Shown: positions 1-57,471 of the stretch, one piece after another
Layout of the letters: the number at the start of each line of letters is the position of its first letter
How positions within the stretch are numbered: position 1 is the stretch's first letter
NCBI GenBank assembly: GCA_015489595.1
Contig: WFZK01000010.1
Location: 1 to 57,471 of the forward strand
Origin: Candidatus Dojkabacteria bacterium
Lineage (GTDB): Bacteria > Patescibacteriota > Dojkabacteria > GCA-002793355
Direction of reading: 5' to 3'
DNA: 57,471 nucleotides
Program-made: the position numbers and the translations under genes
Notes under the pieces: model-generated
Told to the model about the DNA's origin: nothing
The model's input: only the letters and a program-made list of their open reading frames with translations
The model's database searches: none

Positions 1-2
1 AG

Positions 3-461
3 ATGGTTTTGCGGGGAGAGCAGAAGGTTGATGTAGGTGATCTGGTAGACACAAGCGAGTTCCCTTTCGATGTCCTGGCGACATTTCTAAGGGACGTTGG
101 TGAGAAGAACACTCTTTATGTGTACAACAAAGTTGTAGAGTTTATAAAACTCCTAAGGTCTGGCTATTTTTATAGAAAGAGTAGTTATGTACTTTTGAGC
201 ACAATACACTCCTCAAAAGGACTTGAATTCGGAACAGTTTTTTTGCTTGGTTTAAGAAAGGGAATATTCCCTGCAAATTACGAGTCTCTTCAGTCGGAGC
301 GGCGCCTACTCTACGTGGGATTTTCTAGGGCTAAAAACCTTGTGGTTTTAAGTTATTCAGGAGTTCCTAGTAAGTTTGTGGAGTATTTTAAAGATGTTGA
401 GTTTGTTGATGTTTTTTCTAAGATTAGAAAGAGGAAGTCAAGTCAGTTAAGACTTGTTTGA
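3..461 (+). CDS. UvrD/PcrA-like superfamily 1 DNA helicase, C-terminal part (gene begins upstream of the window)
   Basis: The frame is open to the window edge. STIHSSKGLEF and LLYVGFSRAKNLVVLSY match UvrD_C helicase motifs. Confidence 0.7.
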   Translation: MVLRGEQKVDVGDLVDTSEFPFDVLATFLRDVGEKNTLYVYNKVVEFIKLLRSGYFYRKSSYVLLSTIHSSKGLEFGTVFLLGLRKGIFPANYESLQSERRLLYVGFSRAKNLVVLSYSGVPSKFVEYFKDVEFVDVFSKIRKRKSSQLRLV

Positions 462-656
462 TTAGGTGGCTCCTAGCCAGCTCTTCAATTTTCTGAAGAC
501 AATTGAAGGTTATGGCATAGTTTGAGGTTGGGCTCTTTGAAGCAACCAAGATTATAGGTAGTTTAGGCATATTTTAGCTTAGGGGCGGTAATCAGGCTGT
601 GTGCAATTCAACTCGACTGGTAAAAATTTTGTAATTTTTGGGAGGTATCATTTGGT

Positions 657-1655
657 ATGGGGGTGCCCGAAAGGTGTAGAGAATTGGGCGTAAGACAAGT
701 GTCGTTCGATCGGTTATTTCCTGGGCGGGGCGCCGAAGGCGCCCCGCCCAGGGTGTATGTGTTTGGGGATGTGAGTGTGGGCAATTTATTAGGAAGGGGG
801 CAGGAGAATTATGAAAAGAGGTCCGATAAGCGCAGTGACGGGGAGAGCAGGCCTTTAGGATTGTGGGGGGATAGACAGTATTTCCTTTCTATTGTGGGTA
901 CTCGTAGGCCATCTCTCCAAGCTACAGAATGGTTGCGAGGCATTTTTGTGCAATTGTCCGCAACTGGGATTTTGGATTATCTGGTTACTGTTAGTGGTTT
1001 TGCTTACGGCATAGATAGAAGAGCCTTTGACTTTTCTTTAAGATACGGTGTTCCTACGATAGTAGTATTGCCTTATCTTTTCCCGTATCAGGTTAAGCGG
1101 TTTAGGTCTTTTAAGAAAGTTATGGTCATATCTGAATTTGGTTGTTCTTCAGAGGCGAGTGTACAACATTGGCATTTTGTTAAGAGGAATAGGATTATAG
1201 CCATGCTAGGCAACATTACACTTGTAGTTCAAGCTCCGATAGGAAGCGGTTCTCTTATTACCGCCTCGTTTGCTGATACATACGGCAGAGAGGTTCTCTT
1301 CAGAGTGAGCGGAGCTTTAAGAGATTTAGGTGCTAGGTATTTTTTAGCTACGGGGCGCGGGAGAGTGGCTATTGATGCGTACGATATTGTGGCTGCGCTA
1401 AACGATGACCTTCGGGACAAGTTTGTGCTAGCGCTGGTACATCTTTTAAAGAGTAGGATAAGTTCTTCTAAGTGGCCTAAAGATGATGCGTTTGTTAGAG
1501 GTCTGGTTAAGACCCGTCTGGAAATAGGGAGCTTGTTTCGGCGTTGGAATTTCCCTCCTAATTTAGCCAAGAAAATTATGCTAGAATTACTCAACAGAAA
1601 TTGGGCTTACATGAATGGGAAAGCCATTTTGTTAAATTTATTTAATATTTTTTAA
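657..1655 (+). CDS. dprA: DNA processing protein DprA/Smf (start uncertain, possibly GTG at 753 or later)
   Basis: DprA Rossmann core is present: IVGTRRPS, VSGFAYGIDRRAF, VKRNRIIAMLGNITLVVQAPIGSGSLITA. The first ~95 nt overlap intergenic-repeat boxes and a GC-rich hairpin. Confidence 0.75.
   Translation: MGVPERCRELGVRQVSFDRLFPGRGAEGAPPRVYVFGDVSVGNLLGRGQENYEKRSDKRSDGESRPLGLWGDRQYFLSIVGTRRPSLQATEWLRGIFVQLSATGILDYLVTVSGFAYGIDRRAFDFSLRYGVPTIVVLPYLFPYQVKRFRSFKKVMVISEFGCSSEASVQHWHFVKRNRIIAMLGNITLVVQAPIGSGSLITASFADTYGREVLFRVSGALRDLGARYFLATGRGRVAIDAYDIVAALNDDLRDKFVLALVHLLKSRISSSKWPKDDAFVRGLVKTRLEIGSLFRRWNFPPNLAKKIMLELLNRNWAYMNGKAILLNLFNIF
721..751. repeat. GC-rich perfect hairpin (14 bp stem, GAAG loop)
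   Basis: CTGGGCGGGGCGCC-GAAG-GGCGCCCCGCCCAG read directly. Its GC content is far above the local ~40%. Confidence 0.9.
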
Positions 1656-1666
1656 TATTTTTGTAG

Positions 1667-3721
1667 ATGAATCTAGTATTAGTAGAGTCACCAGCTAAGG
1701 CGAAAACCATTGAAAAGATTTTAGGGAAGGGTTATAAGGTGGTCGCTACCTTGGGGCACTTGATCGATTTGCCTAAAAGTAAGCTAGGAGTTGACCTTAC
1801 GACATTTGAACCCGAGTATGTCCCTATTAAAGGTAAAGGAAAGTTAATAAGATTTATTAAGCAGCAGGTAAAAGGTGCCTCTTTGGTGTTGCTGGCCCAA
1901 GATCCAGATAGAGAGGGAGAGGCTATAGCTTGGCAGGTACTAAAACTTACAGAACTTCCTGAAGATTCTTATAAGAGGATAGTATTTCATGAAATTACAA
2001 GAGATGCCATAAGGAAAGCAGTAGAGCAGGGGAGACGTATTGATCTTAACTTAGTGCAGGCCCAGCAAGCCAGACGGGTTTTAGATCGGCTTGTAGGGTA
2101 CCCCCTCTCGGAGCTTCTGTGGCACAAGATTAGATATGGCCTTTCAGCGGGTAGAGTTCAATCAGCGGCATTAAGGTTAATAGTGGAACGTCAAGAGAAG
2201 ATTGACGCTTTTGAGCCTGAAGTCTATCTGACAGTCGTTGCCAAAACCTCGCTGGGAGATTTTCTCTTATCTTCTTCTAAGGATCTCAAACCTCTGAGGT
2301 TTCCTGAAGACAAGAGGCAATCTCTTTTAGAAAAGATAGAGCATCTTCGTACACTTAAGGTTGTGGGATTAGGACGGTCTGAGGCTGTGGTTACCCCTCC
2401 GCCTCCCCTGATTACATCGTCCCTCCAGCAAGAGGCTAATAGAAGATTTGGATTTTCTGCAAAAACTACGATGCGTCTTGCCCAGGAGCTATATCAGGGC
2501 TTGGATATCCCTGGGATCGGAAGACGCTCTCTGATCACATACATGCGTACTGATTCCGTAAGGCTTAGCAATTACGCTATTTCCGAGAGTAGAAAATTTA
2601 TAGAACATCTTTTCGGAAGGGAGCTTCTAAATCCTACAGTACGTAGATACAAGACACGGTCTAAGAATGCTCAAGAGGCACATGAGGCTATCAGGCCGGT
2701 CCACTTTGATCTCTCCCCAGATGTACTTAAAGATAAATTAAGCAAGCCGCATTGGTTAATTTACAATCTGGTCTGGGAGAGAACTATCGCTACTCAGATG
2801 AAGCCGGCTCTTTACGATGTGTATACGATTCATGCTAATCCTGAGATCCTAGATGGAATTTGGATACTTAAAAGGAGGTTTTTAAAAGAACCTGGTTTTT
2901 TAATCTTAGCGGGGAAGACGAAAGAGGAAGAAGGAGCTTTTAAAGGTCTGTCAGAAGGTACAGAGGTCACTGTTAATGAGGTAGGAGTGGTGGAGAAGCA
3001 AACATCTCCTCCACACCCCTACACAGATGCGTCTTTGGTTAAAACCTTAGAAAAACTTGGTATAGGCCGTCCTTCTACGTTTGCTACTATTATTGATACC
3101 CTCCTTAAGCGAGGGTATGTGCAAAGAGAAGGTAGATTTTTGATCCCTACTGATAATGGGAAAGTGGTAGCTGATTTCCTAAAGAAACATTTCCCAGAGA
3201 TTGTGGATTATGAGTTTACGGCTAATATGGAGGATAGTCTCGACAAGATCGCGCGAGGGGAGCTTTCAAAGGAGGGGTTCTTAAAGAATTTTTATCCGAC
3301 ATTCATTGAGAAGGTAGAAAAAAAGGAGAAAGAGGTTAACAAAAGCGATGTTGTAGTGCTGGAGAAGACTAATGTAAAGTGCCCTAAATGTGGTGCTGAT
3401 ATGGTACTCAAGCTGGGTAAATTTGGGAAGTTTTACAGCTGCAGTAGGTATCCCGAGTGTGATGGCATGTTAAGTTACATTGATGAGAATAGGTATGAGA
3501 TCCCTCCAGAGGCCAAAAAGGGAGAGTGGGTTCTTAAGGTGGGTAAATATGGTCGTTTTTGGGCGCATAAAGATTATCCTAAGATAAAACAAACAGCGCC
3601 ATTGTTATTAAAAGAAAAGTGCCCTAAGTGTGGGAGTCCTCTGATAGAGAGGAGGGGTAAGAATGGTCGCCTATTTATAGGGTGTTCTAATTATCCTAAG
3701 TGCAAGTTTATTAAAAGATAA
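1667..3721 (+). CDS. topA: DNA topoisomerase I
   Basis: Toprim N-terminus MNLVLVESPAKAKTIEKILG, the TYMRTDS active-site Tyr region, and three C-terminal CxxC...C zinc ribbons. Confidence 0.95.
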   Translation: MNLVLVESPAKAKTIEKILGKGYKVVATLGHLIDLPKSKLGVDLTTFEPEYVPIKGKGKLIRFIKQQVKGASLVLLAQDPDREGEAIAWQVLKLTELPEDSYKRIVFHEITRDAIRKAVEQGRRIDLNLVQAQQARRVLDRLVGYPLSELLWHKIRYGLSAGRVQSAALRLIVERQEKIDAFEPEVYLTVVAKTSLGDFLLSSSKDLKPLRFPEDKRQSLLEKIEHLRTLKVVGLGRSEAVVTPPPPLITSSLQQEANRRFGFSAKTTMRLAQELYQGLDIPGIGRRSLITYMRTDSVRLSNYAISESRKFIEHLFGRELLNPTVRRYKTRSKNAQEAHEAIRPVHFDLSPDVLKDKLSKPHWLIYNLVWERTIATQMKPALYDVYTIHANPEILDGIWILKRRFLKEPGFLILAGKTKEEEGAFKGLSEGTEVTVNEVGVVEKQTSPPHPYTDASLVKTLEKLGIGRPSTFATIIDTLLKRGYVQREGRFLIPTDNGKVVADFLKKHFPEIVDYEFTANMEDSLDKIARGELSKEGFLKNFYPTFIEKVEKKEKEVNKSDVVVLEKTNVKCPKCGADMVLKLGKFGKFYSCSRYPECDGMLSYIDENRYEIPPEAKKGEWVLKVGKYGRFWAHKDYPKIKQTAPLLLKEKCPKCGSPLIERRGKNGRLFIGCSNYPKCKFIKR

Positions 3722-3723
3722 AA

Positions 3724-4368
3724 ATGCTTCCTCGCGAAAAAGCGAAGTTATTAGGAATTCAGAATTTAAGCTACGAGGAGCTTTTTGCTCTTATTATCGG
3801 TCAAGGAAGTAGGAAAGAGAGTGTTTTTCAACTGGCTAAGCGCCTTACCAGAGTTTTTAGAAAGAGAGGATTTAGTTTTTGTGCGGAAAATATCTTAAAG
3901 CACGAATGTAGTCTTTTAGAGGGGGTTGGCGAGGCTACGCGTCTTAGGATTAGCGCAGTGTTCGAACTGATGCTGCGTGTGTGTCAGACTGAAAATCAGT
4001 TCCGCATCACTTCGACCACAGATGTGTTAAAGATGATGCACAGCCTTGTTCGTAAGAAAAAAGAATATGTTTATGCATTATATCTTGATTCTAGTCGTAG
4101 GCTTCTGTCTAAAAAACTGCTTGCCCTTGGCGGGATTGATTTTGTTAATTTGGATTTGAGATCTCTCTTTTCACACGCGTTAGTAAAGGGGGCTACAGGT
4201 ATTATTTTAGTGCATAATCATCCATCTGGAGAGGCAAACCCTAGCAAGGCTGATTTGGTAGTTACTGAGAGGGTAATAAATGCGGGTAAGATTTTAGGTA
4301 TAGAACTAATTGATCATATAATTCTTGCCAGGGGCGGGTATTTTAGCTTCTCAGAGAGTATGTTATAA
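3724..4368 (+). CDS. radC: RadC-like JAB domain protein
   Basis: Intact JAMM motif HNHPSGEANPSKAD near the C-terminus, with an N-terminal HhH-like region. Confidence 0.85.
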   Translation: MLPREKAKLLGIQNLSYEELFALIIGQGSRKESVFQLAKRLTRVFRKRGFSFCAENILKHECSLLEGVGEATRLRISAVFELMLRVCQTENQFRITSTTDVLKMMHSLVRKKKEYVYALYLDSSRRLLSKKLLALGGIDFVNLDLRSLFSHALVKGATGIILVHNHPSGEANPSKADLVVTERVINAGKILGIELIDHIILARGGYFSFSESML

Positions 4369-4369
4369 T
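4361..4369 (+). promoter_or_regulatory. Extended -10 promoter (TGtTATAAT) for rpsB-tsf-frr, overlapping the radC stop codon
   Basis: TGTTATAAT read at 4361-4369. About 70 nt of leader precede the rpsB ATG. Confidence 0.5.
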
Positions 4370-4443
4370 CGACTACAAACATGCCTCTGTATTCCTCCTT
4401 GAGTACAGTGGCAGAGGCTTAGATAAAAGGAGGTTTTGTAAAT

Positions 4444-5481
4444 ATGAATAAGTCTAAAAAAATCCAACTTTCCTGGCCTACCGTTGATGAGCTTTTGGAG
4501 GCGGGGGCCCATTTCGGTCATTCTGTGAAAAGGTGGCATCCAGCGTTCGCTCCCTTTATTTATAAGCGTAAAAAAGGCATCTATGTCATCAATGTTGAGA
4601 AAACCCTCGAGAAACTGAAGGAGGCAATGGAGTATTTAGCAAAAAGGTTAGCCAACGGGGCTAGCTTAATGATAGTAGGGACTAAAAAGCAGGCTTCCTC
4701 AACTGTGAGGGAACTCGGAGAAAAATATGGTGTATTCTATGTAGACTACAAATGGCCTGCAGGGCTACTTACCAATTTCGAAAGGGTAAGCCAATCTATT
4801 TCTGCACTTCCAACTCTAAAGGAACAGTATATCAAAAAGAAGTATCTTCTTACTAAGAAAGAACTTTTGGGTATTAAGAGAAAGGTTGAAAAATTAGAGA
4901 GAAGGTTCGCAGGGCTTACTTTTATAAATCAGGTCCCGGATGTGATCTTTATTATAGACATCGTTAGAGAGAAGATCGCTCTCAAAGAGGCAAGAAAGCT
5001 GGGGATTCCCGTAGTTGCTATGGTAGATAGTAACGCAGATCCGAGGTTAGTTGATTATCCTATCCCTATTAACGACGATGCCGTTAAATCGATTAGGTTG
5101 GTGCTTGACCTTTTAGGCGAGGTACTAGCGAAGTTTGGTTCAGATAAACTTACTGTCATTAGACAGAAGTTTGCTGAACATTTAAAGACCTTAGAGGAGA
5201 ATGTAGATAAGGCGTATGCGTATAAGAGAGAAGCAGAGCCAAAAGAGGAGGTAGTTGAAAAGAAAGAGGAGAAGGGAAGAGTAGTTAGAGTGACAGCATT
5301 TAGACCTATCAGCGAGTTAGGTTTAGGTCCAAGTATAGAGGAGAAGTTAAAAGCAGCTGGGATCGACTCCATAGAGGTGTTAAGAAGTAAGAGTCTGGAA
5401 GAACTCAGAGCCATTAAAGGAATCGGTGCTAAAACCGCAGAAAAGATAATTTCTAAATTAAGAGAATACAATGGCAAGTAG
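4444..5481 (+). CDS. rpsB: 30S ribosomal protein S2 with ~95 aa C-terminal helix-hairpin-helix extension
   Basis: S2 signatures AGAHFGH, WPAGLLTN and VDSNADP. SD AAAGGAGG lies 10 nt upstream of the ATG. The extra tail is LGLGPSIEEKLKAAGIDSIEVL...IKGIGAKTAEKII. Confidence 0.95.
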   Translation: MNKSKKIQLSWPTVDELLEAGAHFGHSVKRWHPAFAPFIYKRKKGIYVINVEKTLEKLKEAMEYLAKRLANGASLMIVGTKKQASSTVRELGEKYGVFYVDYKWPAGLLTNFERVSQSISALPTLKEQYIKKKYLLTKKELLGIKRKVEKLERRFAGLTFINQVPDVIFIIDIVREKIALKEARKLGIPVVAMVDSNADPRLVDYPIPINDDAVKSIRLVLDLLGEVLAKFGSDKLTVIRQKFAEHLKTLEENVDKAYAYKREAEPKEEVVEKKEEKGRVVRVTAFRPISELGLGPSIEEKLKAAGIDSIEVLRSKSLEELRAIKGIGAKTAEKIISKLREYNGK

Positions 5482-6052
5482 CTTGGTTGAATTAAGAAAA
5501 CTTACGGGTGCTCCTATATCATTGTGTAAGGAGGCTGCTGAGAAGTTTCCTGATAGTATCGATAAAGCTGTGGAGTATATCCAATCTAAATTGCGTGAGA
5601 AAGCAGGCAAGCTGGGAACGCGCGAGACTAAGGTGGGTATAATTGAGGTGTATTCCCACGGGACTGCGAAAAACATCGGGGTAATGGTTGAGGTCTTGTG
5701 TCAGACTGATTTTGTAGCAGGTAACAAGGAATTTCGGGATTTTGCGCATGATTTGGCTTTGCAGATAGCTTCGATGAGACCACTTTATGTAGGGGTTGAG
5801 GATATCCCTGAAGAAGAAATAGAAAAACAAAAAGAGTTATGGAGAGATGAGCTTTCTAAGTCTGGTAAGCCTGCTGAAATAATCGATAAAATAATAGAGG
5901 GGAAGCTCCAGAAGTGGATAGAGCAGGTTTGCTTACTTGAGCAGGAACACTACGCGAAAGAAGGGGTAAAAATCAAGGATATTCTTGCTCAGCTAAGTGG
6001 AAAGCTGGGCGAGAATATTAAGATATCACGATTTGTTAGATGGGAGATATAG
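5471..6052 (+). CDS. tsf: Elongation factor Ts (short form)
   Basis: UBA-like N-terminus LVELRKLTGAPISLCKEAA and the CQTDFVAGNKEF motif. It overlaps the rpsB stop by 11 nt. Confidence 0.9.
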   Translation: MASSLVELRKLTGAPISLCKEAAEKFPDSIDKAVEYIQSKLREKAGKLGTRETKVGIIEVYSHGTAKNIGVMVEVLCQTDFVAGNKEFRDFAHDLALQIASMRPLYVGVEDIPEEEIEKQKELWRDELSKSGKPAEIIDKIIEGKLQKWIEQVCLLEQEHYAKEGVKIKDILAQLSGKLGENIKISRFVRWEI

Positions 6053-6588
6053 ATAGCTTTTTTAAAGAAGTAGAGCAGGACTATAAAGAGATAGTTGATA
6101 GATTTAAGGCAGAGGTAGACAAGTTGCGACTCGGGAATGTGAATTTAGAAGTGGCTAAAAATATACAGGTTGAGGCTTACGGATCCATGGTCCCTCTTTA
6201 TCAAATTGCAAGCTTAAGCGCCTCCACAGCGATGACATTGGTAGTTACTCCCTGGGATAAATCTTTGCTTAAACCCATAGCTGAAGCTTTAGCAGCAGCG
6301 TACAATAATGAAGTTACGCCAACTGTAAAAGACAATGCTGTGTATGTTAATTTCCCTCCGATCACGAAAGAAAAACAACTCGAATATTTAAAGCTCATCA
6401 AAGATATGGCCGAGAAGTTCAGACAGCGCCTCCGAGATTTACGTAACGAGGCCAAAAGTAAGTTGGAGGATATGGAACTCCCAGAGGATTTGCACTTTAA
6501 GGCTCAGGAGAGATTAGATGAATTGACTAGAAAGTATACTGAAGAGATAAACTCTGTATACGAAGACAAGAAACAGCAGCTGTCATGA
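6040..6588 (+). CDS. frr: Ribosome recycling factor
   Basis: IQVEAYGSMVPLYQIASLS...VVTPWDKSLL is the typical RRF core. It overlaps tsf by 13 nt. Confidence 0.9.
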   Translation: MGDIDSFFKEVEQDYKEIVDRFKAEVDKLRLGNVNLEVAKNIQVEAYGSMVPLYQIASLSASTAMTLVVTPWDKSLLKPIAEALAAAYNNEVTPTVKDNAVYVNFPPITKEKQLEYLKLIKDMAEKFRQRLRDLRNEAKSKLEDMELPEDLHFKAQERLDELTRKYTEEINSVYEDKKQQLS

Positions 6589-7694
6589 GTATAGTTATTT
6601 TTTTGTTAATTATAAATGGCTTAATCCTTATTCACGAATTAGGACACTTTATCTTCGCTAAGCTGGGGAGAGTAAGAGTAAAGGAGTTCTCCCTCGGGAT
6701 TGGGCCGGCGTTTTGGGGTTTTAGATACAAAGGGACTTGGTTTAAGCTTAGAGCCATTCCTTTTGGAGGATTTAACGATATAAAAGGTCAGGAAACTAGA
6801 GAGCGAGGGGGTGGCAATTTTATCGACGCACCCGGGTTGGTTAAGTTGGCAATTCTGTTAGGAGGTGTAATCTTTAATTTGGCCTTAGGTATTGTGCTCT
6901 TGCATATCTACGTTGCTTCTGTAGGTTATAAAGTAAAGGTTCCGGTAGATGTTCCTGTGTTTTTTGCTCAGAAGAGGGTAAATGAAAAAGAGGGGGTTAG
7001 AGTAGTTGGAGTGACCGCTAACTCTAATATGAAGGTGATGTTTAAAAAGCATCCTAATATGGTGATACTTAAGGTAGGGTGTGCTGCTGTAAATAACCCT
7101 GAAGATTTAGTTAAGATAATAGATACCTTACATTCAAAAGGAGCGAAAAGTGTGAGGCTGACATTGCTATTAGATGGAAAAACAAAACGAGTGTATGGTT
7201 TTAAGCTTAATAAAAAGGGGAAGTTGGGGGTCTACATTGAGAAGAATACAGAATATATACTAGATTATTCCAGACACAAATTGCTCGCAGGGCTGTTTTA
7301 TACTGCGGATTTAATCTATGCTAACCTAAAGATTCTGTACAGGCTCATAGAAACCGCTGTTTCTACTCGCAGAGTGGGTGAGCTCAAATATGCTGTTTCT
7401 GGTCCTGTAGGAGTATATAAAGTGGTAGATATGGGGATTAAAGAGAGTTTAGGACCTGCATATTTTGTGCAACTTATTGGGTTGTTGAGCGTGAGTTTGG
7501 CGGTATTTAACTTGCTTCCTATCCCTGGATTGGATGGTTGGCATGTTTTGATTGTTCTACTAGCGATAGTTAGTGGTGGTAGGCTGTATCATGAAAAGCT
7601 TTATAAGTACATAACCTTCGGTGGTTTGCTACTGTTAATACTTTTATCTATAATCATCACAGCAAAGGACATAAGATTATTCTTTTCGAGATGA
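6585..7694 (+). CDS. rseP: RseP-like site-2 (M50) zinc metalloprotease
   Basis: HELGHF zinc motif in the first TM helix, a PDZ-like middle region, and C-terminal NLLPIPGLDG. Confidence 0.8.
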   Translation: MSIVIFLLIINGLILIHELGHFIFAKLGRVRVKEFSLGIGPAFWGFRYKGTWFKLRAIPFGGFNDIKGQETRERGGGNFIDAPGLVKLAILLGGVIFNLALGIVLLHIYVASVGYKVKVPVDVPVFFAQKRVNEKEGVRVVGVTANSNMKVMFKKHPNMVILKVGCAAVNNPEDLVKIIDTLHSKGAKSVRLTLLLDGKTKRVYGFKLNKKGKLGVYIEKNTEYILDYSRHKLLAGLFYTADLIYANLKILYRLIETAVSTRRVGELKYAVSGPVGVYKVVDMGIKESLGPAYFVQLIGLLSVSLAVFNLLPIPGLDGWHVLIVLLAIVSGGRLYHEKLYKYITFGGLLLLILLSIIITAKDIRLFFSR

Positions 7695-9121
7695 TTAAAT
7701 ATGATATCAACACAGAGTTTGCTTCATGGTATCAGGATGTAGTACTAAAAGCTGATCTGGCTGATTATGGGCCGGTAAAAGGGACGATGATTTTTAAGCC
7801 TTATGGCTATGCTTTATGGAAGAGGGTTCAGGAAGTATTAGGAGAGATGATTAATAAAAGGCTCGGAGCTGCGGATGTGTATTTCCCTTCCCTTATCCCT
7901 TTGGAGTTTTTAGAGAGGGAGAAGGAACATGTTGAAGGGTTCGCTCCAGAGGTAGCGGTGGTAACTCACGCTGGGGGGAAAAAACTAGCCAAGCCAGTAG
8001 CTATCCGTCCGACATCGGAAACAGTAATGTATGATGCTTTTGCCCGTTGGATTTCGTCATATAGAGACTTGCCGCTTAAAGTAAACCAGTGGGTTAATAT
8101 CGTAAGGTGGGAGAAAAGGACCGTACTTTTCTTAAGATCCACAGAATTTTTATGGCAAGAGGGGCATACGGTCCATGCTACAAAGGAAGAGGCCGCTGAA
8201 CAGGTGATGGAAGCATTGGATACCTATGAAGAATTTCTGACCAAGTATATGGCGCTTCCTGTTGTAAAGGGCTATAAAGTTGAAACAGAGAAGTTTGCTG
8301 GCGCTCTTTACACCACTACATTAGAGGCGTTGCTTCGTACGAAGAAGGCTCTTCAGGTAGCCACTTCGCATCACTTAGGGCAAAATTTCGCAAAGGCTTT
8401 TAGGATTAGATTCTTAAGTAAGCACAATAAAGAGGAGTTCGCGTGGCAGACCAGTTGGGGGCTAAGTACCAGGACCCTTGGAGGCCTAATAGCCATGCAT
8501 GGAGACCAAGCGGGGCTAGTATTACCGCCTGAGATGGCTCCTATTAAGATAGTAATTATTCCGATTTATAAGAGCAGGGAGGAAAAATTAAAGGTTGCAG
8601 AATATATTACCAGCATCGAAAAAATGCTGGACGGTGTAGGGGTCTCATATCATACCGATTGGTCCGAGAATACTCCGGGTTGGAAGTTTAATCAATGGGA
8701 GCTGAAAGGAGTTCCTTTGAGGATTGAAGTGGGGCCAAGCGAGGTGGAGAGCAATCAGCTACGGTGTGTGTCACGTCTGAATAGAGAAGTTAAGGTTTTT
8801 AAGAAAAGCTCTAGGGTTTATAAAGCCCTACTTAAACTTTTGGACGAGATTCAGGTGAGTCTTTACAAGAAGGCTTTGGATTTCTTAAACGAACATACGT
8901 CAGAGGCTAAAACCGAGGAGGAGTTTGCTGCTGCGCTTTCTAAGCCTGGAGGCTTTATTAAGGTATTTTATAAAGATAGTCCTAAGGCGGCTGAATATAT
9001 AAAAGAAAAGTACAAAGCCACTCCTCGTGTAGTGCCTTTTGATACCTATGAGCAAACTGGTCGGGATTTTATTACAGGAGAGAAAGGAGCGAGGCTTACG
9101 TGGTTTGCAAAGGCATATTAA
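7691..9121 (+). CDS. proS: Proline--tRNA ligase, archaeal/eukaryotic type (no INS editing domain)
   Basis: Class IIa core (IRPTSET, FLRSTEFLWQEGHT), 476 aa long, with the C-terminal zinc-domain-type ending ...WFAKAY. Confidence 0.9.
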   Translation: MIKYDINTEFASWYQDVVLKADLADYGPVKGTMIFKPYGYALWKRVQEVLGEMINKRLGAADVYFPSLIPLEFLEREKEHVEGFAPEVAVVTHAGGKKLAKPVAIRPTSETVMYDAFARWISSYRDLPLKVNQWVNIVRWEKRTVLFLRSTEFLWQEGHTVHATKEEAAEQVMEALDTYEEFLTKYMALPVVKGYKVETEKFAGALYTTTLEALLRTKKALQVATSHHLGQNFAKAFRIRFLSKHNKEEFAWQTSWGLSTRTLGGLIAMHGDQAGLVLPPEMAPIKIVIIPIYKSREEKLKVAEYITSIEKMLDGVGVSYHTDWSENTPGWKFNQWELKGVPLRIEVGPSEVESNQLRCVSRLNREVKVFKKSSRVYKALLKLLDEIQVSLYKKALDFLNEHTSEAKTEEEFAAALSKPGGFIKVFYKDSPKAAEYIKEKYKATPRVVPFDTYEQTGRDFITGEKGARLTWFAKAY

Positions 9122-9141
9122 TCTGATATAATTGCAGGATT

Positions 9142-9378
9142 ATGGCAGTTGTTGTGATTCATCAAAATGAATCGATTAATACAGCCCTGGCTCGGTTTCA
9201 GCGTCAGGTGATGAAAGAAGGAATTATAAGTGACGTACTTGCACACAGGTGGTATATCTCAAAAAGCGAGGTAAAAAGGTTTAAAAGGATGGCTATAAGG
9301 CGCTTGCGAAAGCGCAGACGCAGACGTTTAAGAAAGAAACCTCAAGTAAAAGTAAATCTAAAGCCTAAGATTCTCTAG
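9142..9378 (+). CDS. rpsU: 30S ribosomal protein S21
   Basis: ESINTALARFQRQVMKEGI followed by a very basic tail. TGaTATAAT extended -10 lies 9 nt upstream. Confidence 0.85.
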   Translation: MAVVVIHQNESINTALARFQRQVMKEGIISDVLAHRWYISKSEVKRFKRMAIRRLRKRRRRRLRKKPQVKVNLKPKIL

Positions 9379-9380
9379 GC

Positions 9381-9839
9381 ATGGGAGAAAAGAATATTAC
9401 CCGTTTGGAGAAAGAGATAAGAGAAGCCTATCTTAAGGCCAGAATTAAGAAGGATCCTGTTAAGGCAGCTATCTTATCGTTGGTAATCGCAGAGATAGAG
9501 AATCAAACTATTGCGAATAATCGTGAGCCTTTATCTGAGGATAAAATAGTTCAAATTATCAGAAAGTTTGTAAAAGAGGGGGAGGAAAATATAGAGCTTT
9601 ATTCTAAGCAAGGGAGAACAGACAAAGTTCTAGAAGAGAGTATGCAGGTGAAGCTGCTTAAGCAGTTTTTACCCGAACCGGTGAGTCAAGAGGAAGTGTT
9701 GGCTAGCATTAAAGAGCTAGTTCAGAACGGCATTACTAATTTCGGAGATCTGATGAGGATTTTGATGGAAAAGTACGGCCCTCGTGTAGAGCCTAAGGTG
9801 CTTAGCGATCTTATTAGGAAGGTCCTCAATGAAGGTTAG
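9381..9839 (+). CDS. GatB/YqeY domain protein
   Basis: Sequence pattern typical of YqeY (ILSLVIAEIENQTI..., QFLPEPVSQEEV), in the conserved position after rpsU. Confidence 0.75.
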   Translation: MGEKNITRLEKEIREAYLKARIKKDPVKAAILSLVIAEIENQTIANNREPLSEDKIVQIIRKFVKEGEENIELYSKQGRTDKVLEESMQVKLLKQFLPEPVSQEEVLASIKELVQNGITNFGDLMRILMEKYGPRVEPKVLSDLIRKVLNEG

Positions 9840-10218
9840 GTTCTTTTTTGAGAAGGAGTTTACGAGAACAAAGGAATGTCTGGAAAGCCTCGACGTTCCG
9901 AGTTTAGAAAAGCGTTTTAGAGACTTATCCTATAATGTAAATATCTATTTTCTCTCTAAAAAAACTATAGAATATCTGAACAATAAGTTGTTTGGCAGGA
10001 AAGGACCCACGGATGTAATCTCCCTTGATCTGGGGGAGATAGGCGAGCTGTATATTTCTCCCTATCAGGTGTCAGCTAACGCCAGAAACTATCATCAAGC
10101 TTTTTGTAGGGAACTCTTAAGAGTGATAATTCACGGTCTTTTGCACCTTTCTGGACATAGGCACTCTCGCCAAATGTTTGCTATTCAAGAACAGTTGTTG
10201 GATAATCTTTATAGATAA
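9829..10218 (+). CDS. ybeY: rRNA maturation endoribonuclease YbeY
   Basis: Metal-binding motif HGLLHLSGHRH. Confidence 0.8.
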   Translation: MKVRFFFEKEFTRTKECLESLDVPSLEKRFRDLSYNVNIYFLSKKTIEYLNNKLFGRKGPTDVISLDLGEIGELYISPYQVSANARNYHQAFCRELLRVIIHGLLHLSGHRHSRQMFAIQEQLLDNLYR

Positions 10219-10235
10219 GTTATAAGTTAAGTTTT

Positions 10236-10811
10236 ATGGTAGATAGCGAAAAGATTAGGTTCAATGCAAGAGGGATGGAACTTTCAGATGCTCTGGTGGA
10301 TTATTTTCTTGAGAAGTTCAGCAAGGTTGAGCATCAACATCTTATTGAGTGGGTGGATGTAGAATTCGCCCAGACGAAGTTTCATAGAGGCGCTGATAGT
10401 GATTTTTATGTTAGAGTTCTTATTAAGTTACCTAAGGCCTATATTAGAGTAAAGAAGACTGGGAGTGACATTTATGCCATCGTGGATGAGATTTCGGATA
10501 TTTTGGTTAGTAAGGTCCAACAGTATTTTGATGAGCTTGCAGAAAAGCCAGCAAAAGAGAAGGTGGTTGTAGTTCCAGATTACGAACGGGAAAAGCTGTA
10601 TTCCCCGCAGTACTTAGATTATAAGGCGAAGGTGAGAAGGAAAGAGCTGCAGGAAATGACACCAATTAGTGTTCAAGAAGCTGTAGCGCATCTAGAACTT
10701 TTAGATTTGCCTGCTTATATTTTTAGAAATGTTGATGAAAACAACCAAATCCAGATGATTTATAAAGATGGAGATGAGTATGTACTGGTTGTGCCGCCGG
10801 CAGGTTTTTAG
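10236..10811 (+). CDS. hpf: Ribosome hibernation promoting factor, long form
   Basis: N-terminal S30AE/RaiA fold (RGMELSDALVDYFLEKFSKV) plus a C-terminal dimerisation domain (MTPISVQEAVAHLELLDLPAYIFRN). Confidence 0.8.
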   Translation: MVDSEKIRFNARGMELSDALVDYFLEKFSKVEHQHLIEWVDVEFAQTKFHRGADSDFYVRVLIKLPKAYIRVKKTGSDIYAIVDEISDILVSKVQQYFDELAEKPAKEKVVVVPDYEREKLYSPQYLDYKAKVRRKELQEMTPISVQEAVAHLELLDLPAYIFRNVDENNQIQMIYKDGDEYVLVVPPAGF

Positions 10812-10943
10812 AGACGCCTGAGTTAAAGGTGGCGCAGGGTTCATGTAACTATTTTTCAGAAAGAGGGGATTACACAGTAGGGCATAGAGAAAGTCTGAAG
10901 GGTGGTTTTGTCGTATGCTAAAAACAGTAAAAAGGTCTAATCC

Positions 10944-10980
10944 GCGTGGGAAGGGGTAAAATGGCTTACCCTTCCCACGC
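10944..10980. terminator. Hairpin between convergent hpf and the SurA-like gene (type-1 repeat relative), likely a bidirectional terminator
   Basis: GCGTGGGAAGGG(g)TAA / TTACCCTTCCCACGC with one bulge, followed by T-rich CTTTAGTATTTTATTTCTTTTT on the + strand. Confidence 0.5.
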
Positions 10981-10990
10981 CTTTAGTATT

Positions 10991-11839
10991 TTATTTCTTT
11001 TTATTTTCTGTTTTCTGGGTGGGTGTTGTCTTAGCTGGCTTCTTTTCAGTAGGTGTTGGCTTTGGTTTCTGTGTCTGACTCTGGGTTTGCTTTTTATGTT
11101 CTTTAGTTTTCTTCTCTATAGCTTGTACGATTTCCCTAATTACCGGGAGGCGAGCGAGACCTTTGCCAGGCCAGTATTTGTATGGTTCTTCAAGGTAGTT
11201 GTGAAGAGAGCTTGAGACTTCACTCATCTTGGAGTCTAGCCAAGCTTTTTCAAGTTCATTTATTTTTACTTTCTTATATGTTTCCTTTACCTTATTTACT
11301 ACGTCTTTGAATTTTTTGCCTTTAAATTCAGGGCTGTCTTTTAGGTTTTGGTTGAAGAACTCCTCAAGATCCTTCTGAGTGGGTTCTTTATAATCTTTTT
11401 CTACAATCTTCTCGAGAGTAAGTTTCATCTTAATGAGTTGCTTTAAGTCTTCTAGAGTTAGACCCTGGGCCTGGATGGTCCTTAAGAAAACCTGTTCTCC
11501 ACCGTAACTCTTCTTGAGCTGTTCGATTTCTTGTTCAATCTCTGCTTTTGTTACGTTAATCCCCTGCTTCTTGGCCTCACGGCTTATTATTTGCTTTGAG
11601 ATCTCATACTCTATTAACACCTGAGGAGTGGTTGGAAGTTTAGTTCTAAGGAACCTATTTACTATATCTGATTTTTTGACTACATAACCTTGAGGGCTTT
11701 CTGCCACTACAGTCTGTTTGACATAGAACTGGATAGCTGCATCCAGAGCAAATAGAAGTATTACGAAGGTGAACACCACCTTTAAGATCTTTATAGTTTG
11801 GGGGGATACTTTAAGCTGAATCTTTTTAGCTTTGGACAT
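10991..11839 (-). CDS. SurA-N/PpiD-like periplasmic chaperone without PPIase domain, with a K/T/Q-rich tail
   Basis: N-terminal TM helix, then the SurA_N-like pattern VLIEYEISKQIISREAKKQGINVTKAEIEQEIEQLKKSYGGEQVF. No parvulin motif was seen. Confidence 0.55.
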   Translation of the reverse strand: MSKAKKIQLKVSPQTIKILKVVFTFVILLFALDAAIQFYVKQTVVAESPQGYVVKKSDIVNRFLRTKLPTTPQVLIEYEISKQIISREAKKQGINVTKAEIEQEIEQLKKSYGGEQVFLRTIQAQGLTLEDLKQLIKMKLTLEKIVEKDYKEPTQKDLEEFFNQNLKDSPEFKGKKFKDVVNKVKETYKKVKINELEKAWLDSKMSEVSSSLHNYLEEPYKYWPGKGLARLPVIREIVQAIEKKTKEHKKQTQSQTQKPKPTPTEKKPAKTTPTQKTENKKK

Positions 11840-11886
11840 TTTTTAATAATTTCAGAAATTATATGCTTGCCTTATTATACATGAAT

Positions 11887-13233
11887 TTACTTCAGATGGT
11901 AATAAATGGAGATCAGCCCACCTCCGTGGTCTATTAAGACGTATTTTGATCCGTAAATATCTCGCCCCCTGTATAATTTCCCTCCTAGCACGGCGCGGAC
12001 TGGGGCTCCTTCCCCGGTTTGATTAAAACACGCAACATTCGGGAGGCTTTTGTACCACCTAGTTCCATAGATGTATGCTGGACACCGGATATCTTTTTTC
12101 TTTTTACAGTATTTACTCCCATTATGGAGTCCTGCTCCCATACTGACCATATCTAAGGCGTAACCTTCATGGAACCATTGGGTAATTAAGGGTTTGGGGA
12201 CTGGAGTGAGAGCTCTTCCAGGTAGCAGGTATGAGCCGCTTAGTTTTAAATAGCCAGAGGCTAGAGGATTAAGGGGGATTCTACGGCGTCCAGAAACTTT
12301 ATACATAGCAAAGTGCAAGTGTGAGCCAAAAGAGCAGCCTGTATGACCTTGGTAGCCGATTATAGAGCCTTTGGCTACAGTGGCGCCGGTGCCTGGTAGG
12401 TTGCCTTCAGCCCACATCTGCAATAAGACGTCGGTTAGTGCTTTGTCTACCTGATTTTCAACCTTTTTAAGTTCACTCATCCGTTTTCTTACTTCAGCTT
12501 CGCTTTTTCTTATTTGTGCTAGGAGTCGCTGCGCTTTGGCTTTTTGGGCTTTAAGTTCGTTTTGCGCTTTAACTAATTCCTGGTTTTGCCTCTCTATATC
12601 AGCCTGAGTTACAAGGATGTGATTTTCTTGGAGTTTGAGTTTTTTTAGCTCTTTGTTGATCTGTTCAGAGAGTTGTTTGTAGTAATAAACCTTTCCTTTA
12701 TTTGTGTTTACATAGTAATTGTAAAGTTCAATTAGTTCAAAAAGGTCGTAGAGGTCTCCTTTCGCCAGGTAATAATACCAGGGGGTTGAAGAGAGAGCGT
12801 ATTTTAGAGCTAGTGCACTGGTCATCTTGCGTTTAAGTATATTAATCTCCTCTTGATACGCGTCTATTTTGTCTTGGATTTGTTTTTTCTCGTCTTGAGC
12901 TTTCTTTAAATCTAGGGAAAGGATTTCAATCTTTAACTTAATCTCTTTGAGCTTAAGTTCTAGGTCTTTAATTTTTGCATTGGTGTATTGGAGCTGAGCG
13001 TAGATGTTATCTTCTTGTTTAGTGAGCTGGGAGAGTTGTTTTTTCAGTGAATTTCTTTGTTGCTCAACATTCTGTTTTTTCTCCTGCAGATACGCATAAC
13101 ATTGTTCTAGATTATAGTCGCGAGGACAGGTATATGACTGTTCAGCATAAGTGGAAGACCTAAGACCTAGATAAAGTACAACCACCAGACCTAATGTTAT
13201 AAGGACAATTAACAGTCTGATACGTTTAGTCAT
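11887..13233 (-). CDS. EnvC/PcsB-like coiled-coil M23 peptidase (M23 domain appears circularly permuted)
   Basis: Signal anchor, ~230 aa coiled coil, GYQGHTGCSFGSHLHF, and a C-terminal PVRAVLGG...VLIDHGGGLISIYYHLK. It overlaps ftsX. Confidence 0.8.
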   Translation of the reverse strand: MTKRIRLLIVLITLGLVVVLYLGLRSSTYAEQSYTCPRDYNLEQCYAYLQEKKQNVEQQRNSLKKQLSQLTKQEDNIYAQLQYTNAKIKDLELKLKEIKLKIEILSLDLKKAQDEKKQIQDKIDAYQEEINILKRKMTSALALKYALSSTPWYYYLAKGDLYDLFELIELYNYYVNTNKGKVYYYKQLSEQINKELKKLKLQENHILVTQADIERQNQELVKAQNELKAQKAKAQRLLAQIRKSEAEVRKRMSELKKVENQVDKALTDVLLQMWAEGNLPGTGATVAKGSIIGYQGHTGCSFGSHLHFAMYKVSGRRRIPLNPLASGYLKLSGSYLLPGRALTPVPKPLITQWFHEGYALDMVSMGAGLHNGSKYCKKKKDIRCPAYIYGTRWYKSLPNVACFNQTGEGAPVRAVLGGKLYRGRDIYGSKYVLIDHGGGLISIYYHLK

Positions 13234-14155
13234 AGTTTAACTTCTTTATAGTATTATTTACCGCCATATTACCGAAGACGTATCCTATTATAAACCCTAA
13301 TATGCCCTCTGCAAGGATCGCTGTGGTTATTGCTCTATTGTTTATAAGCTGAGGGATCTCTAATACTGTGAGGAGGTTGTGTAGGCTTTTAATAAAGTAA
13401 TTATCAGCGAGTAACAGTTTTAAAAGCAGAGCAGTAGAGGTCAACACAGCAAAAGCAGCAAGGGCAGATAGAGCCCCGTAGATCCCCCCTTGAATGGCGA
13501 ATGGCTGCGTTATGGTAGATTTTGGAGCCCCTACTAAGTACATGGTTTTTATCTCGTCTTTTAATTTAGTTACACTAAAGCTTATGGTCATATAAATAAG
13601 TTGGAGGGATATCACAATAAGGCCTCCTGAGATAATTCCTCCGGCTATTTTTATTCCTTTACTAATCGTTCGGATACGATCTATGAGTTTTTTAAAATAA
13701 ACGACGCTTACTATAGGAATGCCTCGTTTCTGCTCTTTGTCTATCCTATTTAGGATATCTTGATAAGGTTGGTTAGGTTTAAGTTCGATTTGGAGAATTT
13801 TTATAGCATTTTCTTGATTCTGGAGAAACTCCTCTATTTGGTCCTCTGAAAGTCCTAGGGATTTTAGGGTTTCCCTTTGTAAGGTGGCTGAATCTTTATA
13901 GATGACGCGTCGTACGGATGGGTATTTTTCTAATTCTTTTTTAAGGGTCATTATTTCTTCTTTTTTAGCATCAGGGTCATATAAGATAGAGATCTTCTGC
14001 TGTTTGTTAAGATAAGCTGCTATTCTGTCGGTTATAATCTGGGCGCTCAGGAAAATGTTTATTAGAATGAAGGTAATTGTGAGTACTATTATGGTTGCTA
14101 TAGACAGTGCTTTGTTCCTCCTGATGTATTCTAAGGCGTACTTAAGCTTAAGCAT
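13226..14155 (-). CDS. ftsX: Cell division permease FtsX
   Basis: Four-TM topology with a large first extracytoplasmic loop. Positioned directly after ftsE; the ftsX start codon overlaps the ftsE stop codon by 1 nt. Confidence 0.8.
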   Translation of the reverse strand: MLKLKYALEYIRRNKALSIATIIVLTITFILINIFLSAQIITDRIAAYLNKQQKISILYDPDAKKEEIMTLKKELEKYPSVRRVIYKDSATLQRETLKSLGLSEDQIEEFLQNQENAIKILQIELKPNQPYQDILNRIDKEQKRGIPIVSVVYFKKLIDRIRTISKGIKIAGGIISGGLIVISLQLIYMTISFSVTKLKDEIKTMYLVGAPKSTITQPFAIQGGIYGALSALAAFAVLTSTALLLKLLLADNYFIKSLHNLLTVLEIPQLINNRAITTAILAEGILGFIIGYVFGNMAVNNTIKKLNYD

Positions 14156-15066
14156 TACTCGATAGCAGTTAGTTTAGTTAAGGCTTCTTTTAACGTCTCT
14201 ATCTCTTTATAAGAGAAATCAAGTTCCTCCTTTAGCTCTTTAGGGGTGAGGGCAAGAATTTCAGAGATGTTCTTGGGATTAATTTGCATTATCTTTTGAA
14301 AGACAGAGGCAGGAAGATGTTTTGAGAGCCATAAGAGTTTTTTGTCTTTTAGCTTGGGAGCGCTCGGAATGTAAAGAGTCGAGAGGTGCTTCCTAGATAC
14401 TTCTGTGGTTAGAATTCCATCTACGAGTTTCCAGATCTTAAATTTAGGGTACTTTTGAACTATATCTAGGCGGTGGGTTGCCATAATTATAGCTGTGCCG
14501 TTTTCGTGGATCTTTTTAAGAATTTCCATTATTAGCTCAGAGTTCTCATCATCTAGGTCTCCTGTTGGCTCATCTGCAAGAAGAATTTTGGGACGGTTAG
14601 CAACCGCTCTGGCGATGGCAACTCTTCTTTTCTCTCCACCTGAGAGCTGGGAAGGGAACATATCAGCTCTGTCTTTAAGTTCTACAAGTTCTAACAGGTA
14701 TTCTGTGATTTGTTCTCTTTGTTTTTTGGGAGTTTTAAGAATCTCCAAGACAAATTCTATATTTTCCCGAGCGGTTTTGTGTTCTAAAAGTTTATAGTCT
14801 TGGAATACTACCCCCATGTGCTGACGGTAAAGCTGCAGAAGGTTTCCTTCAAGATGGGTAATTTCAATATCGTTAAAGAAAAGTTGACCACGAGTTGGGT
14901 ATTCTTCTAGAAAAAGAATTTTAAGCAAGGTTGTTTTCCCTGCTCCTGATTTGCCGACTAGGAAGACAAAGTCATCTGGAGCAAGGGTAAATGTGGCGTT
15001 CTGGATAGGGGTTATAGTCTTGCCACCTATGTGGTAAATTTTAGCTAGATTAATGCCTTTTAACAT
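14155..15066 (-). CDS. ftsE: Cell division ATP-binding protein FtsE with ~80 aa C-terminal extension
   Basis: Walker A GKSGAGKTT, signature LSGGEKRR, Walker B ILLADEPTGDLD. The tail after about aa 222 is extra. Confidence 0.9.
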   Translation of the reverse strand: MLKGINLAKIYHIGGKTITPIQNATFTLAPDDFVFLVGKSGAGKTTLLKILFLEEYPTRGQLFFNDIEITHLEGNLLQLYRQHMGVVFQDYKLLEHKTARENIEFVLEILKTPKKQREQITEYLLELVELKDRADMFPSQLSGGEKRRVAIARAVANRPKILLADEPTGDLDDENSELIMEILKKIHENGTAIIMATHRLDIVQKYPKFKIWKLVDGILTTEVSRKHLSTLYIPSAPKLKDKKLLWLSKHLPASVFQKIMQINPKNISEILALTPKELKEELDFSYKEIETLKEALTKLTAIE

Positions 15067-15075
15067 ATTTGATCA

Positions 15076-15084
15076 ATTATAGCA
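15076..15084 (-). promoter_or_regulatory. Extended -10 promoter (TGcTATAAT) 9 nt upstream of the ftsE ATG
   Basis: The reverse complement of 15076-15084 reads TGCTATAAT. Hairpin 15095-15139 lies immediately upstream. Confidence 0.5.
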
Positions 15085-15094
15085 TGGTGATAGT

Positions 15095-15139
15095 CGGGCG
15101 GGGGCAAAATGTGGGGATACCACATTTTGCCCCCGCCCG
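15095..15139. repeat. Type-1 palindromic repeat (20 bp perfect stem, 5 nt loop)
   Basis: CGGGCGGGGGCAAAATGTGG-ggata-CCACATTTTGCCCCCGCCCG. Confidence 0.9.
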
Positions 15140-15229
15140 CAAAGTAACTTCCTTTTTCACAGTACTGCAGAGTCATCTACCAGCAGGATAATTCAAAACG
15201 GTTATGGGAATCAATTCTAGAAGGTTTAC

Positions 15230-15257
15230 GCAAAAATCGAAGAAAGCCGATTTTTGC
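15230..15257. repeat. Type-2 palindromic repeat, short copy (10 bp stem)
   Basis: GCAAAAATCG-aagaaagc-CGATTTTTGC. Confidence 0.7.
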
Positions 15258-15309
15258 CCGCGTCTCCTAAACGTGACATTCTTAATTTGGCTCGCGTTTA
15301 AGTAGAGAT

Positions 15310-16236
15310 TTATAAATGGGCGGTCTTTTTTGACTTTACTGCTCTGTAAAGGTTAGACACCAAGAAAAGGTGTAGTTTGCCTTGTTTTAGGGCTTCCTGT
15401 GCGTTAGATTGTTTTATACGCTCCCTATGATCTTTGATCTGATCCAGGGTTAGGTCGTAGGTCCTTATAATACTTTGATTTCGGGTGGCTCTTATTCTCT
15501 CTAGGGTTTTTTGTTGGGATAGTTGGGCATGTTGATAGAGTTTGGCTTTAAGGAGTTCTAAAGCGGTTTGTCTGTTTTGGTGTTGGCTTCTGTATTTACT
15601 GCTTTTTACTATTATCCCTGTGGGTTTGTGTTTCACTATGACAGCTGTTTCCGTTTTGTTTGTGTATTGGCCGCCAGGGCCTGAGGCCCTGGCGGCCTTA
15701 ATTTCCAGATCAGTCGGATTGATGTTTACGGACTCTGTCTTTATAGCTGGCAGAACTAAGACTTCGGCGTTTGAGGTGTGAACCTTTTTGTCTTTGGAGA
15801 AAGGACTGATCCTTTCCAGTCTATGACTTCCCTCTTCTTCTTTAAAGATTAGATACGCTGCGGGATCGTTGATTTTTAGAGTGCCACCTGTTATTCCGGC
15901 TGTGGGGTCGTAGGAGATATCTATTATTTCAAAAGGGACGTTTAAATTTTCCAGCGCTTTAATATAGCTCTTAAATAGCATAAGAGTAAAATCTTTTGCA
16001 TCTAGTCCACCTTGTCCTGGATGTATTTCAAGATAGGCCTGCTGTGGTTTTTCAATATTATGTGTAAAAAATTTAATGAGGGAGCTTTTTGCTAGATTCT
16101 CGTATTCTTCCGGGAATTGGGATTTGTACTCCTCAGCTTCTTTGATAAGTTCAATAACCTTAGAAAGATTATAAAGCTCTCCTAGCTCTAGAAGTTTTTT
16201 AAGGGTCATTTTTTCAATAAGTGAGTGGATAAGCAT
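15310..16236 (-). CDS. prfB: Peptide chain release factor 2 (short N-terminal domain, no frameshift site)
   Basis: SPF tripeptide (ERISPFS) and GGQ motif (RASGPGGQYTNKTETAV). Confidence 0.9.
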   Translation of the reverse strand: MLIHSLIEKMTLKKLLELGELYNLSKVIELIKEAEEYKSQFPEEYENLAKSSLIKFFTHNIEKPQQAYLEIHPGQGGLDAKDFTLMLFKSYIKALENLNVPFEIIDISYDPTAGITGGTLKINDPAAYLIFKEEEGSHRLERISPFSKDKKVHTSNAEVLVLPAIKTESVNINPTDLEIKAARASGPGGQYTNKTETAVIVKHKPTGIIVKSSKYRSQHQNRQTALELLKAKLYQHAQLSQQKTLERIRATRNQSIIRTYDLTLDQIKDHRERIKQSNAQEALKQGKLHLFLVSNLYRAVKSKKTAHL

Positions 16237-16280
16237 AGGGGTTGCAGTTATAATCTGAATGTTATTTAGGATTATAACGC

Positions 16281-17531
16281 ATGGTGCGAATTCGAACCGT
16301 AGGCATTCTCTATCTAGGGCATATTGTAATAAGACTTCTGGCCTTTCTTAGGTTTTACTTTCTTTCAAGAATTTACGGGGCCAATGCTATTACTGATAAA
16401 TATCTGCTTTTCCTACTTGCTATGGAAACTCTTGCTTCTCTTTTGGCTAATAACCATGTTATTTCTCTCCTTATGCGGTATTTGGGCGAGTTAAAACTTC
16501 CTTTAGAAAAAGCGGAGGTGTTTTCAGCCATTATCTTCCTTATTGTGCTGGGAGGCGGGCTGGGTGCGCTGGTGGTGGGAGTTGTTATGATTGTGCTTTT
16601 TGACTTTTCTGTCTTTGAAGGTATATTTGCTGGAATTATCGGTTACTTTTTTGTGGTTTCTGTCGCGATTCAGAGTATCTTAAATCACTTGGAGCAATAT
16701 GAATTGGTAGTGTATCAGGGCATTATAGGGCATTTGGTCTTGGTGATAGGCGTATTTTTGGGATCTCCTTTTCTTCTGTATGCTTCCCTTGCATTATTCG
16801 GGATTGTGCGTGTAGGGTTTGTGTTGATATTTCTTTTAAGAAAGAATTGGCTTAGCTTAAGGAGCTTCCTTTCGCTTAGTTTACACCTTTTGCCTAAGAA
16901 TCTTCTAAAAGAACTCGGCTGGATTGTGGTTTCTGTAGGGATGGGGATTGCTGTCGGCTTTTTTCAGAATTACATAATTCAAAAACATGGTGTGGGTTAT
17001 TTAAGCGCCTACAACTATGCTTTCCGATTAATTAGCGCGATTGCTGCTTTCGTTCTTATGCCTGTTGGGCCTGTTATTACGAATTATTTTATTAAGCTAA
17101 ACAGGGTAATTAAAAGAAGGATAATTAGAGTCTTATGGGTGAGGTTTATGTTGTTTAATCTCTCGCTGTTCGTTTTAGTGGGTTTTCTGTGGATTTTTGC
17201 TCCCTTTCTTATCAAGGTTATTTATTTTCACGGTGCATTTACTTATAAAAATTATGAGTTGACTTTGCGGTTCTTTAGGGCTTTGGTCGTGGTACTTTGG
17301 TCATTCAACCTGTTGAGTATTGTGGTGAAGGGCCTTTTAGTTATCCATAAGGTGACGATGGTTTTCATAGGGTATCTTTTGGGGAGTGCGCTATTCCTGC
17401 TCTTTTTTATAACTTGCGGTAATATTTTTTCTGCCCTGTTCTGGGGCTACCTCGCCTCAGGTGGAGTATTTTTGGCGCTAGGTTTTTTATTGCTTAGGAA
17501 TCTAGGGGCTTTAGTATCAGATAGAGGTTAA
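16281..17531 (+). CDS. MurJ/MOP-superfamily-like polytopic membrane protein (putative lipid II flippase)
   Basis: About 12 predicted TM segments. The N-terminus LLAFLRFYFLSRIYGANAITDKYLLF resembles the MurJ N-terminal pattern. Confidence 0.5.
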   Translation: MVRIRTVGILYLGHIVIRLLAFLRFYFLSRIYGANAITDKYLLFLLAMETLASLLANNHVISLLMRYLGELKLPLEKAEVFSAIIFLIVLGGGLGALVVGVVMIVLFDFSVFEGIFAGIIGYFFVVSVAIQSILNHLEQYELVVYQGIIGHLVLVIGVFLGSPFLLYASLALFGIVRVGFVLIFLLRKNWLSLRSFLSLSLHLLPKNLLKELGWIVVSVGMGIAVGFFQNYIIQKHGVGYLSAYNYAFRLISAIAAFVLMPVGPVITNYFIKLNRVIKRRIIRVLWVRFMLFNLSLFVLVGFLWIFAPFLIKVIYFHGAFTYKNYELTLRFFRALVVVLWSFNLLSIVVKGLLVIHKVTMVFIGYLLGSALFLLFFITCGNIFSALFWGYLASGGVFLALGFLLLRNLGALVSDRG

Positions 17532-17719
17532 TTAGGATGGATTACAGGGGTATTCCTCTCTAGGGTGTGGATTCATAGTGGGTTGAAAGGGTGTGGGGCA
17601 AAATATCTCAATACCGCATCCCCTCTTCGCCAAAGTGGGTTGATTTTTGTAGTACTGGAAAGCTGCCTGCCGATAGAAAGATTTAAACCACCAGAAGGAT
17701 AACAATCAAGGGAGCTGGG

Positions 17720-17745
17720 GCAAAATCGTCTTTTTCGATTTTTGC
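17720..17745. repeat. Type-2 palindromic repeat, weak copy (9 bp stem with one bulged T)
   Basis: GCAAAATCG-tcttttt-CGATTTTTGC. A degenerate type-1 copy, GTGTGGGGCAAAATATC..., lies at 17591-17625. Confidence 0.55.
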
Positions 17746-17760
17746 GTGTTCCCTAGGGTG

Positions 17761-17790
17761 TTTACTTGTTAGATTTAATGTATGTATAAT
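17761..17790 (+). promoter_or_regulatory. Candidate promoter of the RuBisCO gene (TTTACT, 18 nt, TATAAT)
   Basis: Hexamers read at 17761-17766 and 17785-17790. SD and ATG 17818 lie downstream. Confidence 0.45.
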
Positions 17791-17817
17791 GTAATGTCTA
17801 AGTTAAGAGGAAGATAT

Positions 17818-19146
17818 ATGGAGCAAAAGTATGGGGGGTACTCTTATTTGCATCTAGGTGAGAAAGTAGATGCGGAAAAGTTTTTAATAGCCAAGTTTTA
17901 TATAGAAAGTTCTCTGCCTTTGGAGAAAGCTGCTGAGGCAGTTGCGGCTGAAAGCTCTGTAGGGACTTGGACAAAGCTTACTACGATTGACGAACAGAGC
18001 CTTGCCCAGAAAGCTGCGAGGGTTATCGATATAGATAAACGGAATAACTTAGTAACGATAGCTTACCCCAATATTCTGTGGGAGAGGGGTAGTGTTGCGC
18101 AGCTTATGTCAGGGATCTCGGGGAATATCTTTGGGCTTAAGGAACTTAGAGCCCTAAAGCTCTTAGATGTGCGATTCAATAGAGAATACGTTAGGGGTTA
18201 TATAGGGCCAGCATTCGGCATTGAGGGGATTCGAGCCATTTTAAACGTGTACGATCGTCCTCTGTTAGGAACAATTATTAAACCGAAACTTGGATTGGAT
18301 CCACTACAGCACGCTAAGGTTGCTTATCAGGCGTGGCTTGGAGGAGTGGACATTGTAAAGGATGACGAGAACCTTACTTCCATGGATTTTAACAATTTTT
18401 ACAGAAGAATTAGACTTACTCTTGAGCTTAAGAGAAAAGCAGAACTAGAAACCGGAGAACGTAAGATTTATCTTCCGAATGTTACAGCAAAGCCAGAGGA
18501 GATGTTAAGGAGGGCTCAATTTGTAAGGCAGGAAGGGGGCAGAGCAGTGATGGTAGATATCCTAACGGCCGGGTTATCTCAGGTGTCCCAGTTGAGGGAT
18601 TATGACTTGGGGGTAGTCTTACATGGGCATAGGGCTATGCATGCGGCACTTACGCGTGATCCCAAGTGGGGTGTATCTATGATGTTTATTGCCAAGCTGG
18701 CTAGGCTTGCAGGAATAGATGAATTACATATTGGGACTGTTATTGGTAAGATGGAAGGGGGGAGAGATGAAGTATTAAGTATGCATAGATTCCTTCGCAG
18801 CCCATGGTTCGGCTTAAAGACTACAATGCATGTGGCCTCTGGAGGATTACATCCAGGACATGTAGAAGCACTGCTGGAAATATTGGGAGATACGGATGTA
18901 ATTATAAATATGGGGGGTGGCATTCATGGGCACCCTCAGGGTACTTATGTGGGGGCTAGAGCGGCAAGACAGGCTATAGACTTGGTGTTGTCTGGTAACC
19001 ATTTGGCTAAGGTTCTTGAGACTAAGCAGCCTCAAGAACTTTATCAGGCATTAAAGACGTGGGGGGTAGTGGACAAAAATGGAAGAGTCATAACTGAGGG
19101 AGTTGTAAAATCTTCTACTTATAGGCATGTTTTGGTCCAAGAATGA
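17818..19146 (+). CDS. rbcL: Ribulose-1,5-bisphosphate carboxylase large subunit, form II/III- or III-like
   Basis: ESSVGTWT, GTIIKPKLGL, VDIVKDDENL, LHGHRAMHA, ELHIGT, GKMEG, ASGGLHPG and MGGGIHGHP are all present. SD AAGAGGAAG precedes ATG 17818. The longer ORF from 17782 would contain the promoter. Confidence 0.9.
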   Translation: MEQKYGGYSYLHLGEKVDAEKFLIAKFYIESSLPLEKAAEAVAAESSVGTWTKLTTIDEQSLAQKAARVIDIDKRNNLVTIAYPNILWERGSVAQLMSGISGNIFGLKELRALKLLDVRFNREYVRGYIGPAFGIEGIRAILNVYDRPLLGTIIKPKLGLDPLQHAKVAYQAWLGGVDIVKDDENLTSMDFNNFYRRIRLTLELKRKAELETGERKIYLPNVTAKPEEMLRRAQFVRQEGGRAVMVDILTAGLSQVSQLRDYDLGVVLHGHRAMHAALTRDPKWGVSMMFIAKLARLAGIDELHIGTVIGKMEGGRDEVLSMHRFLRSPWFGLKTTMHVASGGLHPGHVEALLEILGDTDVIINMGGGIHGHPQGTYVGARAARQAIDLVLSGNHLAKVLETKQPQELYQALKTWGVVDKNGRVITEGVVKSSTYRHVLVQE

Positions 19147-19185
19147 ATGTAAGAATTTTGTAAGATTTTAAAGGTAGAATTAAAT

Positions 19186-19905
19186 ATGGCTGGCGGAATG
19201 TTAGGGGTCGCAGCTGTGGTAGAGGATAACGTTTCTTTTCAGAAGGCTGTTGTTTCCTATTTAAAAGGTCACGGTTTTTCTGAAGTGTACGGTTTTACGT
19301 ATGGCCGAGAATTTCTTGAGTTTTTCAGAGGGAGGGCAGATGATCTTGGGTTTGTTTTACTTGATATGCTCCTTCCTGATATCTTTGGACACGATATACT
19401 TACTATTATCCGTAACCGCAGAGAATATTTACCTGTCATGATTATTACAGCCTATTTTGAAGAGAAGTTCTATCGTTCCTCATTTAATAGAGGTGTAGAT
19501 TATTTCTTACCTAAGCCTACAAGTGTTCTCTCCCTAGGGAGCGCGGTAAGAAGATTGTTGGACTTAGTTTATGGCCCCAAGGATCGAAAACCTAAAACAG
19601 TTTTAGGGGAGAGGTTCCAGTTTGTTAAAGAGTCTAGGGCTCTCGTCGACTTGAAGGCAAAACGCCAGGTTTATCTAACACCTAAGGAAACGTTGGTCTT
19701 TAGAACTCTTCTACGATATGGTAATAGTGTAGTCCCTTACGCGTTGTTTACTCTAGGTAGGAAGAAGTTGAATAAGAATACTCTTCAGGTATTGGTATTC
19801 AGATTGAATAGTAAACTTAAGAGATTTACTAGAAACAGAATTACTGTAAAGGCAGTTTATGGGGGAGGATATAGGTTGCTTGTAAAGGATGATTCAGATT
19901 CGTAG
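19186..19905 (+). CDS. OmpR/PhoB-family response regulator
   Basis: Receiver domain (VVEDN, VLLDMLLPD, YFLPKP) plus a winged-helix output domain (LTPKETLVFRTLL...VYGGGYRL). Confidence 0.8.
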   Translation: MAGGMLGVAAVVEDNVSFQKAVVSYLKGHGFSEVYGFTYGREFLEFFRGRADDLGFVLLDMLLPDIFGHDILTIIRNRREYLPVMIITAYFEEKFYRSSFNRGVDYFLPKPTSVLSLGSAVRRLLDLVYGPKDRKPKTVLGERFQFVKESRALVDLKAKRQVYLTPKETLVFRTLLRYGNSVVPYALFTLGRKKLNKNTLQVLVFRLNSKLKRFTRNRITVKAVYGGGYRLLVKDDSDS

Positions 19906-20041
19906 CGGGATGAACAATACACCGAAGGGGATAAATATGGAGAAATCTAAGGGGTCTAAGACTATAAAGTCGAGGATTGTTGGCATAACTTATAGTTAGG
20001 GTTTTGGGATGATGAAGTGTAAAAATTATGTAAGATTCTGG

Positions 20042-20050
20042 TGGTATAGT
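20042..20050 (+). promoter_or_regulatory. Extended -10 (TGgTATAGT) followed by AGAAT-ATG (ATG at 20056)
   Basis: Read directly. The ATG at 20056 opens only a 21-codon frame, and the kinase frame opens at TTG 20069. Confidence 0.4.
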
Positions 20051-20068
20051 AGAATATGCGGGGGTTAA

Positions 20069-21250
20069 TTGAGTGGTTGGTCCGTGTACTTACGAGAGGT
20101 GCCCTCCCCTGGGGAGATTAGGGGAGGGAGAAAATCGTTTAGGGTAGGTGCGGCTGCTGTTACAGCAGCCGCACTGTATGTTATTTTCAGATCTCTTGGG
20201 AATAACTCTCTAATAGGCTATCAAATGTGGGTAGCGCGGGGAGTAGCTGCTTTGGCCATTCTTGTAGCAGGATTGGGGTTGCTTTACACAGGAATAAAAG
20301 TACATAGAGACTCCGTTGATCTAGGGAGGGCTCTCTTGTTTATTCTCTCTTTAATAGCGTGGCTAGGTAGCCTGACTATTGTGGTGTGCTGGGGACCTAT
20401 CGTCCCCTTACAGTATCCACTTTACATTATCGCCATATCAAGCATGTGGTTTAGCGGTAGATGGAGGTATCAGCAGGTTCAGCTAATGAGTTATATCCTA
20501 CTCTATCTATTCGCCGCTGTGAATATGGTACCATTGTGTGGAGCAGGACTCCCTCCTCTGGATGTCAACAACCGGGTTGTAACGAGTTTCTTAATGATAG
20601 CTATCAGTTTGTGGCTGCTATACACATCTGTTAAAGTGAGAATATCGACTCTCTTAGAGGATGAAGCAGTTTTAGACCTTACTATTTTCGGAGCCACCTC
20701 GTATTTGCTGATGCATACTCTTAAAAACTCTCTTATTGGTATTAAACATCGGCTGGAGCCTTGCATGAAGAGGGTAAAGGAACTTAAGCAGCTGTTTTTG
20801 ACAATAGATCTTTTATTTGATCGAGGCTCATCTCGTACCGCGAGTGGCTATTTAAAGGACCTTTTGCAGGTGGTAGGTGACTTTGCAAGTAAGCGGAGTG
20901 TGGCCTTGAGCTCTAAAATTGCAAAAATAGGGGCGAAGTTAGGCTATAGTCAAAGGTTAGTGTTAGTAAGTATTGTCCACAACTTGCTCTACAATGCTAT
21001 ATTGGCTAGTCCTGTTAAAGGGAGGGTGAGTTTTAGGGCTTTTTCAGTTCAGGATCGTTTGCAGCTTTCAGTATGCAACAAGGGGACGTGTCCTACCTTT
21101 TGGGAGTCGTACGGCAAGAAATTGCTGCGCGGCCTGTTTGTATCTGATGTACTGCTGTCCATAAAAGGTAAAGGAAGATTGGCACACAGCTGTAGTAAAG
21201 ATCGTGTCTATAGTGAGCTAACTTTAAACTTGAAGAAAGATGATAAATAG
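20069..21250 (+). CDS. Membrane sensor histidine-kinase-like protein (degenerate ATP-binding boxes; start uncertain)
   Basis: About 6 TM helices, H-box-like MHTLKNSLIGI and N-box-like IVHNLLYNAI. I saw no clear DxGxG or GxGxG. The TTG start is taken from the ORF track. Confidence 0.55.
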   Translation: MSGWSVYLREVPSPGEIRGGRKSFRVGAAAVTAAALYVIFRSLGNNSLIGYQMWVARGVAALAILVAGLGLLYTGIKVHRDSVDLGRALLFILSLIAWLGSLTIVVCWGPIVPLQYPLYIIAISSMWFSGRWRYQQVQLMSYILLYLFAAVNMVPLCGAGLPPLDVNNRVVTSFLMIAISLWLLYTSVKVRISTLLEDEAVLDLTIFGATSYLLMHTLKNSLIGIKHRLEPCMKRVKELKQLFLTIDLLFDRGSSRTASGYLKDLLQVVGDFASKRSVALSSKIAKIGAKLGYSQRLVLVSIVHNLLYNAILASPVKGRVSFRAFSVQDRLQLSVCNKGTCPTFWESYGKKLLRGLFVSDVLLSIKGKGRLAHSCSKDRVYSELTLNLKKDDK

Positions 21251-21845
21251 AATGCTTTATCAGTTAAGGAAGAAATTTGTCTTTAGAAGATATGTTGATT
21301 TTCAGAAAAAATATTTAGGGAGGGGTTGGGCGTCATTTTATAAAAAGTGCTCTCGTCTCACACACAGTCGCTACCCATGGACTATTCTTTGTGATTATTT
21401 AATCTTCTGGCCTTTGCCCAAACAGCAGGAATTTGTGATTAAGCTATTTAAAAAACTTACCGGAGCAGTCAAGGGCGTAAAGGGAGCAATAAATTCTTCT
21501 TTATTTTGGTTACCTGAAGAGTTTTCCACGTCTATCCTATGCATGCCAAGAGGGGAGTTAACTGGTCTGGTCGTCAGGAATGTTTTAATGTTTCAGCCTT
21601 GCGTGGAGTTTAATCATCCAGTAAAGGATTTCTGTAAGTTTTTGCTTTATTACGTGATAGTTAGGCAAATAAAGGACGATATCACCGATGTGAAATCAGA
21701 TTCGGCCGTAGGGAAAATTACTCCTGTGACTGTGTTTGGTTTCCGATATGCGGATAAGATCCTTAATCTATCTTTAAAGAGGGTAGAGACAATGGACGTA
21801 CCCCTTTATTACAAGAATCTTCTGCGGTTCTATTTAGAAGTGTAG
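21240..21845 (+). CDS. Hypothetical protein with weak similarity to the second Asp-rich motif region of polyprenyl synthases
   Basis: RQIKDDITDVKSDSAVGKITP resembles FQIxDDxLDxxxDxxxxGK. No first DDxxD motif. It overlaps the kinase stop. Confidence 0.3.
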   Translation: MINRMLYQLRKKFVFRRYVDFQKKYLGRGWASFYKKCSRLTHSRYPWTILCDYLIFWPLPKQQEFVIKLFKKLTGAVKGVKGAINSSLFWLPEEFSTSILCMPRGELTGLVVRNVLMFQPCVEFNHPVKDFCKFLLYYVIVRQIKDDITDVKSDSAVGKITPVTVFGFRYADKILNLSLKRVETMDVPLYYKNLLRFYLEV

Positions 21846-22027
21846 GGGGTACAGACAAAACTTCGTAGGCTAACCTGCCCTGGGAGATTGGTTAATAAGA
21901 GAAGACAAGGAGGGTATTACAGCGCAGAAGTTGAGCCCCCTAAGCTTATTATTCTTCTGGCTGTTTTACATTTCCCCGTTGTTTGTGAACGATTTTTCGC
22001 TATTCCGCGTAAGGCAACCTACTTTAG

Positions 22028-22070
22028 GGCGTGGGGTAAAATGTGTCATTACCACATTTTGCCCCACGCC
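22028..22070. repeat. Type-1 palindromic repeat (18 bp stem including one T.G pair)
   Basis: GGCGTGGGGTAAAATGTG-tcattac-CACATTTTGCCCCACGCC. Confidence 0.9.
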
Positions 22071-22079
22071 AGTCATTAC

Positions 22080-22108
22080 TTTACTGCCACCGAAAATCCC
22101 CGTATAAT
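22080..22108 (+). promoter_or_regulatory. Candidate promoter of the GT2 gene (TTTACT, 17 nt, TATAAT)
   Basis: The -35 starts 9 nt after hairpin 22028-22070. ATG 22118 lies 9 nt after the -10. Confidence 0.5.
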
Positions 22109-22117
22109 TCGTTGTAC

Positions 22118-23674
22118 ATGGGCAGGCAGCTTTATGATTTCGAAAGTCCTACTTTTAAACTGTTGAGAATATTTCCGGGTATAGTGACTCTTACGTTTAT
22201 CTTTTCTCCTTTTATACTTGCTGCAGTTGGAAAGCCTCAGTATCTTGCCTATTATGTACTTATCCTTTCGGTCTACTGGGTGTATAAAACCCTCACCTTT
22301 ATATACGGATTTTTTGTAGGATACAACCGTTATTTAAGGGATTCCAAGGCTGATTGGAGAGCAAGACTGATGTGGCTTAAAAAGCGTTGGAATAAATTAC
22401 CTGGGCCTACGACATTACCTGCTACTTGGGAGGATTTTTATATGGCCGTTATTATTCCTACATATAAGGAACCCAAGGAGATTCTTATAAGAACACTAGA
22501 CTCATTGGCTAATTCGAACTTTCCTGTCAAGGAGAAGCTTTTTGTAATCTTAGCTGTTGAAGAGAGAGCGGGCCCAAATCAGCAAGAGGTAGTAAGAGAG
22601 CTTGTTGAAAGATTTAAGTCTTATTTTAGAGGCATCATGTTCTTCGTGCATCCTAAGAACATTCCAGGTGAGGTAATTGGTATTGCAGGCCCTAATTTAA
22701 AATGGGCAGCTAGGGGATTTGTAGAATATCTTAACAAGGAAGATATTAGTCCTAGGAATGTATTTATGCTGAAGATAGATGCAGATACTCGGCTTGATCC
22801 TCAGCTACTATCGGCTTTGTCTTACCGATATCTTACGCACCCAAAACGGTATAACAGGTTTTTCACAAATGCATTAAAGTTGTACTCGAATAATTTTTGG
22901 AAGGCTCCTTTATTGACTAGGCTTTTTTCAGCAATGCTGTCTCTGGTACTTTTATCAGAGTGGATTACTAATAAACATAAAAAACAGTGTTTCTCTTCTT
23001 ATGCTTTTAATCTTGATGTCTTAGTTAAAATAGGATATTGGGATCCCAAGATAGGTGTAGATGACACCGGATTTTTTTGGCAGGCGTTTTTACATTTAAA
23101 TGGTGACTACAAGGGAGAAGAGGTGTATCTCCCTTCTTATATGGATGCCGTAGATGTAGGTGATTATATTAGGTCCCACATCGCTCTTTATAAGCAGCAA
23201 GTTCGGTGGGGTGGGGGGGCGATTGTAACTCCGATGGGGCTTCAAGGTATGCTTAACAACAAAAAGATTCCTTTGCGCGAGAAGATCTTTAAGACTCTTC
23301 ATCTTTTTGAGGTGTATACTTTTTGGACCACGATAGCGTATTTTTTAGGACTTGCCTTACCTTTGCTTTCTTTTGTGGTGCCGAGTGTGGATTTTTATGC
23401 ATATTCTCATATTGCTCCCTACATAGTTAGTAAGCTTTTGACCTTTACTTTGATTTTTGTGCTCCCCATAGAATACTATGTGCTAAAACTTTACGGCCCT
23501 GTACCTAAGGATTATTCTTTAGTAAAAAGGGTAATTTTCTTCTTGAGTTTTTTCGCGATTGTGATAAACATATATCTTTTTAACCTTATTCCCTATCTAA
23601 AGGCACAGATAGATATTATGCTTGGGCGTTTTGGTAAGTTTTATGTTGTGGAGAAAACTGCTGCTAGTGGTTAG
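22118..23674 (+). CDS. Processive family-2 glycosyltransferase (cellulose/chitin-synthase-like), membrane embedded
   Basis: IIPTYKEP, KIDADT (DxD), GVDDTGFF (TED-like) and QQVRWGGG (QxxRW), with flanking TM helices. ATG 22118 lies 9 nt after a TATAAT. Confidence 0.8.
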   Translation: MGRQLYDFESPTFKLLRIFPGIVTLTFIFSPFILAAVGKPQYLAYYVLILSVYWVYKTLTFIYGFFVGYNRYLRDSKADWRARLMWLKKRWNKLPGPTTLPATWEDFYMAVIIPTYKEPKEILIRTLDSLANSNFPVKEKLFVILAVEERAGPNQQEVVRELVERFKSYFRGIMFFVHPKNIPGEVIGIAGPNLKWAARGFVEYLNKEDISPRNVFMLKIDADTRLDPQLLSALSYRYLTHPKRYNRFFTNALKLYSNNFWKAPLLTRLFSAMLSLVLLSEWITNKHKKQCFSSYAFNLDVLVKIGYWDPKIGVDDTGFFWQAFLHLNGDYKGEEVYLPSYMDAVDVGDYIRSHIALYKQQVRWGGGAIVTPMGLQGMLNNKKIPLREKIFKTLHLFEVYTFWTTIAYFLGLALPLLSFVVPSVDFYAYSHIAPYIVSKLLTFTLIFVLPIEYYVLKLYGPVPKDYSLVKRVIFFLSFFAIVINIYLFNLIPYLKAQIDIMLGRFGKFYVVEKTAASG

Positions 23675-24341
23675 TGTTTTCCTTCTCTAGGAAGTAGCCA
23701 TATCCGTACATGTTTTTAAGGTTGAAGTTAAGCTTTAGTTTCTTGAATTTCTGCCTTACACTCCAGGCTAATTTTGCAAGCGTTCCTCTTTTTCCGTTTA
23801 TTATTGGAGCCCGAGAATTTAAGAAATCGTGCCTGCAGACTCCGTATGTTAGTAGCCTGGTTATGAATTCTTTTTCTGCAGGTGTAAGCCTCACAAATTT
23901 GTTTTTATATACCATCAAATAGTCCAGTCCAGCATTACTTTGGTATATTTTTACTCCTTTTGGGAGCTTCGTTGTGTAATCTACGTTATGTTCTCTGAGT
24001 GTGAGGTTGGTGGCCTTTCTCTGACTAAAAAGTTTAATGTGAGTGAGAATGGTTTTTGCTACTTCTTCAACCATAAAAGGAAATTTGAAGATGGCAGCGT
24101 ATTCCTGTTCTAGAAGTGATAGCTTTTCTCGCAGGCTCTCCTTAAATACAATGGCATATTTTAAAGGTTGGTCGCTTTGGGATCTATTAGGTGAGGGTAT
24201 GTCTGTAATTGAGAATTCGCAACGAGGCTTTGGGGTTTCGGTTAAGTTTATGTTGTATTTTTTAAGTTGTGACTTTAGGAAGCTATAGAGACCGTCGCGC
24301 TGGATCTCTGCTACTCCGCATACTTTAAATCCATTTTTCAT
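23664..24341 (-). CDS. Orphan OmpR-type winged-helix DNA-binding protein with atypical N-terminal domain
   Basis: C-terminus LTPAEKEFITRLL...WSVRQKFKKL...MYGYGYFL fits trans_reg_C. The N-terminal half lacks recognisable receiver acidic-pocket motifs. Confidence 0.6.
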   Translation of the reverse strand: MKNGFKVCGVAEIQRDGLYSFLKSQLKKYNINLTETPKPRCEFSITDIPSPNRSQSDQPLKYAIVFKESLREKLSLLEQEYAAIFKFPFMVEEVAKTILTHIKLFSQRKATNLTLREHNVDYTTKLPKGVKIYQSNAGLDYLMVYKNKFVRLTPAEKEFITRLLTYGVCRHDFLNSRAPIINGKRGTLAKLAWSVRQKFKKLKLNFNLKNMYGYGYFLEKENTNH

Positions 24342-24505
24342 ATTCTATTATCTCTGAGCTTTCTTACAAAATTTTTGCAGTAGGGATGGGGGAACTGTAT
24401 TTTTATGGTAGTGGTCGGCGGTACGCTAGCAGGATAATTAAGCACAGACAATAGAGGGGGATTTTAGGGGGTATGTCAAAGCCGGTTTTTACGGTTTTAT
24501 CTAAG

Positions 24506-24560
24506 CTTAGGGGCGTGGGACAAAATGTCCTATTAACACGTTTTGCCCCACGCCCCTAAG
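24506..24560. repeat. Type-1 palindromic repeat (about 22 bp stem, one A/C mismatch, one T.G pair)
   Basis: CTTAGGGGCGTGGGACAAAATGT...ACACGTTTTGCCCCACGCCCCTAAG. Confidence 0.9.
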
Positions 24561-24589
24561 TTGACAGTTAAGCTTAGCCTTATTATCAT
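24561..24589 (+). promoter_or_regulatory. Promoter TTGACA, 17 nt, TATCAT; the ATG lies 5 nt after the -10 (leaderless geometry)
   Basis: The -35 abuts the last base of hairpin 24506-24560. ATG at 24595. Confidence 0.6.
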
Positions 24590-24594
24590 GTAAT

Positions 24595-26652
24595 ATGCGT
24601 GTAAAAGATGTTATTTTCTATAAGGATGTTTTGGCATCTGGATCAGAGTTCGTTACTAGCGAAGAGGTAGTGGGGCGTAAGGCGGAAAGTCTATTTAAGG
24701 CGGTGAAGTTAGGGCTCCCTGTCCCTCCTTTTTTTGTAATCACTACAAAGGTTTTTAATGACATTATAAAAGCCCTTACCACGAAGAAACAGATTAGATC
24801 TTTAGAACATTTGGTAGAGCTCTTAAATCAGATTCCTTTCCCTAAGCACGTTTTAAAATCAGTAGAGCGAGAATATTCTAAACTGTCTCTGTTGGGTAAA
24901 AGTTGGGTCGCTGTGAGATCTTCTATTTCGGCTCCTGAATATAGGAGCTTTAGCTTCAGTGGGATTTTAGACACCTATCTTAATGTAAGAGGGATCGACG
25001 AGATCGAGCTAGCAACAAAACATGTGTACGCATCTCTTTTTTCACCTACGGCTTTATCCTATATCAAGTCTAATAATATCTCCTTAAGTAAGCTTTCTTT
25101 GGCTGCTATCGTGCAGAAGATGATTACTTCCGAGATTTCAGGCCTACTGTATACCTATAATCCGGTTACGGATTCTAATGAGTATGTTACGATTGAGGCT
25201 GTTTTTGGGCTTGGAGACGTGATCGGTACAGGTGAGATCAATCCAGATGTGTATCTGGTGGATAAGGTTACTTTGGAGCTAGTAGAAAAAAGAGTGGTGC
25301 CACAGCAGTGGATGCGGACTAGAAAAGTCGGGGAGTTTACAGCGGAGGATTTTCATTCCACTAAGGTGACTCTTTCTCCGGTTTGGCAGTATGCTCAAAA
25401 GTTAAGTGATACGCAAATAAAAGAGCTTACTCAGCTGGCTATTTCTCTAGAGCAAGCTACAGGTGAGCATTATATCGTTGAATGGACATATTCCAGTGGT
25501 AGACTATATATCCTTCAGCTTAAGAAGGCTCCTATTAGTCTAGCTACTTTTTTCAAGCAAGCTCCTAAGACGCAAGAGACTCGTGCGGGTAAGAAGAAGC
25601 AGGGTACAACCCGAGGGCAGTTAATCCTTACCGGCATCCCTGTGGGGGGTGGTGTGATTGAAGGGAATGTTGTAGTTTTGACTCAGAGGATGATAAATAG
25701 CGGGCAAGCTTTAGATATAGGCAAGCACGATATATTGGTTACAGATTACTTTGACCCTCAGATTGAGAGGTATGCATTATCAGCAGGTGGTGTGATAGCC
25801 GACACGGGTGGGCCTAATGCTGATTTGGCTTTGCTATTACGTGAAAGTGGGATTCCAGCCGTGGTTTCTACCCGGGTGGCTACAAGACTTTTACGTACGG
25901 GTTCTAGGGTGCTTTTGGACGCTGATGTTGGGAGCATATACTTGTTGGAGGAGCCTAGGGAGGGGCAGGATAGACAGAATGTAAAGAAGCCTAAACGGTC
26001 GACTACTGAGCCGGTCTCAGTTCATAAGCCACAGCCTTATCCTATTGATGTGTATTTACCTCTGCCTGAGTGGGGGGCGTATTTTGTAAGACTAGGGGAG
26101 TATCCTTCGTTAAAGTGGGCTGAATACGACAGCGTGTTTGTAGAGATGGATAAAACAGACCTCCGGAAGCGAATTGGTTTTATAAAAAGGATAAAAGATT
26201 CTGGGGTCTCTACCCTTGTGGTAGGTGTACATTCTGATGACGCAAAGCAGTTCATAGAACTTAAGAAGAAGCTAACCAGTCACAAGATTATTAGAAGTTC
26301 TAGGGTTAAAATAGTCCCTGTTCTTGCTACCATTGCTCAGCTTTGGAGGATAGAAAGGTATCTGAAGTCTTTCGTAGATGGAGTGGTTCTTGATCTTCTA
26401 AAGATATACCTCGCTTATGGTGGGACTACATTTGATCCTAAAGATTCGAATTTCCGTGATTTTCTGGCTCCTCATGTAGAAAAGGTTAAAAAGGAAAAGT
26501 TTACTATTATGGGGGCTTACATAGATAAGCTGGACATCGCAGTATCTAAGCTTATAAAGCTAGGCTTTAATCAGCTAGTTGTGGTTGACTCAGAGTCCTC
26601 AGTGGAGAAGATAGAAGATCTTAGGGATAAGCTTTCTCGGGTAGTATTGTAA
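24595..26652 (+). CDS. PEP-synthase/PPDK-like protein (ATP-grasp N-domain plus swivel domain lacking the phosphohistidine)
   Basis: PPDK_N pattern GRKAESLFKAVKLGLPVPPFFVI and swivel-domain pattern GGPNADLALLLRESGIPAVV, where TSH is expected. Confidence 0.7.
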   Translation: MRVKDVIFYKDVLASGSEFVTSEEVVGRKAESLFKAVKLGLPVPPFFVITTKVFNDIIKALTTKKQIRSLEHLVELLNQIPFPKHVLKSVEREYSKLSLLGKSWVAVRSSISAPEYRSFSFSGILDTYLNVRGIDEIELATKHVYASLFSPTALSYIKSNNISLSKLSLAAIVQKMITSEISGLLYTYNPVTDSNEYVTIEAVFGLGDVIGTGEINPDVYLVDKVTLELVEKRVVPQQWMRTRKVGEFTAEDFHSTKVTLSPVWQYAQKLSDTQIKELTQLAISLEQATGEHYIVEWTYSSGRLYILQLKKAPISLATFFKQAPKTQETRAGKKKQGTTRGQLILTGIPVGGGVIEGNVVVLTQRMINSGQALDIGKHDILVTDYFDPQIERYALSAGGVIADTGGPNADLALLLRESGIPAVVSTRVATRLLRTGSRVLLDADVGSIYLLEEPREGQDRQNVKKPKRSTTEPVSVHKPQPYPIDVYLPLPEWGAYFVRLGEYPSLKWAEYDSVFVEMDKTDLRKRIGFIKRIKDSGVSTLVVGVHSDDAKQFIELKKKLTSHKIIRSSRVKIVPVLATIAQLWRIERYLKSFVDGVVLDLLKIYLAYGGTTFDPKDSNFRDFLAPHVEKVKKEKFTIMGAYIDKLDIAVSKLIKLGFNQLVVVDSESSVEKIEDLRDKLSRVVL

Positions 26653-26665
26653 GGTATAATCCTGC

Positions 26666-29215
26666 ATGGCAAAGATAACCCCTTTGATGCGTCAGTATCT
26701 TAAGTTAAAGGCAAAATACAAAGATGCGGTTCTACTTTTCCAGATGGGAGATTTTTACGAGTGCTTTTACGAGGATGCTCATATTGTCTCCAAGGAACTT
26801 AACATAGTTCTAACCTCGAGGGAAAAGGGAGAAGATGCACCTCCTATGGCTGGATTCCCTGTAAAAGCCTTGGATTCTTATCTACCCAAGTTGGTAAGTA
26901 AGGGATACAGGGTAGCTATAGCAAACCAGGTGGAAGATCCCAGATTAGCTAAAGGGTTAGTGCGGCGAGAGGTTGTGGAGGTGGTGACTTCTGGTACTTT
27001 AACTATGCCAGAGAAGTTAGAAGAGAGTGATAGCAAGCTGATCGTAAGTTTTTATAAGGATAAGGATTGGCTCTCTTTTGCTTATGTAGATATCTTGCAA
27101 GGAGAAGTAAAGTTCGCAGTTTTACCTTCAGAAGCAGAGTCTATTGCTCTAGAAAGTATAAAGAATCTTAGACCAGCCGAAATTGTAGTTGATCTAAATG
27201 CTAAGGAGAGTATTAATTTGCAAGGTTATCCTGTGCAGTTTGTGGAGCTAAAGGAGCCTGCACGGGTTATAAGTGAATTTGCAGGCACCTCTGATTTAGC
27301 TCAGTTTGATCTTGACACAAAAGCTGCAATATATGCAGTTGCTTTGCTGCTTTCGTACATAAAAGATACTAAGTACACTACTCCTGCGCACATCAATAAA
27401 ATCGTGCGGTGGGATCCTAGAGAATACATGTTCTTAGATCAAACAACTATTGAGAATCTTGAACTGTTCTCAAGCATAAAAGGGGAGCGAAAGCACTCTC
27501 TTATAGGGGTTATTGATAATACTAAAACAGGACCAGGTAGTAGACTCTTGCGATTCTGGTTGGCGCATCCGCTGTTGGATGAAAAAAAGATTAAAGAAAG
27601 GTTAAATGATGTGGAATCCTTCGTGCAGGATCCAGATCTCCTAGAGAAAATAAGAGATATTTTAGGGGGGCTTTATGATATTGAAAGACTCACCGGGGTT
27701 TTAGGGTTTAAAAAAGCTAGCCCTAAACATTTAGTAATGCTCAAGCATAGTGTGGAAAAGGGGTTGAAAATAGTTAAGATGCTTCAAGAGGTATTGCCTT
27801 TTAAAGGGGATATAGAGGGGCTCCGTAGCTTTATAGAGAAGATTGATGCAGCATTAATAGATCCGCCGGGGACTTTTGAAGCGGGTGGTGTTATTAAGAG
27901 TAGTTACTCACCGGAAGTTAAAAAACTACGAACTCTTACTCAGGATACCCAAAGCGTATTAGAATCCCTACTAGAAGAGCTTAAGAGTTCCACCGGAATT
28001 ACCAATTTAAAGGTAGGGTACAACAAAGTTTTTGGATACTACATCGAGGTTCCTAAAGGACAATTGTCAAAAGTCCCGTCAACTTTTATTAGGAAACAGA
28101 CGTTGGTTAATGCTGAGCGCTTTATTACTCCAGAGCTTAAGGAGCTTGAACAGAAGATCATCAGTGCAAAGGAAGAACTTTATATGCTTGAGTTAAGACT
28201 CTACTCTGAGCTTGTTGAACACCTCTTAGAGTTTGTGCCTGAGCTTAAGATGGTTTCAGAATATTTAGCGTACGTTGATGTTATCTCTACATTCGCTTAT
28301 AACGCTATTAAGTTTAGGTATGTTAGACCCGAATTCCTAGAGAAGGATCATAAAGTAGAATTAGAACTGGAGGGATCTCGTCATCCGGTTGTTGAGCAGT
28401 TTGTAGATGAATTTGTCTCTAACTCCCTTACGGTATCGAAAGATCAGAAATTTGTACTCCTTACAGGGCCTAATATGGGGGGAAAGTCTACTTTTATTAG
28501 GCAAGTTGCCTTGATAAGTCTGTTGGCACAAATCGGTAGTTTTGTCCCTGCGGATAAAGCTAGGGTAAAGGTAAGAGACAGAATTTTTGCAAGAGTGGGG
28601 GCATCAGATGACATCTCTACAGGTAGAAGTACCTTTATGGTTGAGATGAGCGAAGTAGCCAGGATTTTAAAGAGTGCTACTGAGCGTTCTTTGGTTATCT
28701 TAGATGAGGTGGGTCGGGGAACAAATACCGCTGAGGGATTGGCTATAGCTTATGGAGTTTCATTGTATCTGAGAAAATATATTAATCCCTTGGTGATATT
28801 TGCTACCCACTTTCATGAATTAACCCTTTTGGAGGAAGTTGAGCCTGGATTCATTAATTACAAGGTAGATGTTTTGGAACAGGGTGAGGATGTTTTCTTT
28901 TTGCATACTATCTCTAGAGGTAGTGCGGATAAAAGTTATGCTTTATACGTGGCAAAACTGGTCAACTTACCTGATGAGATAATTAAGATAGCCCAGGATA
29001 AATTGGCTGAGCTTTCAAAGCAAAAGTTGGTTTTACAGAGCCCTTCGGCCCCTACATTAAAAATTGAGGAGCCTAAGGTGACTCAGATGAGGTTGTTTGA
29101 TCCGCTAGATAGCAAAGTATTGAGGGTCTTAAAAAAGGTAAAAAAGCTGGATATTAACAAGATTACCCCGTTGCAGGCTTTAGAAATTTTGGATAATATC
29201 AAGAGGGTCTTATGA
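26666..29215 (+). CDS. mutS: DNA mismatch repair protein MutS
   Basis: N-terminus TPLMRQYLKLKAKY...GDFYE, Walker A GPNMGGKST, DEVGRGTNT. Confidence 0.95.
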   Translation: MAKITPLMRQYLKLKAKYKDAVLLFQMGDFYECFYEDAHIVSKELNIVLTSREKGEDAPPMAGFPVKALDSYLPKLVSKGYRVAIANQVEDPRLAKGLVRREVVEVVTSGTLTMPEKLEESDSKLIVSFYKDKDWLSFAYVDILQGEVKFAVLPSEAESIALESIKNLRPAEIVVDLNAKESINLQGYPVQFVELKEPARVISEFAGTSDLAQFDLDTKAAIYAVALLLSYIKDTKYTTPAHINKIVRWDPREYMFLDQTTIENLELFSSIKGERKHSLIGVIDNTKTGPGSRLLRFWLAHPLLDEKKIKERLNDVESFVQDPDLLEKIRDILGGLYDIERLTGVLGFKKASPKHLVMLKHSVEKGLKIVKMLQEVLPFKGDIEGLRSFIEKIDAALIDPPGTFEAGGVIKSSYSPEVKKLRTLTQDTQSVLESLLEELKSSTGITNLKVGYNKVFGYYIEVPKGQLSKVPSTFIRKQTLVNAERFITPELKELEQKIISAKEELYMLELRLYSELVEHLLEFVPELKMVSEYLAYVDVISTFAYNAIKFRYVRPEFLEKDHKVELELEGSRHPVVEQFVDEFVSNSLTVSKDQKFVLLTGPNMGGKSTFIRQVALISLLAQIGSFVPADKARVKVRDRIFARVGASDDISTGRSTFMVEMSEVARILKSATERSLVILDEVGRGTNTAEGLAIAYGVSLYLRKYINPLVIFATHFHELTLLEEVEPGFINYKVDVLEQGEDVFFLHTISRGSADKSYALYVAKLVNLPDEIIKIAQDKLAELSKQKLVLQSPSAPTLKIEEPKVTQMRLFDPLDSKVLRVLKKVKKLDINKITPLQALEILDNIKRVL

Positions 29216-30285
29216 ACAATACTAAAAGGGCTAGATTGATTATATATATCCTTTTGTTTTTTATTTTCTTTATTGCTTTTTCTTATATCTTTATAAAGTT
29301 TAAGTTATTGGCGCTGATATTTGTTGTAGGGATAAGTATTTTTTTGCTTGCAGGAGTGGTTGTTGCCAGCAAAGGGGATGAATATGAAGAGCAGGTTGAC
29401 AGTTTGATTGACCGGCTTGTAGGACTTCTTGTTAAGATAAATCTCGGCACGTATGATTTAATACTCACTACTATCCGCTCCATCATCCAGTTTTTAAAGG
29501 AGATTTATGTGAGATACGTGATCCCTGTAAGCGTTTTTACTATTATATTTGTAATTTCATACGGACTGCTTCTGCTGCTGCGATATGTGAATAAAACTTT
29601 CTACAATGGGATTACTTATTTTGTCATCGCTGTGGCATTTTTAGCTCCACTTCTAATTAATTATCTGCAATATGGCTTTAAGAAGTACGAAGGTGGTACA
29701 GCTGATGAATTTGCTTTGCGAGTTAAAAAGACATTCCATAAATCTGTACTTTCATCCATTGAGATAGGTCTGGCTTTCGTGTTCTTTTTTGTTGATTCAA
29801 ACAATGCATGGTTTATTCCTGACGATCTAAGGGAAGTTCCTCTCGTCAGTTATTTGGGACCGTATGATCTTACGTTACGTTTATATTCCACTCATCAACT
29901 AGATTTTGCTTTTATGTTGGTGTTTACTTCTGTGCTTATTAATTTTGTGAAAGTACTGTTTGAGAAATCTATTTACAATTTTTATCTTCATCACGGGTAT
30001 ATAAATCCTGATCCAGAGCAACATCGACGCTTCAAATACACCAATCTTGTTTTAACAACTTTAGCATTGCATATAATCTTTCTGCCCTTTATTAGGCTTA
30101 AACATCTGATGCTTACTGTAGGATTTTTTAGTAATTTTGTGGCGGATGTTTTTGCTGCTCTTAAGGAACGTGAGGTTTGGATTAAGGAGTCTAAAGAGCC
30201 TGTGGATATAGTTGGACAGTTGAATAAGTACATAGTAGTTCCCCTCTTGAAAAAGATCCTCCGGATCTTCGCGGCTATAACTTAA
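29212..30285 (+). CDS. Hypothetical polytopic membrane protein
   Basis: Multiple hydrophobic segments and no recognised motif. ATGA overlap with mutS. Confidence 0.5.
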   Translation: MNNTKRARLIIYILLFFIFFIAFSYIFIKFKLLALIFVVGISIFLLAGVVVASKGDEYEEQVDSLIDRLVGLLVKINLGTYDLILTTIRSIIQFLKEIYVRYVIPVSVFTIIFVISYGLLLLLRYVNKTFYNGITYFVIAVAFLAPLLINYLQYGFKKYEGGTADEFALRVKKTFHKSVLSSIEIGLAFVFFFVDSNNAWFIPDDLREVPLVSYLGPYDLTLRLYSTHQLDFAFMLVFTSVLINFVKVLFEKSIYNFYLHHGYINPDPEQHRRFKYTNLVLTTLALHIIFLPFIRLKHLMLTVGFFSNFVADVFAALKEREVWIKESKEPVDIVGQLNKYIVVPLLKKILRIFAAIT

Positions 30286-32540
30286 ATGCAGGCAAGTAGA
30301 GCGTAGATTTTATCCTGTTCTTGCTTCTCATAAAGGACGCGGGGACAAATCTTTTTAAGGGAGTCATAAGTTTTTCGGGAAAGGTTTGGGTAGGCCTTGT
30401 ATTCTTGCGTTCCTATTACGATGAATTTAACTTGATATTTGTTTATGATATCTCGTAATTTGTCTATATTTTCTGGCTTTTTGTAGAATGCCTCAAGTTC
30501 CTTTAATCTTTCGGAGGTCACTATTTTTGTCCTTTCTCTGATGGGTTTGCGAGAAGTCAGATCGTATTTATAGGCATAGTAGACGTAGTCTTTGTTGGAG
30601 TTGTACCATTGAACATTGTGAAACGGCCAGCCTAATATAAGTCGATTACCAGAGTAAAATCCTATACGACCATAATAGCTGTAAGACTGGTAGGTCATAG
30701 CCTCCACTACCGTTACAGGATAGGTGTTCTCCGTAAGTGCGCGTACTCTTTTGAGGATTTCGTAGTCGTGTTTGGAGTTTCTTTTAAGGAAGGTGAGGCC
30801 GTTTAGGGTCTTTTCGCCCCATGGGTTGGTTATAAAATGGATGTAGGTTTTTGGCTCAAACGCATCTTCTCCAAACTTATCTAAGGTTGCTTTTATAAAA
30901 TACGTTCCCATTACGACGTTGATAAATATGAAGGTGCTTGTAAGGAAGATTTTGATAATCTTTGGGTGTTTTTTTGAGAGCTCGTATGCTAGCATTCCAA
31001 TCGTGCCTATAACTAGCAATCCCCAGGCTTCGTAGTAAATTTTAAACAGGGTGTTTGCGCGTGCGTATGGTGGATTAACTGTAGAAAAAACATCTTTTAG
31101 GTACACTACCGATACAAGTAGAATATTAAAGAATCCTAACGAAGCTAAAATCGCTGAGAGTTTTAGCGCATTGTCTTTTAGGTTCAATAGAGTGAGTAGT
31201 GCTACAATGAGAAGCAAGATTAAGATCCAGTACTGGCCTAGCAATAGGGCTAGAATTATAAGGCCTATCACATAGAGTTGTTTTGGCCGCTTATATTTCT
31301 GCGCCGTCAAAGTTGGAATAGCAGCCAGAATGAATTGCCCGAATAGAATTAAGTAGTATTTTGCATCCTCTGCTTTGGTTATAGGCGAATTTATCCCCAC
31401 GATTCCTATTCCATTGAGTGGAGTAATAAAATAATATTTAAAGACTCCAACTAATGCCCCTAACAAGACTAAATACGGGATGGTTGCAATTATATTTTTT
31501 CGACTGAGGATCTCAGACTTGTTTTTAATAGTAAGAAGCATAAGTATAAAAAGTAATTCTCCTAGTGGAATTATGTCCCAGGAATTAGAAGCAAAGACGT
31601 AGAAGGTAAGAATGGTAAGAGGGAGCAAGAGCCAGCTGATTGCTGTAATTGTAGATTTTCGTTTTAAGTTAACTAAATTTTGATAGAGAAGTAGGAGTAG
31701 TCCTACAGCGGTTAAAAAAAACGGGAATGAGAGATAGTGACCATGCATATCTCCGAGTACCACAGAATAAGAAGGGAATTCATTGATTGTTTGAGGTATC
31801 ACACGTGTGGCAGCTGGGTAGTAGAAGTCAAACATAGCTTTAATGCCTTTCCAAAAGTTGCGAATAAGGTAGAAGTTCCCCCCAAATGTTAAAAGTAGCG
31901 CTATAAGTATGCGTTTAGCAAGATTTAACTTAGGAAAAACTACAGAGCTTAGATAGAAACCGGCATTCACAATAAACACTGCCCAAAGCGAGATCATCAG
32001 GTTGTAAGAAACTTCAGGGATAACATGAGAAAATTTTGTAAGCAGAGCCATTGTGAATTGTCCTAGGTAATAATAGTTAAGCACTGTTCCTGTAAGCCAC
32101 GGATTTTCAGGAGGCATGTTAGGTTGTTTCATTAAGTTGTACATGAAGGAAAAGTCCATCGGCCTCTCTGTCCCCATAATGTCAGGGCGTTTCGTGCGGA
32201 TTGCGTTTAAGATCGTGTAGATGATTAATCCTATGATCTCTAAAGCCACAAATTCTGCTAGGGTCTTTTTCTCTGTTTTGATGGGCTTAGTGATCATCTT
32301 TATAAGTTTGGGTAGCCCTAGTAGGCTAAGAAGTACAAATATAATATAGGCTATTTGCCACCAGGGGATTGATATAAAGTGGGAGAAAAACCAAGAGGCG
32401 ACAACAATACCTGCTATACCAATAAGCTTGGCTGCTGCAAGATGGATTTTGCCCCTCGTGATGGCTATCCCTGGAAGTACGAAGGAAGTTACTATTAAGT
32501 AGAGCACAATACTCTCGAGCATTAAGAAAAATTTTATCAT
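30282..32540 (-). CDS. YYY-domain (DUF2298-type) large integral membrane protein, putative GT-C-like glycosyltransferase
   Basis: More than 15 TM segments and the characteristic NYYYLGQ motif. C-terminal soluble domain. Confidence 0.65.
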   Translation of the reverse strand: MIKFFLMLESIVLYLIVTSFVLPGIAITRGKIHLAAAKLIGIAGIVVASWFFSHFISIPWWQIAYIIFVLLSLLGLPKLIKMITKPIKTEKKTLAEFVALEIIGLIIYTILNAIRTKRPDIMGTERPMDFSFMYNLMKQPNMPPENPWLTGTVLNYYYLGQFTMALLTKFSHVIPEVSYNLMISLWAVFIVNAGFYLSSVVFPKLNLAKRILIALLLTFGGNFYLIRNFWKGIKAMFDFYYPAATRVIPQTINEFPSYSVVLGDMHGHYLSFPFFLTAVGLLLLLYQNLVNLKRKSTITAISWLLLPLTILTFYVFASNSWDIIPLGELLFILMLLTIKNKSEILSRKNIIATIPYLVLLGALVGVFKYYFITPLNGIGIVGINSPITKAEDAKYYLILFGQFILAAIPTLTAQKYKRPKQLYVIGLIILALLLGQYWILILLLIVALLTLLNLKDNALKLSAILASLGFFNILLVSVVYLKDVFSTVNPPYARANTLFKIYYEAWGLLVIGTIGMLAYELSKKHPKIIKIFLTSTFIFINVVMGTYFIKATLDKFGEDAFEPKTYIHFITNPWGEKTLNGLTFLKRNSKHDYEILKRVRALTENTYPVTVVEAMTYQSYSYYGRIGFYSGNRLILGWPFHNVQWYNSNKDYVYYAYKYDLTSRKPIRERTKIVTSERLKELEAFYKKPENIDKLRDIINKYQVKFIVIGTQEYKAYPNLSRKTYDSLKKICPRVLYEKQEQDKIYALLACI

Positions 32541-32558
32541 ACACGGTATAATAGGTAA

Positions 32559-34340
32559 ATGCAGGTATATAGGCGGAGGGTCAAAGGTGTTTTATTCTTT
32601 ATTTTCTTGGTACTCATCTTGGTGGCAATTTTTCTAGTCCCCGTTCTTATTAAGTTTTTTTCTCAGGCTGGACTTGCAGAACCTCAGGCTTTGGTTTTGG
32701 GGAATCTATCCCCTACAAGTGTCACGATCGTGTGGTTTACTAAAGATCCAGCCCAAGGTGATGTAATATGGGGAGTTACTAAGGATTTGGGACAGGTAGC
32801 ACATGATATGCGTAAAAGTCTTATCAACAACTTTGGGGAAACCTTTACTCATGTTGTTAAGTTAGATAACTTAGTCCCTGGCACTTCATACTATTTTAGG
32901 GTTGTCACTAATGGTAAAGTGTATCCTCCGGAGAAAGAGGCGCCGTACCTGTTCCAAACCCCATCAGTTGAAGCTCAGCAGTTGAGTTCACCCCTTAAGA
33001 TGTTTGGAGAAGTTGCAGGGGGGAGCTATGATTATGTAGTTGTGGTGGCTCCTATAGGTTCAAAAGTATACCCTTTTATCGCCCCTGTAACTCCGGATGG
33101 GACGTGGTATGTTGATGTATCGAGTTCTTACACGTATCAGGATTTAAAATCAGTGGTTTTTGATCAAAGTGCAAAGTTTAATGTGTTTGCTTTAGGTAAG
33201 GTGGGGGATTTTAAAGGTGGGGTAACTACAGCATCTTCACCTATTAAGTTAAACCCCAGTACAACTTATACAGCCTCTTCGATGCTTTCAGCATTAGGAC
33301 TTCCCAAAGTGCAGCGTTCTGCTGGAGGCAGCCAGAATATAGCCCAGGCTCCTTCAGGGACGGAAAAGATTACCCCTTCTCCCTCTAAAAAAGCTCCAGT
33401 GGCGGCTTCTCCTGGTGCTCCTAGTCCTACTCCTACGGCTACAGTTTCTCCTTCAGTCACTGGTGAAAGTCAGGGGCAAACTCCATCTATTACAGAGATT
33501 CCTCCCTCGGGGTTTATCCCTACCGGGCTTACCCCTACACCTACAGAGAATACACAGGAGAGTGTACCATCTCAGACTCCTACTTCATCTCCAGAAGAAA
33601 GCAAGCAGCAATCAGGATCTTCTTCATTTAGAGCTAATATCTATGGTCTTAAGCTAAGATTTATCTCGCCTTCAGATGTGCGTCAGGACCTTAAATTGGC
33701 TACAGATCAAATAAGACAAACAGAGAAGAAGGTTAATAACAATCATCTCACTACTGAGCAGAAAGTCAAATTTGGAGACGAGTTATCCTATCCTTTGGTT
33801 GTGAATGTTTCTGAGAGTTCCGCTACTATAATATGGAGGACAGTAGACAGAGTCTCCACACATCTAGAGCTCCTCAGCGATGGTAAAACACAAACTTTTG
33901 ATGATGAACGAGGAGAAGGGAATTTTTATTTTCATGTAGTAAGGTTAAGATACCTAACGCCAGGTAAGCAATACAAGTATAGAATTGGCGACTCCGAATT
34001 TACTTTTACAGCACCTCAGACGCTTAAGACTCCTCCATCGTTGCTTAACCTCTCCGGGATAGTCTCAGGACAAGGTGATGAGTGTTTAGTCCTGGCTCAA
34101 GTTAAGAGAGATACTACCAAGTCAGCCCTTGGGGGGCTTTTAACAACGGCTAACGTTGCTTGGTCTCTCGATATTGGAGCTTTAAGAACCGTAGACTATT
34201 TAAAATATTTTGACCCTAAGGATACTGATTACGTAGAACTCTCTGTCTATTGCGTAGATAGTTCCGGAAAACTATATAAAGGCAATGTGAGTAAACAGGT
34301 AGGAGAGGTAAAAGATATTCAAGTTGTGATAGAGTTGTAG
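32559..34340 (+). CDS. Secreted/anchored protein with two FN3 (purple-acid-phosphatase-N-like) domains and a Ser/Thr/Pro-rich linker
   Basis: N-terminal TM anchor. LSPTSVTIVWFT...GTSYYFRV and VSESSATIIWRT...GKQYKYRI. About 90 aa STP-rich region (nt 33348-33623). Confidence 0.55.
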   Translation: MQVYRRRVKGVLFFIFLVLILVAIFLVPVLIKFFSQAGLAEPQALVLGNLSPTSVTIVWFTKDPAQGDVIWGVTKDLGQVAHDMRKSLINNFGETFTHVVKLDNLVPGTSYYFRVVTNGKVYPPEKEAPYLFQTPSVEAQQLSSPLKMFGEVAGGSYDYVVVVAPIGSKVYPFIAPVTPDGTWYVDVSSSYTYQDLKSVVFDQSAKFNVFALGKVGDFKGGVTTASSPIKLNPSTTYTASSMLSALGLPKVQRSAGGSQNIAQAPSGTEKITPSPSKKAPVAASPGAPSPTPTATVSPSVTGESQGQTPSITEIPPSGFIPTGLTPTPTENTQESVPSQTPTSSPEESKQQSGSSSFRANIYGLKLRFISPSDVRQDLKLATDQIRQTEKKVNNNHLTTEQKVKFGDELSYPLVVNVSESSATIIWRTVDRVSTHLELLSDGKTQTFDDERGEGNFYFHVVRLRYLTPGKQYKYRIGDSEFTFTAPQTLKTPPSLLNLSGIVSGQGDECLVLAQVKRDTTKSALGGLLTTANVAWSLDIGALRTVDYLKYFDPKDTDYVELSVYCVDSSGKLYKGNVSKQVGEVKDIQVVIEL

Positions 34341-34341
34341 T

Positions 34342-35103
34342 ATGTTAGGGAGATTGTTGAAAATTGTAGGGGCTTTGGTGGTGGTAGGTGCATGGAATAT
34401 TTTTGGTTTCCCCTCTGTAGCTGCACAGGAAAAATCGATGCCTCTGAAATTTGTGGTAGAGTATGAAGGCGAAGTTAGAGAGGGGCAAACTCTGAAAGTA
34501 TTGATCGGAGTGAAGAATACTTCTTCTGAGCCCGTAGAGTTAGATTCAGCTAGGTTATCTCTTACTATTTCTCCAGAGACGGCAAAGATGCTTAAGGTGA
34601 CGGCGAACACAGAGTTTTTTTGCGATTATCCTACAGACCCGCCTAATTATGTGTCTAACGTAGAGAAAGGGATCCTTATAATCACAGGGAAGGCGACTGG
34701 CACTAAGGATTGTCCTTATCCTAATCTTAAGCCAGGCGAAGTTAAACACATGGTAGAGATTATTCTTAGAGTTAAGAAAGCCCCTATAACTCTGCACTTC
34801 CTGTACGACGGAAGTGCGGAGGCAGGAGATGTAAGTTATGCTATGTTAAAGGGTAGCCCCCCTGTTTTTGCCTTGGCTCCTCCTGAGGATTTTGTTATTG
34901 CCGCAAAGAGTACTCCCACTGTTACAGAGGTTTCTTCTCCCCCCACTCCTAAAGTAGGCAAGCAAGTATACAAAGTCCCCACCACTGTAAGCCGTAAGGA
35001 ATTATTAGCAAGCTTAGCCTTAGGCTTTACTTTGATATTTATAGGTATTAAAATGGTAAAAAGGCGATCTAAAGTCGATGTGGTGATTCATGTTTCTGAT
35101 TAA
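34342..35103 (+). CDS. Secreted protein with signal peptide and C-terminal TM anchor plus basic tail
   Basis: Signal peptide ...FPSVAAQE. C-terminal LLASLALGFTLIFIGIKMVKRRSK. Confidence 0.5.
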   Translation: MLGRLLKIVGALVVVGAWNIFGFPSVAAQEKSMPLKFVVEYEGEVREGQTLKVLIGVKNTSSEPVELDSARLSLTISPETAKMLKVTANTEFFCDYPTDPPNYVSNVEKGILIITGKATGTKDCPYPNLKPGEVKHMVEIILRVKKAPITLHFLYDGSAEAGDVSYAMLKGSPPVFALAPPEDFVIAAKSTPTVTEVSSPPTPKVGKQVYKVPTTVSRKELLASLALGFTLIFIGIKMVKRRSKVDVVIHVSD

Positions 35104-36478
35104 ATTGGCGGTTTCGTTATTTATTGGCCTTTTAGTGGGTTTGGAAAGAGATGAAAGTTGGAAGAATAAAAAAAGGCCGTTAGAGTATTCTCCTTCTTCA
35201 AAGTTCACTTTTATTAGGAGAGATATTCCAGCTCGAGGCTTAGGAGGAGTTAGAACTTTTCTTTTACTTTCGTTACTCTCTTTTTTGTCAGGGATAGCTT
35301 TAAAAGGCGGCCTATGGCAATTATTTCTACTTATGGGAGGAGCTGTTGTTGGCCTTATAATGATCTCCTATCTTTTGAATTATTTTGACAAGAATACTTT
35401 CGGGCTGACTACAGAGTTAGGGATTTTCACTCTTGTGAGTCTAAATATTCTTTTAGCCCTAGATTATTTAGCGATACGAGAGGTGCTGCTGCTGGGGGCT
35501 CTTACTTCTTTGCTGTTGTCCTTTAGGACGGAGTTTAGGGCTGTGGTATCGGCTTTGAGTAGGCGTGAGATCAAGGAGATTTTAGAATTCGCGGTGGTAG
35601 TTTTTGTAATTCTTCCTTGGTTGCCTAACAAGGATATAACATTATCAGAGATTTTGGGTAACTATAAGACATTTTTTTCGCTGGGTCCCTTTGCTGAGAT
35701 TGTAGTAATTAATCCGTTTAAATTGTGGCTAGTCGTCGTATTTATCTCTGTCTTGAATTTCACAGGTTACTTCCTTGCTAAGCTTTTTGAATCTACAAAA
35801 AGCATGCTGTTATTAGGAATTATGGGAGGGTTAGTGTCAAGTACCACGATCACAGAATTGTTTGCTATGAAGCTTAGAGGAATTGCGGTAAAGTCGCGGT
35901 TGTTTAAGGAGTCTTTGGTGATAGTTTTGGTTGCTAACGCAGTGTCTTTTTTAAGAATTCCATTAGTAGTGTTAGGAGCTTCAGCCGGCAATCCCGTGAT
36001 TTTCCGCGAGATTGTAAAGATCTTGGCGTTGATGTTCGTCACGGGCGTCCTGCTGGCTTGGGCTATTTCTAAGCTCTTAAAGGACATCGGAACAGAGAGT
36101 CGGGAAGTAAGACAGATATTTATAAAGCTTTTTAAATCTCCTTTAGTGTTGTCTAATTCTTTGAAATTCGCCTTTGTATTCTTATTAATCTCTATAATTA
36201 CCCAAATAGGCAGAATCTTTGCCGGACAGATGGGGATCGTAGCTACGGTTTTGCTTTCTTCGTTCACGGGGATGGATGCTGTTTCAATAATTCTGGCGCG
36301 GGCAGGGGGTGTACTTATTACATACAAGATGGCGGCAGTTTTGTTGGTGGTGGCTACTGTAATGAACCTTTATGCGAAGGTCTTTTTAGCTATTTTGCTT
36401 AAGTCTTATTCTTTCGCGGCTAGATTACTTATTGCCTTTACCATAATGTCTTTACCTGCTATACTTTTAGTAGTTTAA
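35090..36478 (+). CDS. MgtC/SapB-like plus DUF4010-type membrane protein
   Basis: N-terminus LFIGLLVGLERD is typical of the MgtC family, followed by many TM segments. Confidence 0.6.
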   Translation: MFLIKLAVSLFIGLLVGLERDESWKNKKRPLEYSPSSKFTFIRRDIPARGLGGVRTFLLLSLLSFLSGIALKGGLWQLFLLMGGAVVGLIMISYLLNYFDKNTFGLTTELGIFTLVSLNILLALDYLAIREVLLLGALTSLLLSFRTEFRAVVSALSRREIKEILEFAVVVFVILPWLPNKDITLSEILGNYKTFFSLGPFAEIVVINPFKLWLVVVFISVLNFTGYFLAKLFESTKSMLLLGIMGGLVSSTTITELFAMKLRGIAVKSRLFKESLVIVLVANAVSFLRIPLVVLGASAGNPVIFREIVKILALMFVTGVLLAWAISKLLKDIGTESREVRQIFIKLFKSPLVLSNSLKFAFVFLLISIITQIGRIFAGQMGIVATVLLSSFTGMDAVSIILARAGGVLITYKMAAVLLVVATVMNLYAKVFLAILLKSYSFAARLLIAFTIMSLPAILLVV

Positions 36479-36494
36479 TATAGGACATTTTTAG

Positions 36495-37556
36495 ATGGGG
36501 AAAAGAGAAAATATAGTGAAGGTTGTAATTGATTATAGAAGTCTTTTTCATTTAGGTGGGGTTTTGATTGCACTTCTTCTGCTATATAAAACTTATAGGT
36601 TGGTCTTAGGACTATATATAGCTTTTATAATTGCTTCGGTAATAAAACCGTTGATAGACTGGCTCCAGCGTATAACGAAGTTTAAGATTAAGCGGGGGAT
36701 TTTGGCTACCCTAGTCTACGTTCTGATCTTTTTTGGTTTGATAGGTATTTTTACCTCTGTTGTGTCTGGATTTCTATCTCAACTGGTTGCCATGCTCCAA
36801 ATAGTTTCCTATGAAGATAAAATAGATCAGCTTCTTGAGCAGCTTAGGAGTTATCCTCTTTTGGAGAAAGCCTTAGCCGGCGTTGAGCCTGGAGCGGTTA
36901 GTTTGTATCTACAAGATCTTCTTTTAAGGACTGTAAGTCTTAGTAATACTCTCAAAGGAGCACAGAGCCTGGTCGGAGCGATTCCAGGCATTATTTATGT
37001 ATTTTTGGCTTCTTGGTATTTTGTAGTTGACAGAGACAACATCATTGAGAGTTTACTTCTCCCTTTGAGAGATACTCAAGCAACTCAGAGGCTAAGAGAG
37101 TTTATTACCGAGATAGAATTACAGCTAGGCAGATGGGCGGTAGCCCAGGCGTTTTTAATGCTGATTATCGGGGTAGTTACCTATATTGTTTTATTGATTC
37201 TGAGGGTTAGGTATGCCTTGGGGCTTGCGATTGTAGCAGGGTTATTAGAAATTGTACCCACGATAGGTCCTTTAATCTCCGTTATTCCTGCTTTGATTAT
37301 AGCAGCCCTTACTGGTGGCGTAGTGACGGCTGTTTTTGTTCTCGCTGCTTATTTTCTAATTCAGCAATTGGAGAACAGTCTTATTGTTCCTAAGGTAATG
37401 CAACATGCCGTAGGGATTCACCCGCTGGTAGTTATATTAGCTATAGCTGTGGGGCAGACGCTGGCAGGAGTAAGCGGAGCTTTGCTTGCCGTGCCAACTG
37501 TAGTAATAATAAGAATTGCTTTAGGCTTAAGGTCATTTTGGGATCCTAAGTCTTAG
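36495..37556 (+). CDS. AI-2E family transporter (PerM/YhhT-like)
   Basis: Eight-TM pattern and the conserved FLIQQLENSLIVPKVM segment. Confidence 0.8.
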   Translation: MGKRENIVKVVIDYRSLFHLGGVLIALLLLYKTYRLVLGLYIAFIIASVIKPLIDWLQRITKFKIKRGILATLVYVLIFFGLIGIFTSVVSGFLSQLVAMLQIVSYEDKIDQLLEQLRSYPLLEKALAGVEPGAVSLYLQDLLLRTVSLSNTLKGAQSLVGAIPGIIYVFLASWYFVVDRDNIIESLLLPLRDTQATQRLREFITEIELQLGRWAVAQAFLMLIIGVVTYIVLLILRVRYALGLAIVAGLLEIVPTIGPLISVIPALIIAALTGGVVTAVFVLAAYFLIQQLENSLIVPKVMQHAVGIHPLVVILAIAVGQTLAGVSGALLAVPTVVIIRIALGLRSFWDPKS

Positions 37557-37579
37557 CAGAAGTATTTGTAAGTTATTTG

Positions 37580-37620
37580 GGCGTAGGGCAAGTGTGGGAG
37601 CTTGCATTTTGTCTTACGCT
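37580..37620. repeat. Type-1 palindromic repeat, degenerate copy that pairs only if G.T(U) wobbles are allowed
   Basis: GGCGTAGGGCAAG... versus ...CATTTTGTCTTACGCT gives about 13 pairs, four of them G.T on the + strand. Confidence 0.6.
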
Positions 37621-37703
37621 CTAAGATAAGTTTCTTCTCCGTGGTAGTGGGGGTGCCTATCCGTGAGATCATTTAGAGCAGTAAGGAGAAGAGCAATTTT
37701 AAG

Positions 37704-37748
37704 GGGGACTTACGCAAAATCGACGTAGTCGATTTTGCGTAAGTCCCC
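37704..37748. repeat. Type-2 palindromic repeat (21 bp perfect stem, 3 nt loop)
   Basis: GGGGACTTACGCAAAATCGAC-gta-GTCGATTTTGCGTAAGTCCCC. Confidence 0.9.
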
Positions 37749-37755
37749 TTAAAGT

Positions 37756-37784
37756 TTGGCAGTATATTGTCAAAGTGCTAAAAT
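37756..37784 (+). promoter_or_regulatory. hrcA promoter TTGGCA, 17 nt, TAAAAT, overlapping a CIRCE-like inverted repeat (37756-37781)
   Basis: TTGGCAGTA-N8-AAGTGCTAA compared with the CIRCE consensus TTAGCACTC-N9-GAGTGCTAA. ATG 37790 lies 5 nt after the -10. Confidence 0.45.
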
Positions 37785-37789
37785 AATAT

Positions 37790-38569
37790 ATGGCCGCAGA
37801 GAAAAAGGAGATTGACCTTACTCCCAGACAGAAAAAAATTCTAGCTGCTTTAATAAAAGCTGTTATAGAGAGAGGAGAGGACATAAGCTCATTTGACCTA
37901 ATGAAGATAGAGAATTTTGATTTCAGTTCAGCTACCCTTCGGAATGAATTCCTGACACTCTCAAGAAGGGGTTTTCTTATAAAAACCCACTTTGCCTCCG
38001 GGCGTATTCCTACAATTAAGGCCCTCAGGTATTTCATCGAGCGTTTAATGGAAGAAAAAGCCCCCGATTTCTATGAGATGGTAGAGTTGAGTAATAGATT
38101 ATTCAAACAAAGGTTCGACCCACAACAGTTACTGCGCCTAGCCATGAAGGAGCTGTACTCTATGACTACAGCTCCGGTATTTATTTTGTATAACAATATT
38201 GTGCAGTTTTACAGGTTAAGTAGAATTTTACAGGGTAGAAAGAAGATTCAACACAAGCTAAGAGAGAGTTATTTAAATGGATTTGCTAAGCTTTTGGACA
38301 TTATTGAAGATCCTGAATTGTTTGGGTCGATTTTGGCGCGGGAGTTTACTCAGAGTGTTAGGGGGGTGGGAGTTTTCTCTGGGAGTAAGCTGGGGTGGAA
38401 AGAACTAGAGAGTTTCGTATTTGTGTACACCCCTTTTAGGCTATATCCAAGTAAAGATGAAATAGGTTATATTGGAGCATTAGGATATTTGAATCTTAAT
38501 TATCCGGTGGTGGTTCCAGCTGTTAGGGTTATAGGAGAGATGCTTTCTAACCTCTTGCGTGGCTGGTAA
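37790..38569 (+). CDS. hrcA: Heat-inducible transcription repressor HrcA (short form)
   Basis: N-terminal wHTH LTPRQKKILAALIKAVIERGEDISS...SSATLRNEFLTLSRRGFL...HFASGRIPT. Confidence 0.85.
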   Translation: MAAEKKEIDLTPRQKKILAALIKAVIERGEDISSFDLMKIENFDFSSATLRNEFLTLSRRGFLIKTHFASGRIPTIKALRYFIERLMEEKAPDFYEMVELSNRLFKQRFDPQQLLRLAMKELYSMTTAPVFILYNNIVQFYRLSRILQGRKKIQHKLRESYLNGFAKLLDIIEDPELFGSILAREFTQSVRGVGVFSGSKLGWKELESFVFVYTPFRLYPSKDEIGYIGALGYLNLNYPVVVPAVRVIGEMLSNLLRGW

Positions 38570-39303
38570 TGTTGAGGTCTATAGCCCGATTCGTAAAGGG
38601 GCTTTTGTCGAGTCCCGATAGGTGGGATTATTTTAAACTGTACAATTTTTTGCATACATATCAAAAAGTTGGCATTTTGCCCCGCCCTGCAGAGTTTCCC
38701 AAGCAATTATGGCTTAATTCTAGCTTTTGGTCGGAGGTTAAGAATATATTTGATCTTACATTTAAAGATGAGCACGAAAGAGAATTGAGCGTCTATTGGA
38801 TAGATGGAGATTTGGTGTTCACAAAACATATACGAGGAGAGCGTTCTTCTGTAACCGCTAAGCACAGTATAAAAGTGACCTACTCTCCAAAAGGCCGTAA
38901 TTATTATGAAAAGGTTGTCTACTTTAATGGAACTATTGTGTTCAAAAAACATATTGCTGCCTCTAAGGTTCCCAAGAAGATTGAGATCTCCAGAATGTTT
39001 TCTCTACATACCCATCCACCACACAAAAGTTACGGTTTAGATGGGGATGCTACCGTGTTTTATACTTTCTTTTCCCCTACAGATATTAATTCTTTATTAG
39101 CCTCTAAGGATTTGGCCAGCGGTCTTATAACGGATAAAGTGTATTTACTGTTTAAGACATCTTTGATAAAGTTAAGCAGGGTGGATCAACGGGAGAAGAT
39201 CACAATCAGAAAACTCCTTGATTGGGGATTTGTTCTGTATAAGTCAGAGTTTTCTGATAAGATTTTTAATCGAATTGAATTTGAAAATTATGTTGCCGCC
39301 TGA
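38569..39303 (+). CDS. Hypothetical protein, possible JAB/MPN-like metalloprotease motif with insertion
   Basis: HTHP followed 19 residues later by SPTD resembles HxH...SxxD, but the spacing is non-canonical. Confidence 0.35.
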   Translation: MLRSIARFVKGLLSSPDRWDYFKLYNFLHTYQKVGILPRPAEFPKQLWLNSSFWSEVKNIFDLTFKDEHERELSVYWIDGDLVFTKHIRGERSSVTAKHSIKVTYSPKGRNYYEKVVYFNGTIVFKKHIAASKVPKKIEISRMFSLHTHPPHKSYGLDGDATVFYTFFSPTDINSLLASKDLASGLITDKVYLLFKTSLIKLSRVDQREKITIRKLLDWGFVLYKSEFSDKIFNRIEFENYVAA

Positions 39304-40096
39304 ACTTGAAAAGTTTTTAAAACCTCGCTGGATTAAACAAGATGTTTTGTGCGTAGACAAACCTTTGGGATTAAGTAGCTTTGCTGTAGTAGAGTTAGTT
39401 AAAAGATATATTTCTAGAAAGGTGGGGCACGCAGGGACGCTAGATCCTTTGGCTCAGGGAGCCCTTATTTTGCTATTAGGGTCCGCGACTTCTCTTGTGG
39501 AGCTTTATCAGCGTCAGGACAAAGTGTATGAGGTTAGCATTCTTTTGGGGGCCCGAACCAAGAGTTTTGATCTAGAGCAGCCTCTTGAGGATTTTTCTCA
39601 ATGTGAGGGGCTCGAGCTCGAGAAAATAAAAGAGGCTTTCGACTCTATGCTAGGTGAGCATGAGTATGCAGTGATGGGGTTTAGCGCCCTTAAACTACGG
39701 GGAAAGCGGCTTTATAAAAGTGATGGAACATACAAGGTCAAGAAAATGACATTAAATGAGTATGAGTTAAATGGATTAAATAGGCTAGAAGCGGTGGAAC
39801 TGTCTAGACTAGTTGGACAGAAGCTGGAAGAGATTAAAGCTAACTTTGACGCCTTTACACATTTTGTGGACAGATTGAGTAATAAACTGAGGCACCTTGA
39901 ACAAAACTTAATAAATGTGTTCGAGCACAATCTTGAAATACTTTCCAAGCACAAAGATATGAGTTTTTATTTGGCACGTGTAACAATGAATGTGGGGAAG
40001 GGAACTTATGTAAGAAGTTTGGTGGAGCGAATGTCTTATTTTGTGGGATGTCCAGCTGTTGCCGTTGACATATACAGGCGGTGTTTATACAATTAG
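39290..40096 (+). CDS. truB: tRNA pseudouridine-55 synthase TruB
   Basis: LCVDKPLGLSSFAVV...GHAGTLDPLAQGALILLLG with the catalytic Asp. The internal ATG at 39290 is preferred over the ORF-track start 39218. Confidence 0.85.
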   Translation: MLPPELEKFLKPRWIKQDVLCVDKPLGLSSFAVVELVKRYISRKVGHAGTLDPLAQGALILLLGSATSLVELYQRQDKVYEVSILLGARTKSFDLEQPLEDFSQCEGLELEKIKEAFDSMLGEHEYAVMGFSALKLRGKRLYKSDGTYKVKKMTLNEYELNGLNRLEAVELSRLVGQKLEEIKANFDAFTHFVDRLSNKLRHLEQNLINVFEHNLEILSKHKDMSFYLARVTMNVGKGTYVRSLVERMSYFVGCPAVAVDIYRRCLYN

Positions 40097-40102
40097 TACA
40101 CT

Positions 40103-41425
40103 ATGAAAAGGGCGCTTACTTCGCAAATTCCTGACAAAATAGGCCAGCAGGTGTACCTAAAGGGCTGGATTTATAGAGTGAGAGATCTCGGGAAAATAGC
40201 CTTCGTTTTACTTAGAGACAGGGGTGGCGTTGTTCAGCTAGTGTTAGAGAAGCCTGATCTTATTAAACAGGTGAGGGATTTGCATCCTGGATCTGTAATT
40301 TATGTTGAGGGTAAAGCTGTACAGGCTCCCAATACGGAACTGGGTGCAGAGGTCCATGTAGAGAAGCTTGAGGTGGTAGTCCCTATTAGGGAAGCACCTC
40401 CTATTAAATATTACGAGAAAGATCTTAATGTCCATCTTGATACTGAGCTGGATTACAGGCCTCTCTCTATAAGGAATCTTAAAAAGATTTTTATCTTTAA
40501 GGTGCAGGCTTTTATTCTAGAGGCTTTCAGAGAAGCGCTGCGGAAGCGTGATTTCGTTGAGTTCAGGGCTCCTATACTTATGCCGGTTCCTTCTGAAAGC
40601 GGTGCAGATGTTTTTGAAGTAAATTTCTTTGACAAGAGAACAATATATCTTGCACAAAGCCCTCAGTTCTACAAACAGATCATGTTGGGAGCCTTTGAGA
40701 GGGTTTTTACAGTCACCCCTGTTTTTAGGGCTGAGAAGCACAATACCACGAGACACCTTCTGGAGATTACTCAGATGGATGCGGAGATGGCTTTTATTGA
40801 TTCCTATCATGATGCAATGGATATTGCAGAAGAGGTAATTCGCGAGGTGATGGAGGGGATAAAGGCAAAGTTTAGTGCGGATTTTAAGAGATACGGCTTT
40901 GAGCTTCCACTCCTTCCAAAAGGTAAATTCCCTAAGCTTAAGATTAAAGAGATTTTAAGGATCATAGAGAAACAAACCGGCAAGTCCGCTAAAAGGCCTG
41001 AACTGGATTTAGATCCTGAAGACGAGAGGCTTATCGGAGAGTATGTTAGGAAAAAGTTCAACTCAGATTTTTTGTGGGCAATTAACTTTAAGAAGGATAA
41101 GAACCTCTACACTTGGAACGATCCAGAGAATCCTTATGAATCATTAAGCTATGATATGCTTTTTAGAGGTCTTGAAGTCCTTTCTGGAACCCAAAGAATT
41201 CACCTGCACGATAAGCTTCTTGAAAATATTAAAAAAGCTGGAATGAATGTCGATAACTACAGACATTATCTGATGGCTTTTCGATATGGTATGCCACCAG
41301 AGGCGGGGTGGTCGTTTGGGCTTGAGAGATTAACTAAACAACTTTTCGGTTTGAAGAATATCCGTGAGGCTACTTTATTCCCTGCAGACCTAAAAAGGAT
41401 AGCAGCTCAGAGGTTGGCGGATTGA
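40103..41425 (+). CDS. aspS: Aspartate--tRNA ligase, archaeal/eukaryal type (AsnRS not excluded)
   Basis: N-terminal OB fold, class IIb motifs FRAEKHNTTRHLLEITQMDAEMAF and GMPPEAGWSFGLERL, 440 aa. Confidence 0.75.
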   Translation: MKRALTSQIPDKIGQQVYLKGWIYRVRDLGKIAFVLLRDRGGVVQLVLEKPDLIKQVRDLHPGSVIYVEGKAVQAPNTELGAEVHVEKLEVVVPIREAPPIKYYEKDLNVHLDTELDYRPLSIRNLKKIFIFKVQAFILEAFREALRKRDFVEFRAPILMPVPSESGADVFEVNFFDKRTIYLAQSPQFYKQIMLGAFERVFTVTPVFRAEKHNTTRHLLEITQMDAEMAFIDSYHDAMDIAEEVIREVMEGIKAKFSADFKRYGFELPLLPKGKFPKLKIKEILRIIEKQTGKSAKRPELDLDPEDERLIGEYVRKKFNSDFLWAINFKKDKNLYTWNDPENPYESLSYDMLFRGLEVLSGTQRIHLHDKLLENIKKAGMNVDNYRHYLMAFRYGMPPEAGWSFGLERLTKQLFGLKNIREATLFPADLKRIAAQRLAD

Positions 41426-43131
41426 GATTCAAGGGGATTTCTAGAAAAGATTTGATCTACCTTAATCTCGATGTTCCCATCGTAAGATGAAAACCTAGGT
41501 GTTCCAAGTATGTATACGCTGTCGTTAACGTCGAGGTTAAAGGCAGGCTCGAGGTTGTTCCATAAGGATGCTTTTATCTGTCCTTCTAATAGGAGAAAAG
41601 TATGTTTGAAATTCTTGTCTGTGTAAAGATCTCTAATTTTTCCGTAGATTAAAATTCTAGGGGAGGGATAGCCAGCCCCAAACGGTTTAAGGGTTTCTAT
41701 ACTTTCGACCAATTCACGATTGATCTCCTTAGCAGATGTGATGTAGTCTAATTGTACTATACTTTTTGGACGGGGGTTCTTGTTATGCGCGTTTAATTTC
41801 CCTACTTGTTCTTGGATTCTTTGAATCAATGTCTGGGGATCGGTAGACAGTGTGAATCCTGCGGCCTGGGCATGACCTCCTACATTTGTGAATTGCTCCT
41901 TGATGCTTTTGAGAAATTCAGTTATATGAAACTCTTCTGGGCTGCGGGCAGAGCCTTTCCACTTGTTTGTATTTGAGCGAGTGAGTACGAGTGCAGGAAT
42001 CTTAAGTCTTTTCACTAGATGGCTTGCTATGAGTCCGATTACCCCCTCTTCCCATTCAGGGTGGTACGCTACAGCTATCTGATCTGAGACTATATGCAGC
42101 CTTTCTATGGCTTGTTGCACTCCATCTTTGGTCATTTTTTGTCTTTCTTGGTTTAGAGCATCGAGTTTGCTAGCTATAGCTCTAGCAAATTCTTTTTTTT
42201 GGGTACTTAAAAGTCTTAAGGCATCCATAGGATCTTTGAGTCTGCCAGCAGCATTAAGGCGAGGTCCTAAGATAAATCCTAAATCATACACGGTGGGGGG
42301 ATTTATTTTAGGATTTACGCCTTTTGCCACCTCATAGAGAGCCTCAAGACCTATGTTTGGTTCGGTTGAAAGTTTTTTAAGAGCTTCTTTGACTAAGAGT
42401 CTATTTTCTCCTAGTAAAGGCATAACGTCGGTGATAATCGAGAGCCCTATCCTGTCAACGTAGTGGTTCACAACATCTTTTAAGGTTGCTACTCCTAGGT
42501 ATTCCGCAAGTCCTGTTATAAACTTAGCAGCGATATTTGTCCCTGAGGTAGGGAAAGGGAACTTGGGTTGAGCTAATTCAGGATGGATGGTTACTGCATC
42601 TGGCAACGTCGCGGGGATTTCATGATGATCTGTGACTATAAAATCAAGTCCCTGTTTTTCCCAGGTTTTAATTAAGCCTGAGGAGGTAATTCCGCAGTCT
42701 ACCGTAATTACAAGTTTAACTCCACCTTGCTTTAACTTTTTTAGGGCAGAGTCGTTGAGACCATACCCTTCTTCCCAACGAGAAGGAATATATACTACTA
42801 CGTTTTTGTAGTTTAGTTTACGCCAGAGAAAGTCCCACACAATCGAGATAGCAAGGACCCCGTCAGCATCGTAGTCTCCGTAAATTGCAATTTTACTGTC
42901 GGCCTTGAGATGTTTTCTTACGAGTGTAAGTGCCTTTTTTATATTTTTAAAACTGTCGTACTTTATATATGAGCTCGGAGTGAGTTTTTTCTCTAGGTCT
43001 TTCTTACTTCGTATCCCCCGGTTGTATAGTATAGAAACAGCGACTTCATGAGGGAAAAGACCCCCAAGTTCCTTCCGTACTTTTTTAGGGATAGTAGGAG
43101 GCTTAAGATACTGGACGTTTTCTTCTATCAT
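41407..43131 (-). CDS. recJ: Single-stranded-DNA-specific exonuclease RecJ
   Basis: DHH motifs GDYDADGV, VDCG, VTDHH and the DHHA1 motif GGHAQAAG. Confidence 0.9.
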   Translation of the reverse strand: MIEENVQYLKPPTIPKKVRKELGGLFPHEVAVSILYNRGIRSKKDLEKKLTPSSYIKYDSFKNIKKALTLVRKHLKADSKIAIYGDYDADGVLAISIVWDFLWRKLNYKNVVVYIPSRWEEGYGLNDSALKKLKQGGVKLVITVDCGITSSGLIKTWEKQGLDFIVTDHHEIPATLPDAVTIHPELAQPKFPFPTSGTNIAAKFITGLAEYLGVATLKDVVNHYVDRIGLSIITDVMPLLGENRLLVKEALKKLSTEPNIGLEALYEVAKGVNPKINPPTVYDLGFILGPRLNAAGRLKDPMDALRLLSTQKKEFARAIASKLDALNQERQKMTKDGVQQAIERLHIVSDQIAVAYHPEWEEGVIGLIASHLVKRLKIPALVLTRSNTNKWKGSARSPEEFHITEFLKSIKEQFTNVGGHAQAAGFTLSTDPQTLIQRIQEQVGKLNAHNKNPRPKSIVQLDYITSAKEINRELVESIETLKPFGAGYPSPRILIYGKIRDLYTDKNFKHTFLLLEGQIKASLWNNLEPAFNLDVNDSVYILGTPRFSSYDGNIEIKVDQIFSRNPLESQSANL

Positions 43132-43141
43132 TGAAAATCAA

Positions 43142-43215
43142 TCGGGGTGGCGGGACTCGAACCCGCGACCTCACGCACCCCATGCGTGCGCTCTAGCCAA
43201 CTGAGCCACACCCCG
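43142..43215 (-). tRNA. tRNA-Pro (anticodon GGG)
   Basis: Manual cloverleaf: acceptor CGGGGTG/CACCCCG, D arm GCTC...GAGC, anticodon stem CACGC/GCGTG with loop ATGGGGT, T arm GCGGG-TTCGAGT-CCCGC. CCA is not encoded. Confidence 0.85.
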
Positions 43216-43238
43216 CAATGTTGTATTATACAAATAAC

Positions 43239-43550
43239 ATGAAGGAATTTATAGTCAAGGGGAAAAATGTGGGCTTTGTATGCGAGCACTGTGGGAGATA
43301 TGTTCCTCCAGCTAAAGGGACTATTCGGAATCACTGCCCTTTTTGTCTGTATTCAAAACACGTGGATATTTATCCTGGCGATAGAGCCGAGGTATGCAGA
43401 GGACTTATGAAACCATTATGCTATTTAGAGAGAAAAGGGCAGCTTTATCTAAAGCACAAATGTACAAAATGTGGGACTGTGAAGGTTAATAAAGTAGCTG
43501 ATGACGACAATGTGGATGAACTTTTCCAGTTGCCGATGTGTTTGGATTAG
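43239..43550 (+). CDS. RNHCP domain zinc-ribbon protein
   Basis: CEHCG...RNHCPFCLYSKHVD...CTKCG. The internal ATG 43239 avoids overlap with tRNA-Pro. Confidence 0.7.
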   Translation: MKEFIVKGKNVGFVCEHCGRYVPPAKGTIRNHCPFCLYSKHVDIYPGDRAEVCRGLMKPLCYLERKGQLYLKHKCTKCGTVKVNKVADDDNVDELFQLPMCLD

Positions 43551-43596
43551 TTGTAGGGTATAATTAGCTAGATAAGCTAAGATAAATATTCGAAAA

Positions 43597-44589
43597 ATGG
43601 ATAAGAAAGATCCGAGAGAAAAGGTGGTAGAAGCAGCGGTTGCTATGATAGAGAAACGGTTCGGTGAGGGGACCATAATGAGACTTGGATCTAAAAAGCG
43701 TCTTAAGGTAGATGTGATTCCAACTGGAGCTTTATCTTTAGATGTTGCGTTAGGGGTGGGAGGATTGCCTCGTGGTCGAGTTATAGAGATATTTGGACCT
43801 GAGGCTTCTGGAAAAACGACCTTGGCATTACATGTTTTGGCTGAAGCTCAGAAACGAGGAGAAAAGGTTGCATTTATTGATGCTGAACATGCCCTTGATC
43901 CAAGCTATGCCAAAAGGATTGGGGTAGATATTAATGATCTTTACGTGTCTCAGCCAGATTTCGGTGAGCAGGCTTTAGACATAGTTGAAACTTTAGTTAG
44001 ATCCGGAGCTTTTGCTGTAATTGTGGTTGATTCTGTTGCGGCTTTGGTGCCTAAGGCCGAGGTAGAAGGTGAGATGGGAGATGTTCATATGGGACTTCAG
44101 GCTCGGCTTATGTCTCAGGCGCTAAGAAAAATTACACCACTGGCTGGAAAAACCAATACTATGGTCATTTTTCTAAACCAAATCAGATTAAACCTGGGGG
44201 TTAAATTTGGGAATCCTGAGACTACTACGGGAGGGCGCGCTCTTAAATTTTATTCCAGTGTGCGCCTAGACATCCGCAGAAAAGATGCCATCAAAAAAGG
44301 TGATGAGATATTGGGGCATGTAAGGGAGGTCAAGGTTGTCAAAAATAAAGTTGCTCCGCCTTTTAGGACGGCCCGTTTTATCATTTACTTCGCTACAGGG
44401 ATAGATAAAGAGAGTAGCGTACTTGAAGCTGCCTTAAAGTTCGGGGTAGTAGAGAGATCAGGGGCTTGGTATGCTTATAAAGGTCAAAAACTCGGACAAG
44501 GCCAGCAGGCGGCTATAGAGTATTTAAAGGAGCATCCAAAGACAGTGGAAAGCATTACGAAAGATGTGCTCTCTAAGTTGGAGTACTAA
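43597..44589 (+). CDS. recA: Recombinase RecA
   Basis: [60 protein letters not shown]. Confidence 0.97.
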
Positions 44590-44630
44590 AAAACGGAGAC
44601 ACGAAGGTTCAGATGATATAATATAGCATT

Positions 44631-44714
44631 GCCGCGGTGGCGGAATTGGCAGACGCGCTGGACTTAGGATCCAGTGCCCTTTCGGGCGTGGAGGTTCGAG
44701 TCCTCTCCGCGGCA
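44631..44714 (+). tRNA. tRNA-Leu (anticodon UAG)
   Basis: Acceptor GCCGCGG/CCGCGGC, anticodon stem CTGGA/TCCAG with loop CTTAGGA, long variable arm, T loop TTCGAGT. TATAAT lies about 10 nt upstream. Confidence 0.85.
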
Positions 44715-44758
44715 AGCTTTGTCTCTTCAGGTCGTCTCAAGTGTTCCGGGAGATTAGG

Positions 44759-45979
44759 TTATTGTTCCTGCCCTAATGATGTTCGGTCATCATTGGATTG
44801 AGTGTACTTAGTTATGATGTCTCTATAGATGTAATAGGATCTTCTAGGTCTTCTCTTAAAGTTATTTTCATAATCGACTTCGATTAATCCGAATCGTGCA
44901 GAGAAGCCTTCTGTCCACTCGAAATTATCAAGAAGTGACCAGTGAAGATATCCTTTTATCTTTACCTTCTCTTTTTTCGCTTTCTCTAGGGCTTTGATAG
45001 TTTCCTTAATGAACCAAGGTCGGTGTTTATCTTTAGAGTCGGCTAAACCGTTTTCAGTGATAATTATCGGTTTGTTTAAGTGACCTAAATTTTTGAGCAC
45101 ATGGTATATGTTTTGGGGAGTAAGCCACCATCCCAAGTCGCTCACTCTGGTATTAGGATTTTTAATACGAAACTTTTTGAACTGGTTCGTAAAATAGTAG
45201 TTAATACCAAGATAATCTAAGTAGTTTTTAAGGTAGTATAGGGGGAGAAGTTGTATCCTGAAAGCCAATTTAGCTAAGAGATTGTCGAATATAAACAAAG
45301 GATTATTGTCCTTTTGGGCTTGGAACCATGCGATATTGAATACTAGTGTTACAGGTTTTTTGGGATTGAGTTTTTTAATGAATCGGTAGGCAACTTTATG
45401 AGTGCTGAGTAAATTGGTAAGTACGGTCAGGGTTTTAATAGGGGATCTTTTCTGAGGAGGCCACCTACCCTTAAGATAACTCTGGCTAGCACATACAATC
45501 GGCTCGTTAATAGTAATTATAGCATCCGTGAATCTATCAATATGAGGTAGTATGGCTTTTAGGTATTTGAGAAAGAAGTTAGTATTGTGTTTGTTCTCAA
45601 AGCCTCCTCTTTGGGCAAACCATAGTGGGAGGGTGAAGTGGTGTAGTATTACTAGAGTGTAGAGTTCATAGCTTTTCGCAGTTCTAAGAATATCTGTGTA
45701 TTTTGTTATTGCTCTCCGATCAATTGTGTTTGGACGGGGGAATATTCTGCTCCATTCGATGGAAAGTCTTATGGCATTTGATTTAAGCTTTTTGGCGGAT
45801 TTTAGGTCCTGTTTATAAAGTACCCAGAAATTAGCTGCTTTACCAGATCTATCCTTTGTACCATTGGGTTTCCCTAAGTTCCTGAGTTCCCAGTGCCACC
45901 AGTCAGCGTGTTTGTTTTCTCCCTCTACTTTGTATGCAGAGAGGGAGGTCCCCTATAAGAATTCTTTAGGAAAGCCCAC
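44759..45979 (-). pseudogene. GH1 beta-glucosidase interrupted by a single in-frame TAG at codon 9 (45953-45955)
   Basis: Manual reverse-strand translation is continuous: V-GFPKEFL*GTSLSAYKVEGENKHADWW...RLSIEWSRIFP...TINEP...ITENG...WSLLDNFEW. The TAG sits where GH1 has the conserved Trp of FxWG. The ORF track reports only the last 179 aa. Confidence 0.75.
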
Positions 45980-46114
45980 TTTCTATTTTAGCAATACTCT
46001 CTGATGGGTTCATCTCCAGGAGGATTGGGGGATAGAAAGGATACTCAGAACTAACTGATTGAAGTGGGAGCCGTAGGACTTCTAATCAGGACGTAGTTTA
46101 AAGGTTGAGACGAA

Positions 46115-46161
46115 GGGTCGTGGGGCAAAATGCGTCAATCTCGCATTTTGCCCCACGACCC
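46115..46161. repeat. Type-1 palindromic repeat (20 bp perfect stem, 7 nt loop)
   Basis: GGGTCGTGGGGCAAAATGCG-tcaatct-CGCATTTTGCCCCACGACCC. Confidence 0.9.
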
Positions 46162-46170
46162 GAATCCCCC

Positions 46171-46199
46171 TTGGATTGAGAGATTCTTTTCTGTATAAT
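46171..46199 (+). promoter_or_regulatory. Promoter TTGGAT, 17 nt, TATAAT driving tRNA-Glu (and probably lepB)
   Basis: Hexamers read directly. The tRNA 5' end lies 14 nt after the -10. Hairpin 46115-46161 ends 9 nt before the -35. Confidence 0.6.
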
Positions 46200-46212
46200 A
46201 GGGAAGCTTTGG

Positions 46213-46284
46213 GCCGCCGTCGTCTAACGGCTAGGACAGCGGGTTTTCAACCCGTAAATCGGGGTTCGACTCCCCGCGGCGGCA
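46213..46284 (+). tRNA. tRNA-Glu (anticodon UUC)
   Basis: Acceptor GCCGCCG/CGGCGGC, D arm GTC-TAACGGCTAG-GAC, anticodon loop TTTTCAA, T arm CGGGG-TTCGACT-CCCCG, discriminator A at 46284. Confidence 0.85.
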
Positions 46285-46880
46285 TGTTAAATATGTGGGA
46301 GGTTATTAAAAAATTCCTTGACTATCTGCAAGAGTTTGTTTTGACTCCGGCCATTGTAGTTATCCTTATTTGGCTTTTTGTTTTAGGGTTAAGAAAAGTT
46401 GATGGTATTTCTATGTATCCTTATCTGCACGATAAAGATATAATAGGACTTTATAAACTTCAATATGTTTACTCTAAGCCTAAAAGAGGAGATGTGGTAG
46501 TTTTCAGGCACACGAATACCCAGTATTATGTGAAGAGAGTTATTGGTTTGCCCGGAGAAACAATCATGGTTTCAGGTGGAAAGGTTTATATAAATGGAAA
46601 GCAGCTTGACGAAAGTGAATATTTGGATAGTTCCGTGTATACGATCCCTGGGAATTTCTTGGCTGAAGGTGTTCCCTACACTATTCCGGATGGGCAGTAT
46701 TTTTGTATGGGAGATAACAGACAGAACAGCACAGATTCTAGAGATTTTGGTCCAGTTTCTTTGGATTTGATTAAAGGGCGCGTGGTTTTCGTGCTTTATC
46801 CTTTCGATCATATAAAGTGGGTAAAAAGAGTTGATTATTCTAGCTTGGACGGTGGTATTAGCTTGGATATGTTATATTGA
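46284..46880 (+). CDS. lepB: Signal peptidase I (start at ATG 46284 or ATG 46293; the longer ORF from 46176 runs through tRNA-Glu)
   Basis: GISMYPYL (catalytic Ser), YVKRVIGLPGE (catalytic Lys), GDNRQNSTDSRDFG. Confidence 0.8.
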   Translation: MLNMWEVIKKFLDYLQEFVLTPAIVVILIWLFVLGLRKVDGISMYPYLHDKDIIGLYKLQYVYSKPKRGDVVVFRHTNTQYYVKRVIGLPGETIMVSGGKVYINGKQLDESEYLDSSVYTIPGNFLAEGVPYTIPDGQYFCMGDNRQNSTDSRDFGPVSLDLIKGRVVFVLYPFDHIKWVKRVDYSSLDGGISLDMLY

Positions 46881-46906
46881 TTAAGATAAGCTAGGAGCTA
46901 GACTAT

Positions 46907-47620
46907 ATGTATAAAACTACGGAGTGTGTGCTTGATGAAATAGAGGTTCCGGAGACTCTTCCTCGTAAAGTGGTCGATATCTCAGAATTGATGAGAAAAG
47001 CTGAATCATTAAGTAAGCAGGATCTCCCTCTGGTAACTGTTAACAATAAACTGCTAGTAGGAGAGCTCTACTACAGAGTTCTAAAGCTTAAGAATTTCAG
47101 GTTGGTAGAGTGCGTTGAGGCTACGGAGGTTAATGGCAAGATTTTAGCTTCGTTGTTAAAAGAGTATATTAAGAAGGGGTGGCTGAATATCATAGAAATA
47201 TCAATGGCCTTGGATTTCTTAAACAGGGTCAAAGGTATCCCTCAGAAACAATTAGGTCAAGTATTAGGTTTAAGCAGAGTGGCGGTGACCAATAAGTTGA
47301 GGCTGCTGAAGCTGCCTTACCAGGCTCAAGACGCATTAGTTAACGGGAAGATTTCAGAGGGGCATGCCAGAGCCTTGTTATCCTTAAAAGAAGAAGATTT
47401 ACTCGTATTCGCTTTAGAGCGAGTTTTACGTGAAAACTACTCGGTAAGAGAGACAGAGAAGCTGGTCAGGGAGATCTTAGGGAAAGAGAAGAAATCCAGA
47501 AGGCACGACGGTATTAGGGATTTTACAGCTGATACCTCCCTCAACAAGTTGGTTATAACTTTTGAGTCCCTGGATAGTCTTCAAAAGTTTGTTAGTCAGT
47601 GTTTAGCACGTAGAAAGTAG
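46907..47620 (+). CDS. ParB/Spo0J-like HTH protein with degenerate N-terminal arginine patch
   Basis: HTH region PQKQLGQVLGLSRVAVTNKLRLLKLPYQAQDALVNGKISEGHARALL. GELYYR stands where GERRxR is expected. SD AGGAG upstream. Confidence 0.65.
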   Translation: MYKTTECVLDEIEVPETLPRKVVDISELMRKAESLSKQDLPLVTVNNKLLVGELYYRVLKLKNFRLVECVEATEVNGKILASLLKEYIKKGWLNIIEISMALDFLNRVKGIPQKQLGQVLGLSRVAVTNKLRLLKLPYQAQDALVNGKISEGHARALLSLKEEDLLVFALERVLRENYSVRETEKLVREILGKEKKSRRHDGIRDFTADTSLNKLVITFESLDSLQKFVSQCLARRK

Positions 47621-48554
47621 ACCTCCCTTTACCCATCCTGCGGATGAGTCCTAGCTTTTCGAGTTTTTTTAGGTCTCTAAAGGCTGTCATGAATGAGACA
47701 TTCAGTTCTTGAACGCAATCTGCTCTGGTTATTCTACGTTTTCTTCTAAAAAGTGAGAGTAGCTTCTTTTGTCGGTACATTAGCTGATAATCAAGAGTTT
47801 GACTGGCTTTAATCAGGGTTTTAGCAGAATTATAGAGAAGTTCTGCTTGATTTAGGGTTTGTTGAACAAAATTAGTGAACGTGGCTTTTTTCCCGTAGGT
47901 TTCAAGAATATCAAGTATTAAGCTACACATAGGGATTAATTGATAAAGGGAACTATATTTAGAGGAGATCACGATAAATTTTGCCAACGCTAAAGCGGTG
48001 TGCAGATTCATGTCAATAAATGGACACAAGAATGACAGGTTAGCGGTATAATAGAAAGCCCCGATCAGGGGGTGTTCGGGCTTGTAGCCCAGTAGCTCTG
48101 AAAGGCTAGATACTGTATTGGTGCCGAAGTTGTTGTGAAATTTAATGGCTTGATATTTCCTTTGCGGTTCTTCGTAAGGGTTGCGGATTCTTCCTCTTTC
48201 CCAATACTCTAAGATGTTTTCTGCAAGTATAGAATGGGTTTGTTGAATCGTCGCCAGGTTTAATTCTGTTTTCTGAGTGGAGGTGTAAAACCTTAGTACG
48301 TTCCTGTAGTTTATAAGGAGCCTCACCGCGAGATCCTTTTGCATTGGATTTGGGTTTTTAATGTATTTTTTAAGCTGTGCTTCATCTAGTTGTATTCCTG
48401 AAGCTTTAAGTATACACTTGGCTTCCTCAAGCTCTATTTGTTTTTTAAAGTGCCTGAGTACTTTACCTTTAGCCATTGAGGCTATTTTGCTAAGCAGGGA
48501 GTGTATATCGATTAATAATACTGTGTCCTTTTCTGTTACGAACATGTTACGCAA
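47592..48554 (-). CDS. Fic-fold protein with degenerate Fic motif and C-terminal winged HTH
   Basis: CPFIDMNLHTALAL aligns to HPFxDGNGRxxR with four key substitutions. The C-terminus RITRADCVQELNVSFMTAFRDLKKLEKLGLI is wHTH-like. The start may be ATG at 48545. Confidence 0.5.
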   Translation of the reverse strand: MRNMFVTEKDTVLLIDIHSLLSKIASMAKGKVLRHFKKQIELEEAKCILKASGIQLDEAQLKKYIKNPNPMQKDLAVRLLINYRNVLRFYTSTQKTELNLATIQQTHSILAENILEYWERGRIRNPYEEPQRKYQAIKFHNNFGTNTVSSLSELLGYKPEHPLIGAFYYTANLSFLCPFIDMNLHTALALAKFIVISSKYSSLYQLIPMCSLILDILETYGKKATFTNFVQQTLNQAELLYNSAKTLIKASQTLDYQLMYRQKKLLSLFRRKRRITRADCVQELNVSFMTAFRDLKKLEKLGLIRRMGKGRSTFYVLNTD

Positions 48555-48583
48555 GTATACTTTGTGTTCGACTTCTTTACAAG

Positions 48584-48637
48584 TTAGGGGGCTGTGCCAA
48601 AAATCGGAAAGTCTCGATTTTTGGCACAGCCCCCTAA
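48584..48637. repeat. Type-2 palindromic repeat (23 bp perfect stem, 8 nt loop)
   Basis: TTAGGGGGCTGTGCCAAAAATCG-gaaagtct-CGATTTTTGGCACAGCCCCCTAA. Confidence 0.9.
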
Positions 48638-48666
48638 TTGCTTTACCTCCCTTTGTTTATCATCCC

Positions 48667-48675
48667 TGCTATAAT
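48667..48675 (+). promoter_or_regulatory. Extended -10 promoter (TGcTATAAT) for tRNA-Ser
   Basis: Read directly. The tRNA starts 12 nt downstream. Confidence 0.5.
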
Positions 48676-48686
48676 AATCCAAGTAC

Positions 48687-48773
48687 GGAGGGGTGCCGGA
48701 GTGGTTGAACGGGCCGCTCTCGAAAAGCGGTGTCCGAGTAATCGGACCGAGGGTTCGAATCCCTCCCCCTCCG
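48687..48773 (+). tRNA. tRNA-Ser (anticodon CGA)
   Basis: Acceptor GGAGGGG/CCCCTCC, anticodon stem CCGCT/AGCGG with loop CTCGAAA, long variable arm, T arm GAGGG-TTCGAAT-CCCTC. Confidence 0.85.
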
Positions 48774-48813
48774 TAGGTTCTAGGTTAACTAAGTTAATAA
48801 GGTGCTGGCGAAT

Positions 48814-50223
48814 ATGATGCCCCCTGTCAAGATTATATGTACTATAGGTCCAGCCACTTGGGATCCGGATGTGGTAAGACAACTTATCGACCTGGGAATG
48901 ACCGCAGCCAGAGTAAATGGAGCCTTCGCAGATCCTGACGAGTTAGACAAGGTAAAGAGGCTGGTAAGAATGTTCTCGAAGGATGTTTCCCTGATGGTAG
49001 ACGTTAAAGGGCCTGAGATAAGGCTTAATAAGTTCAAGGAGACACTTAAAATTAAGCCAGGAGATACGGTAATAATTGGATCTAATCCAGAGAGAGATCA
49101 GATCTATCCAGCCAATTATCCAGATATTTATAAGTTGCTTAAGAGAGGGAATAAGATCGTAGTCGGAGATGGTGACGTGGTTTTAATCGTAGATAAGGTT
49201 GACGAGTTAGAGGGGAAAATTTATGCCACAGTAGAGTTTGGCGAGCAGATTAAGCCTGGAAAAGCATTGAATTTAGTAGGGGTATCCCATACAGAGGAAG
49301 TTCTGACTCAGAAAGATGTAGTGAATCTAAAGCATGGTTTATCAACAGGCTGGGATATGGTTTCTGCATCATTTATTAAAAACAAAGCCTCAGCCCTTAA
49401 AGTTAGAGAAGTGATAGGTGATAGGATGCATCTTATTGCTAAGATCGAAGATGAGGAAGGGGTGCAGAACATTAATGAAATTTTAGAAGTTGTCGATGGA
49501 ATTATGGTTGCAAGAGGAGGACTAGGGGTTTCTATGGGCCTTGAATATGTACCGGTTGTGGAGCGAGAGCTTATTCGTAAAGCAAATCAGATAGGGAAGC
49601 CGGTAATCACTGCAACACAACTTCTTGAGTCTATGGTTGAGAATCCATTCCCTACTCGAGCAGAGGTAAATGACATAGAAACGGCGGTGCTGTTGGGGAC
49701 AGACGGGCTTATGCTATCTGGAGAGACAGCAGCAGGTAAGTATCCAGTAGAGGCTGTAAAGACCCTGGTAGAGATCTCAAAGTTTGCTTATTCTTTCGTA
49801 GAGCCCAGAGAGGATTTCCCCACCTCTTCAGCATCGCTAACTACACTCGCTTTGGCTAACGCTGCAATAGACATAGCGCATGATATGGGAGACCAATTAA
49901 GCGCTGTAGTTATAGTTACGCGTTCTGGTACTACTGCTAGATTGGTTGCAAGGGGGAATCTGAAACAGCCCATCTATGTATTTACTAATTCCGAGCTATC
50001 TAGAAAAGGTATGAATTTAGTCAAAGGTGTAGAGGCCGCGTTTCTTTTAGAAAAAGGTCCACCCGGCTTTCGTACCCAAAGAGACGTAGCTGTAGACTTT
50101 TTAAAGCAGCTACTAAAAGAGTATGGCTTAGTAAAGCCAGGGCAGCGAGTGTTAGTTTTAGGGAAGACTCCTATAACAGGAGAGGAGTTTTTCCCTAATG
50201 TTTTCGAGGTGATGACAATTTAG
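48814..50223 (+). CDS. pyk: Pyruvate kinase
   Basis: KIICTIGPA, AARVNGAF, VDVKGPEIR, IAKIEDEEG, MVARGGLGV, TATQLLESM. ATG 48814 is preferred over GTG 48802. Confidence 0.9.
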   Translation: MMPPVKIICTIGPATWDPDVVRQLIDLGMTAARVNGAFADPDELDKVKRLVRMFSKDVSLMVDVKGPEIRLNKFKETLKIKPGDTVIIGSNPERDQIYPANYPDIYKLLKRGNKIVVGDGDVVLIVDKVDELEGKIYATVEFGEQIKPGKALNLVGVSHTEEVLTQKDVVNLKHGLSTGWDMVSASFIKNKASALKVREVIGDRMHLIAKIEDEEGVQNINEILEVVDGIMVARGGLGVSMGLEYVPVVERELIRKANQIGKPVITATQLLESMVENPFPTRAEVNDIETAVLLGTDGLMLSGETAAGKYPVEAVKTLVEISKFAYSFVEPREDFPTSSASLTTLALANAAIDIAHDMGDQLSAVVIVTRSGTTARLVARGNLKQPIYVFTNSELSRKGMNLVKGVEAAFLLEKGPPGFRTQRDVAVDFLKQLLKEYGLVKPGQRVLVLGKTPITGEEFFPNVFEVMTI

Positions 50224-51083
50224 CTTTTATGCGCTCCCTTCTTAAGTAGATTAGTAGCTGCGCTGACAGCAAGATAAATAGACGCAACTACGCTTAGATA
50301 GCCTAGAGCTATTATATTTTTGCCGAACACTTTAAGGGCATCCTCAAGTGAGCCTGCTGAATTTGGTAAGGTTGATCCTTTCTGTGTCTTTTGAATCTTG
50401 TCCAAATTGATGTTTAGATGGAGCTTTGCAGCTTTACTGATATTTCCGCTTTTATCTATTGCGAATATATAAAGGTTTGGGGTTTTCAGATTCTTCAAAC
50501 CTATGGTGATCTTAAATGGTCCTTTGGTAACATTTTTTTCTACAACCCGCGTGCTTTCGTTTTGGACTACAAGGACGGAATCTTCTGTGACCTCGCCGCT
50601 TAGGTAAAGCTTATCTTTTGAAACTTTCGAGGTTACCTTAGAGACTTCTGGAGCCGTTTTGTCCACAACGATCAAAAGAGGTGTTTTCTCTTTACTTCTA
50701 AGCTTAAGAAACAAAATCCGAGTTTGAGTCTGGAGTGCTAGTTCGTGCTTTCCTTCTTTTAATCTAAGGAGTGTGGTAAAGTATCCGTCGGAGTCTGCTT
50801 TGGCTTCTGTAATTTGGGTGTTATTCTCGAAGATTAGTACCTTGGCTTTAGGTTTTGTCTTTCCTTTGATTGTTATCTCTTCAGACGTGGAGTATATTGG
50901 GGTTTGTGAGAGTAATTGGGGTGCTTGGACTTTGGAACTTGAGATGGCTGGGATGCGTTTTATGAACTGCCACAGACTGAAAAAGATTAAGATTACACCG
51001 ATTAGAATTAAAATCTTCCCGAGCAGTTTAGAAGCGTTTTCTTGAGCGGAGTTTTCTTGTGGAGGTGTCACCTTTGTTCCCAT
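50220..51083 (-). CDS. Surface protein with N-terminal anchor, Ig-like repeats and a C-terminal LPNSAG / hydrophobic / basic sorting-signal-like tail
   Basis: The tail is LPNSAG (nt 50352-50369), a 14 aa spacer, IIALGYLSVVASIYLAVSAATNLL, then KKGAHKS. Divergent from the sortase gene. Confidence 0.5.
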   Translation of the reverse strand: MGTKVTPPQENSAQENASKLLGKILILIGVILIFFSLWQFIKRIPAISSSKVQAPQLLSQTPIYSTSEEITIKGKTKPKAKVLIFENNTQITEAKADSDGYFTTLLRLKEGKHELALQTQTRILFLKLRSKEKTPLLIVVDKTAPEVSKVTSKVSKDKLYLSGEVTEDSVLVVQNESTRVVEKNVTKGPFKITIGLKNLKTPNLYIFAIDKSGNISKAAKLHLNINLDKIQKTQKGSTLPNSAGSLEDALKVFGKNIIALGYLSVVASIYLAVSAATNLLKKGAHKS

Positions 51084-51151
51084 TTATAGTATAAGATTAT
51101 TTTAGCTCTTGATATGGTAGTATAATAAAATATACTAAGGTTAACAAGTAT

Positions 51152-51820
51152 ATGATGTTTTCAACCTTAATACGCATTCTAAATACGGTTTTCTTGCTTG
51201 TGATCGCTGCAATGTTTATGCTTTTTGGAACTTCTAGTTTTAGTAGATATATCTTTTACTCTAGGGCAGAAAGTCCTGTGTACACCTTTGTATATAGCTT
51301 TTTCAGTAGCATTTTTGGAGAGCGATCAGAGATTGTTGCTCCAGAGCATTTTGTTGTGTTTAGCAGCGAACCCGTACATCACAGAATAAATTTTAGATTT
51401 GAAAAATATAATGCTGTTCTAGAGATCCCTAGGCTCTCTATTAAGGGGCCGATCGTTGATGGGAAAAGTGAGACCGCTATGGAGCGGGGTTTTTGGCACT
51501 ATCCGTCAACTGGGACCCTTTTAGATTTGAAAAACATTGTTGTTGTTGGTCATAGATACTTGAAGGTTCCCCCTGCCCAGGATACTTTTTTTAATTTAGA
51601 TAAGGTAAAGAAGGGAGACCTGATAAAAATCACTTCAGATTTAGGAGTGTGGGAATTTAGCGTAGTTGACAAAAAGGTTGTTAGTGTTGAAGATACTTGG
51701 GTTCTTCTGCCGAGGCCTGACACTCTGACTCTTATTACTTGTCATCCACTGTGGACAGATAGACAGAGACTGGTTATAATTGCTCGCTTGATACGCGATT
51801 CAGAGTTAATATTAAGGTAG
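51152..51820 (+). CDS. Sortase family transpeptidase
   Basis: N-terminal TM, His in VVVGHR, catalytic Cys in LTLITCHP, Arg in RLVIIARL. Confidence 0.8.
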   Translation: MMFSTLIRILNTVFLLVIAAMFMLFGTSSFSRYIFYSRAESPVYTFVYSFFSSIFGERSEIVAPEHFVVFSSEPVHHRINFRFEKYNAVLEIPRLSIKGPIVDGKSETAMERGFWHYPSTGTLLDLKNIVVVGHRYLKVPPAQDTFFNLDKVKKGDLIKITSDLGVWEFSVVDKKVVSVEDTWVLLPRPDTLTLITCHPLWTDRQRLVIIARLIRDSELILR

Positions 51821-51821
51821 T

Positions 51822-52895
51822 ATGGTCGATAAAAAGGGGGTAGTATATTCTTACCATGGTATTGTTAAGCGGCAAAGTTATGTTATCCCTAGGCTCCTTG
51901 CAAAACTTTTAAGGTTTGAATGGTTTAAGCGGCTGTTTTTTAGTGTTCCAGCAATAGATGAGTCTATTATTTTTAAGAACGGAAATTCAGGTACTTTGTA
52001 CGGAGAGTTTGACCTATCTGTACTGGGGGTTTTTAAGAAGAATTGGGATATAAACTATTGGCTTCTTAATAAATTGTATTATCTTCCCCTTTATTTTAAT
52101 GTGATACACGGTGTATATGTGCCCGAAAATTATAATCCGAGGTTCCCTTGGAATAAACGTCAGATTTTAGATCTTACTGTGGTGAGCGCGGAAACGCAGA
52201 AGGCCCTTAAAAAACATATTAAGGTTATTGATCTTTTAGGCAAACCTCAAACAAAGAAGGTGATTGTGTTTCATCCGGTTCCGTATCGTCTTGATCTAAA
52301 AAAGTCGCAAATTATCAGGGGCATTGTGAAGAATCTTAAAGCGGTTTTACCCTTGCTAGAGGAGAAGAACGTCTATGTAGCTTTGGAAAATATGCCATAC
52401 TTAAGAAAGCCTCGTACTGGGTATTTCCCGATGCTGGGAAGTATAAAATTTTTCGAAGATCTTCTCTCAGAGCTTGACCATCCGCATGTAGGCATTACTT
52501 TTGATTGGGGACATGCCAACAGCTTTGCCCGGTTCATGTACGAAACAGATCAGAGTTTGGGCGATTTCGAATTTACCCCTGAGGTTTTAGCGAGGTTTAG
52601 GTATCAAACAGAGTTTTTAACTCGCCTGAGAGAGAAGATCTTTCATCTTCACCTGCATTATAATGAAGCGCATAAGCTTAATAAGAAGCCGCCGAGATTT
52701 TTCCCAAATTTTGACACTCATCAGCCCCTTACTATGCTAGATTATTTCGAGTATGAGAACTACAAGAAGAACATTCGCACCATAATTGATTCTGAGAATT
52801 TGATAAGTGCGACGTTAGAGATTGTGCCTCGTGCTTTTGCTCCGGCTCGGGCTTATCGGAGTAGTATTAAAGTTTTCGAAGCTATGCTAAAATAG
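51822..52895 (+). CDS. Xylose-isomerase-like TIM-barrel protein (sugar phosphate isomerase/epimerase family)
   Basis: VYVALENMPY and GITFDWGHAN metal-ligand patterns typical of the AP_endonuc_2 fold. Confidence 0.6.
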   Translation: MVDKKGVVYSYHGIVKRQSYVIPRLLAKLLRFEWFKRLFFSVPAIDESIIFKNGNSGTLYGEFDLSVLGVFKKNWDINYWLLNKLYYLPLYFNVIHGVYVPENYNPRFPWNKRQILDLTVVSAETQKALKKHIKVIDLLGKPQTKKVIVFHPVPYRLDLKKSQIIRGIVKNLKAVLPLLEEKNVYVALENMPYLRKPRTGYFPMLGSIKFFEDLLSELDHPHVGITFDWGHANSFARFMYETDQSLGDFEFTPEVLARFRYQTEFLTRLREKIFHLHLHYNEAHKLNKKPPRFFPNFDTHQPLTMLDYFEYENYKKNIRTIIDSENLISATLEIVPRAFAPARAYRSSIKVFEAMLK

Positions 52896-52925
52896 CTAAG
52901 TTTATCTAAATTAGAGAAAGCGTGT

Positions 52926-54182
52926 ATGTCTAATATTTTGAAAGTCGGCGAGAAACAGAAGTTTATCTCGAGTTCTAAAGTCTTATCAGATAAAGACGGG
53001 GTCTACGAGGTTGAGATTACAGTAAATCCAGCTCTTCAAAAGGAAATCTATGAAGCCCTCTACAAAGAGAAGTCTAAAAACGTTGAGATTCAGGGCTTTA
53101 GGAAAGGTCATGCTCCTCGCGAACTTGTAGAGCCTAAAATTTATTCAGAGCTTGTAGAAGACCTTGTTAATTTGATGTTAACTTATAGTGTTTCAGAGTT
53201 TATCTCAGAACTTAAAGATAGGCTAGTTGTTGGTAGACCGGTTCTTACAGATTATAAGTTTTCGGTGGTTGAGACTCCTATCACTTTCAAGGTTAAGCTA
53301 TACACAGTAAAGCCTTTTAAATTGCCAGATTTTAATAAGATTAAGCAGGCTTTAAAATCTAAACTAAAAAAGATAGAGGTTTCGGATAGCGAAGTGGAGG
53401 AGGCGCTTAAGCAGCTGTATGAGCAGTGGGCAAGCAAGGCCAAGAAAGAGGAGAAAGAAAAATTCCCTGAACCTTCTGATGAATGGGTAAAACAGCTGAA
53501 ACTCCCTGAAGTTAAGGACATAAAGAGTCTAAAAGAACAGATAAAGCATGACATTCTACACCATAAGGAACATGAGCAAGCTCAATCCCTGCTTAATGAG
53601 GCATTGGATCGGATTCTTAAGCAGGTGAAGGTTAAGTTACCTGAAGAGTATATTGCCTCTCAAGTTGAGAAAGAGTATAAAGCTCAAGAGCAAAATGTAT
53701 CAAAGTATGGGATTACCTTAGAGAAGTACCTGAATTACTACAAGAAAACCCCAGAACAGTTTAAAGAAGAGCTTAAAGAGCAAGTACAGCGGCGTCTATT
53801 AGAGGAGCTGTTTTGGGCACAGTATATCAACGATAGGAATGTTCAGGTAGACCTTAAAGATCCGAAAGATCATGTGTTTTTAAATTATGCTGCAGCAGCT
53901 TTAAGGATTCCTCCTGATGCTGAAATAAACCAGCTGATATTAAGCGAAATTATTAGAATGGCTAGGCTATATAAGGCTTTAGAGTATTTGAAAGCTGAAC
54001 TTGGATTACACTCCCACATTAATTTAGATGAAGAGAGAAAGAATAGAAAGAAGGCTGGAGAGGAAGCGGGCGTGCAGGAAGCAACGGCGAATAAAGATAC
54101 CGATTCAGCACAGAAAGCTGATCAAGGGCAAGAAAATAAGGATGCCAAACCAAAAATCTTGATCCCAGGGCAGGATGAGTAG
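52926..54182 (+). CDS. tig: Trigger factor lacking the FKBP PPIase domain, with an acidic/basic tail
   Basis: Ribosome-binding signature GFRKGHAP. The N-domain runs directly into C-domain-like helices. Located in a tig...clpP context. Confidence 0.8.
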   Translation: MSNILKVGEKQKFISSSKVLSDKDGVYEVEITVNPALQKEIYEALYKEKSKNVEIQGFRKGHAPRELVEPKIYSELVEDLVNLMLTYSVSEFISELKDRLVVGRPVLTDYKFSVVETPITFKVKLYTVKPFKLPDFNKIKQALKSKLKKIEVSDSEVEEALKQLYEQWASKAKKEEKEKFPEPSDEWVKQLKLPEVKDIKSLKEQIKHDILHHKEHEQAQSLLNEALDRILKQVKVKLPEEYIASQVEKEYKAQEQNVSKYGITLEKYLNYYKKTPEQFKEELKEQVQRRLLEELFWAQYINDRNVQVDLKDPKDHVFLNYAAAALRIPPDAEINQLILSEIIRMARLYKALEYLKAELGLHSHINLDEERKNRKKAGEEAGVQEATANKDTDSAQKADQGQENKDAKPKILIPGQDE

Positions 54183-54205
54183 CCGGGTGAGTTATAATAT
54201 AAGGT

Positions 54206-54279
54206 GCCCCTGTAGCTCAATTGGATAGAGCAGCTCCGTCCTAAGGAGAAGGTTGGGGGTTCGACTCCCTCCAGGGGCG
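54206..54279 (+). tRNA. tRNA-Arg (anticodon CCU)
   Basis: Acceptor GCCCCTG/CAGGGGC, D arm GCTC-AATTGGATA-GAGC, anticodon loop GTCCTAA, T arm GGGGG-TTCGACT-CCCTC. TATAAT lies about 8 nt upstream. Confidence 0.8.
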
Positions 54280-54289
54280 AGTTGTTATT

Positions 54290-55255
54290 ATGAAGACAAA
54301 CTGGAAACTAATTTTTAGGAATCTTTTTGTCCTTCAGCATCAGGTTAATGCTGTAATTTCACTAAAGCACGAGGAGACTAAAAGGTGGTATCTTGTTAGG
54401 AATGGTATTGATTATTATGATGCCTCTCTCGCAGAGTTTGCTGAATTTCTAGAGAGCACGAATTTTAAATGGTGGAAGGTGTATCCAGGGCAATACATCG
54501 TGGATCCTAGAAACGTCCTTATGGAGATCGTAGATATGCTTCACTTTGAAATCTCACTTCTGCTACTTGGCAGCATTCAGAAGGTCTCAGTCTGCAGAGC
54601 ATCCTCTAAAGGCCTGACTGTTTTGGCAGAGCGGGTTTTCCAGGAGTTCAAAGACTTATATCTAGGAGAAAGTACTAAAAGATTAGAGGCTCAGCTGACT
54701 TCTATGCTTTCGTCCGGGATTCTAACGGGAGATCGGCATCTTTCTTTTAGAGCTTTGTTGGGTTGGTTATGGCGAGGTCTAGATTTAAGGTGTAGTCAAC
54801 AGGCACTTAGTCGATTTGTATGCTTTTGGATGTTTCCATTGTCAGTTCTGCTGTACTCTTCTTTAGATTCTAAACAGCGGGAGGGGCATTTCTCTTCTGC
54901 AATAATTGGGAATTCTACGAAAATAGGAAGAGAGGTGGCCAGGAGGATGTTAGTGTATTGGAATCCGGAAGAGTTCGAGGAGTACATAAAGAATATAGCA
55001 GCACTTTACCTTTTAAAGAATATCCTTAATCTATTGCGCCAAGAGTATGACTATGGAACTTTAAAGTATCAAAGATTGGTTGGCAATACTGATGAAAATA
55101 GAGTTCTGGTGCAACTTCTTGAGGAGCATTCATTTGAGCTTTTCCAAGTGTTAAATTCAGTCAGTTTTCCTTTTGTTAAACCCTACTATTCTCATCCTAA
55201 GGTTGTTCGTCTTAAGGAGCATATCGTAGAAGCTCTTAAAATTCCATGGAGATAG
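54290..55255 (+). CDS. Dimeric (all-alpha) dUTPase family protein with central insertion
   Basis: AEFAEFLESTNFKWWK, NVLMEIVDMLHFEISLLLL and YLLKNILNLLRQEYDYG...NTDENRVL match my recollection of dUTPase_2 proteins. Confidence 0.7.
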   Translation: MKTNWKLIFRNLFVLQHQVNAVISLKHEETKRWYLVRNGIDYYDASLAEFAEFLESTNFKWWKVYPGQYIVDPRNVLMEIVDMLHFEISLLLLGSIQKVSVCRASSKGLTVLAERVFQEFKDLYLGESTKRLEAQLTSMLSSGILTGDRHLSFRALLGWLWRGLDLRCSQQALSRFVCFWMFPLSVLLYSSLDSKQREGHFSSAIIGNSTKIGREVARRMLVYWNPEEFEEYIKNIAALYLLKNILNLLRQEYDYGTLKYQRLVGNTDENRVLVQLLEEHSFELFQVLNSVSFPFVKPYYSHPKVVRLKEHIVEALKIPWR

Positions 55256-55298
55256 GGTGTGTTATAATCTTCAGATTATTAGTTAGGATTTAAAGAAG

Positions 55299-55880
55299 AT
55301 GAACCTCATACCTACAGTAATGGAAGAAGAAAGGGGAGGCGTGCGCGTCTACTACGATCTATTCTCTAGGTTACTCAAAGATAGAATAGTTTTTATCGGA
55401 GGGCAGATAACCGAAGAATTAGCAAATATTGTAATTGCAGAGCTTGTTTATCTAGAGAAACAAAATCCGAAGAAAGACATTCAGATGTATATATTAACAC
55501 CTGGTGGCTCAGTGGCAGCGGGATTGGCTATATATGACACAATGCAATACATTAAACCGGATGTTGTAACCATCGGTATTGGGCGAGTGGCCTCGTTCGG
55601 ATCTGTTTTGCTTGCGGCGGGTACAAAGGGCAAGAGGTTTTTATTACCTCATGCGGATGTTATGATTCATCAGCCGTGGATCTCTGGGATCTCCTCTGTT
55701 ACGGTTACAGACCTTAAGATTACAACGAACTTCCTAGAGAGGACAAAAAAGCGGCTAATAAAGATACTTGCAAAGCATACAGGCCAATCTGAGGCTACCA
55801 TCGCTAGAGATACTGAACGAGATTTTTGGATGAATGCCGCTGAAGCTAAAAAGTATGGGATTGTTGACAAGATTTTGTAA
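55299..55880 (+). CDS. clpP: ATP-dependent Clp protease proteolytic subunit
   Basis: RIVFIGGQI, GRVASFGSVLLAAG (Ser), MIHQP (His), ERDFWMNAAEAKKYGIVD (Asp). Confidence 0.95.
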   Translation: MNLIPTVMEEERGGVRVYYDLFSRLLKDRIVFIGGQITEELANIVIAELVYLEKQNPKKDIQMYILTPGGSVAAGLAIYDTMQYIKPDVVTIGIGRVASFGSVLLAAGTKGKRFLLPHADVMIHQPWISGISSVTVTDLKITTNFLERTKKRLIKILAKHTGQSEATIARDTERDFWMNAAEAKKYGIVDKIL

Positions 55881-55893
55881 GATTGCCTATAAT
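55864..55893 (+). promoter_or_regulatory. Promoter TTGACA, 18 nt, TATAAT spanning the clpP stop codon, upstream of thrS
   Basis: Consensus hexamers read directly. About 120 nt of leader lie before the thrS ATG 56022. Confidence 0.55.
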
Positions 55894-56021
55894 CTAAAGA
55901 TGTATCAAGATATAGGCGAGCTTCTGCAAATTACGGTATTGATTGTTTATACGACATGACTTTTTCCCTTTGTTTTTTCCCATTAAATTTAACGTTAGAA
56001 CTAAGATGATATTTATAAGCT

Positions 56022-57471
56022 ATGAGTAGCGAATATCTACAAAAACTAAGACACTCAGCAGCTCATGTTCTTGCAATGGCTGTGCTTTATCTTTATCCTG
56101 ATACTAAATTGGCTATAGGTCCAGCTATAGAGGAAGGGTTTTATTACGATTTTAAGTTTAGTAAGCCCATAAAAGATGAGGACCTTCCCAAAATTGAAGA
56201 GGTGGCAAAAGAGATAATCGCTGCAGATTTGCCTATAAAACGTCGATATATGTCAAGAGAAGAGGCAATTGAGTTTTACAAAAAATGGGATCAGCCTTTT
56301 AAGTTGGAGTTGATAGAAGAGCTTCCTGATAAGAGACTCTCTTTTTACAAGATTATAGGCAATGACAAGTTTGACTCATTTGTTGATCTGTGTAAAGGGC
56401 CACATGTAGAAAGTACAGGCAAGATCGGTGCTTTTAAGCTTCTAAACATAGCAGGGGCCTATTGGCGAGGAGATGAAAAGCGCGATATGTTGACTAGAAT
56501 CTATGGTACTGCATTTTTAACCCAGGCAGACTTGGAAGCCTATCTAAAAGAGCTTGAGGAGCGTAAGAGAAGAGACCATAGAGTTCTTAACAGAAGGATG
56601 AATCTCTTTATGATAGACAAGGATGTCGGAGGAGGTCTTATCCTTTGGAAACCGCGTGGCGCTTATCTGAGGTATCAACTCATGAAGTTCGCTTTTGAGA
56701 CTTATCTTAAAGAGGGATATGTTCCTGTAACCACTCCGCACATAGGGACTTCTAGGCTATGGAGCACTTCAGGCCACTTGAGCTACTACAAAGATTCGAT
56801 GTTTCCAAGTTTTAAAGTAGACGAGAATGAAGAGTATTATGTAAAACCAATGAACTGTCCATTCCACATAAAGATCTACAAGAGTGAGGTGCACAGCTAT
56901 CGAGAACTGCCTATACGTTATACTGAAATGGGAACTGTGTATAGGTATGAAAAAGCGGGGGAATTAAGCGGGCTTTTAAGGGTAAGAGGTTTTACTCAAG
57001 ATGATGCTCACATCGTGTGTAGGCCAGATCAGATTGATGAAGAAGTTTATAGTGCGCTTGCACTAACCCTTAAAATCATAAGAACGCTAGGGGATTTAAA
57101 GTTTAAGGTTACTATTAGTGCGCGAGATGATAGTGATAAGTATATTGGAGATCCAAAACTATGGAAGCAGGCTACCGATGCTCTTGTTAAGGCTGTTAAA
57201 AAGGCTGGGTTTACCCCAGAGGTTTTCGAGGGAGAAGCAGCGTTTTATGGCCCCAAGATAGATATTCTTTATCCAGACGCATCTAATAGATGGTGGCAAC
57301 TATCTACGATTCAGATAGATTTTAATCTTCCCGAGAGGTTCGATATGGAGTACATAGGTGAAGATGGCAGACCTCATAGACCTATTATTGTACATCGAGC
57401 CCTTCTTGGCGCGCTCGAGCGCTTTATTGGAGTTTATCTAGAACAAATAGGCGGTAAGCTGCCTTTGTGGC
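56022..57471 (+). CDS. thrS: Threonine--tRNA ligase, 3' end outside window; starts at the editing domain (no TGS domain)
   Basis: Not in the ORF track because it has no stop in the window. My own translation gives MSSEYLQKLRHSAAHVLAMAV...GPAIEEGFYYDF, later HRVLNRRMNLF and class II motifs. Confidence 0.9.
   Translation, partial: MSSEYLQKLRHSAAHVLAMAVLYLYPDTKLAIGPAIEEGFYYDFKFSKPIKDEDLPKIEEVAKEIIAADLPIKRRYMSREEAIEFYKKWDQPFKLELIEELPDKRLSFYKIIGNDKFDSFVDLCKGPHVESTGKIGAFKLLNIAGAYWRGDEKRDMLTRIYGTAFLTQADLEAYLKELEERKRRDHRVLNRRMNLFMIDKDVGGGLILWKPRGAYLRYQLMKFAFETYLKEGYVPVTTPHIGTSRLWSTSGHLSYYKDSMFPSFKVDENEEYYVKPMNCPFHIKIYKSEVHSYRELPIRYTEMGTVYRYEKAGELSGLLRVRGFTQDDAHIVCRPDQIDEEVYSALALTLKIIRTLGDLKFKVTISARDDSDKYIGDPKLWKQATDALVKAVKKAGFTPEVFEGEAAFYGPKIDILYPDASNRWWQLSTIQIDFNLPERFDMEYIGEDGRPHRPIIVHRALLGALERFIGVYLEQIGGKLPLW

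Follow-up and report, generated by a model that had tools for sequence, protein, structure and literature searches.

MITEs such as Correia/NEMIS in Neisseria and RUP/BOX in the pneumococcus are intergenic elements of 100–200 nt that vary between strains, occur in either orientation near promoters and form stable RNA folds. The genomes of CPR/Patescibacteria are regarded as streamlined and repeat-poor, and full-text literature searches yielded no publication dealing with REP or MITE elements of CPR, Patescibacteria or Dojkabacteria. Most REPs are defined by an unpaired GTAG (or CGTC) tag at the end of the palindrome, have stems of typically 6–9 bp, up to 12–13 bp, within a unit of 20–40 bp, and favour unidirectional and convergent contexts (PMC3733652). 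REP hairpins at operon boundaries are known to stabilise or terminate transcripts, and the same survey places tagged REPs in 8 phyla (PMC3733652). In REPINs two inverted copies of ~20 nt form a long hairpin, which is the unit of evolution (PMC3116915).

Here we describe a family of intergenic palindromic repeats in the window, the whole stretch of 57,471 nt that was analysed, which derives from a hydrothermal-vent Patescibacteria MAG. The repeats are newly described but of a kind that is already familiar (REP/BIME-like), and they leave the general knowledge of bacterial repeats unchanged. As in the REP/BIME sequences of Enterobacteria and Pseudomonas, the units are multi-copy, extragenic and palindromic; as in BIMEs, two unit types with characteristic long and short linkers build mosaic clusters at operon boundaries, and the number of units at the same intergenic site varies among relatives (sites D, S, T, U and R). 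The family differs from REPs in its nearly perfect stems of 18–28 bp and units of 43–58 nt, outside the REP size range, and in conserving an inner AT-rich core and an outer GGGG clamp around a variable middle. It also lacks the GTAG or CGTC tag: GTAG or CTAC occurs within 10 nt in 3 of 15 hairpins, all of one subfamily and never adjacent to the stem, GACG occurs in one of the 15, and the hairpin ends are TTAGGGG/CCCCTAA. Three of eight loci are divergent, whereas REPs favour unidirectional or convergent contexts (PMC3733652), and the host belongs to Patescibacteria, outside the 8 phyla named for tagged REPs in the survey cited above. With REPINs the family shares an inverted pair of ~20 nt that can form a long hairpin, possibly as ssDNA or RNA, and compensated changes (PMC3116915). 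In contrast to REPINs, its arms are not small palindromes, its loop is only 3–10 nt, and the genes of the window and its flanks (~70 kb) include no recognisable RAYT gene (Y1 transposase, PF01797). Correia/NEMIS and RUP/BOX resemble the family in size, presence or absence between strains, both orientations, promoter proximity and stable RNA structures. They differ from it in that the family shows neither clear terminal inverted repeats nor a clearly fixed target duplication, its hairpins also occur solo, and its elements contain no outward promoter that could be detected.

Two hairpin types form the ends of one composite repeat

The window contains eight palindromes with stems of 10–25 bp and common cores, GGGGCAAAATG or GCAAAA(A)TCG, which is far above chance (Table 1). 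The long palindromes of the earlier note, four of type 1 and two of type 2, are all present, as are its two short type 2 copies, of which that at 17720–17745 is imperfect. Dinucleotide shuffles of the window (n = 10) gave 0–7 hairpins each with at most 13 matched pairs, against 17–24 in the window. Allowing one mismatch, GGGGCAAAATG occurs 14 times in the window versus 1.1 ± 1.0 times in shuffled sequence, a count reached in 0 of 100 shuffles, and it is the top over-represented 11-mer of the window (6 observed, 0.03 expected). The type 2 core alone is weakly enriched (11 versus 4.1 ± 2.2; reached in 1 of 100 shuffles), so that type 2 membership rests on the palindrome context.

A hairpin covariance model returned exactly eight clear copies in the window, all of them in its training set, together with a marginal match at 37575–37625 (E = 0.2) and none within genes. 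Of the loci proposed earlier, those at 10944 and 683 are probably not members. Two of the proposed degenerate relatives, 17591–17625 and 37580–37620, are decayed type 1 hairpins, and their place in the composite repeat (see below), not their own fold, makes them members; for the second, pairing as RNA depends on G-U on the + strand. The third, at 10944–10980, has no covariance-model match at E ≤ 1 and looks like a hairpin of its own, of the conventional terminator type: GGGGTAAAATG lies in the loop and arm, a T-rich run comes next, and the stem differs in the relative's orthologue. The box at 683–701 is arm-like, as had been noted, but is a mere relic within a separately conserved block (~630–780), which is ~97% identical to the relative and contains the dprA start according to the NCBI/ENA gene call; after the relic comes a perfect hairpin that is GC-rich and unrelated (720–752, 15/15 bp), to which the family model gives only 21 bits. 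A census covering 69.6 kb of the scaffold counts 12 hairpin modules, six per type including decayed ones, all intergenic.

What the division into two types overlooked is that the hairpins belong to a single composite repeat of ~165–185 nt (~170 nt), with a type 1 hairpin at one end, a ~90-nt spacer, and a type 2 hairpin at the other end. Alignments and an nhmmer profile unite the three parts at elements A, B and C; the composite is reversed at F (nhmmer minus strand, E = 8.8e-11) and partial at D and G. It is found in both orientations, alongside solo hairpins and short arrays, and the alternating hairpins of the two types are joined by the ~90-nt spacer and a short linker of ~8 nt. The spacers belong to at least two unrelated families.

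Table 1 Coordinates and parts of the repeat elements and of two excluded loci in the window
Feature	Coordinates	Strand	Location	Parts and scores
Composite element A	15095..15262	+	between prfB (-) and ftsE (-)	type 1 15095–15139 (20/20 bp, loop 5); spacer 15140–15229; type 2 15230–15257 (10/10 bp); RNA dG -44.9 kcal/mol
Composite element B	17591..17756	+	between 416-aa gene (+) and RuBisCO (+)	decayed type 1 17591–17625; spacer; imperfect type 2 17707–17756 (core 17720–17745); covariance-model score 34.3 bits
Composite element F, reversed	21885..22070	-	between 201-aa gene and 518-aa gene	type 1 22028–22070 (17/18 bp); spacer ~21940–22027
Element D	24397..24560	+	between divergent 225-aa gene (-) and PEP-synthase-like gene (+)	spacer box 24397–24469; decayed type 2 ~24470–24497; type 1 24506–24560 (21/23 bp)
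Composite element C	37580..37753	+	between AI-2E transporter gene (+) and hrcA (+)	decayed type 1 37580–37620; spacer; type 2 37702–37750 (22/23 bp, loop 3)
Solo type 1 hairpin G	46115..46161	.	adjoins decayed GH1 pseudogene; 11 nt upstream of tRNA-Glu promoter TTGGAT-17-TATAAT	20/20 bp, loop 7; dG -42 kcal/mol
Solo type 2 hairpin S	48582..48639	.	between tRNA-Ser gene and -35 box of divergent DeoR-like gene promoter (48582–48554, minus)	24/25 bp, loop 8; 63 bits; dG -46.9 kcal/mol
Doubtful relative	650..752	+		box-like/type 1-arm-like relic 650–701
Probable non-member	10944..10980	.	between convergent genes	12–13 bp hairpin

Some known classes of repeats were considered and rejected. A CRISPR array had already been excluded in the earlier note, and the copies are indeed scattered over 48 kb as inverted repeats, with no regularly spaced direct repeats. 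A DNA uptake sequence (DUS/USS) does not apply, since the core is not spread through genes: with at most one mismatch, three matches lie in genes (32445, 38673 and 43259) and one in the non-member hairpin, at 10953, versus about one match expected by chance. Against Rfam, the window gave only tRNAs at the gathering threshold, and relaxed E-values added spurious matches to miRNA-type hairpins.

Pairing is maintained while the stem sequence varies

The type 1 unit has the form (TTA)GGGCGTGGGGCAAAATGTG-loop-complement and the type 2 unit the form TTAGGGG-variable-GCAAAA(A)TCG-loop-complement, and in both the AT-rich centre is conserved, the middle variable and the outer clamp G-rich. The proposal that pairing is maintained while the stem sequence varies is borne out by covariation: in a set of 47 distinct copies, drawn from four related genomes, both partners have changed in 16 of the 23 stem pairs, and the covariation score is 0.336 versus 0.111 after shuffling (reached in 0 of 500), with slid partners giving at most 0.12.

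The predicted RNA stability of the hairpins ranges from -33 to -47 kcal/mol. The + strand fold is the more stable one in 14 of 20 copies, mispairs on this strand comprise seven G-T and one A-C, and the sole informative copy in a minus-strand gene context (T1) has the same + strand bias. The G-T excess could reflect selection at the RNA level rather than processes at the DNA level; the window has a strong GC skew, and a mutational bias accounts for the mispair asymmetry as well as RNA-level selection does.

Turnover of the elements in related genomes

The window and its syntenic main relatives have 88.5–89.7% nucleotide identity, and two related strains are 96.8–98.4% (~97.5%) identical to each other. 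Gene order is kept in the relatives, yet nearly all element sites differ from the window. At neutral sites the identity between the window and the main relatives is only ~73%, so that sequence differences between orthologous elements may partly be ordinary drift. The polymorphisms comprise presence or absence of elements, deletions between hairpin cores, replacement by paralogues and an exact loop inversion.

Presence or absence at otherwise conserved sites, as known for MITEs, is seen at uvrD–dprA, where the relatives have a 176-nt composite that is absent from the window, and at recA–tRNA-Leu, where an insertion of ~150 nt downstream of recA is found in the relative J72 only. Polymorphic sites lie near window positions 485, 21935, 24560, 44600 and 48584. 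Deletions of 127 nt, ~190 nt and 42 nt have hairpin arms as their boundaries. At site D, where the relatives have two tandem composites, their sequence is 127 nt longer (spacer and type 2 hairpin), with CCTAAG repeats at the bounds, and at site S J72 has ~190 nt more, consisting of half a type 2 hairpin, a type 1 hairpin and a spacer. Element F lost its type 2 hairpin through the 42-nt deletion near 21935, and a relative retains it. At site C a deletion has removed 32 nt of the type 1 hairpin in the relatives, and the rest of the element (spacer, type 2 hairpin) is replaced; at site B their type 2 hairpin has a perfect stem of 22–23 bp. Upstream of tRNA-Glu, the same spot holds a type 1 hairpin in the window and a type 2 hairpin in J72, and the scaffold begins with a hairpin recombined from two that are separate in J72.

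Site A is occupied in the relatives by a paralogue of element F: the J72 element at this site gave local alignment scores of 105 with J72 F, 92 with window F and 49 with window A, and is 85.5% identical to window F over 131 nt on the opposite strand. In hairpin C2, the loop of J72 is the exact reverse complement of that of J77 (10/10 positions, versus 0/10 in the direct sense), and one compensated change, T:A to G:C, separates the two stems.

The elements are thus confined to intergenic DNA at transcription-unit boundaries, lie in both orientations and are gained, lost, truncated and exchanged in the relatives. We consider that they probably represent a lineage-specific, non-coding mosaic repeat family, REP/BIME- or REPIN/MITE-like, which turns over mainly at its palindromes. 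Of the three readings offered in the earlier note, the REP/MITE-like one is upheld by the presence or absence and rearrangements in the relatives and by a sister genus without the elements, whereas the operator and the structured RNA are not (see below). Turnover would chiefly proceed by DNA-level events at the palindromes themselves, through recombination between the common cores of different hairpins and, within a single hairpin, through template switching or recombination from arm to arm. Arm-to-arm switching flips the loop and copies changes between arms, by which the arms stay exact complements. Insertion of whole elements by a putative enzyme would be occasional.

The repeats are the main site of structural difference between the 97.5%-identical strains. 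They may be used as a strain-typing handle for an uncultured vent lineage and as a natural case for palindrome maintenance (loop inversion together with compensated arm changes).

A bolder proposal, which we regard as doubtful, is that the repeat, more than junk that the genome tolerates, is a self-symmetrising mobile boundary cassette, which has become the standard terminator/insulator of an ultra-small CPR genome, moved by a putative hairpin-specific (HUH/Y1-like or new) enzyme. If this were true, Patescibacteria would have their first described REP-like host-element system, its palindromes kept perfect by arm-to-arm template switching.

Transcription boundaries and the relation to terminators

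Seven of the 11 intergenic regions of at least 130 nt contain a module, so that one repeat family constitutes most of the long intergenic spacers here and marks operon boundaries. At five of the eight loci the repeat follows the end of a gene in a tandem arrangement. The other three (24506, 46115 and 48584) lie between divergently oriented features, which agrees with the earlier observation of copies between divergent genes. Most hairpins adjoin a promoter: the distance from the hairpin end to the -35 box is 1–16 nt at 24561, 22080, 37756, 17761 and 48582(-), and the type 1 hairpin of element D directly adjoins the promoter TTGACA-17-TATCAT (24561–24589). No T-run follows the long stems in the window, and the terminator scan lists only 48587–48634, with the weak tail TAATTGCTTT.

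The hairpins could be primarily the terminators of this lineage, free of U-tracts, bidirectional and suited to a thermophile, with cores shared through duplication of useful terminators rather than selfish spread. The tandem loci after gene ends, the extreme predicted stability of the hairpins and their position just before the next promoter agree with this explanation. So does the finding that canonical terminators with a hairpin and T-run are not enriched in the window (26 versus 18 ± 4.3; 20 versus 16.3 ± 3.8), which means that something else must end transcripts. Like Rho-independent terminators, the units are G+C-rich stem-loops at transcription-unit ends, and the outer part of the type 2 stem, GGGGCTG...CAGCCCC, is similar to stems often seen in terminators, such as that of an ordinary terminator in L127. 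In contrast to these, they have no U-tract, stems two to three times longer, common cores with a spacer, divergent sites and variable presence in relatives. The divergent placement together with the absent U-tracts means that some copies cannot be ordinary terminators, and the possibility that all copies are such terminators, raised at the outset, can be set aside. Furthermore, two hairpins with a conserved 90-nt spacer exceed what a terminator needs, the elements occur in either orientation, and whole elements are present or absent in relatives with no change in the flanking genes. The syntenic sister genus also manages at the same sites with gaps of 11 nt (prfB–ftsE) and 21 nt (433-aa gene to RuBisCO), versus elements of 240–290 nt in the window. 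A primary role as terminators is thus unlikely.

Within a repeat family that turns over at its palindromes, a boundary role as an RNA 3'-end structure, terminator or insulator is nevertheless plausible from the predicted folds. Transcribed hairpins would probably form such structures just upstream of the next promoter, and a boundary role of stable hairpins could be the reason why they are tolerated or kept there. The family thereby offers a testable candidate for transcription-unit delimitation where classical terminators are not evident.

Other explanations for the composite

The composite could also be a classical MITE, derived by deletion from a DDE-type IS and mobilised in trans, with the outer arms as terminal inverted repeats and with target-site duplications. 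Whole units of 150–176 nt are present or absent, and the insertion downstream of recA has an imperfect direct repeat of 10 bp, GTTCAGA[A/T]GA, on its two sides. The repeat at the second insertion, uvrD–dprA, is CTT(T)CC, only 4–6 bp long and overlapping the hairpin end, which is inconsistent with 10 bp; given this inconsistency, all polymorphisms could in principle be recombination or deletion. The composite ends, the outer arm of type 1 compared with the reverse complement of the outer arm of type 2, are alike at 9–15 of 22 nt, but this similarity is weak. Modules are also found singly and in arrays, and the limits of most polymorphisms coincide with hairpin arms and not with element ends. 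No transposase lies nearby, as had been noted from the window: none was found among its genes (NCBIfam, Pfam), and a parent IS, transposase, RAYT or other mobilising gene was not seen in ~70 kb (NCBIfam, Pfam, precomputed Pfam matches). We therefore consider this origin quite unlikely.

A gene for a small RNA, or a structured RNA acting in cis as a regulator, in which the spacer forms the body and the hairpin the terminator, would fit a conserved spacer flanked by two hairpins, the copies that precede same-strand genes (B before RuBisCO, C before hrcA) and the G-U-compatible decay on the + strand. It is very unlikely, since neither strand of the spacer shows a conserved secondary structure (consensus folds of -1.65 and -1.08 kcal/mol, essentially the hairpin only), the spacers fall into at least two families, and there is no Rfam match. 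In addition, no promoter-like site was found inside the elements, good ones lying just outside, and the elements take both orientations relative to neighbouring genes. Palindromic operators of a global dimeric DNA-binding protein controlling the adjacent promoters, as the hairpins close to -35 boxes and the half-site-like cores GCAAAAT/ATTTTGC might suggest, are highly improbable, because the half-site distance varies (10–13 nt by sequence inspection, with loop and inner-stem length), the exact complementarity over 20–28 bp runs through non-conserved positions and is unneeded by a duplex-binding protein, the sites are dispensable between relatives, and the palindrome upstream of hrcA is not CIRCE, the HrcA operator, of which the window has no site.

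Distribution across lineages

The repeat family is, as judged from sequence searches, restricted to one lineage. The syntenic sister genus has no family hairpins. The pattern GGGGCAAAATG-N5-20-CATTTTGCCCC, searched in 185,579 species genomes, gave 50 loci in unrelated taxa, with no true members and none from the host lineage; by a rough estimate, this is about the yield of any 11-mer among some 10^8 natural hairpins. In JGI metagenomes the specific type 1 pattern had 0 matches and a looser type 2 pattern 68, of which only one passed the covariance model, an ordinary terminator with a T-tail; no true member was found there either.

A few unrelated genomes carry multi-copy palindromes of their own, which are unrelated to the family but have the same core.

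Architecture of the palindromic repeats

The palindromes are members of a genuine family of intergenic palindromic repeats, mosaic in structure and specific to one lineage, in a genus of vent Patescibacteria; for this family we observed a composite architecture, restriction to transcription-unit boundaries, compensated variation, turnover between relatives, loop inversion and absence from the sister genus. Eight palindromes were located at the positions listed in an earlier note (Table), and the excess over shuffled sequence holds for the window, since no stem in ten dinucleotide shuffles had more than 13 matched pairs. The 11-mer GGGGCAAAATG is the most over-represented of the window (6 observed vs 0.03 expected) and, with at most one mismatch, occurs 14 times, compared with 1.1 ± 1.0 in shuffles; the type 2 core by itself is only marginally enriched. 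When folded as RNA, the six long hairpins reach −33 to −47 kcal/mol (z = −7.7 to −11.8). A hairpin covariance model built from 20 copies recovered eight clear window members, with 37575-37625 marginal, and its scan of the window gave no match within genes. Three loci proposed as further relatives (10944-10980, 17591-17625 and 683-701) were not recovered by this model.

Types 1 and 2, listed separately in the earlier note, do not form two dispersed families but opposite ends of a single composite repeat. In three cases (15095/15230, 17591/17720 and 37580/37704) a type 2 hairpin comes 124-135 nt after a type 1 hairpin, and the ~90-nt stretches between them can be aligned with each other, giving the spacer consensus ..AAAGTAGGTTGCTTTTT..GTAGTGG..AGGATAATT..CAATTTTAGGGGG... 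A composite profile built from these three copies (elements A, B and C) finds the unit again at 21933-22070, there on the opposite strand (E = 8.8e-11), part of it at 46113-46206, and a spacer with a decayed type 2 hairpin at 24399-24496, immediately ahead of the 24506 hairpin. The window therefore carries five elements that are composite or partial (A to D on the plus strand and F on the minus strand), together with solo hairpins at 46115 and 48584. In the spacer, a conserved fold was sought on both strands and not found, there was no match to Rfam, and no promoter-like site was detected.

Table. Repeat elements, palindromes and neighbouring promoter-like sites in the window
Feature	Position	Pairing or boxes	Strand
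Element A	15095-15262		plus
Element B	17591-17756		plus
Element C	37580-37753		plus
Element D	24397-24560		plus
Element F	21885-22070		minus
Palindrome type 1	15095-15139	20/20 bp	
Palindrome type 1	22028-22070	17/18 bp	
Palindrome type 1	24506-24560	21/23 bp	
Palindrome type 1	46115-46161	20/20 bp	
Palindrome type 2	37702-37750	22/23 bp	
Palindrome type 2	48582-48639	24/25 bp	
Palindrome type 2	15230-15257	10/10 bp	
Palindrome type 2	17707-17756	imperfect	
Promoter-like site	24561	TTGACA-17-TATCAT	
Promoter-like site	22080	TTTACT-17-TATAAT	
Promoter-like site	37756	TTGGCA-17-TAAAAT	
Promoter-like site	17761	TTTACT-18-TATAAT	
Promoter-like site	48582	TTGTAA-17-TATACT	minus

Position relative to genes and promoters

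Every module in the window is intergenic. Eleven real intergenic regions reach 130 nt or more, and seven of them hold a module. Five loci have a tandem gene context and three (24506, 48584 and 46115) lie between divergently oriented features, as had been noted for several copies; the 46115 hairpin adjoins a decayed GH1 pseudogene and tRNA-Glu. A distance of 1-16 nt separates the hairpin ends from the window's best promoter-like sites (Table). No U-tract follows the hairpin stems in the window, where hairpin-plus-T-run sites are not enriched either. Lacking a U-tract, and with some loci in divergent contexts, the elements fall outside the definition of an intrinsic terminator.

Turnover between relatives

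Via protein clusters, syntenic contigs were reached in other vent metagenomes: JOHN19-1 SAMN10217872 (J72), SAMN10217877 (J77) and the MAG GCA_027002255.1. The relatives are 88.5-89.7% identical to the window DNA (~73% at four-fold degenerate sites), and the identity between J72 and J77 is 96.8-98.4%. Almost all element sites differ structurally between the window and the relatives. Between uvrD and dprA, J72 and J77 have a full 176-nt composite, made of a type 1 hairpin with a 28-bp stem, a spacer from a second family and a type 2 hairpin with a 25-bp stem, while the window has none. An insertion of ~150 nt downstream of recA in J72, composed of a partial spacer and a 22-bp type 2 hairpin and flanked on both sides by an imperfect 10-bp repeat, is missing from the window. 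The relatives have 127 nt extra at 24560 (spacer and type 2 hairpin, with CCTAAG repeats at the borders), and J72 has ~190 nt extra at 48584. Losses are also seen: a 42-nt deletion removed the type 2 hairpin of window element F, and in J72 and J77 element C lacks 32 nt of the type 1 hairpin and differs from the window in spacer and type 2 stem.

Elements are also exchanged. The hairpin at the start of the scaffold is a recombinant of two J72 hairpins with the junction at the cores, and the site upstream of the tRNA-Glu promoter carries a type 1 hairpin in the window and a type 2 hairpin in J72. The occupant of site A in J72 is a paralogue of F and not of the window's A, with local alignment scores of 105 against J72's F, 92 against the window's F (85.5% identity over 131 nt, opposite strand) and 49 against the window's A. 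From J72 to J77 the elements have diverged to different degrees, with A and U at background identity (~97%), T at 91.5%, and C at ~73% between nearly identical flanks, a pattern that fits episodic replacement of elements.

At 44759-46100 the window has a GH1 beta-glucosidase fragment (C-terminal part) and, after it, ~800 nt of non-coding sequence, apparently a decaying pseudogene. J72 lacks this stretch entirely (L063 16800-17070); there, repeat elements and tRNA-Glu come straight after tRNA-Leu.

Maintenance of the palindromes

Among 47 distinct copies, 16 of the 23 stem pairs have changed on both sides, and this compensated variation bears out the proposal that pairing is maintained while the stem sequence varies. 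The covariation score is 0.336 vs 0.111 in shuffles (0 of 500 reach 0.336) and at most 0.12 with slid partners, numbers that lean towards structure, since the model was used to fit the alignment and each palindrome enters it on both strands. The raw stems comprise 18-28 nearly all Watson-Crick pairs despite differing middles (such as CGTGG, AGTGA, CTCAC, CTGCG, CAGGG, CTGTG, ACTTAC).

Between J72 and J77, hairpin C2 has its 10-nt loop exactly reverse-complemented (GTGAAAAATA vs TATTTTTCAC) and a single compensated change, T:A to G:C. The 3-nt loop of hairpin U1 is likewise flipped, for which one substitution is an equally good explanation. Recombination or template switching between the arms of a palindrome, known from work on quasi-palindromes, inverts the loop, leaves the arms unchanged and copies a change from arm to arm. 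Given this process, we think that the exact pairing of the arms arises at least in part as a by-product of DNA-level events, and does not prove that an RNA fold is under selection.

Mispairs in the stems, read on the plus strand, are mostly G-T (seven, vs one A-C), and this strand folds better as RNA in 14 of 20 copies. The mispair bias is also seen in a copy flanked by minus-strand genes. All 2-kb bins of the window have a positive GC skew (0.07-0.28) and the plus strand carries most genes, which places the window on one replichore with strong strand asymmetry. With this skew, and with the bias persisting beside minus-strand genes, a C-to-T mutational bias explains the mispair asymmetry as well as RNA-level selection does.

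Comparison with known repeat systems

The closest analogues of the elements are REP/BIME and REPIN, which share extragenic palindromic units of two types, characteristic linkers, mosaics and sites at operon boundaries (PMC3733652, PMC3116915). The likeness extends to a unit number that varies between strains. The REP/MITE candidate of the earlier note stands to this extent, whereas membership in the tagged REP super-families fails: the window elements have neither the GTAG nor the CGTC tag, their stems are 18-28 bp whereas REP stems are usually 6-9 bp and at most 12-13 bp (PMC3733652), and no RAYT gene occurs among the genes of the 70 kb examined. It is possible that the elements are classical MITEs; their outer arms agree in inverted orientation at 9-15 of 22 nt, and the flanking direct repeats differ in length between insertions (10 bp and imperfect after recA, 4-6 bp between uvrD and dprA). 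A DNA uptake sequence and a CIRCE operator were rejected, and the elements are, as stated before, not CRISPR.

Spread of the REP-like family may rely on recombination or template switching at the palindromes, with an enzyme occasionally inserting a copy, and the elements could act as an RNA 3′-end structure, terminator or insulator.

Lineage restriction

A syntenic, more distant genus (GCA_054035635.1; PrfB 48% identical) has a G+C content of 32%, compared with ~41% in the window. Its prfB-ftsE gap is 11 nt vs 243 nt in the window, the gap before RuBisCO is 21 nt vs 250-286 nt, and no family hairpins were found in 21 kb. Both the repeats and the difference of 9 points in G+C were acquired after the two genera had separated. 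No members outside the lineage were found in the 185,579 species genomes or the JGI metagenomes searched, and no account of repeats of this sort in CPR bacteria came up in a full-text literature search.

The gene order of the window is kept in GCA_054035635.1 almost without intergenic DNA (10924-10936, 8632-8654), and its 21 kb contain no long hairpins. Three unrelated genomes, Ca. Amphrikana amoebophyrae (8 loci), a Leptolyngbyaceae MAG (8) and a Pirellulaceae MAG (3), have their own multi-copy palindromic repeat, with the same GGGGCAAAATG...CATTTTGCCCC core in its stem by coincidence; the conserved flanks of these repeats indicate separate families.

Host and gene content

A metagenome scaffold of 96.8 kb (ENA ERZ23495249, REYS20-1_SAMN12239311 scaffold_88) contains the window at bases 3713-61183. 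Both the NCBI MAG GCA_027052685.1 and Logan contigs have the identical sequence, which rules out that the repeats arose as an error of a single assembly. The gene content is that of the housekeeping part of a small divergent genome (topA, dprA, recA, prfB, ftsEX, type III RuBisCO and several tRNAs), and the closest named relatives of TopA, Candidatus Dojkabacteria (46-47%) and Peregrinibacteria (45%), place it in Patescibacteria/CPR.

The ribosomal protein S2 gene (4444-5481) encodes a 345-aa product with additional helix-hairpin-helix and RNA-polymerase-alpha-CTD-like Pfam matches, an unusual fusion also kept in relatives. A promoter-like −10 box, TGcTATAAT, lies 9 nt upstream of the ftsE ATG (15064-15085), and TATCAT 5 nt upstream of the ATG of a PEP-synthase-like gene (24584-24597); such −10-like boxes 5-9 nt from start codons suggest leaderless mRNAs in this lineage.

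Other hairpins

A ~150-nt block at 630-780, inside the annotated 5′ end of dprA, contains a perfect GC-rich hairpin at 720-752 (CCTGGGCGGGGCGCC gaa GGCGCCCCGCCCAGG) and a relic of the repeat spacer and type 1 arm. The block is ~97% identical to a relative (neutral sites ~73%), folds with −59.8 kcal/mol (z = −3.4) and has no match in Rfam. The block probably represents a small RNA or leader that has gone unrecognised, and the true start of dprA is probably near 835.

Within prfB, a perfect, G+C-rich 13-bp palindrome (15669-15697, minus strand; GGCCGCCAGGGCC tga GGCCCTGGCGGCC) overlies the codons of the SGPGGQ motif of this release-factor 2 gene; its arms are identical in both relatives and its loop differs (tga vs tcc). 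A 393-aa ORF has a perfect 12-bp hairpin at 20148-20174 (GTGCGGCTGCTG tta CAGCAGCCGCAC), where it encodes an Ala-rich N-terminal stretch; in a relative the loop is altered and one stem pair has a compensated change, T:A to C:G.

Follow-up and report, generated by a model that had tools for sequence, protein, structure and literature searches.

The REP, BIME, and REPIN families of enterobacteria and pseudomonads are highly repeated, GC-rich extragenic palindromes, which are lineage-specific, combine two kinds of hairpin and conserved linkers into mosaics, and lie in many copies just after stop codons. Other small intergenic repeats, including the Correia elements (NEMIS/CREE) of Neisseria and the BOX and RUP elements of pneumococci, are often found just upstream of genes and can affect the expression of the genes beside them; Correia elements contain promoter-like boxes, an IHF site, and terminal inverted repeats with a TA duplication. 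In IS200/IS605 elements, with their subterminal hairpins, and in their miniature derivatives (PATEs), a short core lies between two imperfect palindromes that differ from each other. Moreover, intrinsic terminators, including bidirectional ones, and the terminator–promoter junctions of compact genomes place a GC-rich hairpin between a stop codon and the next promoter. Classical REPs are situated mainly between unidirectional and convergent ORFs (PMC3733652).

The genome of the Candidatus Dojkabacteria bacterium analysed here carries palindromes that share features with each of these systems. They may be, as a tentative reading to which we give somewhat less than an even chance, the terminal hairpins of a mosaic repeat of the REP/BIME kind, specific to this lineage, that has settled at the edges of transcription units.

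Architecture of the mosaic repeat

Throughout the 0.83-Mb genome there are about 164 GC-rich hairpins of the family, divided into types A and B, together with about 99 core modules of 60–85 nt each, and 33 of the hairpins are closely paired. Alignment of the composites gives a mosaic of about 180 nt in the order hairpin A, core, hairpin B, in which a conserved linker joins the two hairpin types; halves, solo hairpins, and truncated copies also occur. A preliminary description had overlooked that the palindromes are the ends of this repeat. As in the REP, BIME, and REPIN families, the palindromes are extragenic, with the hairpin midpoint inside a called ORF in only 5 of 164 cases, mostly at ORF ends. 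At one end of the palindrome, REPs have a GTAG or CGTC tag; here, the flanks commonly have the sequence (G/T)TAGGG, which recalls GTAG, and many stems run on into TTAGGG, GTAGGG, or ATAGGG. However, the hairpins (about 40–60 nt, with arms of 17–27 bp) and the core are longer than in those families. The repeat occupies about one third of all spacers of at least 40 nt, at similar levels in tandem (33%), divergent (33%), and convergent (30%) ones. Unlike classical REPs, the copies here are just as frequent in divergent spacers, and one half of them are flush with a promoter.

The hairpins have AT-rich centres, GC-rich arms, and a conserved inner half-site (GCAAAAATCG or GGGGCAAAATG). The outer stems of type B vary widely in sequence yet remain complementary. 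The arrangement of two different imperfect palindromes around a short core, with a conserved inner stem and loop, is also that of IS200/IS605 elements and PATEs, as expected for structure-specific recognition. Mismatches in the stems comprise 24 GT and 27 AC pairs without strand bias, and strand-specific selection on the hairpins at the RNA level was rejected because both kinds are equal. Hairpin quality is the same whatever the location of the copy, promoter-proximal hairpins being no better preserved, and the orientation of the core relative to genes (34:21) has no significant bias. The plus strand of the core, which is G-rich, folds better in 78 of 93 copies, with a z of only −0.65 against shuffles, and RNAalifold returned no consensus structure for the core module; the case for the core as a structured RNA is weak. 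ORFs of 61–92 aa that span the repeats were dropped as spurious, their strand relative to the repeat being inconsistent.

Palindrome copies in the window

The seven palindromes described for the window, i.e., the whole stretch of 57,471 nt, were all located again at the same positions (none is assigned a strand), and re-reading of the positions gave the same hairpin-to-promoter gaps for the seven copies. The spacers at 24506, 46115, and 48584 are indeed divergent, lying between genes starting at 24341 (−) and 24595 (+), between a GH1 gene (−) and tRNA-Glu (+), and between a DeoR-like gene (−) and tRNA-Ser (+), respectively. The copy on which the preliminary description focused, a type A palindrome at 24506..24560 with 23-bp arms and a 9-nt loop, directly abuts the host promoter and leaderless start (24561..24597, plus strand) of a PPDK/PEP-synthase-like gene, which consist of TTGACA at 24561-66, a 17-nt spacer, TATCAT at 24584-89, 5 nt, and the ATG at 24595. 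The divergent gene has its own leaderless start at 24339..24352 on the minus strand (GATAAT at 24352-24347, AGAAT, and ATG at 24341-24339), separated from the palindrome by 153 nt. In the second divergent spacer, a type A palindrome at 46115..46161 ends 32 nt before the TATAAT (46194-99) of the tRNA-Glu promoter, which has TTGGAT at 46171 and a 17-nt spacer and serves the tRNA at 46213-46284; on the other side, the GH1 gene starts with GTG at 45979 (−), and its −10 box lies 124 nt from the palindrome. In the third, a type B palindrome at 48582..48639 is common to two divergent promoters, that of tRNA-Ser (TGCTATAAT at 48667-75, with TATAAT at 48670-75 (+) 30 nt from the palindrome and the tRNA at 48686) and that of the DeoR-like gene (ATG at 48545 (−), TATACT at 48559-54 (−), about 23 nt from the palindrome).

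The remaining copies adjoin core modules. The type A palindrome at 15095..15139 lies 13 nt from the TGCTATAAT of an ftsE-like gene (15084-15076, minus strand), whose −35 position falls within the stem; it is accompanied by a core at 15151..15211 (+) and, on the promoter-distal side, by a type B remnant at 15230..15257 that retains an intact inner stem next to a decayed outer one. Upstream of a RuBisCO gene, a composite is formed by a degenerate type A hairpin (17585..17619), a core (17644..17700, +), and an imperfect type B palindrome (17715..17745), 3′ of which the RuBisCO promoter has TTTACT at 17761, 18 nt, and TATAAT at 17785-90. A core at 21951..22015 (−), flanked towards the stop codon by a truncated arm of type B, adjoins a type A palindrome at 22028..22070, which ends 32 nt before the TATAAT at 22103-08 of a promoter with TTTACT (22080) at the −35 position and a 17-nt spacer. 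Finally, a core at 37633..37691 (+) is followed by a type B palindrome at 37699..37753, 25 nt before TAAAAT at 37779-84, in a promoter composed of TTGGCA at 37756, 17 nt, TGCTAAAAT, 5 nt, and the ATG at 37790. Searches against Rfam at the gathering threshold found only tRNAs in the window, and a search with relaxed E-values over the 401-nt composite stretch at 17450-17850 gave nothing credible.

Spacing of hairpins, promoters, and stop codons

Promoters of this bacterium are leaderless or have a short leader, in that (TGn)TATAAT ends 5–6 nt before the start codon, and their −35 element is only a weak TTG. Genes and promoters are crude ORF and consensus predictions rather than mapped starts. 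Relative to these predicted promoters, the hairpin edge lies 20–34 nt before the start of the −10 element in 62 of the 98 promoter-facing hairpins of the genome and at 36–39 nt in none of them; the upper limit is sharp, and the range corresponds to a gap of 0–11 nt on the upstream side of the −35 position. With the last G:C pair as the reference point, the most frequent distance is 31–34 nt (32/98). A choice test considered 43 spacers in which the repeat lies between a stop codon and a promoter with at least 60 nt of free space, uniform placement in 20,000 simulations being the null model. Clusters were found within 34 nt of the −10 element in 32 of the 43 spacers against 12.3 expected, a value reached in 0/20,000 simulations, and at 20–34 nt in 22 against 5.3 expected; in such roomy spacers, the cluster lies beside the promoter 32 times and beside the stop codon six times. 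The placement just upstream of −35 positions reported for the window is, thus, real and non-random across the genome, with a preferred distance to the predicted promoters. A hairpin 20–34 nt from a −10 element is also present in 22 of the 31 occupied divergent spacers, which bears out the earlier argument that such copies are not terminators of an upstream gene; where divergent spacers are roomy, a single hairpin adjoins one promoter.

A second preferred position, overlooked previously, abuts stop codons: of the 82 hairpins that face a stop codon, about 40 start no more than 9 nt from it, and in 20 of the 24 occupied convergent spacers a hairpin lies within −7 to +10 nt of a stop codon. Altogether, 118 of 164 hairpins are at the edge of a transcription unit (82 within 34 nt of a −10 element and 36 within 10 nt of a stop codon). 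Minimal tandem spacers have the order stop, hairpin, promoter, start, and in halves made of one hairpin and a core the intact hairpin is on the promoter side in 21 cases vs 3. Simple compaction of the genome was rejected as the cause of the spacing, since the stop codons of repeat-free junctions are spread from −60 to +12 relative to the −10 element without any pile-up at 20–35 nt. No helical phasing of the hairpin centre, with a period of 10–11 nt, was found among promoter-facing hairpins; the gap to the −35 position spreads over 0–11 nt, and a further class overlaps it. Hairpins at tRNA promoters (14/44) are not significantly more frequent than at others (71/368; p = 0.07).

Since the −10 element is tied to the start codon and the same grammar is found in a palindrome-free relative, the promoters beside the hairpins are judged to be the host's own and older than the repeat. 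Promoters of this kind do not require a hairpin; in tandem spacers, 157 leaderless-type promoters carry no repeat, and the weak TTG occurs at the same −35 position in repeat-free promoters, the hexamer score being higher next to hairpins (3.72 vs 2.92, p = 7e-4). The repeat itself contributes no conserved junction motif or outward −35 at the hairpin flanks, and the DNA between hairpin and −10 element is not conserved; TTG is present on 45% of promoter flanks vs 26% of non-promoter flanks, where it is no commoner than background. Terminator signals are likewise missing from the family, as the downstream flank of the hairpin is TAAA-like with no T-run and, thus, no U-tract, and a terminator scan had no family hairpin among its matches.

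Origin and possible role of the repeat

Searches of 220 other genomes of the class, 10 of them from the same family, did not find the repeat. A genome of this family, G004, has the same promoter grammar, and the 400 kb of it that were read contain no long GC-rich palindromes; at two syntenic positions, the spacers are 286 and 190 nt long in the present genome vs 18 and 47 nt in G004. The exact type A pattern had no match in metagenome contigs, an exact look-up of the RuBisCO protein for close relatives returned none, and a scan for related loci gave only a 48%-identical homologue. As no sister genome with empty sites was found by the pattern, RuBisCO, or related-locus searches, we only infer that the repeat has been mobile. 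Unlike for REP/BIME/REPIN and IS200/IS605 elements, no cognate enzyme was detected, as neither Y1/RAYT (PF01797, for which control genomes do score), TnpA, TnpB, nor IS110 had a match in the 93%-complete assembly, and no cleavage-site tetranucleotide is defined. Fragments of the DDE and rve types, situated at the ends of contigs and away from the repeats, are the only transposase remnants. The repeat junctions show neither a duplicated target site nor a target motif. MITEs, by contrast, have terminal inverted repeats, a target-site duplication, and a related autonomous IS, and Correia elements differ in having the duplication and in having promoter boxes within the repeat.

In the favoured reading, an intact hairpin sits flush with the upstream edge of a promoter, its stem ending 0–11 nt before the position of the −35 hexamer, at approximately −36 to −46 from the start site, or alternatively flush with a stop codon. 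Transcription-unit edges would be the places where the repeat inserts or can persist, possibly because the repeat prefers DNA bordering the RNA polymerase at a promoter, because copies reaching into the −35 to +1 core are selected against, or for both reasons. We do not regard the hairpin as a functional component of the promoter. Equal occupancy of spacer types, lack of orientation or strand bias, uniform hairpin quality, truncated copies, and absence from relatives are signs of a selfish repeat. The lack of a cognate transposase and of a target-site duplication or motif counts against this reading, and a purely selfish element does not obviously explain the 21:3 excess of promoter-facing hairpins, the variable but complementary type B stems, or the better −35 elements nearby.

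The first two of these features would suit a co-opted boundary or insulator at both ends of the unit, which might stop or stall polymerases that enter from outside and yield read-through, antisense, or spurious transcripts, or might take up transcription-driven supercoils as cruciforms, protecting leaderless promoters; we regard this as possible rather than probable. Translation is poor from an internal AUG that lacks a Shine-Dalgarno sequence on a read-through transcript, and leaderless mRNAs would be translatable only when the start codon lies at their very 5′ end. Canonical terminators are rare (27 of 370 gene ends vs 11 in shuffles), AT-rich centres with GC-rich arms suit cruciform formation, and both the concentration at unit edges and the adherence of clusters to promoters despite spare room agree with such a role. 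Nevertheless, the hairpins have no U-tract, and divergent spacers, which no read-through reaches, contain the repeat as frequently as tandem ones, which would be unexpected for a pure read-through blocker; moreover, the many repeat-free tandem promoters, the lack of such hairpins in G004 with the same grammar, and the unexceptional preservation of promoter-proximal copies speak against it. It seems doubtful that this heat-loving, leaderless-mRNA CPR bacterium has co-opted a lineage-specific, once-mobile palindrome as a general boundary device at the DNA level, flush with the −35 of about one quarter of unit-leading promoters, including back-to-back ones, and with stop codons; such a device could act as a cruciform, as a sink for supercoils, or as a roadblock to the polymerase, not as a classical RNA terminator or operator.

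Terminators or 3′-end stabilisers of the upstream gene, adjacent to promoters only because the genome is compact, would account for the stop-facing hairpins and for the order of minimal tandem spacers, and Rho is present in the genome. This is unlikely, and for divergent and roomy spacers it is already contradicted by the 22 of 31 divergent spacers with a promoter-proximal hairpin and the 32:6 preference for the promoter side; repeat-free junctions lack the pile-up, and canonical intrinsic terminators were rejected because the U-tract is missing, the hairpins also differing from bidirectional terminators in having no A-tract. An operator or upstream architectural site, at which a putative dimeric protein would activate, repress, or position RNA polymerase, is a weak and rather improbable alternative: two-fold symmetric sites with a conserved inner half-site immediately upstream of −35 hexamers that are better than average would fit it, whereas the bounded (20–34 nt) but spread and unphased spacing with a −35-overlapping class, the presence of sites in one third of all spacers, convergent ones included, and their absence from relatives with the same promoters and from the 157 repeat-free promoters here would not, and covariation of the outer stems points to pairing rather than sequence read-out. 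Besides an operator or architectural site and an insulator, the preliminary description had proposed a mobile module with its own outward-facing promoter; this arrangement, known from Correia elements and IS ends, is largely refuted here and very improbable. A few copies do have TTGAC abutting the hairpin tail, whose Ts may supply part of the −35 (24561), and one junction that is Shine-Dalgarno-led in G004 has here a hairpin and a new TTGACT-N17-TACACT promoter. However, the −10 element is tied to the start codon within a grammar that predates the repeat, the DNA from hairpin to −10 is unconserved, TTG is at background level on non-promoter flanks, and repeat-free promoters have the same weak TTG.

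REP-type repeats are usually described as 3′-end elements that avoid divergent spacers. The family described here, proposed to be REP/BIME-like, has in a reduced CPR genome a sharp and statistically solid second position at the upstream edge of leaderless promoters, in spacers of every type. If an insertion preference is the cause, the repeat would be targeted to promoter edges, which is unusual among bacterial repeats; if a function is, it would show how a genome nearly without canonical terminators and Shine-Dalgarno-led operons delimits its many single-gene units. In either case, the hairpin edge marks directly how far upstream the promoter extends (approximately −36 to −46) in an uncultivated lineage, and the hairpins offer annotators of this lineage a practical marker of transcription-unit boundaries.

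Hairpin types and the repeat that joins them

The palindrome at 24506-24560, located in a divergent spacer, is near-perfect, its arms measuring 23 bp and its loop 9 nt. Six others occur in the window, at 15095, 17715 (whose partner at 17585 is degenerate), 22028, 37699, 46115, and 48582, as well as an eighth copy at 15230-15257 whose outer stem has decayed. The assembly containing the window, which is contig C10 and encodes a form II/III-type RuBisCO, comprises 825 kb in 47 contigs, with 42% G+C and 93% completeness, in a class whose sampled genomes mostly span 0.6-1.7 Mb; the RuBisCO and these genome sizes are consistent with a bacterium of CPR/Patescibacteria type. A genome-wide scan for stems of at least 13 bp with up to two mismatches recovered 281 hairpins, 164 of them forming one GC-rich family of two types. 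Type A, GGGCGTGGGGCAAAATGTG-loop-CACATTTTGCCCCACGCCC, is conserved in sequence; type B, GGGGCTGGGGCAAAAATCGA-cttttt-TCGATTTTTGCCCCAGCCCC, has a highly variable outer stem (CTCACGC, CTTACGC, CTTTAAGC, and others) that is yet complementary throughout. The two types often lie 70-85 nt apart with a conserved core between them, so that the repeat unit is a hairpin-core-hairpin mosaic of ~180 nt, accompanied by halves and solo hairpins. Iterated nhmmer found 95-99 core copies genome-wide, those in the window being located at 15151-15211, 17644-17700, 21951-22015 (minus strand), and 37633-37691. Truncated repeat copies are common, and Rfam holds no family matching the hairpin-core-hairpin repeat.

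One strand of the core folds somewhat better in 78 of 93 copies, weakly so when compared with shuffles, and the 34:21 orientation bias of the core relative to genes is not significant. A strand-specific RNA structure was rejected for the hairpins, as G-T and A-C mismatches are equally frequent whichever strand is sense. Relative to the core to which it is attached, the 7-nt type A loop can read either tcattac or gtaatga (for instance at 22046-22052 of the window, C4:1095, and C8:14006); such flip-flopping would be expected of a palindrome that is extruded or copied as a hairpin from time to time.

Promoters and gene starts

TATAAT-like hexamers are concentrated 5-6 nt ahead of predicted start codons, counted from their last base (69 and 37 cases, against a background of ~3-7), and thus most genes are likely to be leaderless or nearly so, ~355 of them conforming to this pattern. 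Promoters aligned on the -10 box read T-n-TG-n-TATAAT, with a weak TTG 23 nt upstream, equivalent to a 17-nt spacer, that is seen with or without the repeat; the same grammar was seen over the 400 kb read from G004, whose genome is complete and belongs to the same family. Some genes carry instead a leader of ~20-30 nt with a Shine-Dalgarno-like box, the RuBisCO gene being an apparent exception of this sort, in which TATAAT at 17785-17790 is followed by a ~20-nt leader that has AAGAGGAAG 6 nt before ATG 17818; the start implied by the longest ORF (ATG 17782) overlaps the -10 box and is unlikely to be right.

Other gene starts in the window were also reconsidered. In the DeoR-type HTH gene (47592-48559, minus strand), TATACT at 48559-48554 sits 8 nt upstream of ATG 48545, which is most likely the start, rather than TTG 48554 of the longest ORF, and fits the leaderless grammar. 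The glycoside hydrolase family 1 gene (44759-45993, minus strand) exceeds its 179-aa ORF and has a leaderless start, TGCTAAAAT-AGAAA-GTG, with the GTG at 45979-45977; its N-terminus, FPKEFL-TAG-GTSLSAYKVEG, contains an in-frame TAG (45955-45953) at the conserved Trp expected in the N-terminal motif, which could reflect sequencing error, strain variation, or a nonsense mutation that would make the gene a pseudogene. In addition, the 8-mer TAAGCT[TA]A, which contains a HindIII-type palindrome, has 424 occurrences in the whole genome when both strands are counted, compared with ~87 expected from composition, both within genes and in leaders just after -10 boxes (e.g., 24568-24575, 43572, and 52672 in the window); an uptake or architectural motif and a restriction-modification effect are among the candidate explanations.

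Position of the hairpins relative to promoters and stop codons

The preliminary description placed the palindromes immediately upstream of -35 positions, and all seven of its hairpin-to-promoter distances proved correct; the best three promoter-like matches between 14.9 and 24.7 kb are exactly those that follow hairpins, at 24561, 17761, and 22080. A preferred distance also holds genome-wide. Gene starts with a good -10 box are faced by 98 hairpin sides, and in 62 of these the stem ends 20-34 nt before the predicted -10 start (mode 32-33 nt, and none at 36-39 nt), while the last G:C pair lies most often 31-34 nt away (32/98). With the -35 hexamer starting 23 nt ahead of the -10, these stems end 0-11 nt upstream of the -35 position, the range previously listed. 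A minor class of 21 copies, including that at 15095, lies 0-15 nt from the -10 and thus takes the place of the -35 region. The hairpin-to-(-10) distance is unchanged where genes have 20-35-nt leaders, so the anchor is the promoter and not the start codon. Promoters beside hairpins also have better -35 matches (3.72 vs. 2.92) and more TTG (40% vs. 22%; p=7e-4) than repeat-free promoters with non-coding upstream DNA.

A total of 43 spacers are arranged as stop, repeat, and promoter and leave 60 nt or more unoccupied; in 32 of them the hairpin cluster lies within 34 nt of the -10, where 12.3 were expected and none of 20,000 simulations was as extreme, and in just 6 it lies near the stop. In repeat-free tandem junctions, most upstream stops fall between 20 nt inside and 12 nt outside the -10, and they do not accumulate at 20-35 nt; simple compaction is therefore ruled out as the cause of the spacing. 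As for divergent spacers with hairpins, in 22 of 31 a hairpin lies 20-34 nt from a -10. Each promoter has its own hairpin in several of these spacers (in contigs C5, C23, C36, and C40), in others the two promoters share one (C1, 32 nt to each -10; 48582 in the window, ~23 and 30 nt), and in roomy ones a lone hairpin hugs one promoter (24506, 23 vs. 153 nt; 46115, 32 vs. 124 nt). These placements bear out the earlier argument that palindromes between divergent genes cannot be terminators of an upstream gene.

A second preferred position exists at gene 3' ends, where ~40 of 82 facing hairpin sides start no more than 9 nt from the stop codon, whose TAA or TAG is often part of the hairpin tail TTAGGG/CCCTAA, and 20 of 24 occupied convergent spacers have a hairpin abutting a stop. 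In total, 82 hairpins are promoter-proximal and 36 are flush with a stop codon, 4 being counted in both groups; the other 50 belong to neither. Spacers of at least 40 nt are occupied to a similar extent whether tandem (33%), divergent (33%), or convergent (30%). In halves made of a hairpin and a core, the intact hairpin lies toward the promoter in 21 cases and toward the stop in 3 (p=3e-4), and the distal hairpin is often visibly truncated.

Origin and possible roles of the repeat

Neither the 183-nt composite nor either hairpin pattern occurs in any of the other genomes searched (BLAST against 40 relatives, and pattern searches of 220 genomes in the class, 10 of them from the same family), and no long GC-rich palindromes occur in the 400 kb read of G004. 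Two syntenic junctions measure 286 and 190 nt here and 18 and 47 nt in G004. The longer one (C7:1345-1631), whose Shine-Dalgarno-led counterpart in G004 spans 18 nt (L037, ~294,861-294,879 of the contig), carries a core, a type B hairpin, and, directly after the hairpin, a new leaderless-type promoter, TTGACT-N17-TACACT, and is possibly an operon split by the repeat. Neither Y1/RAYT nor TnpB nor IS110 transposases were found in the 93% complete assembly, where the only transposase traces are DDE and rve fragments at contig ends, and no target duplication was seen at repeat junctions.

The hairpins are not canonical terminators, as the stems are not followed by a T-run and no hairpin of the family was picked up by the terminator scan; a role as upstream-gene terminators combined with compaction is improbable. 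Canonical intrinsic terminators (a GC stem plus a T-run) are rare and hardly exceed the shuffled expectation, occurring at 27 of 370 gene 3' ends in this genome, compared with 11 in shuffled sequence, and at 4 of 143 in G004 (L023-L042), compared with 2.6; a Rho gene is present (C3:25427-25636), and most termination in this bacterial family probably depends on a factor or is unconventional. The suggestion that the repeat is a module with its own outward-facing promoter was not supported and is very unlikely: the DNA between hairpin and -10 is unconserved, the promoter grammar is older than the repeat, and TTG near the stem tracks the promoter and not the hairpin (45% vs. 26% on other flanks). 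A role as an operator has little more to recommend it. Co-option as boundary or insulator elements deserves more weight, though it is still less likely than not. The 21:3 bias of intact hairpins, the pairing retained by type B stems across many variants, and the better -35 hexamers beside hairpins would favor some function of the hairpins; against a required one, 157 leaderless-type promoters in tandem junctions lack the repeat, hairpin quality is independent of position, and relatives manage without it.

The most likely account, tentatively preferred, is that a REP/BIME-like repeat inserts into, or persists at, transcription-unit edges, where the hairpin end would fall just outside the core of a promoter that is the host's own. 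Equal spacer occupancy, absence from relatives, and truncated copies are signs of a selfish, lineage-specific element. Classical REPs are found mainly between unidirectional and convergent ORFs (PMC3733652), whereas here the repeat is just as frequent in divergent spacers as in others, half the copies are flush with a promoter, and no RAYT was found in the assembly, so that the repeat would be a variant of REPs and not a plain member. The association of palindromes with promoters noted earlier is confirmed and strengthened.

Follow-up and report, generated by a model that had tools for sequence, protein, structure and literature searches.

The transporter locus and its repeat copy

An AI-2E-family transporter gene (36495-37556, + strand) and an unassigned gene (37790-38569, + strand) flank a repeat copy that begins at 37575 and is built of three parts, a decayed type-1 hairpin (37579-37621), a body of subfamily B (37622-37698), and a 26-bp type-2 hairpin (37699-37753). 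The four G·U pairs that an earlier note on this DNA placed in the type-1 hairpin at 37580-37620 are real, and the hairpin folds on the + strand only. Positions 37756-37795 contain TTGGCA-17 nt-TAAAAT, with the ATG of the downstream gene 6-7 nt further on. In its letters this arrangement looks like a leaderless promoter, one that would begin 3 nt past the type-2 hairpin.

The window, the whole stretch of 57,471 nt analysed here, is the entire contig C10 of an assembly of 825 kb in 47 contigs (~42% G+C, 93.5% complete). The modest genome size and the genes it contains point to a Patescibacteria-like organism. A hairpin scan of this genome yields two palindrome families, with stems of 18-29 bp, hairpins of 43-60 bp, and loops that range from 1 to 11 nt.

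Type-1 palindrome: (TTA)GGGCGTGGGGCAAAATGTG-loop-CACATTTTGCCCCACGCCC(TAA), core GGGGCAAAATG..CATTTTGCCCC
Type-2 palindrome: (TA)GGGGCTCACGCAAAAATCGA-CTTTT-TCGATTTTTGCGTGAGCCCC(TA), core GCAAAAATCG..CGATTTTTGC

A modular repeat family across the genome

Genome-wide, 38 neighbouring type-1/type-2 pairs are separated by a core-to-core gap of 94-107 nt, and the bodies between the paired hairpins, when oriented from type-1 to type-2, are alignable over their full length. These pairs bear out the proposal of the earlier note that the palindromes sit within an ordered module of ~150-190 nt. The module consists of a type-1 hairpin, a linker of ~80 nt (the 'body'), and a type-2 hairpin, ~180 bp in total. 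An nhmmer profile of 185 positions, made from 37 hairpin pairs and run on the 825-kb genome, identifies 161 non-overlapping loci, nearly all of them intergenic, in six forms.

Full module: 59 of 161 loci
Body and type-2 hairpin: 40 of 161 loci
Solo type-2 hairpin: 38 of 161 loci
Solo type-1 hairpin: 10 of 161 loci
Type-1 hairpin and body: 9 of 161 loci
Body only: 5 of 161 loci

With 161 loci, a fixed spacing, and co-inheritance of hairpins and body (see below), the module structure is better supported than the earlier note could see. The family spans 19.7 kb, equivalent to 2.4% of the genome and 28% of its intergenic bases, and about half of the spacers of at least 150 bp (93 of 188) hold a copy. 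The repeat tolerates all kinds of intergenic context: a copy is present in 14% of the spacers between co-directional genes, in 22% of those between convergent genes, and in 20% of those between divergent genes. Modules are additionally joined head-to-head and tail-to-tail in arrays, both type-2/type-1/type-2 and type-1/type-2/type-1, in which one palindrome is common to two modules.

Contig C19, 22917-23231: shared-palindrome array, type-2/type-1/type-2
Contig C26, 35983-36296: shared-palindrome array, type-2/type-1/type-2
Contig C25, 1223-1539: shared-palindrome array

The repeat family also creates false ORFs and probably breaks assemblies.

Within the window, the profile and the hairpin scan locate the following copies.

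15095-15268, + strand: full module (inverted repeat I4), gap 99 nt; profile positions 7-182, E 3e-34
17586-17754, + strand: full module; profile positions 5-180, E 2.1e-30, and alignment
21933-22071, - strand: inverted partial module, type-1 hairpin and body; profile positions 8-142, E 1.3e-30
24400-24498, + strand: decayed body and type-2 remnant; profile positions 67-168, E 2.6e-6 with nhmmer filters off
~24506-24561: type-1 hairpin with a 23-25 bp stem (I3), abutting the decayed copy at 24400-24498; profile positions 4-58, E 1e-13
37575-37753, + strand: full module (inverted repeat I1); profile positions 4-183 (match 37575-37750), E 4.9e-32
46113-46164: solo type-1 hairpin upstream of a tRNA gene (I5); profile positions 5-55
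48580-48650: solo type-2 hairpin with a perfect 23-bp stem, upstream of a tRNA gene (I2); profile positions 117-183

The type-2 loops of the window lie within 15230-15257, 17719-17745, 37712-37740, and 48597-48624. The copies at 15095 and 37575, read in the earlier note as type-1 hairpin, body, and type-2 hairpin, are both full modules (nhmmer E 3e-34 and 5e-32). The first of them is antisense to both flanking genes, which are on the - strand, and contains a perfect 20-bp type-1 hairpin (15095-15139), the body, and a type-2 hairpin (15230-15257) with an A-rich loop. In the 17586 copy the right arm of the type-1 hairpin has decayed; its type-2 hairpin is at 17719-17745. The module described as inverted near 21930-22070 is matched from 22071 to 21933 on the - strand and combines a type-1 hairpin (22028-22070) with a subfamily-A body, without a type-2 hairpin; it has 84% BLAST identity to a copy on contig C36. 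The body reported ahead of a type-1 hairpin near 24361-24560 corresponds to the decayed body and type-2 remnant at 24400-24498, after which the type-1 hairpin follows.

The idea of ordered boxes in these spacers is upheld by the family alignment and the profile search, and the homology assignments made for the boxes are in part mistaken. 'TTTTT..AGTAskG' and 'TGGTAGTGG', listed separately, occupy identical alignment columns (a Y-tract, then GGTAG) and therefore make up a single box. 'CAGCAGGATAA' at 15181 and 'CAGAAGGATAA' at 17692/21949, listed as one box, fall in columns ~92-103 and 111-123, respectively. No profile match (E<=10, filters off) is obtained at the proposed sites 653-668, 20042-20052, and 10873-10885, and TTTGTAAG, also taken for a module box, lies outside the repeat. 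Searched as written, box 1 has one match in the window; box 2 has two where 0.5 would be expected, and box 3 has three where 0.13 would be.

A separate short repeat, GTAAAAATTTTGTAA(G)ATT.. (family D3), is found upstream of regulator/sensor genes at 620-660, 19149-19189, and 20019-20059. The box sites 653-668 and 20042-20052 belong to this short repeat and not to the module, and the TTTGTAAG at 37565 is probably part of it as well. The window also holds other palindromes. At 10944-10980, a perfect 15-bp palindrome similar to GCGTGGGAAGGGGTA..TACCCCTTCCCACGC has the type-1 outer arm GCGTGGG with a different core and no profile match. Perfect G+C-rich palindromes with stems of 13-20 bp, unrelated to type-1 or type-2, lie in long ORFs at 715-757, 15669-15697, and 20148-20174.

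Co-descent of hairpins and body

Module bodies fall into two subfamilies.

Subfamily A: ..GCCTTACGCGGGGTAGCGAAAAATCGTCCGTCAACAACGG..
Subfamily B: ..CTTTTTCCATGGTGGTGGGAAGTTGCCTATACGTAGG..

The tip of the type-1 hairpin is ATGTG..CACAT in 19 of 22 subfamily-A copies and ATGCG..CGCAT in 18 of 25 subfamily-B copies (odds ratio 16, p 9e-5), and the type-2 stem variants TAC, TAA, and TTA occur with subfamily-B bodies only. Both hairpins thus track the body subfamily, indicating that hairpins and body were copied together as one unit of descent. Divergence from the subfamily consensus is 10-22% in the arms and 20-32% in the bodies. The unpaired fraction of the stems is 11-17%, versus 19-39% expected under independent divergence of the two arms, and substitutions form discrete compensatory stem classes, for example at columns 140/168 (GC 43, CG 26, AT 14). 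This better-than-independent pairing, together with the compensatory classes, indicates that the hairpins are maintained as palindromes, either through selection on each copy or through multiplication of only those lineages with intact hairpins. Nearest-neighbour identity among bodies is 0.76 at the median and reaches 0.96 at most, a pattern consistent with an old family that has few recent copies.

Tests for a strand-specific RNA fold

The earlier note regarded the stem imperfections as mostly T·G and suggested selection on a + strand RNA fold. Read on the module strand, stems at least 70% paired contain 21 G·T and 28 A·C mismatches in type-1 hairpins and 49 and 37 in type-2 hairpins, or 70 versus 65 genome-wide. 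The counts are similarly balanced when the hairpins are oriented by their G-rich strand (72 and 63) or in the mRNA sense (39 and 38). Given this genome-wide symmetry, the run of + strand G·T pairs in the window is a local accident, and the strand-only folding signal is carried wholly by the type-1 hairpin of the 37575 copy.

The body folds no better than expected and has no register-specific helix. Relative to dinucleotide shuffles, 92 bodies have mean folding z-scores of -0.5 (+ strand) and -0.1 (- strand); the corresponding values for the 37575 copy are -0.46 and -1.07. RNAalifold consensus folding recovers the two palindromes and no body helix, and a scan of every possible body helix returns just short pyrimidine/purine pairings with many alternative partners. 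The pyrimidine and purine tracts of subfamily B can form 8-12 contiguous pairs on the + strand with G·U counted as a pair, and the advantage of cognate over non-cognate tracts is slight (7.46 vs 7.13, p 0.03). The pairing is equally good in six registers (0.69-0.75), and at columns 69/120 (TG 18, TA 14, CG 12, CA 10) C has no preference for G over A. These two properties point to complementarity of composition, not to a helix. A candidate P1 helix between the tracts, which reaches 12 pairs with G·U in single copies, was rejected on the same grounds, six equal registers and no C-G association.

Other candidate features of the body were similarly set aside. A central mini-hairpin (CCTA..TAGG in subfamily B, CCGT..ACGG in subfamily A) reaches 4 or more Watson-Crick pairs in 35% of the copies compared with 10% of shuffles; it is strand-symmetric, and most of its support comes from one A/B difference, that is, from two ancestral variants. 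The ATG of a possible small peptide in subfamily B is missing from subfamily A. Inspection by eye of both strands of both subfamily consensuses gave no -35/-10 pair with proper spacing in the body. In a search against Rfam, tRNAs alone reach the gathering score, and the matches at E<=1 are generic hairpin matches far below threshold. Copies in divergent spacers (20%) are as frequent as elsewhere, so membership in a 3' UTR is not required. The module, in sum, carries no strand-specific RNA signature.

Orientation relative to genes and promoters

Where both neighbours are co-directional, modules lie in the sense orientation in 44 cases and in the antisense orientation in 23 (p 0.014). The sense:antisense ratio is similar for genes on the leading (32:19) and lagging (12:6) strands, so orientation goes with transcription and not with replication. 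A replication-strand bias of the IS200/IS605-like kind (66:47) was considered and is gone after accounting for gene direction. The type-2 loop, 5-7 nt long, is found in both orientations genome-wide and is T-rich on the mRNA-sense strand (CTTTTT not AAAAAG) in 44 of 57 co-directional contexts, a bias that solo type-2 hairpins share (14:4). Relative to the module, the loop has the reverse orientation in 5 of 10 antisense modules vs 4 of 29 sense modules.

Modules also seem tied to gene starts, 41:8 within a distance of 90 nt, but this stems in part, trivially, from the internal polarity of the module itself, 51:14. Of the 47 type-2 hairpins that could be scored, 39 end 0-17 nt upstream of a -35-like hexamer, a closeness that compaction alone would also give. 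Function as an intrinsic, Rho-independent terminator was rejected for lack of a U-tract after either hairpin; on the sense strand, just 9-11% of hairpins have four or more T among the six nucleotides that follow. The modest polarity of module and loop remains as support for some transcription-related constraint; neither signal appears in the earlier note.

Distribution in relatives and candidate mobilising enzymes

The earlier note had pointed to related genomes as a place to find homologues. BLAST with a well-conserved copy gives no credible match in the 40 relatives searched, of which 10 belong to the same family and 30 to the same class; the single match is 43 nt long at E 6e-4. The nearest homologue of the AI-2E transporter (57% identical, from a genome of 33% G+C) has no module on its contig, and a 100% match to the transporter is the same DNA as the window on a longer scaffold. 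A scan of JGI metagenome contigs for the type-1 core returns three contigs, none with the module; two have 59% G+C and the third contains an unrelated tandem array. On contig Ga0209459_10010569 (42% G+C), positions 480-700 consist of tandem GGGGCAAAACGTCTATGG-like units that have the hairpin core GGGGCAAAA in common, without the module and without further similarity to this genome. The equivalent scan of the genome collection for the type-2 core gives single matches over many phyla, attributable to chance and uninformative. No link of such repeats to Patescibacteria was found in the literature searched.

Searches for an enzyme that might mobilise the module were negative within this assembly. 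Y1/RAYT (PF01797) has no match in the whole assembly (93.5% complete), in a search whose control recovers the family in 6 of 14 known genomes, and TnpA, TnpB, IS110, and reverse transcriptase were likewise not found. The sole transposase signals are DDE_Tnp_1 and rve fragments, none of them flanked by the hairpins. Their location exactly at contig ends points to insertion sequences left unresolved in the assembly.

Contig C22, 9514-10160, and contig C8, 17-265: DDE_Tnp_1 and rve fragments, exactly at contig ends

The flanks of 48 full copies contain neither a target-site duplication nor a shared target motif, and no common sequence extends beyond the hairpins. Two Xer-like tyrosine recombinases, one of 399 aa with a ~150-aa N-terminal extension and one of 292 aa, are encoded next to modules.

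Contig C40, ~2640-3840: Xer-like tyrosine recombinase gene; adjoining module at 3902-4069
Contig C8, ~33970-34850: Xer-like tyrosine recombinase gene; adjoining module at 34884-35025

The presence of a module beside both genes is suggestive, not significant, because about one-fifth of spacers carry a copy.

Proposed spread of the repeat and alternative readings

We favour, at a probability of roughly 60%, the reading that the module, ~180 bp long and non-coding, is an interspersed mosaic repeat specific to this lineage, which has spread at the DNA level and behaves like a selfish element. The module would have multiplied as one DNA unit, in the manner of BIME/REPIN or MITE elements, to ~160 intergenic sites, where copies would have decayed to partial forms (body and type-2, solo hairpins) and fused into palindrome-sharing arrays. 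Multiplication may have proceeded by copy-and-paste through a trans-acting enzyme that recognised the hairpins and that has been lost or was not assembled. Transcription could then have acted as a secondary filter favouring sense-oriented modules and type-2 loops rich in U, likely because long hairpins land in the 3' regions of transcripts, just before the next promoter.

Against this reading stand the negative searches for a mobilising enzyme in the assembly and flanks free of a target-site duplication or conserved target. Host function could instead underlie both the polarity and the extra conservation seen in the hairpins. It is possible, if doubtful, that the host has co-opted the hairpins as transcription-unit boundaries and that selection keeps them rather than merely tolerating them. 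Long, perfect 3' stems could block read-through, protect 3' ends, or serve a double-strand RNase while insulating the next promoter. Such a role would fit the position of type-2 ends just before -35-like hexamers, the polarity of module and loop, including solo hairpins and the more frequent flipping in antisense modules, the better conservation of hairpins than of the body, and the occupation of about half of the longer spacers. However, the hairpins are not followed by a U-tract, divergent spacers hold copies as often as others, a compact genome would place the hairpins near promoters anyway, the internal polarity of the module confounds part of the polarity statistics, and relatives do without the repeat. 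A bolder form of this idea, which we consider unlikely, is that the repeat is not merely selfish and that type-2 is a directional boundary providing U-tract-free insulation or 3'-end formation in an ultra-small bacterium with few canonical terminators. In that case the U-rich sense loop, retained even in antisense modules, and the 0-17 nt distance to the -35 hexamer would reflect the mechanism itself, and the polarity, if functional, would represent an unconventional marking of transcription-unit ends.

The same polarity, with its sense excess and its U-rich type-2 loop in the sense transcript (44:13), is what lends some appeal to a structured RNA, a small RNA or a cis-acting 3' or 5' UTR element made from the + strand with its fold under selection. 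The G·U-dependent stems of the subfamily-B tracts, their better cognate pairing, and the + strand folding of the decayed type-1 hairpin at 37575 are in line with such an element. It is nonetheless improbable in view of mismatches that are symmetric in all three orientations, bodies that fold much as their shuffles do, tract pairing that is indifferent to register and to G over A, the lack of an Rfam match even at E<=1 beyond generic hairpins, the copies in divergent spacers, and the one-third of copies antisense to flanking genes; on these data, the case for selection on a + strand fold falls away. Very improbable, in our analysis, is that a structure-specific protein, for instance a Xer-like tyrosine recombinase, reverse gyrase, or a nucleoid protein, uses the palindromes as DNA sites. 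BIMEs bind gyrase and IHF, and the core here, two inverted ~11-bp arms round an asymmetric centre of 5-7 nt that occurs in both orientations, could resemble such a site, as could the location of both genomic Xer-like genes directly beside a module. Yet a loop of 1 to 11 nt is unlike a fixed-length spacer, the stems far exceed a recombinase core site, and the two adjacencies do not reach significance.

The genomes of ultra-small Patescibacteria are thought to be streamlined, yet in this one a single repeat family accounts for over a quarter of all intergenic sequence, and the only transposase signals are fragments at contig ends. It offers a useful case for the spread and persistence of palindromic repeats in reduced genomes, and the family should be masked before searches for ncRNAs or terminators in this lineage.

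Comparison with known repeat families

A BIME-1 element consists of a Y REP, a linker L, and a Z1 REP, and in more than 90% of REPs one end bears GTAG (or CGTC) as an unpaired tag. The present family resembles REP/BIME elements as a set of high-copy, extragenic palindromes of two kinds with a conserved linker and alternating arrays that share palindromes, and also in its subfamilies with complementary stem changes and its patchy distribution across lineages. In place of a general tag, GTAG directly follows the type-1 CCCTAAA foot in subfamily A only, 3' of the palindrome and not 5'; subfamily B has CTAA, GTAA, or GTGG at this position. The linker is ~80 nt long and conserved in ~110 copies, and no associated RAYT (Y1/HUH transposase, PF01797) is present in the assembly. 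REPs are described as short imperfect palindromes of 20-40 bp with stems of 5-13 bp (PMC3733652), whereas the stems of this repeat measure 18-29 bp.

Likeness to MITEs and other modular repeats, among them pneumococcal BOX, RUP, and SPRITE and the Correia elements of Neisseria, lies in a length of 100-200 bp, a non-coding, intergenic, and modular character, and the occurrence of partial and composite copies. In the GGGGC variant, the two hairpins also have mutually inverted outer arms (GGGCGTGGGGCAAAAT / ATTTTTGCCCCAGCCCC), as in MITEs. In contrast to MITEs, the 48 full copies have no target-site duplication or conserved target, the genome has no parent insertion sequence or cognate autonomous element, and each end is a long perfect palindrome. 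PATEs, the palindrome-associated elements derived from IS200/IS605, are similarly short and non-coding with subterminal hairpins at both ends; here TnpA and TnpB are absent from the genome, and orientation follows gene direction (32:19 leading, 12:6 lagging) rather than the replication strand. The repeat works like REP/BIME and MITE families yet fits the strict definition of neither, and it is a separate family. In its organisation, it is closest to BIME-1-type mosaics, REPINs, and transposase-less modular repeats such as BOX.
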